This document shows, one piece after another, positions 1 through 46,799 of a stretch of 46,799 bases of DNA (its first letter is position 1; every line of letters starts with the position of its first letter). The DNA is from an uncultured Sulfurospirillum sp. (GTDB lineage Bacteria; Campylobacterota; Campylobacteria; Campylobacterales; QNZT01). Made by a program: the position numbers and the translations under genes. The notes below the pieces were generated by a model that saw nothing but the letters and a program-made list of their open reading frames with translations, ran no database searches and was not told the origin of the DNA. The DNA is taken from the NCBI GenBank assembly GCA_964384355.1, contig CAYLLC010000004.1:3724-50522 (forward strand). Direction: 5' to 3'.

Positions 1-4
1 CTTA

Positions 5-13
5 TGCTAAAAT
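5..13 (+). promoter_or_regulatory. extended -10 promoter (TGcTAAAAT) for the lipoprotein-dapE-pgi-galU run
   Basis: TGn-TAAAAT 35 nt before ATG 48, which has SD GAGGAG at 32-37. Confidence 0.5.
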
Positions 14-47
14 GCAGAGATATCAATTTACGAGGAGTGAAACGACT

Positions 48-392
48 ATGAAAGCGATACTTTTGGCGACACTGGCATGCGCGGGGCTCTTTTGGGGCGG
101 ATGTACGCAGGAGACGCAGAACAGACTCGGTCGTGCGATTCAGAACTGGACCGGTACCAACGGCGTGCTCGAAGTCTATGCGGGCAACAAACTGGTCCGG
201 CGCTTTATCAAGATCGACAAGCTGACCACCGCGCGCAGTACGGACGGGGACAGCGACAGACCCTACCGGTTCGGGTACGGGATCCTGGACGAGAATTTCA
301 ACGGCAAAAAAGATGCGGGCGAAAAGCGCGTCTATTTCGAGATCAGCGACTATTCGACATCGTATGTCTTCTATGAAAATCCGCACGATTAA
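48..392 (+). CDS. hypothetical lipoprotein
   Basis: ATG 48 with SD; MKAILLATLACAGLFWGG-C signal peptide and lipobox-like Cys; DENFNGKKD motif. Confidence 0.7.
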   Translation: MKAILLATLACAGLFWGGCTQETQNRLGRAIQNWTGTNGVLEVYAGNKLVRRFIKIDKLTTARSTDGDSDRPYRFGYGILDENFNGKKDAGEKRVYFEISDYSTSYVFYENPHD

Positions 393-400
393 GAGTCTGT

Positions 401-1495
401 ATGGATCTGATTGCACTCTTTGACAAACTGCTGCGCTACCGCTCGATCACGCCCGAAGACGACGGGGCGTTCGATTTCATCGAAGGGTATCTCGAAGCGT
501 TCGAGACGATCTACTTCGAGAAAGAGGGGGTCAAGAACCTCTTCATGTACAAAAAATTCGGCGAAGGGGATCACCTCTGCTTCGCCGGGCATATCGATGT
601 AGTGCCGCCCGGAGAGGGGTGGGCGAGCGACCCCTTCGAGCCGCTCCACAGAGAGGGCAAAATCTACGCACGCGGCACGCAGGATATGAAGAGCGGCGTG
701 GCGGCTTTTCTGAAGGCTTGTAAAGATACGGAGCAGTTCGCCGGTACGCTCTCGGTGCTGCTGACGAGCGACGAAGAGGGCGATGCGGAGCATGGCACGA
801 TCGAGATGATCCGCAAGCTGGAGTCGATCGACTTCTTGCCCGACTATGTCGTCGTCGCCGAGCCGACATGCGAGGCGCGCTTCGGAGACGCGATCAAGAT
901 CGGCCGACGCGGATCGATCAACGGCGTCATCGAAAAGATCGGCACGCAGGGGCATGCCGCCTACCCCGAAAAGGCGAAAAACCCGATCCATATCGTCGCG
1001 CAGGTGCTGCCGCATATGGCGGGGGTCGATCTGGACGAGGGAGATGAGAATTTCGCACCGAGTAAATTCGTGATCACCGATATCCGTGCAGGGATGGAGG
1101 TGACCAATGTCACGCCGGGCAAACTGAAGATGATGTTCAATGTCCGAAACTCCACCAAAACGACCAAAGAGGATGTCGAGGCGTTCGTGCATCGCTACTT
1201 CCGGGATATGGATTATACGCTGGTGCTGAATGAGAGTGCGAAGCCCTTCGTGACCAATCGCGACTCCAAAGTGGTACGGAAAATGCATGCTGCTATCGCA
1301 GAGGTGACCGGCGTCGATGCGAAACTCTCCACGGCGGGCGGTACGAGCGATGCGCGCTTTTTCGGTGAGTACGGGATCGATACGGTCGAATTCGGCGTCG
1401 TCAACGACACCATTCATGCGCCCAACGAGCGCACGAGCGAGGCTGAGGTGGAGGGGCTCTATCGGGTCTTTTCGGAGCTGATCAGAAATTTTTAA
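401..1495 (+). CDS. dapE: succinyl-diaminopimelate desuccinylase
   Basis: FAGHIDVVP, RGTQDMKSG, SDEE, GRRGS, GHAAYP, GGTSDARF, TIHAPNE (M20 DapE motifs). Confidence 0.95.
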   Translation: MDLIALFDKLLRYRSITPEDDGAFDFIEGYLEAFETIYFEKEGVKNLFMYKKFGEGDHLCFAGHIDVVPPGEGWASDPFEPLHREGKIYARGTQDMKSGVAAFLKACKDTEQFAGTLSVLLTSDEEGDAEHGTIEMIRKLESIDFLPDYVVVAEPTCEARFGDAIKIGRRGSINGVIEKIGTQGHAAYPEKAKNPIHIVAQVLPHMAGVDLDEGDENFAPSKFVITDIRAGMEVTNVTPGKLKMMFNVRNSTKTTKEDVEAFVHRYFRDMDYTLVLNESAKPFVTNRDSKVVRKMHAAIAEVTGVDAKLSTAGGTSDARFFGEYGIDTVEFGVVNDTIHAPNERTSEAEVEGLYRVFSELIRNF

Positions 1496-1505
1496 AGGAG
1501 GCGGC

Positions 1506-2765
1506 ATGATCAAAAGGGAGCTCTTCTTTCCCGAAACGGCGAAAGAGGATGAGATCGGCGGGGCGTACGACGCACTGCTGGCAGAGATGGAGAGCGGCAG
1601 GGTAGGCTACTATCGCCTGCCGGAGTCGGATATGCTGATGCGTATCGAAGCCTTTGTCGATGATTACGATTTCGAAGCCAAAGGGATTGAGAATATCGTC
1701 GTCATCGGTATCGGAGGATCCTCTCTGGGAAGCAAAGCGGTCGAATCGCTGCTCAGGCACACCCCGCAGCGCAACAGCCGACGGGTGCTCTTTCTGGAGA
1801 ATGTCGATCCGGTAGAGATGGCCGCGCAGCTGAAAGATCTGAAGTTCGAAGAGAGCTTTTTCATCATGATCTCCAAATCGGGATCGACGATCGAGACCAC
1901 ATCGCATGTGAAGTATCTGATCGATCGTTTCGACGCACCGATAGAGAGCGAACGGTTTCGCGAGCGCTTCGCTTTCATCACCGATGCGGATTCGCCGCTG
2001 GATCGGCTGGGCAGAGATATCGGGGTGCCGGTCTTTCATATTCCGCACAATGTCGGCGGGCGCTTTTCGGTGCTCTCGGCCGTGGGGCTGCTGCCGCTGA
2101 CGCTGTTGGGGTACGATACGCGCGCGATGCTCGCCGGAGCCAGAGCGCTCAAAGACTCCTTTTTCGCCCGCAAAGAGGATATGCTGGTGGCCAAAGCCCA
2201 CCACTACGCCACCCACAGCAGACAATTTCCGATCAATGTGCTCTTCTCCTACGGGAGCGCTTTTCGGGAGTTCAACGCATGGTATGTGCAGCTCTGGGGC
2301 GAGTCGCTGGGCAAGATCGACCGTACGGGAGCGCATGTCGGTATGACGCCGGTGGGAATTATCGGATCGGTCGATCAGCACTCTTTTCTGCAGCTGCTGA
2401 TCGAGGGCCCCAGAGACAAGACGGTGACGATGCTCAAAGTGGTCGATTTCGAAACGCCGCTGACGATACCGGAGGTCACGCTGCCGCATCTGGAGCAGAC
2501 CGACTACATCAACGGCCACACTTTCAACGAACTGCTGGGTGCACAGTGTGACGCGACGATGGAGAGTATCATGCAGCAGGGGATCAGTGTCGACAGGATC
2601 GAAATCGGCAGACTCGATGCCTACAATACGGGCTATCTGATCTTCTACTTCGAGCTGCTGACATCGCTGTGCGGGCACTTTCTGGGGATCGATACCTACA
2701 ATCAGCCGGGTGTGGAGCTGGGCAAACGGATCCTGAAAGCGAAATTTACCGAAGGAGAAGCATGA
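1506..2765 (+). CDS. pgi: glucose-6-phosphate isomerase
   Basis: GIGGSSLG, SKSGST, VGGRFSVLS, QLWGESLGK, DQHS, NQPGVELGK. Confidence 0.95.
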   Translation: MIKRELFFPETAKEDEIGGAYDALLAEMESGRVGYYRLPESDMLMRIEAFVDDYDFEAKGIENIVVIGIGGSSLGSKAVESLLRHTPQRNSRRVLFLENVDPVEMAAQLKDLKFEESFFIMISKSGSTIETTSHVKYLIDRFDAPIESERFRERFAFITDADSPLDRLGRDIGVPVFHIPHNVGGRFSVLSAVGLLPLTLLGYDTRAMLAGARALKDSFFARKEDMLVAKAHHYATHSRQFPINVLFSYGSAFREFNAWYVQLWGESLGKIDRTGAHVGMTPVGIIGSVDQHSFLQLLIEGPRDKTVTMLKVVDFETPLTIPEVTLPHLEQTDYINGHTFNELLGAQCDATMESIMQQGISVDRIEIGRLDAYNTGYLIFYFELLTSLCGHFLGIDTYNQPGVELGKRILKAKFTEGEA

Positions 2766-3598
2766 AAATCACCAAATGTCTATTCCCCGCCGCGGGATAC
2801 GGTACGCGCTTTTTGCCGGTGACCAAGGCGATGCCCAAGGAGATGCTGCCGATTCTGACCAAGCCGCTGATTCAGTACGGTGTGGAGGAGGCGGTCGAAG
2901 CGGGGCTCGATACGATGGCGGTCATCACGGGGCGCGGCAAGCGTGCGATCGAGGATCACTTCGATATCTCCTACGAGCTGGAGCATCAGATCAAAGGGAG
3001 CTCCAAAGAGCATCTGCTGACAGAGATCCGTGCGCTGATCTCGAAGTGTACCTTCACCTACACGCGACAGATCGAGATGAAGGGGCTGGGGGATGCGATT
3101 CTCAAGGGCAAGGTACTGATCGGCAACGAACCCTTCGCCGTGGTGCTCGCGGACGATCTCTGTATCAACGAAGAGGGCGAAGGGGTGCTCTCGCAGATGA
3201 TCGGGCTCTATCGCAAGTACAAATGCTCGATCGTCGCGATCATGGAGGTGCCGATCGAAGAGACCTACAAGTACGGCGTCATCGAGGGCAAAGAGATCGA
3301 AGATGGGGTCTATATGGTCTCACGCATGGTCGAAAAGCCCGAACCGCAGGAGGCGCCTTCCAATCTGGCGATTATCGGGCGCTATATCCTCACGCCCGAT
3401 ATCTTCGAGATGATCCAGAGCACCAAGCCGGGCAAAAACGGCGAGATCCAGATCACCGATGCGCTGATGCAGATGGCGCAGAAGGGGATGGTGCTGGCAT
3501 GCAGATTCGAGGGAAAACGGTTCGATTGCGGCAGTGTCGACGGATTTGTCGAGGCGACCAACTATCTGTACGGGATAGAGAGGGAGAGGCATCAGTAG
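2762..3598 (+). CDS. galU: UTP-glucose-1-phosphate uridylyltransferase
   Basis: PAAGYGTRFLPVTKAMPKEMLP, VEKP, GEIQITDA; ATG 2762 overlaps the pgi stop (ATGA). Confidence 0.95.
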   Translation: MKITKCLFPAAGYGTRFLPVTKAMPKEMLPILTKPLIQYGVEEAVEAGLDTMAVITGRGKRAIEDHFDISYELEHQIKGSSKEHLLTEIRALISKCTFTYTRQIEMKGLGDAILKGKVLIGNEPFAVVLADDLCINEEGEGVLSQMIGLYRKYKCSIVAIMEVPIEETYKYGVIEGKEIEDGVYMVSRMVEKPEPQEAPSNLAIIGRYILTPDIFEMIQSTKPGKNGEIQITDALMQMAQKGMVLACRFEGKRFDCGSVDGFVEATNYLYGIERERHQ

Positions 3599-3619
3599 AT
3601 TGCGGTCTGGCCGCAATCT
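3597..3619. terminator. hairpin between convergent galU and OMP gene
   Basis: perfect 9-bp inverted repeat AGATTGCGG/CCGCAATCT; no strong U-tract. Confidence 0.5.
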
Positions 3620-3643
3620 CTGACTACTTAAGGTGTTCCGGGC

Positions 3644-4192
3644 TTAGAATTTGTATTCGGCACCGAAGGTGATCTGATCGATGTCGTCTTCGTATTTGGT
3701 GTAGTTGGTGTAGATCTTGTAGTTTTCTGTCAGATCGTACGCCGCGCCGATACCGCCGCTGAGCGCCAGATCTTTCTTGCGTACTTTCGAATCCATATTG
3801 GCTTCGTTGTTGGTGTAGATATTGAGTGTCGATTTGATACTCTCATAGACGACACCGAGTCTCGGTTTGATGCTCAGTCTGTTGATCTTCCAGATATAGG
3901 TACCGTAGAGCCCCAGTGACCAGAAATCGACATCATGCGTGCTGTTGTTGAATTTCGCTTCGGGTTTGCTCAGTGCGACGACACCCTCCATCTCGATTCC
4001 GATATCGCTGTAGATATCTTTGCCGGCGTTGAGGATCAGTGCCGTACCTTTGTCGAATTTGTCATTGTTGATGACATCCTGCATTCCCAGTGCCACACCC
4101 ACACGATCGATATAGGACTCCTGCGCATCGGCAGCATATGCGGATATGCCGAGCAGCAGGCTCGTGATGCATGCGGTAAACATTTTATTCAT
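3644..4192 (-). CDS. small outer-membrane beta-barrel (OmpA-transmembrane-like) protein
   Basis: Sec signal ending AYA, amphipathic strands (LSGGIGAAYDL), C-terminal FGAEYKF beta-signal. Confidence 0.8.
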   Translation of the reverse strand: MNKMFTACITSLLLGISAYAADAQESYIDRVGVALGMQDVINNDKFDKGTALILNAGKDIYSDIGIEMEGVVALSKPEAKFNNSTHDVDFWSLGLYGTYIWKINRLSIKPRLGVVYESIKSTLNIYTNNEANMDSKVRKKDLALSGGIGAAYDLTENYKIYTNYTKYEDDIDQITFGAEYKF

Positions 4193-4295
4193 AACAGACT
4201 CCTTAAGTTCCTAATCTTTATTATATAGAAAAAAGTTTAAAATAAAATTTAAGATTACGGTTATAGACCCCATATCGATAAGTTTACCCGATTCT

Positions 4296-4304
4296 TGTTA
4301 TAAT
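4296..4304 (+). promoter_or_regulatory. extended -10 promoter TGtTATAAT upstream of ridA
   Basis: consensus match 37 nt before ATG 4341. Confidence 0.55.
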
Positions 4305-4340
4305 TACAGCATTATCCAAGATATATTGCAAGGAGCGGAG

Positions 4341-4733
4341 ATGACAAGAGTGACGACCGAGAATGCACCGGCAGCGATAGGGCCATATTCACAGGCGATC
4401 AAAGCGAACGGCTTCATCTATACATCGGGACAGATTCCTCTGACACCGGACGGCAAGCTGGTAGAGGGTGATATTCATGAGCAGACCAGACAGGTACTGA
4501 CCAATCTCAATGCAGTGCTCGAAGCTGCGGGAAGTTCGCTCGATCAGATCGTCAAGACGACGATCTATCTGACGAATATGGATGATTTCATCGCGGTCAA
4601 TACCGTCTATGCCGAGTTCTTCGCCGGTTCGTTTCCTGCCAGAAGTACCGTAGCGGTCAGGACACTCCCCAAAAATGTGCAGATTGAGATCGATGCGATC
4701 GCACTCGATGTGGGCCAGGAGTACCATTTTTAA
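4341..4733 (+). CDS. ridA: RidA/YjgF enamine-imine deaminase
   Basis: APAAIGPYSQA, SGQIP, PARSTV, LPK..IEIDAIA; SD AAGGAG before ATG 4341. Confidence 0.9.
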   Translation: MTRVTTENAPAAIGPYSQAIKANGFIYTSGQIPLTPDGKLVEGDIHEQTRQVLTNLNAVLEAAGSSLDQIVKTTIYLTNMDDFIAVNTVYAEFFAGSFPARSTVAVRTLPKNVQIEIDAIALDVGQEYHF

Positions 4734-4792
4734 TCGGGTATTAATCTTTTATTGGATAAAATCGCCCTTCAAATTTCAAACAAGGACATATG

Positions 4793-5101
4793 ATGTATGC
4801 TATCATAAAGAACGGCGGAAAGCAGTATAAAGTCCAAGAGGGAGATTTTATCAATCTCGACAAACTTGGCGCTTCCCCGAAAGAGAAAATCACTCTTACA
4901 GAAGTGCTTGCCGTCAACGACGGTGAGCTGAAGATAGGTACACCTTTCGTAGAGGGTGCTAAAGTAGAGCTGGAAGTGGTCGCTGAGGGTAAAGACAAAA
5001 AGGTCATTATCTACAAAAAGAGAAGAAGAAAAGACTCCAAGCTGAAAAAAGGTTTCAGAAGAGAGTACACCAGAGTCAAAGTGACCGCTATCACGGCATA
5101 G
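4793..5101 (+). CDS. rplU: 50S ribosomal protein L21
   Basis: [32 protein letters not shown]. Confidence 0.97.
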
Positions 5102-5119
5102 CACTTAACACTATACAAT

Positions 5120-5159
5120 AAAAAAGGGACGGCAGAATTTTTCTGTCGTCCCTTTTTTT
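5120..5159. terminator. bidirectional intrinsic terminator between rplU and ahpC
   Basis: A-tract, GGGACGGCAGAA/TTCTGTCGTCCC stem, T7 tract. Confidence 0.9.
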
Positions 5160-5202
5160 ATGCCTGCCCGAACGGGGAAAGCCCCGCCCGCAGCGCAGAG
5201 GC

Positions 5203-5799
5203 TTAAAGCTCTTCGGCGTGTTTGGCGAGGTACTCCGCGACACCTTCGGTATCGGCTTTCATTCCCTCTTCGCCTTTGTGCCAGCCGGCAGGGCAGACTT
5301 CACCATGCTCGTCCGTGAAGAGCATCGCATCGATCATTCTGATCATCTCGTCGATATTTCTACCCAGCGGCAGATCGTTGATGACGGCGTGTCTGACGAT
5401 TTTGTTCTTGTCGATCAGGAACGAGCCTCTCAGCGCGACGCTTTTGTTGAAGAGGACGTCATACTTCTTGGCGATCTTTTTCGTGATATCCGCTACCAGC
5501 GGGTATCTGACCTGACCGATACCGCCTTCGCTGACCGGTGTGTTTTTCCATGCGAAGTGGGAGAACTGGCTGTCTACGGAGCAGCCGATCACTTCGATGC
5601 CTCTGGATTTGAATTCGTCGAGTCTGTGGTCGAACGCGATGATTTCGGAAGGGCATACGAATGTGAAGTCGAGCGGATAGAAGAAGAGGACGGCGCCGTT
5701 TTCTCCGAGGTTGTCGTAGAGCTCGAAATCGTCTACGATAGTGTTGTCTCCGAGGACCGCAGTGGCTTTGAAATTGGGTGCTTTGTTGGTTACTAACAT
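5203..5799 (-). CDS. ahpC: 2-Cys peroxiredoxin (AhpC/TsaA)
   Basis: FFYPLDFTFVCPSE and GEVCPAGW motifs. Confidence 0.95.
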   Translation of the reverse strand: MLVTNKAPNFKATAVLGDNTIVDDFELYDNLGENGAVLFFYPLDFTFVCPSEIIAFDHRLDEFKSRGIEVIGCSVDSQFSHFAWKNTPVSEGGIGQVRYPLVADITKKIAKKYDVLFNKSVALRGSFLIDKNKIVRHAVINDLPLGRNIDEMIRMIDAMLFTDEHGEVCPAGWHKGEEGMKADTEGVAEYLAKHAEEL

Positions 5800-5830
5800 G
5801 ATCAGTTCCTTCTTGTAAGATTTATTTTCG

Positions 5831-5843
5831 GATAAATTTTATC
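5831..5843. promoter_or_regulatory. 6-1-6 palindrome GATAAA-T-TTTATC over the putative ahpC -10 (Fur/PerR-type operator candidate)
   Basis: inverted repeat resembling the Fur-family box; overlaps minus-strand TAAAAT at 5836-5841. Confidence 0.45.
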
Positions 5844-5926
5844 TCATATATGCTTAAAAGCAGATTATCCGGAGGTGCGCAATCCTCTTGCAATCCTTTT
5901 TATGTCAAGGTAAACAAGATTTATTT

Positions 5927-5935
5927 TGCTACAAT
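5927..5935 (+). promoter_or_regulatory. extended -10 promoter TGcTACAAT of metK
   Basis: consensus-like, 36 nt before ATG 5971. Confidence 0.5.
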
Positions 5936-5970
5936 TATGCCGATTTTATCATAAATTTTCAGGAAAAACG

Positions 5971-7131
<1,161 letters not shown>

Positions 7132-7210
7132 GCCAAAACTATAATTTTAGAAATTTTTTAACTTCGGTATGTTATAGTTTGATTCAACTTATTGAAGTGA
7201 AGGAGAAAAA

Positions 7211-7486
7211 ATGGCAGTAGTAATTACAGACACATGCATCAACTGTGGTGCTTGTATCGACGAGTGTCCGGTAGAGGCGATTGTCGATGACGAGGATAAT
7301 CCGACAGGAGAAGAGATCTATTATGTATATGCAGACAAATGTGTCGAATGTGTAGGTTACCATGATACACCGGCGTGTGCCGAAGCGTGCCCGACCGAGG
7401 GATGTATCGTATGGGGTGACTGTACGGACGACATGACATGCTCTGAAAGCAGAGGTGAAAAAGGTGAGCCGGTAGTCGAAGACTAA
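7211..7486 (+). CDS. fdxA: 2[4Fe-4S] ferredoxin
   Basis: CINCGACIDECP and CVECVG..PACAEACP. Confidence 0.9.
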   Translation: MAVVITDTCINCGACIDECPVEAIVDDEDNPTGEEIYYVYADKCVECVGYHDTPACAEACPTEGCIVWGDCTDDMTCSESRGEKGEPVVED

Positions 7487-7503
7487 TTCCGCTTATCATC
7501 CTC

Positions 7504-7532
7504 CGGGAGAGCCCGTCTCTCCCGTATCTCTT
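7504..7532 (+). terminator. probable terminator after the ferredoxin gene
   Basis: CGGGAGAG/CTCTCCCG 8-bp stem followed by a pyrimidine run. Confidence 0.55.
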
Positions 7533-7633
7533 CAAATATTCCCCGATTTAAACTTTATTATAGATTTCATTTGATATACTCTCAGCCTTTATTTTAAGAC
7601 GAATATACGAATATTAGCTTTGGAGCATAATCA

Positions 7634-8047
7634 ATGGAACAGACACTATCCATCATCAAGCCGGATGCAGTACAAAAAGGTGTTATCGGAAAGATAATCG
7701 ACAGATTCGAGACCAACGGGCTGCGTATCGCAGCGATGAAAAAGATCAGACTCGACGACGAGACCGCAGGCGGTTTCTATGCCGAGCACAGAGAGAGACC
7801 TTTTTTCAAAGATCTCGTAGAGTTCATGACGAGCGGACCGGTCGTGGTCATGGTGCTCGAAGGTGAGGGTGCGATCGCCAAAAACAGAGAGCTGATGGGT
7901 GCGACCAATCCCAAAGAGGCGGCTGCGGGAACGATCCGTGCGGATTTCGCCGAGAGCATCGATGCCAACGCGGTACACGGAAGTGACTCCAAAGAGAGCG
8001 CAGCGCGGGAAATAAAGTATTTCTTTAGCGACATTGAGATATTATAA
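7634..8047 (+). CDS. ndk: nucleoside diphosphate kinase
   Basis: [28 protein letters not shown]. Confidence 0.97.
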
Positions 8048-8066
8048 GAAATTATAAGTTTTATCG

Positions 8067-8423
8067 ATGCGCATAGAGTTTCGTAAAATCACCCCCTCCG
8101 ATGCGCCGTTTCGTCTCGAGACGGCGCACTATCGGTGTGAAGGGACTTTTCGCAAGCTCTCGCAGAAGCTGGTGGAGGTGTCGTTTCATCTCGATGCGAA
8201 GAGCACCCTCGTGTGCGACCGCTGCGGAGAGAGCTACGAAGCGCATATCGACCAGTCCCAGAGTCTCAGAATAGCCGACGGCTGTTTTGAAGGAGAAGAC
8301 CTCGATGTGATCGAAGTCTTCGACCATTATATCGATTTCGATGCGATCGTATCGGGAGAGATAGAATCGATCAGGAGTGATTATCACTTCTGTGACACAT
8401 GTAAAGAAAACGAAGGAGAATAA
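8067..8423 (+). CDS. YceD/DUF177 family protein
   Basis: CDRC and CDTC motifs; position directly upstream of rpmF-plsX. Confidence 0.75.
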
Positions 8424-8425
8424 TT

Positions 8426-8578
8426 ATGGCAGTACCAAAGAGACGCGTAAGTAAAACCAGAGCCGCGAAGCGAAGAACACACTACAAACTGAGACTTCCA
8501 AAGCCGGTCAAAGATGCAGACGGAACATGGAGAATGCCTCACCGTATCAACAAAACGACAGGTGAATACAAAGCATAA
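8426..8578 (+). CDS. rpmF: 50S ribosomal protein L32 (50 aa; below the ORF-track cutoff)
   Basis: manual translation [50 protein letters not shown]; SD AAGGAG. Confidence 0.95.
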
Positions 8579-8584
8579 CACTAC

Positions 8585-9583
8585 ATGTATACTATAGCAG
8601 TCGACGCGATGGGAGGAGACCACGGTACTTCTCCCAACGTCAAAGGAACCATACTCGCACTCAAAAAGAGCAAAAAGAAGTTCAAAGTCATCCTCGTCGG
8701 TGACTCCTCCCTCTATCAAGAGAAGATACCCAAAAAACTGGCACCCTATATCGAATATGAAGAGACTACCGATGTGTTCGGCATGGAAGAGAGCGCTACG
8801 GATGTGCTCAAACGCAAAGACTCCTCGATCTATCGGGCGATAGAGCTGGTGCGGAGCGGGCGTGCCGATGCCGTCGTCTCGGCAGGACACAGCGGTGCGA
8901 CGATGAGTCTGGCGACACTGCGCATCGGCCGTGTCGAAGGGGTGCAGCGCCCTGCGATCGCGACACTCATGCCGACGCAGACGGGCGGCAAGAGTCTGGT
9001 TCTCGATGTCGGCGCCAATACCGACTGCAAACCGGAGCACCTCTTTCAGTTCGCGATACTCGGAGAGGCGTATGCCGCGGATGTGCTCAAAGTAGAGAAT
9101 CCGCGCGTCGGCCTCCTCTCCAACGGCGAAGAGGAGTCCAAAGGCAACGAAACGACCAAAGCGGCGTTCAAACTGCTCAGACAGATGGACGCCTTTTTGG
9201 GCAATGTCGAAGGCAACGACATCTTCAACGACAGTGTCGATGTCATCGTCTGCGACGGTTTCGTCGGCAACATCCTCCTCAAGACGAGCGAGGGCGTGGC
9301 CAGCTCGATCTCCAAACTGATCAAGATGAATATCAAACGCTCTCCCCGGGCCCTGACCGGTGCGCTGCTGATGCGCCGGGTATTCAAGCTGCTCAAAAAA
9401 CAGATCGACTATGCCGAATATGGCGGTGCACCGCTGCTGGGTGTCAACAAAGCGACGATCATCTGTCACGGCAAGAGCAACCATATCGCGATCAAAAACG
9501 CCATCTATCAGGCGCTCTCGTTCGCCGAATCGGATATCAACGAGGATATCGCCAGAAATATAGCCCGGTATCAAATCGACTAA
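8585..9583 (+). CDS. plsX: phosphate acyltransferase PlsX
   Basis: IAVDAMGGD, SAGHSGA, LDVGAN, CDGFVGN, GGAPLLG. Confidence 0.95.
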   Translation: MYTIAVDAMGGDHGTSPNVKGTILALKKSKKKFKVILVGDSSLYQEKIPKKLAPYIEYEETTDVFGMEESATDVLKRKDSSIYRAIELVRSGRADAVVSAGHSGATMSLATLRIGRVEGVQRPAIATLMPTQTGGKSLVLDVGANTDCKPEHLFQFAILGEAYAADVLKVENPRVGLLSNGEEESKGNETTKAAFKLLRQMDAFLGNVEGNDIFNDSVDVIVCDGFVGNILLKTSEGVASSISKLIKMNIKRSPRALTGALLMRRVFKLLKKQIDYAEYGGAPLLGVNKATIICHGKSNHIAIKNAIYQALSFAESDINEDIARNIARYQID

Positions 9584-9595
9584 AAAGGATTCATC

Positions 9596-10594
9596 GTGTA
9601 CGCTTCGTTTAAATCTATCGGGGCATATGTCCCCGCAAAGAGACTCACCAACAAAGATCTCGAGACGATCGTCGAGACCAGTGACGAATGGATCAGACAG
9701 CGTACAGGAATCGAAAACAGACACATCGCGGCGGACGACGAGTATACGAGCGATATGGCGGCAGCCGCCGCACGCACGGCGATCGCACGGAGCGGACTCG
9801 AACCTTCCGAAATCGATGCGATCATCTGCGCGACGATTACGCCGGACTACTTCTGCATGCCCTCTACCGCATGCGTCGTAGCGGACAAGCTCGGGATCAA
9901 ATATGCGACGGCATTCGACATCTCGGCGGCATGCAGCGGCTTTGTCTACGCGCTCAATATGGCCAAAGCCTTTATCGAGTCGGGCATCAAAAAAAATGTC
10001 CTGATCATCGGCGCGGAGAAGCTGAGCGCGATCGTCGATTACAGCGACCGGACGACATGCGTCCTCTTCGGTGACGGTGCCGGTGCTGCCGTGATCGGCG
10101 CCACAGAGAGGCGGGAGGAGTCGGTGCTGGATATACACACCTCTTCGGACGGGGCGTATCAGGATTTTCTGATCACGCCGGGCGGCGGTGCGAAGCACCC
10201 ATGTTCGCAGGAGGTGCTCGAGTCCCGCATGCACTATCTCAAGATGAAGGGCAACGAAACCTTCAAACTCGCCGTCAACACCCTGACCAAAGATGTGACG
10301 CGTATCCTCGAAAAGAATGGATTGACGAGTGAGGATGTCGACTATTTTATCCCGCATCAGGCCAACTTCCGTATCATCGATGCCGTCGGCCGAAAGCTGA
10401 AGTTTCCCGAAGAGAAGATCGTCCTGACCGTCGCGAAATACGGCAACACTTCCGCCGCTTCCATCCCGATGGCGATCAACGACTGGTACGAGAGCGGCAG
10501 ACTCAAATCGGGAGATCTTATGCTGCTCGATACCTTCGGCGGCGGCCTGACATGGGGGAGTGCGCTGGTCCATTTCAATCAGCGCGAAGCATGA
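9596..10594 (+). CDS. fabH: beta-ketoacyl-ACP synthase III
   Basis: AACSGF, FGDGAGA, PHQAN, GNTSAAS, GGGLTWG; GTG start. Confidence 0.96.
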
Positions 10595-10962
10595 AAATCT
10601 ACGAAGATCGCGATCTCTTTATCGAAGTCGAAGAGAGCGAGATTCCCTGGCTGAAGATCTTCACCCAAACCCCGTACAAAGAGCTCTCGGAGCTCCCCGC
10701 CCAGACGCGGGAGCGCCTTTTTCTCGTACTCGACATCGTCGAAAAAGAGATGCTCGCCTTTTTCAAACCCGACAAGATCAATATCGCATCTTTTGGCAAC
10801 TATCTGCCCCGGCTGCATATCCACATCATGGCGCGATTCAGAAACGACTCCTGGTTTCCCGAGCCGACATGGGGCCAAAAGCAGCGTGAAGGGAGCTACA
10901 GAATGGAGCATTTCGAGAGATTCTGTGACAATCTGAGCGCGCGCTTAGAGTCCCTCCAGTAG
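10591..10962 (+). CDS. HIT family protein
   Basis: [23 protein letters not shown]-like motif; ATGA overlap with fabH. Confidence 0.8.
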
Positions 10963-11562
10963 GATCTGCCACAGCGTATCGATCTGCGCATCCGAGAGGA
11001 AGAGGGTATGCCCCTCTTCGAAGAGCTGTGCGATCCTGTCGATCGGCAGCGGGGTGTGGTAGAGGCAGTGCCGGTGTGCGGGGAGATATCCCCGTGCCAG
11101 CACCAGCTCCTCCGTGATCGGCGCATTGCAGAGAAAACAGACGAAATCTTCATGCAGCCTCCCTTCATGGCGCAGCAGCCGGATGTAGGCTTCGATGATG
11201 CAGCGTCTGGGGTTCTGCCGCTCCATGCAGCCGCTCGTCTCGTCGAGGAGGGTGAAGTAGAAGCTGTCGAGATCGTCTACATCGCGCAGATGCCGGTAGA
11301 GGAGCGTGAGAAACTGCTGCCAGTGGTAGAAACGCTCCCGGTCTGCGATCCAGGGTACACCCAGATGGAGGACATGACGCAGCTGGGAGATGGTCGTTTT
11401 GGGGCTGCTTCGGATCTCGAAATCGATCTTGAAGCCGAGGTGGATATTGGCGTGGCGTGCACCGTAAAATCTATAAAGTGTTTTTAAGCTGTTTTCTGTT
11501 AATAGCGTGACGAGCAGGTCTTCGTCTCTCACCTTGACGATGTGAAGTATATACCCTTGCAT
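10945..11562 (-). CDS. recO: recombination protein RecO (Campylobacterota type)
   Basis: MQGYIL..EDL, YRFYGARH, HEGRLH..CFLC pattern. Confidence 0.8.
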   Translation of the reverse strand: MQGYILHIVKVRDEDLLVTLLTENSLKTLYRFYGARHANIHLGFKIDFEIRSSPKTTISQLRHVLHLGVPWIADRERFYHWQQFLTLLYRHLRDVDDLDSFYFTLLDETSGCMERQNPRRCIIEAYIRLLRHEGRLHEDFVCFLCNAPITEELVLARGYLPAHRHCLYHTPLPIDRIAQLFEEGHTLFLSDAQIDTLWQILLEGL

Positions 11563-11639
11563 CGGCGTTCCTGCATATCATTCAACCATATTTTACCCTG
11601 TTTTGGCTATAATAAGCAACTTTTTATTAAAGGTTGTTT

Positions 11640-16064
<4,425 letters not shown>

Positions 16065-16067
16065 AAT

Positions 16068-17465
16068 ATGCAAAACTTTACCAATTTGGAGCGGATCGAG
16101 CCGCTCAAGCGCGGTTCGAACGAACGCAAAAAAGATTTCAAAGAGATTTACGAAATTTTTAAACCTTCCGAAGCTGCCGGTCAGGCGGAGCGATGCGTGC
16201 AGTGCGGGGATCCCGGCTGTCACGACAAGTGCCCGCTGCACAACTATATCCCCTACTGGCTGCGTTCGGTGACATCGAAAAATATCGATCTCTCCTTCAA
16301 AATCTCCAACGAGAGCAACCCCTTTCCGGAGATCACGGGACGCATCTGCCCGCAGGATCGCCTCTGCGAGGGGGACTGTACGCTCGAGCAGGACGGATAC
16401 GGTGCGATCACGATCGGTGCGGTCGAGACCTTTATCAGCGAGGAGGGGTTCAAGAAGGGGCTCAGACCCGAATTTCCCGAAAGCTTCAGCGACAAGAAGG
16501 TGGCGATCGTCGGATCGGGGCCTGCCGGATTCTCCGCGGCGACCTATCTGATGCGCTCGGGCGTCCGTGTCGAGATGTTTGAGAAGAACAACCGCCCCGG
16601 CGGATTGCTCACCTACGGTATCCCCAACTTCAAGCTCGAAAAAGAGGTGGTGTTCCGCAGGTTCAAATTCCTGCAGGATGCGGGGATGAAGCTCTTTTTG
16701 AATGTCGAAGTGGGCAAAGATATCGAGTTTAAAGAGCTGCTGGAGAATTACGATGCGGTCTTTATCGGGATCGGTGCGGAGAAATCCAAACGCGCCCATC
16801 TCCCCGGAGAGAACGCCGAAAATGTCTTTCTGGCGATCGATTTTCTGGTCAATATCCAGAAGAAGCACTTCAAAGAGGCGTTCGATACGAAGTATGAAGT
16901 GGCGGGCAAAAATGTCGTCGTCATCGGCGGCGGCGATACGGCGATGGATTGTATCCGTACCTCCCTGCGCGAAGGGGCGGCGAGCGTCAAGTGTCTCTAT
17001 CGCCGCGATGCGCACAACATGCCGGGCAGCCGCAAAGAGTTCAAAAACGCCAGAGAGGAGGGTGCTGAGTTCACCTTCTACGCCGCTCCCAAAGAGATTC
17101 TCGTCAACGAGAAGGGCGAAGTGATCGGTGTGGAGATGCTCAAAACCGAGCTCTCACAGAAGGACGAGAGCGGCAGACAGCGTGTCGAAATCGTCGAGGG
17201 AAGCGAGTTTCGCGTCGATGCCGACGTCGTGATTCTCGCACTCGGATTCGATCCTGCGACGCCGAAATTTCTCTACGAGAACGGTATCGAAACCAACAAA
17301 TGGGGCGGGATCATCGCCAACGAAGATCAGGAGACGAGCAAAGCTTTCGTCTATGCGGGCGGAGACTGCTTCCGCGGCAGCGATCTGGTCGTGACGGCGG
17401 CACAGGACGGCAAGATAGCGGCTCAGGCGATCGTCAAAAAGCTCCAGCCCGTATCCGGGAAGTGA
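16068..17465 (+). CDS. gltD: glutamate synthase small subunit
   Basis: RCVQCGDP.C..CP, GRICPQDRLCEG.C, GSGPAG, GGGDTAMD. Confidence 0.95.
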   Translation: MQNFTNLERIEPLKRGSNERKKDFKEIYEIFKPSEAAGQAERCVQCGDPGCHDKCPLHNYIPYWLRSVTSKNIDLSFKISNESNPFPEITGRICPQDRLCEGDCTLEQDGYGAITIGAVETFISEEGFKKGLRPEFPESFSDKKVAIVGSGPAGFSAATYLMRSGVRVEMFEKNNRPGGLLTYGIPNFKLEKEVVFRRFKFLQDAGMKLFLNVEVGKDIEFKELLENYDAVFIGIGAEKSKRAHLPGENAENVFLAIDFLVNIQKKHFKEAFDTKYEVAGKNVVVIGGGDTAMDCIRTSLREGAASVKCLYRRDAHNMPGSRKEFKNAREEGAEFTFYAAPKEILVNEKGEVIGVEMLKTELSQKDESGRQRVEIVEGSEFRVDADVVILALGFDPATPKFLYENGIETNKWGGIIANEDQETSKAFVYAGGDCFRGSDLVVTAAQDGKIAAQAIVKKLQPVSGK

Positions 17466-18202
17466 TGACGGCATCTCTGCAGAGCGATCCTTTCGTCGCT
17501 GCCGCGATACGCGCGAATCAGGAGCTCTACCGCACGCTGCGTCATCCCGATGCCTCGCGCTACAAAGCACTGCAGCAGGGGGCGGGCGGAGATATCACGC
17601 ATGGGATCGATCAGCTTGCCGAAGATATCTTCGTGCGGCATCTGCAGGGGTTCGGCGAGATCCACTCGGAGGAGAGCGGCAGGATCGGCAGCGGCGCGAA
17701 GCGCATCTATCTCGACCCGCTCGACGGCAGCGACAATTTTCTCTCCAATTTTCCCTATTACGGCACTTCGGTCGCACTCGAGGGTGCGGAGGGGGTAGAG
17801 TCCGGCATCATCGCAAACCTCGCGACCGGCACGATCTATGTGCGGCACGGCGAACTTTTCGGCGTCAGCGGGCTCGACGGGATCGCATTTCGCCCGGTGA
17901 TACCCAATCCCTCGCCGAAAGTCGGTATTTTCGAGAGAGGGTATCGGTCGTTCGACGGGGCGAACAGGCTCAAAAAAGCGAAGATCAAATATCGTATCCC
18001 GGGCGCGGTGGCACTCTCGCTGGCACTGGCGCCGGAGGTCTCTTTTGTCCTGATAGAGGGGGCGCTGCGCGATTTCGATGTCAAGGCGGGGCTCTACATG
18101 TGTGCCGATATGTATCAGCATAGCGCAAAGGATTTAACGATAATATGCCAAGAAGAAAAGATGTTTGATCAGCTCAGACAAATACTCCTGGAGAAGCGAT
18201 GA
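17465..18202 (+). CDS. inositol monophosphatase (SuhB-like) family protein
   Basis: SEE, LDPLDGSDNF, PGAVALSL, RDFDV. Confidence 0.8.
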   Translation: MTASLQSDPFVAAAIRANQELYRTLRHPDASRYKALQQGAGGDITHGIDQLAEDIFVRHLQGFGEIHSEESGRIGSGAKRIYLDPLDGSDNFLSNFPYYGTSVALEGAEGVESGIIANLATGTIYVRHGELFGVSGLDGIAFRPVIPNPSPKVGIFERGYRSFDGANRLKKAKIKYRIPGAVALSLALAPEVSFVLIEGALRDFDVKAGLYMCADMYQHSAKDLTIICQEEKMFDQLRQILLEKR

Positions 18203-19143
18203 TGAATTTCGGTGATATCTTCAAAAATTTCAGAAAACAGCAGCCTTCCAAAGATGAAGCGCCGAGCCACTGGGTCAAATGCCCCAAATGCAACTCGCTG
18301 ATGTACTACAAAGAGGTCGAAAACCTTGCGCAGGTCTGCCCCAAATGCAAATTTCACATGCGTATCGGTGCCGAGAAACGGATCGCGCTGCTGGCGGACA
18401 AAGGGAGTTTCGTCGAGTATGACGCGGATCTGATACCGGTCGATCCGCTCGGATTCGTGGACAAGAAATCCTACAAAAAACGGGTCGCAGAGAGTGAAAA
18501 GAAGAGCGGAAAACGCTCCTCCGTCGTCTCCGGGGAGTGTACGATCGGCGGCATGCCGACACAGCTGGTGGTATTCGACTTCTCTTTTATGGGCGGCAGT
18601 CTGGGCTCGGTAGAGGGCGAAAAGATCGTCCGTGCGGTCCATCGCGCGATCGAAAAGCGGCAGGGTGTCGTCATCGTCAGTGCCAGCGGCGGTGCGCGCA
18701 TGCAGGAGAGCACCTTTTCGCTGCTGCAGATGTCCAAAACCTCCGCCGCGCTGAAGCGTCTGGCCAAAGAGGGGCTGCCCTATATCTCGGTCCTGACCGA
18801 TCCGACGATGGGCGGCGTGAGCGCATCGTTCGCGATGCTGGGAGATGTGATCATCGCGGAGCCGGGTGCCCTGATCGGTTTCGCCGGGCAACGGGTCATC
18901 AAGCAGACGATCGGCGCGGAGCTGCCCGAAGGGTTTCAGCGCTCCGAATTTCTGCTCAAGCACGGTTTTCTGGATATGATCGTCCAGCGGCACAAGATGC
19001 AGCAGACGATCGCGGATCTGCTGCGCTATTTCGGGCATGAGATCGTGGCTGAAGGTGCGGTACGCCCCGTACCCAGAAGACGCAAAGAGGATCAGGTCGC
19101 AGCAGGGCAGCAGGAAACAGCCGGTTCGGGTGATGCGGCATAA
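18199..19143 (+). CDS. accD: acetyl-CoA carboxylase carboxyltransferase beta subunit
   Basis: WVKCPKC..CPKC zinc finger, FMGGSLG, SGGARMQE, GFAGQRVI. Confidence 0.96.
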   Translation: MMNFGDIFKNFRKQQPSKDEAPSHWVKCPKCNSLMYYKEVENLAQVCPKCKFHMRIGAEKRIALLADKGSFVEYDADLIPVDPLGFVDKKSYKKRVAESEKKSGKRSSVVSGECTIGGMPTQLVVFDFSFMGGSLGSVEGEKIVRAVHRAIEKRQGVVIVSASGGARMQESTFSLLQMSKTSAALKRLAKEGLPYISVLTDPTMGGVSASFAMLGDVIIAEPGALIGFAGQRVIKQTIGAELPEGFQRSEFLLKHGFLDMIVQRHKMQQTIADLLRYFGHEIVAEGAVRPVPRRRKEDQVAAGQQETAGSGDAA

Positions 19144-19699
19144 GATCTACGCACTCTTCGATTTCGCACTCAACAGTGCCAGAGGCCTGAGCCTCGAAGC
19201 GTTTCTCTCTCTTCCCAAAGTCCGCCGGGCGACGATCCTGCAGTATCGCGACAAAGTCAACGACTTCGAAACCCGACGCGACAATATCCTTCTCCTCAAA
19301 CGCCGGTTCGACGGTATCGTGATCGCAAACGACGATCCGAAGCTGGCCAAGCTGGTCGACGGACTCCATGTCGGGCAGGAGGATCTGTTACGATACGGAA
19401 CATCTCCCGAGAAAGCGATCGCGAAGCTGCGCACCGATCTGGGGGAGCGCATGCTGGGACTTTCCACCCACAATGCAGAGGAGATCGCAAAAGCCAACGC
19501 ACTGCCGATCGACTATATCGGGCTGGGAGCGTACCGCGCGACCCGCACCAAAGATGTCACCCATCTGCTGGGTGAGAGACTCCCGCTGCTGGCAGCCGGA
19601 TCGAGACATCCGGTCGCCGCGATCGGCGGCGTAAAAAGTGACGATATGATCGACAATGTCGACTATCTGGTGCTCGGATCCGACCTCTATGAAGATTGA
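19133..19699 (+). CDS. thiE: thiamine-phosphate synthase
   Basis: QYRDK, NDD, HVGQED, GLSTHN, TRTK, AIGG. Confidence 0.8.
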   Translation: MRHKIYALFDFALNSARGLSLEAFLSLPKVRRATILQYRDKVNDFETRRDNILLLKRRFDGIVIANDDPKLAKLVDGLHVGQEDLLRYGTSPEKAIAKLRTDLGERMLGLSTHNAEEIAKANALPIDYIGLGAYRATRTKDVTHLLGERLPLLAAGSRHPVAAIGGVKSDDMIDNVDYLVLGSDLYED

Positions 19700-20144
19700 T
19701 ATCTACACGATCGAAAAGCACTCCCGCGACGCATACGGGACGGTCACTTCGGAGCTTGCCCGGATGATCGGCAGATATGCCGCCATACGCGAACACAACA
19801 TCTTCAACAAAAAGATCGCCTCCGCCCAGAACAGAGATGCCGCACAGGCGCAGCAGAGCTATACCGAAGCGCTGATGCCCTACATGAAAGGGTACAGCAT
19901 CGTTTTGCATCCTGAAGGGAAACTGCTCGATACTTTTGAATTTTATAAAAGTTTCGATATAAATACGAACTTAAATTTTTTTATAGGCGGTGCCTACGGA
20001 TTCGAGCGATCGTTCGTGGACAAAGCCGATCTTGTGATCAGTCTGAGCAGATTGACGATGAGTCACAAAGTGGCGAAGGTCGTCTTGTACGAGCAGATCT
20101 ACAGGGGATTGACGCTCAAGCACAACCACCCCTATCACAAATAA
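19689..20144 (+). CDS. rlmH: 23S rRNA pseudouridine-1915 N3-methyltransferase
   Basis: FFIGGAYG, SLSRLTMSH, EQIYRG..HPYHK. Confidence 0.93.
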   Translation: MKIDIYTIEKHSRDAYGTVTSELARMIGRYAAIREHNIFNKKIASAQNRDAAQAQQSYTEALMPYMKGYSIVLHPEGKLLDTFEFYKSFDINTNLNFFIGGAYGFERSFVDKADLVISLSRLTMSHKVAKVVLYEQIYRGLTLKHNHPYHK

Positions 20145-20166
20145 ACAGAAAAAAGGAAGGCAAACG

Positions 20167-20517
20167 ATGACAGATCAGGAATTCAAAGAGTTCGAAGAGA
20201 TACTCAACCAGAGAAAAGCGCAGATATTGCAGACGGTCAATGACCGCGAAAAGGAGATCGCATCGCTCAAAGATGCGGATGTGAGCGACGAAGCCGACCA
20301 TGCGACGATCAGTACCGACAGCGAGATCGAGCATGCGATCAACAGCAAACTGATGGACGAACTCAAAGAGATCGACTATGCGCTCTTCAAAATTTCCAAC
20401 AAAACATACGGCATCTGTGAGATGTGCGAGGAGCCCATCGGCATCGCCAGACTGAAAGTCAAACCACAGGCGAAATATTGTATAGTATGCAGAGAAATCG
20501 TGGAAAAATCTTCATAA
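20167..20517 (+). CDS. dksA: RNA polymerase-binding protein DksA
   Basis: DEADHA coiled-coil tip, CEMC/CIVC zinc finger. Confidence 0.9.
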   Translation: MTDQEFKEFEEILNQRKAQILQTVNDREKEIASLKDADVSDEADHATISTDSEIEHAINSKLMDELKEIDYALFKISNKTYGICEMCEEPIGIARLKVKPQAKYCIVCREIVEKSS

Positions 20518-20530
20518 AAGGACTCTGCAA

Positions 20531-21541
20531 ATGGGCTTGAAAAGGTACATCATATTTGGCGCGCTTTTCCTGATCGCGATGGGCGTTGCGGTCTATTCGT
20601 TTACCGGCGCTTACTATGCGATGCCGATCTCGGGCATCACGATCAAGCTCCCGGTAGCGGTATGGGTCATGATACCGGCGCTGCTGCTCTATATCGTGAC
20701 GATTCTGCATATGATGTTCTACGGCACGGTCAACTTCGCGAGATTTCGCGCGATCAAAAAAGACAGCGAGAAATTTGTCGAAAACGCCAAGAAGGCGCTG
20801 CTGGGCAAACAGCTCAGTGCCGACGGCTATAAGAGCGAAGCCTTCAAGCTCCCCGGTGCGATACTGCCGCTGCTCAATATAGATCCCAAGCGCTCCGCAC
20901 ACCACCGCGTCTACGACGACGGTATCCAGGATATCCTCGAAGCGAAGCAGCGCATCAAGGAGGGTGAAGTGGTCGATCTCTCCAAATTCAACCTGCTCCC
21001 CGACAATGCGCTCGTCCTGCAGAATGCGGAGAATGCGCTCGCCAAAGACCGCACGTATGCCAAGACGATTCTGCAGAAGTGCGACGACAAACGCCTCTGT
21101 CAGAAAGCGCATCTGGCACTCGCCGAATACGCCTCGCTCGACGAGATCAAAAAGTATCAGGTCGAGCCTACCAGAGAGCTCTTCTATACGCTGATCGACC
21201 GCATCGACGCCAAAGAGAATCCCATCGAGCTGAGCGACGAAGATATCATCGAAATGATCCGTGAGCTCGACTTCACCAAAGAGGATTTCATCGCTCTGGC
21301 GAAAAAGCTCAAAACGAAGCTCAATCCCGACAGGCTGATTCTGCTCTTCGAGAAGATCGCGCATGCATTCCCGCATGAAGGCGGAGACGGCTATCTCTAT
21401 GTCCTCTTCGATCTGCAGATGGTCGATACCGCACGCGAATATCTGGAGAATTCGAGTGAAGAGGAGTATCCGGTATTCAAATATCTGCTCTTCCTCAAAG
21501 ACAGCGGCAAAAACTTCGATACAGACCTCTTCTTCAAATAA
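20531..21541 (+). CDS. conserved hypothetical membrane protein (two N-terminal TM segments, helical soluble domain)
   Basis: hydrophobic residues ~6-25 and ~42-63; located between dksA and dusB as in Campylobacter. Confidence 0.7.
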   Translation: MGLKRYIIFGALFLIAMGVAVYSFTGAYYAMPISGITIKLPVAVWVMIPALLLYIVTILHMMFYGTVNFARFRAIKKDSEKFVENAKKALLGKQLSADGYKSEAFKLPGAILPLLNIDPKRSAHHRVYDDGIQDILEAKQRIKEGEVVDLSKFNLLPDNALVLQNAENALAKDRTYAKTILQKCDDKRLCQKAHLALAEYASLDEIKKYQVEPTRELFYTLIDRIDAKENPIELSDEDIIEMIRELDFTKEDFIALAKKLKTKLNPDRLILLFEKIAHAFPHEGGDGYLYVLFDLQMVDTAREYLENSSEEEYPVFKYLLFLKDSGKNFDTDLFFK

Positions 21542-21545
21542 GCCG

Positions 21546-22490
21546 GTGGGAAAAGCGCTGATAGATTTCAGTAAAAAAGATCTGGTGGCGCTGGCGCCGC
21601 TGGCGGGCTATACCGATCTGCCGTTTCGGCATGTCGCCAAAAAGTTCGGCGTCGATCTGACCTACTCCGAGATGATCAGTGCCAACGCGATGATCCACCA
21701 CTCCAAAAAGACATTTCGCATGATCGAAAAATCGCCTCTGGAGACCCCCTATATCGTACAGATCGCCACGGGCGATCCCGAAGTGGCGAAGCGGGCGGTC
21801 GAGATTCTCAACGACATCGAGGGGATCGACGGCATCGATCTCAACTGCGGATGCCCGGTCCCCAAAGTGGTCTCCCAGAACTCCGGCTCATCGCTGCTGC
21901 AGGATCTCGACCAGATGGCAAGGGTCGTCGAGACGATCAAAAAACACTCCAACAAACGCTACACATCGGTCAAGTCGCGGCTGGGCTTCGCGGAGAAGAT
22001 CCCCGAAGAGATCGCCCGTGCGGTCGAACAGGCGGGAGCCGACTTTCTGACGCTGCATGGACGCACACGCGCCGGAAAGTACAAAGCCCCGGTCGATTAC
22101 GATGCGATCCGTCGCGCCAAAGAGGCGGTCAAAATCCCCGTCATCGCCAACGGCGATATCAAATCGCTCGACGATGTCCGAAAAGTACGGGAGATGACCG
22201 GATGCGACGGGATCATGATCGGGCGCGGGGCAGTGGGCAATCCCTGGATCTTCTATCAGATCAAAGAGAACCTCACCTATCTCGAACGGGAGAAGATTCT
22301 GGAGGTGGTGCTGGAGCACTACGACGCCATGATCGATTTCTACGGTCCGAAGGGGGCGACGATCTTTCGCAAGCATGTGCATACCTACTCCAAAAATTTC
22401 CCGAACGCTTCACAATTTCGTGATAGCATCAACCGTATCGAGGATGTCGCCGAAATACGGCAGATGATAGTCGACTTTTTTAGCAATTAA
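21546..22490 (+). CDS. dusB: tRNA dihydrouridine synthase (start GTG 21546 or CTG 21558)
   Basis: LAPLAG, DLNCGCP, LHGRTR, ANGDI, MIGRGA.GNPW. Confidence 0.9.
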   Translation: MGKALIDFSKKDLVALAPLAGYTDLPFRHVAKKFGVDLTYSEMISANAMIHHSKKTFRMIEKSPLETPYIVQIATGDPEVAKRAVEILNDIEGIDGIDLNCGCPVPKVVSQNSGSSLLQDLDQMARVVETIKKHSNKRYTSVKSRLGFAEKIPEEIARAVEQAGADFLTLHGRTRAGKYKAPVDYDAIRRAKEAVKIPVIANGDIKSLDDVRKVREMTGCDGIMIGRGAVGNPWIFYQIKENLTYLEREKILEVVLEHYDAMIDFYGPKGATIFRKHVHTYSKNFPNASQFRDSINRIEDVAEIRQMIVDFFSN

Positions 22491-22499
22491 TGGTATAAT
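22491..22499 (+). promoter_or_regulatory. extended -10 promoter TGgTATAAT of the DUF2018-ispB-hemA-proS-hemC operon
   Basis: consensus immediately after the dusB stop. Confidence 0.6.
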
Positions 22500-22586
22500 C
22501 GTCCCTTGTAATGGGGCATTTGTCATTCACCTGTCTATTTCTCAGGCTTCATTTCAGACAATATACGACAGAAGGATCAGATACAG

Positions 22587-22868
22587 ATGTTTTTCGATGA
22601 CGACGACGATATCTTCGGGGGAAGCCCGAAGAGCAAATATTTCGACATACTCTTTCATGCCAACCGAAACCTGGTAGAGGAGGAGTTGACGGCCAATCTG
22701 CAGAAGCTTGCGGCTCTGGAGCTGCTGATGGAAGAGATGATGGGCGAAGATAAAGATATCATGCAGATCGTGCAGAACTTTATCTGGGAGAACCAGGACA
22801 AAATCGATAAGAAGACGACCGATCTCTTTATCGAAGGTATGGGAAACATTCTGACGAAGAATGAGTAA
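22587..22868 (+). CDS. DUF2018-like small acidic protein
   Basis: DIFGGSPKSKYFDILFHAN pattern typical of this Campylobacterota family upstream of ispB. Confidence 0.65.
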   Translation: MFFDDDDDIFGGSPKSKYFDILFHANRNLVEEELTANLQKLAALELLMEEMMGEDKDIMQIVQNFIWENQDKIDKKTTDLFIEGMGNILTKNE

Positions 22869-23292
22869 GCTTTTTGCCGGATTGCTGCTTTTTGGTGCGG
22901 TGCTTGGCGCCAATGAAGCCAATTTCGGCTTTGTACATCGGTTTGTGCTCAAGAAGGATCAGATCGCGGAAGTGATCGTCAAAAAGGATTATCCCAAGAG
23001 CTTCGCCAGAGAGGGTATCCTGCGGTTTCGCTGGACCCTCTTCCAAAACAGCCGTCTGATACTGCTGGCCGATTACGAAGGATTCAGATATCAGTATACG
23101 CTGATGCAGCGGTATGGACGCGACAGTGTCAAAATCTATCTGACGGGAGATTACAAGCGCATCGACTACCGGCCGTTCGTGCTTTTGACATTCGAAAAAT
23201 TCGATATGTCCAAAAAGCGTGCGACGCTGCTCGCGCAATTCAGTGATCCCCGGAAGAGATTGGAAATTAAAATTAACAAACCAAAACGATAA
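22861..23292 (+). CDS. hypothetical exported protein
   Basis: N-terminal signal peptide; FRWTLF motif; overlaps the upstream gene by 8 nt. Confidence 0.6.
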   Translation: MSKLFAGLLLFGAVLGANEANFGFVHRFVLKKDQIAEVIVKKDYPKSFAREGILRFRWTLFQNSRLILLADYEGFRYQYTLMQRYGRDSVKIYLTGDYKRIDYRPFVLLTFEKFDMSKKRATLLAQFSDPRKRLEIKINKPKR

Positions 23293-23300
23293 AGGTACCT

Positions 23301-24194
23301 ATGCTCGAAAATGTCGAATCGCTTATGCTCTCCTATGTCGACGAGGTGGATGCGCATGCTTCGTCACTCTACACGCTGATTCCCAAAGGGAAGCGTCTGC
23401 GTGCGAAACTGATTCTGCGGATCGCACCCGACGAGCAGGATGCCCCGAAGCTCGCCGCTATCGTCGAACTGATCCATGCCGCCAGTCTGCTGCATGACGA
23501 TGTGATCGACGAAGCGACGACCCGCAGAGGCACGCCCTCGATCAACGCTTCGCACGACAGCAAGACGGCGGTGATGCTGGGAGATATTCTCTACTCCAAA
23601 GCCTTTTTCGAGCTGAGCGGGCTCGATCCGTGGATCGCGCGCCGGATATCGGATGCGGTGACGAAGCTCTCCGCCGGGGAGCTGCTCGATGTGGCCTACT
23701 CCGAGGCGCTGCAGCTGGATGAAGCGAAATATTTCGACATGATCTACAAAAAGACGGCGGTACTGATCGAAGCGACGGCAGCGAGTGCCGCATATCTCGC
23801 AGGCAAAGAGAGCGAAGCCTTCGCACGCTACGGCAGAAACCTGGGGCTGGCGTTTCAGATCATCGACGATGTGCTCGACATCACGGCCGACAGCAGCGTG
23901 CTCGGCAAGCCTGCACTGGCGGATTTCAGAGAGGGCAAGACCACACTCCCCTACATCTACCTCTACGAAGCACTGGGGGAGGAGGATCGGCGCCGATTGG
24001 GCGCGCTCTACAAAAAAGCGCTCGATGCTGCCGAGGTAGCATGGCTGAGAGAGAAGATGCAGGAGAGCGGTGCGGTGCTCAAAGCGATCGAAAAGGCGCA
24101 GCAGCTGGGGCATGAAGCGCTGGCCGCGATCGCCGACGAGCAGAACCCCGCACTCGAAAAAGTGATCAGAGATATGATCGAAAGGGAGTTTTGA
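23301..24194 (+). CDS. ispB: polyprenyl (octaprenyl) diphosphate synthase
   Basis: GKRLR, LLHDDVID, FQIIDDVLD, EGKTTLP. Confidence 0.9.
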   Translation: MLENVESLMLSYVDEVDAHASSLYTLIPKGKRLRAKLILRIAPDEQDAPKLAAIVELIHAASLLHDDVIDEATTRRGTPSINASHDSKTAVMLGDILYSKAFFELSGLDPWIARRISDAVTKLSAGELLDVAYSEALQLDEAKYFDMIYKKTAVLIEATAASAAYLAGKESEAFARYGRNLGLAFQIIDDVLDITADSSVLGKPALADFREGKTTLPYIYLYEALGEEDRRRLGALYKKALDAAEVAWLREKMQESGAVLKAIEKAQQLGHEALAAIADEQNPALEKVIRDMIEREF

Positions 24195-25522
24195 TGCGCT
24201 ACATGATCGCCAGCTTCACCCACAAAAACACCAATATCGAAGTGCGCGAAAAGCTCTCCCTCTCCGACGAAGCGCTGCGGAAAAGTTTCTACGACCGGCT
24301 CCTCGCTATCGACGAAGTCAACGAGGCGCTGGTCCTCTCCACATGCAACCGCGTCGAAATCATGGTCAGCGTCAGAGCGGTCGACGGCGTAGCGGAGCGG
24401 ATCCTCGATGCCCTTTCGCTGGTGACCGGCGTGGCGCCCGAAGCGCTCGATGGCAAAGGCGAGATCTATGTCGATGCCCATGCGATTCACCATATCTTCA
24501 GCGTCGTCTCTTCGCTCGATTCGCTGGTGCTGGGTGAGACGCAGATCGTCGGTCAGGTCAAGGACGCCTTCAGCTTCTCCTACGAAAACGGCTACAGCGG
24601 ACAGAAGATCGCACGCGTCATGCACAACGCCTTCCGCTGCTCCGCGACGGTGCGCAACGCCACCGACATCTCCAAAAACCCGATATCCGTCGCCAGTGTC
24701 GCCGTCGCGAAAGCCAAAGAGATCTTCGGAGGCAATCTGGGCGGCTATACGGCGGTGGTCGTCGGGGCAGGGGAGATGGGAGAGCTGGCATGCAAGCATC
24801 TCGCCAATGCGGGAGCCAATCTGCTGATCGTCAACCGCGATATGGAGAAGGCACTGGCGCTTGCGAAGCGGATCGATCAGGTGACGGTGACGGTGGAGCC
24901 CTTTTCGGAGCTGCCCAGACTGGTCAACCACTATCGGCTGCTCTTCTCCGCGACGGGTGCGTCGCATCCGATCATCACGCGTGATATGGTCGAAGAGACC
25001 ACTTTCGAGCGGCACTGGTTCGATATCGCGATACCGCGGGATATCGAAGAGAGCGACTTCGCGGATATCACGATCTATGCCGTCGACGATCTGCGTACGA
25101 TCATGCAGCAGAATCTGAAGCAGCGTGAAGCCAACGCACGCAAAGCCTACGAGATCGTCGGGCAGTTCACCGACGATTTTTTCAAGTGGCTCCAGACCCT
25201 TTCGGTCGATCCGATGATCCGCGAGATCCGGGAGATGGCCAGAGCATGCAGCCGCAAAGAGCTGAGCCGTGCGATCAAAAAGGGGTATATCCCCGCAGAG
25301 TACGAGAAGCAGATCGAGAAGATCGTCCATCAGGCGTTCAATTCGTTTCTCCACCATCCGACGACGATACTCAAAAATATCGCCGAGCAGCCGCAGGCGG
25401 ATACGGTCGTACAGTCGATTCAACTCTTCTTCGGGCTCAACGCCGACCAGCGCAAGGCGCTCAATACCTACAAATGCGACTATCAGATAGAGAAAGATTT
25501 AGCCAAAAAGGAGCATAAGTGA
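24194..25522 (+). CDS. hemA: glutamyl-tRNA reductase
   Basis: [32 protein letters not shown]. Confidence 0.95.
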
Positions 25523-27210
25523 GACTCAGCAGACTCTTCGCACCCACGACCAAAGAGGCACCCAAAGATGCGGTGCTTCCCAGCCATATCTACCTCGTCA
25601 GAGGCGGTTTCATCGCACAGATCGGCAGCGGTATCTACAACTACCTGCCGCTGGGCAAGATGGTCCTCGACCGTATCAGAAGTATCGTCAAAGAGGAGCT
25701 CGACAGTGCGGGGTGCCAGGAGGTGCTGCTCGGTTTCGTGACCCCTTCGGAGCTCTGGAGAGAGAGCGGCCGGTACGAGAAGTTCGGCAAAGAGCTGCTG
25801 CGCTTCAGGGATCGCAAAAACAACGAATTCGTCCTCGGCCCCACGCATGAAGAGGCGATGGTCGATCTGGTACGCAACCGTGTGCGAAGCTACAAGCAGC
25901 TCCCGCTCAATCTCTATCAGATCCATACCAAATTCCGCGACGAGGCGAGACCGCGTTACGGCCTGCTGCGCGGGCGCGAATTTATCATGAAGGATGGATA
26001 CAGCTTTCATGAGAGCGTGGAGGATATGCAGCGCGAGTATGCTCTGATGGAGCGCACCTATTCGAAGATTCTCGACCGTCTCGGACTCACTTACCGCGTG
26101 GTCGAGGCGGACAGCGGCGCGATCGGCGGCAGCGGCTCGAGGGAGTTTATGGTGCTGGCGGAGAACGGCGAAGACGATATCGTCGTCTGCCAAGGGTGCG
26201 ACTACGCCGCCAATATCGAAGCGGCCCGACGCAAACCGCGCGAGATCGATGCGTCGGAGGTGGAGATGACGCCGGGCGAATTTCATACACCCGATGTCCG
26301 GACGATCGACGAACTGCGCGACTTTTTCAGAATCGGACCCGATTTCATGGTCAAAGCGGTCGCCAAAAGAGCGATCTATCCCGATCATGACGAGATCGTG
26401 CTCTTTTTCCTCTGCGGCTCCGATACGCTGCAGGAGACCAAGGCGCTCGGGGCATGCGGGGCGCTGGAGCTGGTCGACGCGACGGAGGAGGAGCTGCGAG
26501 AGGCGGGGCTCGTGCCCGGCTATATCGGCCCCGATGCCGAAGGAGTGGCCAAATATGTCGATGCCGAGCTGCGTGACCGGGAACCGCTCATCTGCGGTGC
26601 CGATCGGGAGGGGTACCACTTCGTCGGCTATTCGATGAAGGGGAAAGATTTCGACTACCGGGATCTGGTCACCGTCGAAGCGGGCGATGCATGCGCGAGG
26701 TGCGGCGGCGTGCTCGAAGTGACCAAGGGGATCGAAGTGGGGCATATCTTTCAGCTGGGTACACGCTACTCGGAGGCGCTGGGCGCGACTTTTCTGGATC
26801 GAAACGGCAAAGCGCAGCCTTTCGTGATGGGGACCTACGGGATCGGTGTGAGCCGGCTGGTGGCGGTCGTGATCGAGCAGCACCATGACGACAAAGGGTG
26901 CCTCTGGACCGACGAGACGACGCCGTTTGAGATCATGATCATCGTCTCCAATGTCAAAGACGACGCCCAGCGCGAATATGCCGAGCAGCTCTATGCCAGG
27001 CTGCAGGCCGCGGGCAAAAGGGTGCTGCTGGATGACCGCAACGAGCGCTTCGGATTCAAGATGAGCGATTTCGAGCTCTTCGGATTCCCCAAAGCGGTGA
27101 TCGTGGGCAAAGGGCTCAGGGAGGGGAGCGTGGAGATCGTCGATCGCGGAACGCTCTCCAAATCCTCCGTGCCTGCCGATGCAGCCTACGACAGTGTGAT
27201 GGAGTCGTAG
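25519..27210 (+). CDS. proS: prolyl-tRNA synthetase
   Basis: [39 protein letters not shown]. Confidence 0.96.
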
Positions 27211-27623
27211 TGTTCTATTTTCTGCTCTATTTTTTTCTGGAAGTGGTCGTCACGGTCGATCTGGCCAGCCGAATCGGCGGTCTGGCGACCTTTTTCGAGA
27301 TCATTCTCACCGCTTTTATCGGTGTCTTTTTATTAACCAACTTTCGATATACTCTCGCACAAAGCATGACAGCGCTGATGTCAGGCTCTATTACCGTAGA
27401 AGAGTTTCAGAAGATGAACATGATGTCGCTGCTGGGGGCGGTGCTGCTGATTATCCCCGGCTTCTTCAGCGATATCGTCGGTGTTCTGCTGCAGTTTGGT
27501 TTTTTTGGTACATTTGTTGCTAAAAAGATCCTGCATTTAAAAGAGAAAAAAAGAGCTAAAAAAGGAGAACATGAAGATGCGATTGATGTCGAAATTGTTG
27601 ATTGCGACGTTATTGACAAGTAG
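27210..27623 (+). CDS. fxsA: FxsA family membrane protein
   Basis: hydrophobic N-terminus, LLIIPGFFSD motif, C-terminal IDVEIVD. Confidence 0.8.
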   Translation: MFYFLLYFFLEVVVTVDLASRIGGLATFFEIILTAFIGVFLLTNFRYTLAQSMTALMSGSITVEEFQKMNMMSLLGAVLLIIPGFFSDIVGVLLQFGFFGTFVAKKILHLKEKKRAKKGEHEDAIDVEIVDCDVIDK

Positions 27624-28497
27624 TGTCGTCACATTCGGGTGCAGTAAAGAGACACCCAAAAAAGAGGATAAAAACGCGGCTCATACCGTCAAGCATGATA
27701 CGAAGCTCACACCCGAGCAGAAGAATCAGAAGCGTATCCTCGAATATGTCAAAAGAGCGATCTCGGTCAACCGGGACTACAAACTCAAAGGGATCCGTAT
27801 CCGACAGGCCAAAGATGTCAAGGACCTTCCGGGCTGGAAAGTCTATTTTCTCGATATCGATCTCTCGATCATCAAGCAGAAGGGCAAAGAGATCACGGTG
27901 CATGACAAGATCTTCAGCAACGGCAAATATATCGTGCGGGACTTCATCAACATCGTCAACCGCTCCTCGCTCAAGGATAAGCTGGTTCCCGATATGGATG
28001 CGAGCTACTATCGCAAAGACCACCTGATCTACGGCAAGGAGAGCGCTCCGAACAAGATCGTCGTATTCAGCGATCCGATCTGTCCGTTTTGCCAATCCTA
28101 CATGCCCAAGCTCCTCAAAGCGGCCAAAGCGCATCCGGACAAGATCGCGCTCTACTACTATCACTTCCCGCTGATCATGCTGCACAAAGAGGCGCCGACG
28201 GTGATCAAAGCGGCGATGGCAGCCGAGAAGCAGGGTGTCAAGGATGTGATGCAGAAGGTCTATGCGCAGAAGTTCAACCTCGATACGGCGGATGAGAAGA
28301 AGATCCTCGCCGCGTTCAACAAAGCGATGGGTACGCACATCACTGCCAAAGATATCCATGCCAAAGATATCGAAGCGCGCTACAACGAGGACAAGAAATT
28401 CGCCGACAAGATGATGATCAGCGGTACGCCGACGGTCTACTTCAACGGCAAAAAAGATTTCACACGCAAAAAGTATCTTGAAGCGATCAAGAAGTAA
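27571..28497 (+). CDS. thiol:disulfide oxidoreductase (DsbA/DsbC-G-like), probable lipoprotein
   Basis: SD AAAGGAG; signal peptide ending FG-C; FSDPICPFC active site; GTPT cis-Pro loop. Confidence 0.8.
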   Translation: MKMRLMSKLLIATLLTSSVVTFGCSKETPKKEDKNAAHTVKHDTKLTPEQKNQKRILEYVKRAISVNRDYKLKGIRIRQAKDVKDLPGWKVYFLDIDLSIIKQKGKEITVHDKIFSNGKYIVRDFINIVNRSSLKDKLVPDMDASYYRKDHLIYGKESAPNKIVVFSDPICPFCQSYMPKLLKAAKAHPDKIALYYYHFPLIMLHKEAPTVIKAAMAAEKQGVKDVMQKVYAQKFNLDTADEKKILAAFNKAMGTHITAKDIHAKDIEARYNEDKKFADKMMISGTPTVYFNGKKDFTRKKYLEAIKK

Positions 28498-28503
28498 TCG
28501 AGC

Positions 28504-28531
28504 CGGTGCCGGCATAGCCGTGCCGACACCG
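28504..28531. other. intergenic hairpin between the dsb gene and hemC
   Basis: CGGTGCCGGCA/TGCCGACACCG, 1 mismatch, no U-tract. Confidence 0.4.
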
Positions 28532-28548
28532 TAGAGAAGAGAGGAAGC

Positions 28549-29493
28549 ATGCAGAAACTGATCATCGCCACCAGAGGCAGCAAACTGGCACTCTGGCAAT
28601 CCGAACATATCAAAGAGGTTCTCGAGAGCCGCCACGAAGGGCTGGAGGTCGAACTCAAAGTGATGAAGACCAAAGGGGATATCATCCTCGATACGCCTCT
28701 GGCCAAGATCGGCGGCAAAGGGCTCTTCACCAAAGAGCTCGAAGATGCGATGCTCAGAGGCGATGCCCATATCGCCGTGCACAGCCTCAAAGATGTGCCG
28801 ACGGAGTTTCCCGAAGGGCTGACGCTGGGAGCGATCACCCGGCGCGAAGATGTGCGCGATGCGCTTCTGAGTGAGAAGTATGCCGATATCGACGCGCTTC
28901 CCGAGGGTGCCGTGGTCGGTACGACCAGCCTCCGACGCCGCATGCAGATACTTGCCTACCGCCCCGATCTGCAGATCAAGAACCTGCGCGGCAATGTCAA
29001 CACCCGGCTGCGCAAACTCAAAGATGGCGAATATGACGCGATCATTCTTGCCGCAGCGGGGATCAACCGCCTCGGGTTGCAGGATGAAGTGCGCCACTTC
29101 TCGCCTATCTCGACCTCGGTCATGATTCCCGCGATGGGGCAGGCGGCACTCGGTATCGAGTCGGTCGAAGATCCCGAAGTCCTCGAACTGATCTCCGTAC
29201 TCAACGACGAAGAGGCGAATATCGAGACGACGGTCGAGCGTGATTTCGTGACGGTCCTGCAGGGGGGCTGTCAGGTGCCCATCGGCGTCAATGCGAAGCT
29301 CGGCGAGGAGCAGATCCAGGTGCGTGCGATCGTGGGACTGCCCGACGGGAGCGAATCGATCAAAGAGAAGCTGGTCGTACCGCGCAGCGACTACAAAGCG
29401 ATCGGCAGAGAGCTGGCGGATATCATGATCGAAGCGGGCGCGGTCAAGCTGCTCAAACGCGCCGAGGAGATTGCCCTCAAAGAGATCTTATAA
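28549..29493 (+). CDS. hemC: hydroxymethylbilane synthase
   Basis: [45 protein letters not shown]. Confidence 0.97.
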
Positions 29494-29509
29494 GCGTAAA
29501 GGAAGAAGC

Positions 29510-31324
29510 ATGCAAAAGGCGATAGCGTTACTCAAAGAGCACCATCTGCTGCGTGTCATCGAGGAGCCTCTCGATATCGATCTGGAGATCCCGCATGTCG
29601 CATATATCGAGGTCAAAAAATCCGATTCCAAAGCACTCCTCTTCACCCGTCCGGTCTCCAAAAGGCTCGGTCGCGAATTCGACACCCCCGTCTTGATGAA
29701 TGTCTTCGGCTCGCACGAAGCGACGACGCTCTTTCTGGGCAAGAAGGCGGACGATATCGCCGCGGAGATCGAGACGCTGCTCAAGCTCAAGCCGCCCGCA
29801 TCGCTGATGGAGAAGCTGGGGATGCTCTCCCGGCTCTTCGCCCTCAAAAATGTCTTTCCCAAACGCCTCTCTTCGCAGGGGGCATGCCAGCAGCGTATCA
29901 TGCGCGGCGAGGATGTCGATCTCTATTCGCTGCCGATTCTGAAAACCTGGCCGCAGGACGGCGGCCCCTTTATCACGATGGGGCAGGTCTATACGCAGTC
30001 GCTCGACGGCGAGCGCAAAAATCTGGGGATGTACCGGCTGCAGCTCTACGACCGAAACCATCTGGGCATGCACTGGCAGATTCACAAAGATTCGGCCAAT
30101 TTTTTCCACGAATACAGAGCCGCGGGCAAACCGATGCCGGTCTCCATCGCGATCGGCGGCGATCCGCTCTATACATGGGCGGCGACGGCCCCGCTGCCGC
30201 ATGGGGTATTCGAGTTGCTGATGTACGGCTTCATCAAAGAGGAGAGCGCGAAACTCGTCAAATCGATCACCAACGAACTCTATGTCCCCGAAGATGCCGA
30301 TATCGTGATCGAAGGGTTCGTCGATCCTGCGCAGATGCGTATCGAGGGGCCGTTTGGCGACCACACCGGCTACTATACGCTGGAGGAGGAGTATCCGGTA
30401 CTCGAGGTCGAGGCGATCACGACCAAAAAAGAGCCCGTCTATCTCGCGACCGTCGTAGGCAAGCCGCCGCTGGAAGACAAATATATGGGATGGGCGACCG
30501 AGCGTATCTTTCTGCCGCTGCTGCGGACGACGGCTCCTGAGCTGATCGACTATGTGATGCCCGAAAACGGTGTCTTTCACAATCTGATCATCGCCAAGAT
30601 GCGTACGCTCTATCCCGGGCATGCGCGCCAATTCATGCATGCTTTCTGGGGCGTGGGGCAGATGAGTTTCGTCAAGCATGCGATCTTCGTCGACGAAGAT
30701 GCGCCCGATCTGGAGGAGTATGACGATCTGGCCGACTATATCCTCGACCGGGTACAGGTGGACAATCTGCTCATCTCCGAAGGGGTCTGCGATGCGCTCG
30801 ACCACGCCAGCGACCAGTTTGCCTACGGGGGCAAGCTGGGTGTCGACTGTACGGCCGACAATGTCCACTTCCCGCAGAAAGATCTGCTGGAGGATGCGCC
30901 GCTCCTTGCTCTGATGCAGGAGCTCGAACCCACCATTCAATCGATCCGACAGTACAAAACCTACACCAAGACGCCGATCTGCGTCATCGCGATCGAAAAA
31001 GCGCAGCCGATCCGCGAAGTCTACGAGAAGCTGACGGCTCTCAAAGCGCATACCAAGCTGCTGGTCTTCGTCGATGCCGCACGAAACGATCTGGAGAATC
31101 CCTACATGCTGCTGTGGCGGGTCGTCAACAATATCGACGCCAAACGCGATATCTTTCTGCAGAAGGAGTTCATCGGCATCGACGCGACCAACAAAGGGGA
31201 GATCGAGCAGTTTCCCCGACGCTGGCCCGACGATACCGACTGCGATCCGGAGGTGATCGCGTCGCTGCGTGAGAGAAAGATCATCGATGTCGACGATGTA
31301 TTTTTGAAAAAATACTATATCTGA
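29510..31324 (+). CDS. UbiD-family menaquinone (futalosine pathway) decarboxylase
   Basis: DGGPFIT, NLGMYR, EGPFGDHTGYY, DALDH. Confidence 0.88.
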   Translation: MQKAIALLKEHHLLRVIEEPLDIDLEIPHVAYIEVKKSDSKALLFTRPVSKRLGREFDTPVLMNVFGSHEATTLFLGKKADDIAAEIETLLKLKPPASLMEKLGMLSRLFALKNVFPKRLSSQGACQQRIMRGEDVDLYSLPILKTWPQDGGPFITMGQVYTQSLDGERKNLGMYRLQLYDRNHLGMHWQIHKDSANFFHEYRAAGKPMPVSIAIGGDPLYTWAATAPLPHGVFELLMYGFIKEESAKLVKSITNELYVPEDADIVIEGFVDPAQMRIEGPFGDHTGYYTLEEEYPVLEVEAITTKKEPVYLATVVGKPPLEDKYMGWATERIFLPLLRTTAPELIDYVMPENGVFHNLIIAKMRTLYPGHARQFMHAFWGVGQMSFVKHAIFVDEDAPDLEEYDDLADYILDRVQVDNLLISEGVCDALDHASDQFAYGGKLGVDCTADNVHFPQKDLLEDAPLLALMQELEPTIQSIRQYKTYTKTPICVIAIEKAQPIREVYEKLTALKAHTKLLVFVDAARNDLENPYMLLWRVVNNIDAKRDIFLQKEFIGIDATNKGEIEQFPRRWPDDTDCDPEVIASLRERKIIDVDDVFLKKYYI

Positions 31325-31473
31325 AAGCCGCACATGCGGTACCGTTCAGCCGCTCCCGACCTTCCCGGGAGCGAAAAATGTCCGATATTTAAAAAAAAAT
31401 TAATGAAATAAAAGTTGTTTTAAAGTTTATTTAGTATTATGTATTATCAACTATTTTACAAAAGGAGTTCAAT

Positions 31474-32181
31474 GTGAAAAAGATATTACTTATGGCAGCG
31501 ACAACATCACTGCTGTTTGCAGGTGCCGATATCGAGCCGATCGTCGATTACGACAAACAGGATGTAGAAAAAGCGGTAGAGACGGTCAAGCCCGTCAAAC
31601 CCGCACCGGCACCCGTACCGGTCGTATGTCCCGCACCGATGCCCGTCAAACCCGCACCCAAAAAGTGGTATGTCGGACTCGACGGCATGGGCGCGCAGTT
31701 CGAGACCGATTCGGGCAAGTGTAACAAGCTGGCGGTCGCCGTGGCGAAGCTGGGCTATGACTTCAACAAATACTTCGGTATAGAAGGGCGTGCAGGCTAT
31801 GGCCTCAACGACGCGGATCACGATGCCGGCGGTACGACGAAAGTCAAAGAGAACTACGGCATCTACCTCAAACCGATGCTGCCGCTGGGTGAAAAAGCGC
31901 ATCTCTTCGGTCTGCTCGGATATGCCAAAGCGAAAGTCGAGAGCAAATGGAAAGCGGGCAGCAATAACGGTGCACTCAAAGGTACGGTGGACGAATCGAG
32001 CCCGTCATTCGGTCTGGGTCTCAACTATGCGATCAACGACAGATGGAGCATCGTCGGCGAAGGCGTGCGACTGCTGCACAAAGTCGACGGCACATTCGAT
32101 GTCAAAGGCAGCAGCACGACGAGAAAAGAGAGCGATATCAACCTCGATACTTTCGGCCTCGGCGTAAACTACAAATTCTGA
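31474..32181 (+). CDS. outer-membrane beta-barrel protein with Pro-rich N-terminal linker
   Basis: signal MKKILLMAATTSLLFA, KPVKPAPAPVPVVCPAPMPVKPAP, amphipathic strands, C-terminal GVNYKF. Confidence 0.85.
   Translation: MKKILLMAATTSLLFAGADIEPIVDYDKQDVEKAVETVKPVKPAPAPVPVVCPAPMPVKPAPKKWYVGLDGMGAQFETDSGKCNKLAVAVAKLGYDFNKYFGIEGRAGYGLNDADHDAGGTTKVKENYGIYLKPMLPLGEKAHLFGLLGYAKAKVESKWKAGSNNGALKGTVDESSPSFGLGLNYAINDRWSIVGEGVRLLHKVDGTFDVKGSSTTRKESDINLDTFGLGVNYKF
31590..31658 (+). repeat. 18-bp direct repeat GCCCGTCAAACCCGCACC (31590-31607, 31641-31658) encoding PVKPAP twice
   Basis: exact copies 51 nt apart, in frame. Confidence 0.85.
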
Positions 32182-32188
32182 CAACCTT

Positions 32189-32208
32189 GCCGGGGCTTCG
32201 GCTCCGGC
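32189..32208 (+). other. GC-rich cUUCGg-tetraloop hairpin between the OMP and L,D-transpeptidase genes
   Basis: GCCGGGGC-TTCG-GCTCCGGC, no U-tract. Confidence 0.6.
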
Positions 32209-32230
32209 GTGACACTTCCCCGACACTATC

Positions 32231-33835
32231 ATGATAAAAACTATTCTCATCTATATACTGTTTCTCTCTGGAGTATACGCTTTTGCCGATGCCGGGCAGC
32301 ATGGCGTATGTTGCAAAGAGGAGCTGCTGCAGACCCTCTCCGAAAACAGGCAGATACGGCACTTCGAAGCGCTGGGCGATCTCTATCACCGCGAAGGGTA
32401 TCGACTGCTCTGGAAGGTGCAGGATATCGAGGATCTGATCCGGGCTGCAAAGGATCGGGAACTCAACTACCGTGCATACGCCTATCACACCGAGACGATC
32501 GAGAGATTGCTGGCGAAAAAAGCGGTGGCGGGGCTCGATCATGCGGAGGCGGCGAGGCTCGACCTGCTTGCCGCCGATCAGTTTCTCTCCCTCGCAAAAC
32601 TCTTTTACGAGGGAGAGATCGACTGGCATACGTTCCGTCAGGAGCTGGAGGCAGACCCTGAGAAGCATCTGGTATGGGAGCCAAACCCCCGCAGGCACGA
32701 CTATGGCTCCGAGATGCTGCAGGCGCTGCAGCGCCATCGGGTATACAAACAGCTGAAAAGCTATCTGCCGGATGAAGAGGCTTACCGTGCACTGGTCGGC
32801 GCCTACCGCCGCTACACGAAGCTGCGCTTCCCCAAAATCGACTATACCAAAGATCTGAAGCAGGGAGATTACGGTTACGAAGTGACGCAGCTCAAACACT
32901 ATCTGCAGACGACGGGCGATCTGCCGCAGAGCGATCCGAAATATCTGGACTTTCCGACATTCGATGCACGGCTGGATGCCGCCGTGCGTCGGTTTCAGAA
33001 GCGCCACTATCTGAAGCCAAACGGCATCTTCGACCGCGTCAATGTGCTCTATGCCCGCCGCAGTGCGGCAGAGAAGGCGCGTCAGATCTATCTCAATATC
33101 GAGCGCTACAAGCTCTTCCCCCGTGTAGAGGAGGGGACGCACCTGATCATCAACATCCCCGGATTTCTGCTCGACTTTTTTCGCGGCAACCGGCTCGAGC
33201 GCGAGATCGGCGTCGTGATCGGCAGAGAGGATCGCCCCACGCCGATCTTTCGCGACTATCTGGAGTATATCGTCCTCAATCCGACATGGAGCATTCCGCA
33301 GAATCTGATGAAAAAGGATTATATCCCCCATCTGGTCGAAGATCCCGAATCGCTGCTGGCCGACGACATCCATATCTATCAGGGCGGCAGAGAGATCGAC
33401 CCGACGAAAGTGGAGTGGAGCCGATACCTCGACTACGAGGGAAAAATCCCCTATCAGATGGTGCAGAAAGCGGGAGAGAAGAATGTGCTGGGCGCGATGA
33501 AGTTCATCTTCCCCAACAAATACAATGTCTATCTGCATGACACCAACGCCAAACACCTCACCAGCCTGCGCTACCGTCTCTACAGCTCCGGCTGTATCCG
33601 CCTCTCGGAGCCCTATGTGCTGCTGAGCCTGCTCTCGCCCTATACCGGATACAGCTATGCGCAGCTGACCGACATCATTGCCTCGGGCAGGACGAAGCAT
33701 ATCCGGCTCACCAGACGCATACCGATCCATATCCGCTACCTGACCGCCTTCGTCGATCAGGCGGGAAGGGTCAATTTCCGAAAAGATTTCTACGGCTACG
33801 ACGCGATGCAGCAGCCGCTGCTGGAGGGGAAGTAG
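32231..33835 (+). CDS. L,D-transpeptidase (YcbB/LdtD-like) with PG-binding domain
   Basis: signal peptide; AVRRFQKRHYL..G PG-binding motif; NPTWSIP, YLHDT..SSGCIRL catalytic motif. Confidence 0.9.
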   Translation: MIKTILIYILFLSGVYAFADAGQHGVCCKEELLQTLSENRQIRHFEALGDLYHREGYRLLWKVQDIEDLIRAAKDRELNYRAYAYHTETIERLLAKKAVAGLDHAEAARLDLLAADQFLSLAKLFYEGEIDWHTFRQELEADPEKHLVWEPNPRRHDYGSEMLQALQRHRVYKQLKSYLPDEEAYRALVGAYRRYTKLRFPKIDYTKDLKQGDYGYEVTQLKHYLQTTGDLPQSDPKYLDFPTFDARLDAAVRRFQKRHYLKPNGIFDRVNVLYARRSAAEKARQIYLNIERYKLFPRVEEGTHLIINIPGFLLDFFRGNRLEREIGVVIGREDRPTPIFRDYLEYIVLNPTWSIPQNLMKKDYIPHLVEDPESLLADDIHIYQGGREIDPTKVEWSRYLDYEGKIPYQMVQKAGEKNVLGAMKFIFPNKYNVYLHDTNAKHLTSLRYRLYSSGCIRLSEPYVLLSLLSPYTGYSYAQLTDIIASGRTKHIRLTRRIPIHIRYLTAFVDQAGRVNFRKDFYGYDAMQQPLLEGK

Positions 33836-33839
33836 TTTC

Positions 33840-34556
33840 TCAATCTTTCATCGAGGAGATGAATTCGCGGTAGATCTTTTCGAGTTCGTCTTCGCGTTTG
33901 GGGATGATCTCTTCGTGGTGGTTGGCCAGTGCCTCTTCGATCAGGGAGATGCGTTTGGAGAGGTAGAGGAAGAGCTCTTTGTTGATATCGGGGATTTTGT
34001 TGTGGCTCAGCTGCGATTTGTCCTTGCCTTTGCTGATGACGCGGGCGGGGATGCCCACGGCCGTGGAGTCGTCGGGGACATCTTTGATGACGACGGAGTT
34101 GGCGCCGACTTTGGCGTTTTTGCCGATTGTGATGTTGCCGAGCACTTTGGCGCCGGCGCTGATGACCGCGCCCGATCTGATGGTCGGATGGCGCTTGACC
34201 TCCTTTTCCAGACTCACGCCGCCCAGCGTCACACCCTGATAGATCAGCACATCGTCTCCGATGATCGCCGTCTCGCCGATCACGACACCCACCCCATGAT
34301 CGATAAATACCCTGCGCCCGATTTTGCAGCGCGGGTGGATGTCGATATTGGTGATGATCTGCGTGATACCCATGATGATGCGTGAGAGAAAGTGAAACCC
34401 CCGGTTGTAGAGCCTGTGGGCGATGCGGTAGTGGATGATCGCCCAGATTCCCGGATAGTTGAAGAAGAGCTCGAATCTGGAGCGGATCGCGGGATCGTTT
34501 TTCCAGGGGGTATGAAAATCCTCTTTGATAAGTTTCCAGATCGGTATATTTTCCAT
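33840..34556 (-). CDS. cysE: serine O-acetyltransferase
   Basis: DIHP..IG..FIDHG.GVVIGETA, GVTLGG, RHPT. Confidence 0.93.
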   Translation of the reverse strand: MENIPIWKLIKEDFHTPWKNDPAIRSRFELFFNYPGIWAIIHYRIAHRLYNRGFHFLSRIIMGITQIITNIDIHPRCKIGRRVFIDHGVGVVIGETAIIGDDVLIYQGVTLGGVSLEKEVKRHPTIRSGAVISAGAKVLGNITIGKNAKVGANSVVIKDVPDDSTAVGIPARVISKGKDKSQLSHNKIPDINKELFLYLSKRISLIEEALANHHEEIIPKREDELEKIYREFISSMKD

Positions 34557-34563
34557 GCTTCCT

Positions 34564-36393
34564 CTAATTGAAGGTTTTGAGATAGCCGTTTTCCTGCAAA
34601 AACTGCTCTATCTTCCGATAGATCGCATCCTCATGCGCGCTGTCGATGTAGCGTGAGCTGCGGATATTCTCCCGCATGCGTGCACGGATCGTGTCGGGAT
34701 TATAGTTTAAATCCTCTAAAATATCTATTAGAGTGTCGCTCGCGACCAGCTGTGCGATCTCGTAGCCCTTCTCGTCGATGGCGACGGTAGCGACGGTGGG
34801 GCGGGTGAAGAGGTTGTGCTTCATGCCCAGCACCTCCTGATAGGCGCCTACCTTGAAAAACCCGAGAAAATAGTCCTCTTCGTCCAGATCGACGCTGTGC
34901 AGATAGAGCGGATTTCTGCTGTCGAAATCGATCTCGCCGTCGCTGTCGCATGTGATATCCCAGAGGCTGGCGGAGCGGGTGGGGCGGGTGTCGAGCCTGG
35001 AGAGGGGCATGACGGGGAAGCGCTGCGAGAGCCCCCAGAAGTCGGGCATGCTCTGAAAGATCGAGAAGTTGATCAGATACTTCTCCTGAATCTTGTCCTG
35101 TATCTGCGTCAGCTCCCTGACCGGTTCGTCTCTGAGGAGTATGATCGCCTTTTTGATGATCAGGTGGGTCAGGATCTCGCTGTTGGAGCGGTCGACGAGA
35201 TCGATATAGCCCAGATCGAAGAGGGTCAGCAGCGAATTGAGATGGTCGATCGCGTCATGCAGATATTCGAGTGCGTTTTCGGTCGTCATGTGGGTGTGCA
35301 GTTCGTCGAGCTCTTCGATCAGCGGCGGGTTCTGTTCTTTCAGACGCAGCGCTTTGGCGGAGTACTCTTCGCTGAAGAGCTCGAATACCGGCGCCACCAG
35401 CACCGCATGCGAGGCGGCGATGAAGCGGCCCGATTCGACCAGAATATCGGGCTCTCTGACCCCCTTTTTTCGGGCGATTCCCTGCAGCACGAAGGTGGTA
35501 TCGCTGGCATACTCGTTCAGGGAGTAGGTCACTTCGGGGTAATCTTCGTTCTGGGTATACTCGATGCCCAGCCCGCCGCCGAGGTTGATCCCCCGGAGAC
35601 TGTGTGCCCCCATGCGTATCAGGTCGGCGTAGATGTTGCCCGCTTCGCGCAGCGCCTTTTTGAGGTTGGAGATGCGGGTCATCTGCGATCCGATATGGAA
35701 GTGGATCATCGTGAAGCGATCGAGCAGATCGTTGGCTTTGAGCAGCTCCATCGCTTCGAGCAGCTCGGTGGAGGTGAGGCCGAATTTGGAGTTGATGCCG
35801 CCGCTTTTTTCCCAGATGCCCGATCCGGTGCTGTGGAGCTTGATGCGGATGCCGATGCCGGGAATCGGCCCTCCCGTCTCCCGGGCGACTTCGATGATCG
35901 ATTCGAGTTCGTTGATCCCCTCGATCGTCAGCGTGATGGCATGCCCCATCTTGGCGGAGAGGAAGCCCAGCTCGATCATCTCCCTGTCTTTGAAGCCGTT
36001 GACGGTGATCGGTGCGTTGGCGCCGATATGGCTCATCGCGATAATCAGCTCCGCTTTGGAGCCCGCCTCCAGCCCGTAGCCGTAGCGGCTCCCGGCCTCC
36101 AGCAGCGGCTCGAGAAAGTCGGGATACTGATTCACCTTCAGCGGAAAGAGCGCCTGAAATCGGCCGCGGTAGTCGAGCTCTGAAAAAGCGCTGGCGAAAG
36201 TGTTGTAGAGGGCGTCGATCTGCTTTCGGATCAGATGGGGGAAGCGCAGCAGCAGCGGGCCTTTGATCCCTCCGGCGCGGATTTCCTCCACGATGTCGTA
36301 GAGGGCGGGGGCGCTTTTGTAGTTGACACGGACCTTGTCGTGGTCGATGACAAAGTCCTCTTCGCCCCAGATATCGATACCGTAGCGCTGCAT
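34564..36393 (-). CDS. speA: biosynthetic arginine decarboxylase
   Basis: FPLKVNQ, GLEAGSKAE, HFHIGSQ, ESGR, DITCDSDG, GAYQE. Confidence 0.93.
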   Translation of the reverse strand: MQRYGIDIWGEEDFVIDHDKVRVNYKSAPALYDIVEEIRAGGIKGPLLLRFPHLIRKQIDALYNTFASAFSELDYRGRFQALFPLKVNQYPDFLEPLLEAGSRYGYGLEAGSKAELIIAMSHIGANAPITVNGFKDREMIELGFLSAKMGHAITLTIEGINELESIIEVARETGGPIPGIGIRIKLHSTGSGIWEKSGGINSKFGLTSTELLEAMELLKANDLLDRFTMIHFHIGSQMTRISNLKKALREAGNIYADLIRMGAHSLRGINLGGGLGIEYTQNEDYPEVTYSLNEYASDTTFVLQGIARKKGVREPDILVESGRFIAASHAVLVAPVFELFSEEYSAKALRLKEQNPPLIEELDELHTHMTTENALEYLHDAIDHLNSLLTLFDLGYIDLVDRSNSEILTHLIIKKAIILLRDEPVRELTQIQDKIQEKYLINFSIFQSMPDFWGLSQRFPVMPLSRLDTRPTRSASLWDITCDSDGEIDFDSRNPLYLHSVDLDEEDYFLGFFKVGAYQEVLGMKHNLFTRPTVATVAIDEKGYEIAQLVASDTLIDILEDLNYNPDTIRARMRENIRSSRYIDSAHEDAIYRKIEQFLQENGYLKTFN

Positions 36394-36395
36394 GC

Positions 36396-37601
36396 TCACT
36401 CCAGCGGCCGGAGCGTTTCTTGTTTGGCTTCGAGATCCTTGACCCAGATTTTGCCTGCGGCGAGCTCATCCTCACCGATGACGGCGCAGTAGCGCGCACC
36501 TGCTTTGTCCGCCGCTTTGAGGTGGGCTTTGAGCGATCTGACATCGTATCCCATCGTCACTTTGGCGTGGGCTCTCTCTCTGGCCGCCGCGGCGAAGAGC
36601 GGTATGCGCGCCTCTTCGCAGAGCGCACCGAAGTAGTAGCCTTCGCGCGCCGTTTCGGGGAGTTCGATCATCTCCATCAGCCTCTCGATACCGATCGCGA
36701 ATCCGATCGCCGGCGTCTCTTTGCCGTCCAGAAAGGAGACGAGGCGGTCGTAGCGTCCGCCGCCCGCGACGGCGTTCTGCGCACCGAGATCACCGCTGAT
36801 GAATTCGAAGGCGGTTTTGTTGTAGTAGTCCAGACCGCGCACGAGATTGGGGTCGAGCTCGTAGGCGACGCCCTGACTGTCGAGCAGTTCGCGCAGCTTG
36901 CCGAAGTGGCTGTCGCATGCGTCGCAGAGGTGGGCATCGAGTCTGGGTGCCGGGGTCAGTATCTCCTGGCACCGGCTGTTTTTGCAGTCGAAGACGCGGA
37001 TCGGGTTGGTCTCTTTGCGGCGTTGGCAATCTTCGCAGAGCGCGTCGGATACCGTGCCCAGAAAGTGCTGCAGCTTTTCGCGATAGGGTGGCATGCATTC
37101 GGGGCAGCCGAGCGAATTGAGCTTGAGGGTGTAGGAGATACCGAAAAAGTCGAGAATCTCTTTGAGCATGAGGATGATGTTGGCATCCTCCATCGCGTCG
37201 GCGACGCCGAAGCTCTCGACGCCGAATTGGTGAAACTGGCGGAATCTCCCCTTCTGCGGGCGCTCGTAGCGAAACATCGGCCCGTGGTAGAAGAATCGGT
37301 GGATACCGCCCTGACGGTCGTACTTCTTCTCGATAAAGGCGCGCACCACGCCGGCGGTCCCTTCGGGGCGCAGACAGACATCGTTGCCCCCTTTGTCGGT
37401 GAATTGGTACATCTCTTTGCCGACGATATCGCTGCTCTCTCCCACACTGCGCCTGAACAGCGCCGTCTCCTCCAGAATCGGCGTCTCGATGAATTCGAAT
37501 CCGTACTTGCGCACGATCGCGGAGCAGTTTTCGAGAAAGTAGGTGAATTTGCGGTTTTGGGGCGGCAGGATATCCTTCATGCCGCGCAGTGCCGTTATCA
37601 T
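36396..37601 (-). CDS. hisS: histidyl-tRNA synthetase
   Basis: LRPEGTAG, FRYERPQKGRFRQFHQ, LVRGLDYY, GGGRYD. Confidence 0.97.
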   Translation of the reverse strand: MITALRGMKDILPPQNRKFTYFLENCSAIVRKYGFEFIETPILEETALFRRSVGESSDIVGKEMYQFTDKGGNDVCLRPEGTAGVVRAFIEKKYDRQGGIHRFFYHGPMFRYERPQKGRFRQFHQFGVESFGVADAMEDANIILMLKEILDFFGISYTLKLNSLGCPECMPPYREKLQHFLGTVSDALCEDCQRRKETNPIRVFDCKNSRCQEILTPAPRLDAHLCDACDSHFGKLRELLDSQGVAYELDPNLVRGLDYYNKTAFEFISGDLGAQNAVAGGGRYDRLVSFLDGKETPAIGFAIGIERLMEMIELPETAREGYYFGALCEEARIPLFAAAARERAHAKVTMGYDVRSLKAHLKAADKAGARYCAVIGEDELAAGKIWVKDLEAKQETLRPLE

Positions 37602-38173
37602 GATAGCAAACCTTTGATCTTGTGATGGATGCGCTCCGCAGGCTCGGAAGCATCGTAAATTTCGTATTTTATAGTTAATTTCTTTAAGATATCGAGCATG
37701 TTCTGCTGGACCTGCAGCAGATAGTCGATGCCCCGCTTCTCGATCGCATCTTCGCGCTTTTCGCCCATGCGGCGGCGGATCAGTGCTTCGTCGGTCTGCA
37801 GCATGATCACGAGATCGGGCATCGTGCCGTCGAGTGCGAAGCGGTTGAGCTCGAGGAGAAAGTCGAGGTCATATTCGGGGTGGTTGGCCTGCGCGTAGGC
37901 GATGCCGGAGATGAAGCCGCGGTCGCTGAGGATGAGCTTCTCCCGGTTGGGGGCGATCACTTCGCGGTAGTGTTCCGCGCGATCGGCGAGAAAGAGAAAG
38001 AGTTCGCATTTGTGGCTGCGCACCCCCTCATGCAGGATCATCTGCCGGATCCGCATGCCAAGCGCCGTGCCGCCCGGCTCTTTGGTGAGAATCGCGTCGG
38101 GAAACGCCGCTTTGAGCATGGCGGCCTGCGTGCTCTTGCCGGAGGTGTCGACCCCCTCAAATATCAAGTACAT
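37598..38173 (-). CDS. tmk: thymidylate kinase
   Basis: [12 protein letters not shown]-loop, KEPGG, SDR..SG.AY. Confidence 0.93.
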
Positions 38174-38651
38174 CGTTCTTCTCCTGCAGCAGCGGCATGA
38201 TCGCCTCGGGTACCAGATGCGAGACATCGCCGCCGTGATGGAGGATCGTGCGCACCACCGAAGAGCTGATGAAGGCGTTGGGGAGGTTGGGCATCAGATA
38301 GATCGTCTCGATTTCGGGATCGAGGGAGGCGTTGGCATACCCCATCTGCAGCTCGTACTCGAAGTCGCTGACCGCGCGCAGCCCCCGCACGATCAGCTTC
38401 GTCCCCATCTCTCTGGCCAGATCGACCAGCAGATTGTCGAAGCTGACGATCTGGATATTGCTGCAGTGTGCCGTGGCCAGCTCGATCAGTTTTTTGCGCT
38501 TTTTGAGCGAAAACATCGGCTTTTTGGCGCTCGACTCCGCGACGGCGACGATCACCCCGTCGAAGATCGTGCCGGCGCGCTCGATGATATCGATATGGCC
38601 GTTGGTGATCGGATCGAAAGTGCCCGGATAGAGGGCGATTTTTGGTTGCAT
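38157..38651 (-). CDS. coaD: phosphopantetheine adenylyltransferase
   Basis: [28 protein letters not shown]. Confidence 0.96.
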
Positions 38652-38652
38652 G

Positions 38653-39174
38653 TCACTCTCCCCATCGTTGAAATAGATTGTGTTCGATACCCAGCAGATC
38701 GAACCATTTGCCGATGATGAAATCCTCCATCTGCGGCAGGGTCCGGGTACTGGCGTAGTAGCCCATCAGCGGCGGTGCGATCGCCACCTGCAGGCGTGCC
38801 AGCTTGAGCATGTTCTCCAGTGCGATCGCCGAGAGGGGCATCTCTCTGGGCGCCAGCAGCAGTCTGCGCTGCTCTTTGATCTGGACGGCGGCCGCTCTGG
38901 TTGTGAGGTTGTCGGCGATCCCGCATGCGATCTTGGCGAGGGTGTTCATAGAGGTGGGGATGATCGCCATCGCGTCGCACCGAAACGACCCCGACGCGAC
39001 GGGTGCCGCGATATCGTCGTTGTCGAGGAGGGTGAGGCGCTCCTCCTTTGCGAAGACCGTTTTCGCATTGGTGCTGAGGATCACATACTTCTCGATCTCG
39101 GGCGGCAGCGCCTCGACGAAGCGTCTGCCCAGCCCCACGCCGCTCGCTCCGGTGATGGCGACGATCAGTCTCAT
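38653..39174 (-). CDS. ubiX: flavin prenyltransferase UbiX family
   Basis: [30 protein letters not shown]. Confidence 0.92.
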
Positions 39175-39845
39175 TCGATCACCTCCACGCGCCCGTGCGA
39201 GAGGATGCGCGCTCTGAAGCGGTGCTTGTAATCTTTGCGGATTTTGATCACATCGCCGACATCTCCCTCTCCCAGCGCCGTCGCCTCGAAAGAGAGCGAG
39301 AGGCCGCCGTCGCGTACGATGGCGGTGACGCGGTCGTTGCGCTGCACGGTCATGCGCTTTTTGAGCTGGTCGGGCGAGAGGATGCGCCCCTCTTTGATCC
39401 GATGCTTCGTGATATAGCTTCCGAGTGCGCTCCCGTCGATCGGATGCCGGTAGAGCGTCGTGAAGGGGATCGTCTTTCGGACGACATTGCCGGATGCGAG
39501 GGGTGCCCCTTTGGGGAGGGTGCGTGCGGCAGTGTAGAGCGTGATCGTCGCGTCGATGCGGTATTTGTAGTAGAGTTTGCGTTTTTTGGCGCCCTTTTGG
39601 AAGGTGACCATCACATTGCCCCTGCTGCGCCGGAGGGTATCTCTGGTGACGGTGACCGCTGCGACTTCGTAGTCGGCGAGTCGCCTGACGAGGCTGGAGG
39701 TGGGGCGAAGGTCGATATGGTCGATCTGCATCGTCGGGTAGGCTTGCAGGAAGCGGCTCTTGAGTATCGATGCGATGCGATGCTCCTGTGCGGGTGTGGC
39801 CAACAGCGGGAGTATCGAGAGAAAGATCAGAAGAAGTCGCTTCAC
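39171..39845 (-). CDS. flgA: flagellar P-ring chaperone FlgA (GTG start 39845)
   Basis: signal peptide; SAF-like region; ALGEGDVGDVIKIR C-terminus; flgA-ubiX-coaD order as in Campylobacter. Confidence 0.8.
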   Translation of the reverse strand: MKRLLLIFLSILPLLATPAQEHRIASILKSRFLQAYPTMQIDHIDLRPTSSLVRRLADYEVAAVTVTRDTLRRSRGNVMVTFQKGAKKRKLYYKYRIDATITLYTAARTLPKGAPLASGNVVRKTIPFTTLYRHPIDGSALGSYITKHRIKEGRILSPDQLKKRMTVQRNDRVTAIVRDGGLSLSFEATALGEGDVGDVIKIRKDYKHRFRARILSHGRVEVIE

Positions 39846-39872
39846 AATGTGATACCTTTTTGGGCTGAATAG

Positions 39873-39888
39873 AGCAAAAAGTATACCT
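39873..39888 (-). promoter_or_regulatory. sigma54-type promoter (GG-N10-GC) containing a sigma70-type TATACT, upstream of flgA
   Basis: minus strand aGGTATACTTTTTGCt. Confidence 0.55.
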
Positions 39889-39941
39889 GAAAATGGGTTA
39901 ATAATGTTAAAATAGGGGTTATCGTTCATCAAGGAGTTTTC

Positions 39942-41951
39942 GTGATTCTGCGCTATCTGATCTTTTCACTCTTGCTCTTCGCATCGGCGTACGCTGCCCG
40001 GACGCGTCCCGTCAATGCCCTCATCCATGAGCACTCTCCCTATCTGCGCATGCATGCCCACAATCCCGTCGACTGGCATCCCTACACCGAAGCGGCGTTT
40101 GCCAAGGCGCGCAGAGAGGATAAGCTGATCTTCCTCTCGATCGGATTCAGCACCTGCCACTGGTGTCATGTGATGGAGGAGGAGTCGTTCGAGAATCCCG
40201 AAATCGCAGCACTGCTCAACCGCGACTATGTGGCGATCAAGGTGGACAAAGAGGAGATGCCGCAGATCGACACCTACTACCAGCAGCTCTTCTCACGGCT
40301 GCAGCACCGGCGCAACGGCTGGCCGCTCGATATCATCATGACTCCCCGCAAAGAGATCCTCTACATGACCACCTACATCCCGCCCGAAGACAAATACGGC
40401 GTCGAGGGGATGCGGACGCTGCTGCCCGAATATGCGCGTATCTACCGTCATGACAAGGCGCGTCTGGCGAAGATCGTCGCCGACAACAGGGCAAAAATCG
40501 CGTCGCAGGAGGGGCATGCGCAAAGCGCGGTAGCCGATGCCAATCTGACACGCGCCTATGTCGCCCGCATGCGCCGGCGCTTCGACAAAATCTACAAAGG
40601 GTTCGACGCGAGGCCCCGCTTTCCGATGGCTTCCAATCTGCGGCTGCTGCTGGATATCTATCTGCTGACCGGCGATCGGGAGGCGTGGCAGATGACGACC
40701 GGGACACTCGATGCGATGGCACGGGGCGGCATCTACGATCAGATCGAGGGCGGCTTCTTTCGCTACGCGACCGATCCCGACTGGGTGATTCCCCACTACG
40801 AAAAGATGCTCTACACCAATGCCGAGCTGCTGCAGATCTATACCCGTGCATGGCTGCTTACGGGCAAGGCGCTCTACAAAAAGGTGGTGACGGAGACGAT
40901 CGCGGAGTATCGTCGCCATCTGGAGGAGGGCGGGCTCTTTTTCGGTGCGACCGATGCGGACAGCATGGGCGAGGAGGGCGGCTACTACACCTACGACTAC
41001 GCCGAAGTCAAAAAGCGCCTCCGGGCGGCGGGATTTCAGAAAGAGGCGATCGAGAAGCTGCTGGAGTATTTCGATATCTCCGAGCCGGGCAACTTCAAAG
41101 AGAACCGCAGCAATGTCCACTTCAACACCGGCTTCGACGTACCGCCCGAAGGGGTCGAAAAGGTGCGCGCGATACTGGCAGAGATGCGCCGCAAGCGCAC
41201 CTATCCCTTCGTCGACAAAAAGATCATGACTTCGTGGAACGCGATGATGATCAAGAGCCTCTTCATGGCGTCGGTGATCGACGGCAGCTACCTTGAGGAT
41301 GCGCGCCGGTCGCTCGATGCGCTGCTGGCCGGAAACTACCGCAACGGCATCCTCTACCACTACACGATCGGTGACGCAGTGCCCACGCATGCGGCCTTTC
41401 TGGAGGATTACGCCTTTTTGACCGATGCGCTGATCACCGCGTACGAATATACCTATGAAGCGAAATATCTCAAAGAGGCGAGGCGATTCGCCGATGCGGC
41501 GGTCGCGCGCTTTTACGACGGCAAGCGCTGGTGGATCAACGCCGGCACCCCCAGAGTGGCGACCCGCTACCTCGACAAATACTACACCACGCCGCTGCCG
41601 CGCATGCTGCACGATCTCCTCTCGCTCGCCGCACTCACCTACGATCTGAAGCGCTATGCCGAGACCAACCGCATGATCGACGAAGAGAAGGGGCGCATGC
41701 TGGAGGCGTTCGACCGCTCTCCCGAAGCGCTGCGCCTGCTGATACGCCGACACTACGGTGACATCGTGCTCAAGGCAAAACGCCCGATGCTGCTGCGGGA
41801 GCGCACCCGCATCGCCCGAATCCGATACCCCTTCCTGCTGACCAAAGCGGAGGAGAGCCCGATCTGGCTGCTCTGCGATATGCAGGCGTGTTTCTTCTCC
41901 GATGTCAATCTGACCAGAGCGATCGGGCGTATCGAAAAGAGGCGTGACTAA
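39942..41951 (+). CDS. YyaL/DUF255 (SPATA20-like) thioredoxin plus alpha/alpha-barrel protein with signal peptide
   Basis: [51 protein letters not shown]. Confidence 0.88.
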
Positions 41952-42607
41952 GCGGGGCGCCTGACCAGATAGCCGACGGCGCGGACATTGACGATAAAAT
42001 CCTCCTTCAGGACGCGCCGCAGGCGGTTGATCTCGGCGATGATCGTGGCGTTGTCGATCTCCATATCGTCGTAGACATCGTCCCTGAACATATCGTAGGT
42101 GACGGTGCGGTTTCTGTTGCGTGCCAGCAGGGAGAGGATCTGCGACTGCCGTCGGGAGATGGGCTGGCTTTCGTTCTGAAAATAGAGCGTCTCGGTGGCG
42201 GTGTCGAAGCTGTAGTTTTCGCTGAGGCGGTAGTGCTGCTGGCGTATATCGCGGGTCTGCATGATTTTGTCGATGCGCAGTGTCAGCTCCTTGAGGTGGA
42301 AAGGCTTCTTGAGGTAGTCGTAGCAGCCCAGATCGTAGGCTCTGGAGATGTCGGTGATATCGACCAGTGCGCTGATGTAGATCGCAGGGGTCTGGATCTT
42401 CTCTGCATGCAGTCGCTCCAGCAGCGTCAGGCCGTCGATGCCCGGTACGCTGATATCGAGTATCAGCAGATCGAAGGCCCGCTTTTGCAGAATCTGCAGC
42501 GCTTCGCTGCCGTCGCGCAGCGATTCGACGAGGTGGCCCGTCTTGCGCAGATAGTCGGAGATGGCGTTGTTGAGGAGCTGGTCGTCCTCGAGCAGGAGGA
42601 TCTTCAT
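41948..42607 (-). CDS. OmpR/PhoB-family response regulator
   Basis: ILLLEDD, LILDI (phospho-Asp), DYLKKPF, C-terminal wHTH (I.RLR..VRAVGY). Confidence 0.9.
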
Positions 42608-44514
42608 CGCAGCGCCCCTGGGAAGTGGTAGCGAAAGGCGGTGCGCGTCTCGCTGGTGTGCACCTCGATACCGATCCCCTCTTCGTCGCAGATCTGTTTG
42701 ACCAGATTGAGTCCCAGCCCCAGGCCGTCGCGGTGGTGCGATTCGCGGTAGTAGGCGTCGAAGACCCGCTCGATGTCGTGGATCAGGAGGGAGTTGCTGC
42801 CGATTTCGAGCAGACAGCCGTCACGATCTCCCGTCAGTGTGATGGTGATCGTCTCATGCTCTTTGGTATATTTGATCGCGTTGGTGAGGTTGTTGTCGAC
42901 GATGCGCTGGAGTTTGGTCTCGTTGATCTTCAGGTAGATCTCGTCGCAGCTGCTGCGAAAATCGAAAGAGAGATTGGCAGCAGCGGCGACGATACCGAAA
43001 AAGTCGATGCGGCTGCGGATGAAATCGACCAGCGGGATCTCTCTGCGCGGGTAGTCGACCTGATCTTTGTTGACCAGATAGCTCAGATCGTCGTAGATGC
43101 CGTAGATGTTTTTCATCGCCGCTTCGATATTGGAGAGGTAGCTCTCTTTGCCGTGTTCGAGTTCGTAGAGCTCGATATTGTTCATGATCACCGAGAGCGG
43201 GGTGTTGATCTCGTGGATGGCATGCCGCAGGAAGAGCTTCTGCGAATCGAGCAGCTCCTGCGAATAGCGCTTCTGGGCTTCGAGTTTTTCGGCCTGTACT
43301 TCGTAGTCGTGTGTCGATTGCTGGATCAGACGGGTCAGTGCCCTGATCGTGCTGGCATGGTCATGCTTGTCTGGTGGAGGTGTTTTGCATGTGTCGGATA
43401 TCTGTCGTGTGACGGGCGGTGCTTCGGTGAGTGCGAGGACGGTGAGGGTCTGGTTGAGCAGCAGGTTCTGACGATCGCGATGATAAAACTCCCCGTAGGT
43501 GAAAAATCCCGCCGTCGTCGCCGCTTCGGCGAAGGGCTGGATCTCCGTCTCTACGAAGCCCGGCATATATCTGCGCCGTGCCATGCAGACATAGATGAAA
43601 AAGGTTTCGATATTGTCATGATAGAAGCCGCGGGAGGCTTCGTGCGACGGATGCATGATGAGGTTGGCGTTGCCGAATCCCAGCCGCACACGGTCCCCTT
43701 CACGGAGGTTGCCCGCGAAAGTGAGCGAATTGTCGGGGTGGCGGGCGATGACGGCGCGCGCGATATGGATGCCCCACCGCTTCGCGATCAGCGGAAATTC
43801 GATACCGGTGGCGGGAAGCGCTTCGGCGACCTCCTCCCCGAGATATTTGGCGTAGAAGTCGACGGCGCTGAGACCGTCGATGGTGTAGACCCGGTTTTCG
43901 ACGACGCTGTCGATCGTGTGCTCGATGCCGATCGGGCTCCAGTTGAAGTGGAAGTTGTTCTGCACCTGCAGGGTATCGGAGTCGAGTGCGACGCCGACGA
44001 CGCCTCTGGAGAGGAGCCGCTCCCCCTCCAGGACATAGGTCTGCATAAATTCGCTGTTGTCTCCGGCCATACCGCCTGCGACGATCAGATCGGGCGCGAC
44101 GGACTCTATGCCTTTGAGGAGCGATTCGCCGTTGCATGTGGTGCCGTCGCTGAAGAGGATCAGTGCTTTGGTCCTCCCGGTCGCCAGCTTGCGGGCGATC
44201 TCGGTGCCGTTGTCGTAGTCGTCTGTGTGCTCTGCAGAGGCGGATCGGACGGAGGTCTCGTCGAAGGTCGTGAAAGCCGCGACGGTATGGCGGGTGTAGA
44301 TCTTCGCACCTTCGACTTCACCGTCGGTGGTGGTGCCGATCGTGACGGCATGGGGGAGTGCTTTTCGGATCGCTCTGGCGGTGGAGAGGAGCATCTCATG
44401 GCCATGCCCGCAAAAGATCTGTACGAGGAGATTTTCGCTCCGGCGGTATCGGGAGAAGTCGATCGTACGATCGATCGGCGTGGTCGGATCGAGGGTGTAG
44501 TTGTCTGTTTTCAT
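42604..44514 (-). CDS. cytoplasmic FIST (NosP-like) domain sensor histidine kinase
   Basis: GTTTDGE, GGMAGD, CMARR, GFFTYGE FIST motifs; HEINTPL H-box, DNNLTNAIKY N-box, GLGLGL G2-box; no TM segment. Confidence 0.85.
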   Translation of the reverse strand: MKTDNYTLDPTTPIDRTIDFSRYRRSENLLVQIFCGHGHEMLLSTARAIRKALPHAVTIGTTTDGEVEGAKIYTRHTVAAFTTFDETSVRSASAEHTDDYDNGTEIARKLATGRTKALILFSDGTTCNGESLLKGIESVAPDLIVAGGMAGDNSEFMQTYVLEGERLLSRGVVGVALDSDTLQVQNNFHFNWSPIGIEHTIDSVVENRVYTIDGLSAVDFYAKYLGEEVAEALPATGIEFPLIAKRWGIHIARAVIARHPDNSLTFAGNLREGDRVRLGFGNANLIMHPSHEASRGFYHDNIETFFIYVCMARRRYMPGFVETEIQPFAEAATTAGFFTYGEFYHRDRQNLLLNQTLTVLALTEAPPVTRQISDTCKTPPPDKHDHASTIRALTRLIQQSTHDYEVQAEKLEAQKRYSQELLDSQKLFLRHAIHEINTPLSVIMNNIELYELEHGKESYLSNIEAAMKNIYGIYDDLSYLVNKDQVDYPRREIPLVDFIRSRIDFFGIVAAAANLSFDFRSSCDEIYLKINETKLQRIVDNNLTNAIKYTKEHETITITLTGDRDGCLLEIGSNSLLIHDIERVFDAYYRESHHRDGLGLGLNLVKQICDEEGIGIEVHTSETRTAFRYHFPGALR

Positions 44515-44524
44515 GCTTGCAGTG

Positions 44525-44533
44525 AGTATAACA
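44525..44533 (-). promoter_or_regulatory. extended -10 promoter TGtTATACT of the kinase-regulator operon
   Basis: reverse complement of AGTATAACA, 10 nt upstream of ATG 44514. Confidence 0.6.
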
Positions 44534-44560
44534 TAATATTATTTAGACCAAATCGTCGGG

Positions 44561-44594
44561 ATGCTATTTTCATGCTATTCTGATCGACTATAAT
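44561..44594 (+). promoter_or_regulatory. aldB promoter: tandem ATGCTATT repeats (11-bp period) plus TATAAT
   Basis: ATGCTATT at 44561-44568 and 44572-44579; TATAAT at 44589-44594. Confidence 0.65.
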
Positions 44595-44630
44595 GGTGGG
44601 GTAATTCAATTTTACCGAAAAGGAGACGAA

Positions 44631-46127
44631 ATGGCATACGAGAAACCGGAGTTTTGGGAGAAGTACGACAACTTTATCGGAGGGGAGTGGGTCCCTCCCG
44701 TGGATGGGAAATATTTCGAGGATATCTCACCCGTGGACAACAGCGTGATCGCCAAAGTGGCGCAGTCGAATCGCAAGGATGTCGATCTGGCGGTAGCGGC
44801 CGGATGGAAGGCGTTCGAGAGCTGGGGCAAGATCTCCGTCGCGGAGCGCAGCGCCGTGCTCAACAAGGTCGCCGATATCATGGAGGAGAATCTCGAAAAG
44901 CTGGCGGTGGCGGAGTCGTGGGACAACGGCAAGCCGATCCGCGAAACGATCAACGCCGATATCCCGCTGGCGATCGACCACTTCCGATACTTCGCGAGTG
45001 TGATCCGATCGGAGGCGGGCAGTGTCGCCGATCTGGATGCCGATACCGTCTCGATGGAGATCCATGAGCCGCTGGGCGTAGTGGGGCAGATCATCCCGTG
45101 GAACTTTCCGCTGCTGATGATGGCGTGGAAGATCGCACCGGCGATCGCGGCGGGCAATGCCGTCGTCCTCAAGCCGGCGGAGCAGACGCCGGTCTCGGTC
45201 ATGATCTGGATGGATATGGTCAAGGATGTGATTCCTGCGGGCGTGGTCAATATCGTCAACGGATACGGACCCGAAGCGGGAAAGCCGCTCGCCACCCATC
45301 CGGACATCAAAAAGATCGGGTTTACGGGTGAGACGACGACCGGTCGCCTCATCATGCAGTACGCTTCGGAAAATATCATCCCCGTCACGCTGGAGCTGGG
45401 TGGTAAATCTCCCAACATCTTCTTCGAGAGCGTGATGGACGAGGATGACGCATTTCTGGACAAGGCGATCGAAGGGCTGGTGCTCTTCGCGTTCAATCAG
45501 GGTGAAGTCTGCACATGCCCGTCGCGTGCGCTGATTCAGGAGAGTATCTACGATGCGTTCATGAAGCGATGTCTGGAGCGCATCGAAAAGATCAAGATGG
45601 GCAATCCGCTCGAAGCCGATACGATGATGGGTGCACAGGCTTCCAAAGATCAGTACGAGAAGATCCTGCACTATATCGACATCGGCAAACAGGAGGGCGC
45701 CGAGCTGCTGACCGGCGGCGAGAAGTACGACAACCCCGCGCAGCCCGAGGGATTCTACATCAAGCCGACGGTATTCAAAGGCCACAACAAGATGCGTATC
45801 TTTCAGGAGGAGATCTTCGGCCCGGTGCTGAGTGTGACGACATTCAAAGATGAGGATGAAGCGCTCGAGATCGCCAACGATACCCTCTACGGACTGGGTG
45901 CGGGCGTCTGGTCGCGGGATGTGCATCAGGTGCACAAGATGTCCAGAGGGATTCAGGCGGGGCGCGTCTGGGTCAACTGCTACCACCTCTACCCCTCGCA
46001 TGCCTCCTTCGGCGGATACAAAAAGTCGGGTATCGGCCGCGAAACCCACATGATGATGCTCAACAACTATCGCCATACCAAAAACGTGCTGCAGTCGTTC
46101 GACAAAAATGCACTGGGATTCTTCTGA
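44631..46127 (+). CDS. aldB: NAD-dependent aldehyde dehydrogenase (AldB/ExaC/AcoD type)
   Basis: [45 protein letters not shown]. Confidence 0.9.
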
Positions 46128-46501
46128 TGGCTTACAGCAGAGTGAGTGTCACCGAGAAGGCCAAAGCGGTGATCGACCGGTTGCGCGAAGAACATGGGGA
46201 GCTGATATTTCACCAGAGCGGCGGATGCTGCGACGGATCGGCCCCGATGTGCTTCGCCAAAGGCGACATGCTGCTGGGAAGCCGGGACATCAAGATAGGG
46301 GAGATCCACGGATGCCCCTACTATATGTCCGAAGACCAGTTCGAATATGCCAAGCATACGCATACGACGATCGATGTGACGGAGGGGAGGGGATCGAGCT
46401 TCTCTCTGGAGATACCGCTTGGCTTGCGCTTCATCGCGATCTCGAGACTCTTCACGGCAGACGAAGAAGCGGATCTCGAACCGATCGAGTACAATGAGTA
46501 G
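46127..46501 (+). CDS. DUF779 family protein (usual aldB partner)
   Basis: FHQSGGCCDGSAPMC, GRGSSFSLE. Confidence 0.88.
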   Translation: MAYSRVSVTEKAKAVIDRLREEHGELIFHQSGGCCDGSAPMCFAKGDMLLGSRDIKIGEIHGCPYYMSEDQFEYAKHTHTTIDVTEGRGSSFSLEIPLGLRFIAISRLFTADEEADLEPIEYNE

Positions 46502-46525
46502 AATAGGTTGTAGGGAAAATAGTCG

Positions 46526-46626
46526 TAAAAAATGAGAGGGTACCCTAAAGGAGGCGAAAAGGTACCCTCTCTCAAGACTGTGATGAATGACTTTCTTGGC
46601 TGTCTGTCACTACTAATTTTCGTGAC
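46526..46626 (-). ncRNA. candidate small regulatory RNA (~100 nt) with anti-SD terminator loop
   Basis: promoter at 46633-46641; 5' GTCAC/GTGAC hairpin; 11-bp terminator stem plus U6; loop contains CGCCUCCUUU. Confidence 0.65.
46527..46571 (-). terminator. intrinsic terminator (minus strand)
   Basis: GAGAGGGTACC (46534-46544) / GGTACCCTCTC (46561-46571), preceded on the plus strand by A6 (46527-46532). Confidence 0.8.
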
Positions 46627-46632
46627 AAGAGA

Positions 46633-46641
46633 AGTATAACA
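46633..46641 (-). promoter_or_regulatory. extended -10 promoter TGtTATACT driving the sRNA candidate
   Basis: reverse complement of AGTATAACA; AT-rich upstream region 46650-46700. Confidence 0.65.
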
Positions 46642-46704
46642 AAATAGGAGTAAAATTATCCTTTTAATTTTTTACTAATTTATTTAGTAAAGTTTTTGTT
46701 AAAA

Positions 46705-46799
46705 TTATCCCTTCTGCTTCTGTGAAAGCTGCTGAATCATCGCTTTCAGCTCTGCGATATCCTCTTTGGTGGCGAGGCCCATTTCGTCGATCACTTCTC
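46705..46799 (-). CDS. 3' end of a partial gene (phasin-like coiled-coil tail)
   Basis: manual translation ..EVIDEMGLATKEDIAELKAMIQQLSQKQKG*. Confidence 0.5.
   Translation of the reverse strand, partial: EVIDEMGLATKEDIAELKAMIQQLSQKQKG

Follow-up and report, generated by a model that had tools for sequence, protein, structure and literature searches.

An unannotated small RNA (sRNA) gene of about 95-100 nt, located on the minus strand at positions 46626-46527 of the window, is very probably carried by one family of uncultured hydrothermal-vent Campylobacterales. The window is the whole stretch of DNA that was analyzed (46,799 nt; G000:C4:3724-50522), the right edge of which is the end of the contig, and the genome assembly comprises 2.06 Mb in 182 contigs with a G+C content of 54.6%. 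The promoter of the sRNA overlaps an inverted repeat, hereafter the box, which is probably an operator common to the sRNA and to genes for oxidative-stress defence and Fe-S assembly, as judged from its recurrence in front of these genes. The first-pass annotation had proposed an independently transcribed sRNA with an exposed anti-Shine-Dalgarno loop at this site, and this proposal is strongly supported at the sequence level, in that the element is conserved, has its own promoter and matches no Rfam family.

The extended -10 element, the GTCAC/GTGAC hairpin, the 11-bp stem, the loop and the U6 tract that had been placed on the minus strand were all recovered at their proposed positions (Table 1). 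The predicted transcription start at about position 46626 was derived from the spacing to the -10 element. The locus is contained in a gap of 203 nt between the end of the DUF779 gene (46501) and the stop codon of the phasin-like gene (46705). Just upstream of aldB is a gene for a histidine kinase with a FIST sensor domain (42604-44514, minus strand); this gene is overlapped on its other strand by a shadow ORF of 652 aa, which shows that long ORFs are misleading in this G+C-rich genome.

Table 1. Genes and predicted sRNA elements at the right end of the window (positions refer to the window).
Feature	Position	Strand	Remarks
aldB	44631-46127	+	Pfam Aldedh; runs toward the sRNA locus
DUF779 gene	46127-46501	+	Pfam PF05610, E 1e-42; convergent with the sRNA
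Phasin-like gene, 3' end	46705-46799	-	Cut by the contig end; the L028 orthologue matches Pfam Phasin
Operator-like box, 23-mer	46643-46665	-	Inverted repeat AGGAT-N7-CTCCT; core 46662-46646; centre about -28 from the predicted start
Extended -10, TGtTATACT	46641-46633	-	Hexamer 46638-46633
5' hairpin	46606-46626	-	GUCAC 46626-46622 pairs with GUGAC 46610-46606; from fold and covariation
Linker core GUCAUUCAUCACAGUC	46576-46591	-	16 nt; near-invariant in genera g1 and g7
Terminator hairpin	46534-46571	-	Perfect 11-bp stem; arms 46571-46561 with 46544-46534
Terminator loop UUUUCGCCUCCUUUAG	46560-46545	-	16 nt; contains CCUCCUUU at 46554-46547
Loop motif GCCUCCUUU, anti-Shine-Dalgarno	46547-46555	-	Family-invariant
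U6 tract, predicted transcript end	46527-46532	-	T-run kept in all aligned copies

The 111-nt stretch that holds these elements folds at -35.2 kcal/mol, as compared to -20.7 +/- 3.1 kcal/mol in 200 shuffled sequences, none of which folded as well (z-score -4.65, 0/200). In the ViennaRNA fold, two extra pairs close at the end of the terminator stem, giving a 13-bp stem with a 12-nt loop. With a stem of 11-13 bp that is followed by U6 and in which 11/11 pairs covary, the hairpin has the features of an intrinsic (Rho-independent) terminator. A simple promoter/terminator scan made no call at this locus; its rules demand a match to a -35 element and a loop of 3-8 nt, and because the architecture lies outside these rules, the blank is no evidence against the element. 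As the first-pass annotation had noted, no ORF with a Shine-Dalgarno site lies between the promoter and the terminator. The sRNA unit is touched only by a TTG-started frame of 84 aa (46575-46321, minus strand) and by a plus-strand frame of 35 aa; both are lost in the relatives, and no conserved ORF was identified on either strand.

The sRNA is present in a single copy in this genome according to a DNA search, which also recovered it, at 75-86% identity, from each of the ten other genomes in the genus. These matches are confined to positions ~46679 to ~46526, beginning shortly before the promoter and ending with the U-tract, and no alignment extends into the flanks. When 185,579 species genomes were scanned with an exact two-part pattern, 13 loci were obtained, all from uncultured MAGs (nine labelled Campylobacterales bacterium, four Sulfurospirillum sp.), which together with the copy in the window represent 14 distinct sequences. 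A first covariance model also recovered diverged copies in three further genera, and the rebuilt model identified the sRNA in 24 of the 32 genomes of the family, in seven of its eight genera and in 14 of its 18 high-quality genomes; the eight family genomes in which the model found no match include four of high quality. In a sample of the order, six of the nine family genomes besides the one studied were matched. Of the 141 genomes from other families in this sample, only three were matched, all of them weakly (E 1e-4 to 8e-3). Judging by this conservation and by the covariation described below, the element is more than chance, that is, it is a conserved gene and not a chance hairpin. None of the covariance models in Rfam 15, including those for OxyS, RyhB and the Campylobacterota sRNAs in that database, identified the sRNA as a family member; the five best matches (E 0.9-8.6) were all to eukaryotic or archaeal snoRNA or lncRNA models and far below the gathering scores. 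Six sequencing runs from three studies contain the locus, all of them DNA, which speaks neither for nor against expression.

Several single matches and loci were inspected by themselves. The weak model matches L059 and L060 in other families, and L057, a second match in the family genome G006, were unconvincing on inspection, and short DNA matches outside the family (L017-L020) were chance matches in AT-rich DNA. The match L058 (G092:C192:8478-8576, E 1e-4) comes from a different family in the order; an extended -10-like TGCTATACT is present there, as is CUCCUCCUUUU in the loop of a terminator, but the box is missing, and L058 may be an independent, unrelated analogue. Two diverged copies of the sRNA, each beside a queC gene, were found in G021 (L049 on C48 and L056 on C30), a genome with 6% contamination, and could stem either from two strains that were binned together or from a true duplication. 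In 8 of the 24 carrier genomes, the sRNA is located less than 500 nt from a contig end (173 nt for the copy at window positions 46528-46626), which is more than the contig sizes suggest. This excess and the variability of the downstream neighbours may point to strain-level rearrangement or to an assembly-breaking feature beside the locus.

Pairing was examined in a 17-sequence alignment that was fitted to the covariance model and is hence biased toward structure; in this alignment, standard pairs were observed in 97.3% of the cells, as compared to 75.8% in column shuffles, with 0 of 500 shuffles reaching the observed value. Sliding the partners by 1-3 columns reduced pairing to 30-56%. In total, 17 of the 20 pairs change on both sides, including 11/11 pairs in the terminator stem, 3/5 in the 5' hairpin and 3/4 in a weak middle helix, and the fraction of pairing cells was 99.5% for the terminator stem and 96.5% for the 5' hairpin. 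The compensations in the 5' hairpin (GUCAC/GUGAC, GUUAC/GUAAC, GUCGC/GCGAC and GUUGC/GCAAC) are visible in the unfitted alignment too. Fold, Rfam and covariation analyses, which had been named as checks on the proposed sRNA, thus returned a z-score of -4.65, no family match and two-sided changes in most pairs. Because G.U cells by far outnumber C.A cells (12 versus 1) and the U-tract is exclusive to the minus strand, the minus strand is taken to be the RNA.

The motif GCCUCCUUU in the terminator loop, with its flanks UUY and A (UUYGCCUCCUUUA, 13 nt), is identical in 25/25 copies. The motif is also unpaired in the minimum-energy fold of each of these 25 copies, with a mean unpaired probability of 0.93-0.98. 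The linker core, in contrast, is near-invariant only in genera g1 and g7, whose 14 distinct copies show a single C-to-U change in it, and is not kept in the more distant genera. The loop is therefore the part of the sRNA under the strongest constraint, being invariant across the seven genera, and its conservation in relatives, on which the first-pass annotation had staked its proposal, is the highest of any part of the element. The linker core may act as an additional seed or as the site at which a protein binds; the complement of its 16 nt has no good second site in this genome, the best one having two mismatches. The likeness of the loop described here is to the anti-Shine-Dalgarno core sequence, as the assembly contains no 16S rRNA gene.

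The TAnnnT hexamer is kept in 13/13 aligned promoters, mostly with a G two bases upstream (-14). Outside the genus, the upstream neighbour is a divergent queC gene in 12 of 13 loci (QueC by Pfam for one of them), and the sRNA therefore needs its own promoter. The -10 element and the box are conserved at a fixed spacing, which at the sequence level marks the sRNA as a stand-alone gene. Within the genus, the sRNA follows a co-directional block of genes for BatD, a Dabb protein, an OmpR-type response regulator and the phasin-like protein at a distance of 74-82 nt, with no terminator between the phasin-like gene and the sRNA. Read-through transcripts from the phasin-like gene are likely, because it is co-directional and not separated from the sRNA by a terminator. 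The downstream neighbour varies between DUF779-aldB, a DUF255 thioredoxin-like gene and a zwf-like gene, the last read by eye. The link to aldB-DUF779 drawn in the first-pass annotation is hence incidental. In L026 (G002) and L031 (G006), the same-strand genes after the sRNA were read by eye as zwf, a 229-aa gene and a 607-608-aa dehydratase-like gene, a set that by eye appears to be of the Entner-Doudoroff or pentose-phosphate type.

The most conserved DNA upstream of the sRNA is a 19-bp inverted repeat that the promoter overlaps. The box precedes the sRNA in 23 of 24 loci, the exception being the copy L054, and in 17 of these 23 its distance to the 5' hairpin is 20 nt. The same box was identified before nifS in 27/28 loci (the exception is a paralogue at 61% identity), before sufB in 7/7 loci, before a tpx-like (thiol-peroxidase-like, Redoxin/AhpC-TSA) gene in 18/20 loci (shuffled upstream regions, 0.003) and before the gene for superoxide reductase (desulfoferrodoxin) in 23/27 loci (shuffled upstream regions, 0). 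The conserved promoter inverted repeat is thus common to the sRNA and other genes, as is the case for members of a regulon. In this genome, the box directly follows the -10 element of nifS-nifU and of the start of a sufB-like gene at a contig edge, and is also found before thiG and a Ham1-family gene. The spacing of 4 nt between the box and the -10 element is equal in the tpx-like and sRNA promoters.

We built a matrix from the sRNA and nifS sites and scanned it over the 2.06 Mb of the genome. The sRNA promoter scored the highest (29.8 bits), followed by nifS, the sufB-like gene, thiG and Ham1, and the next matches were a thiC/ispD-like divergent region, the tpx-like gene and the superoxide reductase gene. 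Strong sites are thus few, and they sit at stress and Fe-S genes rather than at promoters in general. The box-like site between thiC (C126:129-1463, minus strand) and the ispD-like gene is located at C126:~1577-1599 and scores 18.2 bits; this site in front of the gene for the radical-SAM protein ThiC and the thiG site suggest that thiamine or sulfur-transfer genes belong to the same putative regulon. A further conserved element, TTAAG-N5-6-TTTTAAT, was observed ~20-35 nt upstream of the nifS box in g7 and g8 (L088, L091-L095, L098), and may be a site for another regulator.

Three Fur-family genes were identified in the genome, at C32:9588-9950, C24:5389-5715 and C36:7440-7784. The nearest model is Helicobacter-type Fur for one of them and PerR for the other two, with all scores below the equivalog cut-offs. 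In our reading, the core of the box resembles the 7-1-7 operators of the Fur family, such as that bound by holo-Fur in Helicobacter pylori, which is described as a 7-1-7 inverted repeat in a passage of PMC3950669. The nifS gene of H. pylori is reported to be controlled by iron, oxidative stress and Fur in a passage of PMC4541418 that cites Alamuri 2006. A PerR/Fur-type repressor is thus the predicted regulator to bind at the box. An IscR-type regulator was considered for the box and rejected, no Rrf2/IscR-type gene having been found in the genome. Likewise, autoregulation of the Fur-family genes through the box was rejected, the box being absent upstream of all three (best scores -4 to -19 bits).

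For the loop, the first-pass annotation had proposed trans-acting translational repression in a bacterium that lacks Hfq. Hfq was indeed not found in the genome. Potential targets were scored on the output of a crude custom gene caller, which predicted 2040 genes (89% coding) and whose choice of start codons favours Shine-Dalgarno sites; such sites were observed at 58% of the crude gene starts, as compared to 9.8% of control windows. A target scan over all possible start codons was abandoned, as it was swamped by purine-rich sites inside genes. Against the ribosome-binding sites of 1947 crude starts, pairing averaged -9.75 for the loop and -9.0 for the reversed loop, and the first percentile was -17.8 versus -17.25. 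No enrichment of iron-protein targets was seen in the loop-pairing scan. The exact complement of the 13-mer loop gave 66 matches in 32 genomes, as compared to 13 for the reversed control; about 24 of the 66 are the sRNA gene itself, and among 30 examined sites the remainder are accounted for by a second candidate sRNA, by gene-internal sites and by unrelated genes.

A screen of five genomes for AAAGGAGGC in front of a start codon yielded one cross-genus pair, a molybdopterin/4Fe-4S enzyme with a Tat signal that we read as napA. The ribosome-binding site of napA pairs with the loop of the respective genome at -12 to -18 kcal/mol in ten genomes from seven genera, and the napA of the genome studied here ranks 60 among the 1947 starts. 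A napA query of ten genomes other than this one and G015 gave no match in G016 and G012, of which G016 carries the sRNA and G012 has no covariance-model match. The nitrate reductase gene napA is thus put forward as the only recurrent candidate target, and its pairing may reflect merely the strong Shine-Dalgarno site of a highly expressed gene. Other candidates were rejected: a nitroreductase-like gene (-21.3 in this genome, only -3.5 to -11.3 in 13 orthologues), pgi (-19.4 in this genome, mean -9.2 over 29) and enolase, which is an accessory paralogue present in only three genomes. The copies of this paralogue in G003:C253 and G001:C95 are 86-88% identical to C105:1906-3189 of the genome studied here and have one in-frame TAA each. 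The first-pass annotation accordingly holds in part, namely for the sRNA with its exposed loop; trans-acting repression would be a putative action of the loop, no specific target having emerged: napA recurs as a candidate, the loop scarcely exceeds its reversed version and the top candidates fail in the relatives. Blocking of ribosome-binding sites is nevertheless the favoured action of the loop, because an exposed, invariant anti-Shine-Dalgarno loop is a classic seed, and we regard the chances for and against such blocking as evenly balanced.

The second candidate sRNA is about 180 nt long and is located at C13:424-606 on the plus strand of the same genome (locus L135), flanked by a thioesterase-like gene and by the end of dnaE. 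The loop of its 5' hairpin contains the identical 13-mer UUUCGCCUCCUUU and is followed by another CCUCCUUUU motif. An extended -10 element and a strong terminator are present, the fold z-score is -6.5, and there is no Rfam family match and no stress box upstream. A DNA search identified it in 8 of the 10 other genomes of the genus and in none of 21 genomes of other genera.

A different interpretation of the element is that there is no separate sRNA, the hairpin serving only to terminate the phasin-like gene and the conserved stretch being its 3' UTR. The arrangement within the genus, where the phasin-like gene is co-directional, ends 74-82 nt upstream and is followed by no intervening terminator, would fit this interpretation, but upstream of the sRNA in the other genera is almost always the divergent queC, the -10 element and the box are kept at a fixed spacing, and it is the box, rather than the stop codon, at which conservation begins. 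Termination of the gene that ends at 46705 as the sole role of the hairpin, which had been named as an outcome that would speak against an sRNA, is incompatible with an upstream gene that differs between genera and is usually divergent, and we consider it very improbable that the stretch is just a 3' UTR. We attach hardly any probability to a type I toxin-antitoxin or small-protein gene, in which a hydrophobic plus-strand peptide (MNDFLGC...) would be encoded behind AAAGGAGG and the minus-strand RNA would be its antisense partner. The plus strand does read AAAGGAGG in the hairpin loop, with an 18-codon hydrophobic frame 28 nt beyond, but this spacing between the Shine-Dalgarno sequence and the start is too long, and the alignment, as we read it, shows the frame preserved solely at invariant nucleotides, with a shift or divergence after seven codons in the relatives. 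Moreover, changes in the helices compensate base pairs rather than codons, and the counts of G.U and C.A cells favour the minus strand.

Other interpretations accept the sRNA and differ in what the loop or the box does. The loop might not be an mRNA seed and might instead bind a protein or act as a decoy for a factor that recognizes the 16S tail, with the linker core as a second protein site. The invariance of the 13-nt loop across genera would agree with this, as no conserved mRNA site with matching extended complementarity to it was identified, and so would its performance on ribosome-binding sites genome-wide, which is no better than that of its reverse. Against this stands the fact that exposed C/U-rich loops complementary to the Shine-Dalgarno sequence are the usual seeds in bacteria without Hfq, as in RepG, CJnc190 and RoxS, and no candidate protein partner is encoded adjacent to the sRNA across the genera; we consider a protein or decoy role unlikely. 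It is similarly doubtful that the sRNA acts through its loop while the box is a general promoter element or an operator of queC, the RNA being constitutive or differently regulated. The divergent queC in the loci outside the genus, the copy of the sRNA without a box and the absence of the box from the Fur-family genes all speak for such an explanation, and at loci with a divergent queC next to the sRNA, the box could be used by this gene too. However, the box accompanies the sRNA within the genus, where queC is not adjacent, its distance to the 5' hairpin is fixed in most loci, and the few strong sites in the genome are found at nifS, sufB, the tpx-like gene and the superoxide reductase gene. 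A more general action, in which the sRNA would mimic the 16S 3' tail under control of a PerR/Fur-type repressor and, on Fe-S damage, titrate strong Shine-Dalgarno sites generally, appears rather improbable. If true, the sRNA would be a brake on Shine-Dalgarno-led translation that is induced by O2 or peroxide, not a gene-specific repressor, and the first Fur-family-controlled riboregulator known in the Campylobacterota.

The model that we prefer is that of a stand-alone sRNA in a PerR/Fur-type stress regulon that blocks ribosome-binding sites. One of the three Fur/PerR-like repressors would bind to the box at the sRNA promoter, and when the repressor leaves, the sRNA would be made together with the proteins for oxidative-stress defence and Fe-S repair. 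The unpaired loop, a copy of the anti-Shine-Dalgarno core, would then pair with AAGGAGG sites of target mRNAs and block the initiation of translation without the aid of Hfq. For this chain as a whole, we see it as a toss-up whether every step is right. The common box provides a testable model for how peroxide and superoxide defence, Fe-S repair and translation may be coordinated in these microaerophilic chemolithotrophs. The genes that share the box also sketch a candidate PerR/Fur-type regulon for a lineage of which the genome studied here shows no gene of the Rrf2 family (IscR-type).

To our knowledge, the sRNAs described in the Campylobacterota come almost entirely from Helicobacter and Campylobacter. 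They were reported not to be conserved between these two genera in a passage of PMC3847290. The sRNA described here occurs in at least seven genera of free-living relatives from vents, which is an unusual breadth for an sRNA in this phylum. A literature search that covered parts of the published texts, with supplementary tables outside its reach, returned no description of such an sRNA, or of a Fur-regulated sRNA, in the Campylobacterota.

Because it has no Rfam match and no homologue outside one family, the sRNA is a member of no described family; in function, it would be most like OxyS, RyhB/FsrA, RoxS, RepG and CJnc190, and it belongs to none of these. OxyS of Escherichia coli is an OxyR-induced sRNA of the oxidative-stress response, which represses by loop pairing at the ribosome-binding site. 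The sRNA in the window is similar to OxyS in its length of ~100 nt, its several stem-loops and its putative place in an oxidative-stress regulon, and differs from it in having no Rfam match, in its predicted repression through a Fur/PerR-type repeat instead of activation by OxyR, and in the lack of Hfq. RyhB, FsrA and PrrF are iron- and Fe-S-sparing sRNAs that are repressed by Fur. They are comparable in that the promoter here overlaps a repeat like those of the Fur family and the sRNA would be co-regulated with Fe-S assembly genes, and FsrA also uses C-rich stretches against Shine-Dalgarno sites; however, there is no homology to them, and the partners that share the box are genes for a peroxidase, superoxide reductase, nifSU and suf, not for iron uptake. 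RepG of H. pylori and CJnc190 of Campylobacter jejuni are from the same phylum, act without Hfq and have an accessible C/U-rich loop as the likely seed, but the sRNA is not homologous to them, and nothing convincing was found outside the one family. RoxS/RsaE of the Firmicutes differ in phylum, sequence and regulator, and have several C-rich regions as compared to the one CCUCC in the terminator loop here. The likeness to these sRNAs is in a link to redox conditions, predicted for the sRNA here, in the presence in many genera and in unpaired C-rich motifs, which in RoxS/RsaE pair with the Shine-Dalgarno sites of metabolic mRNAs.
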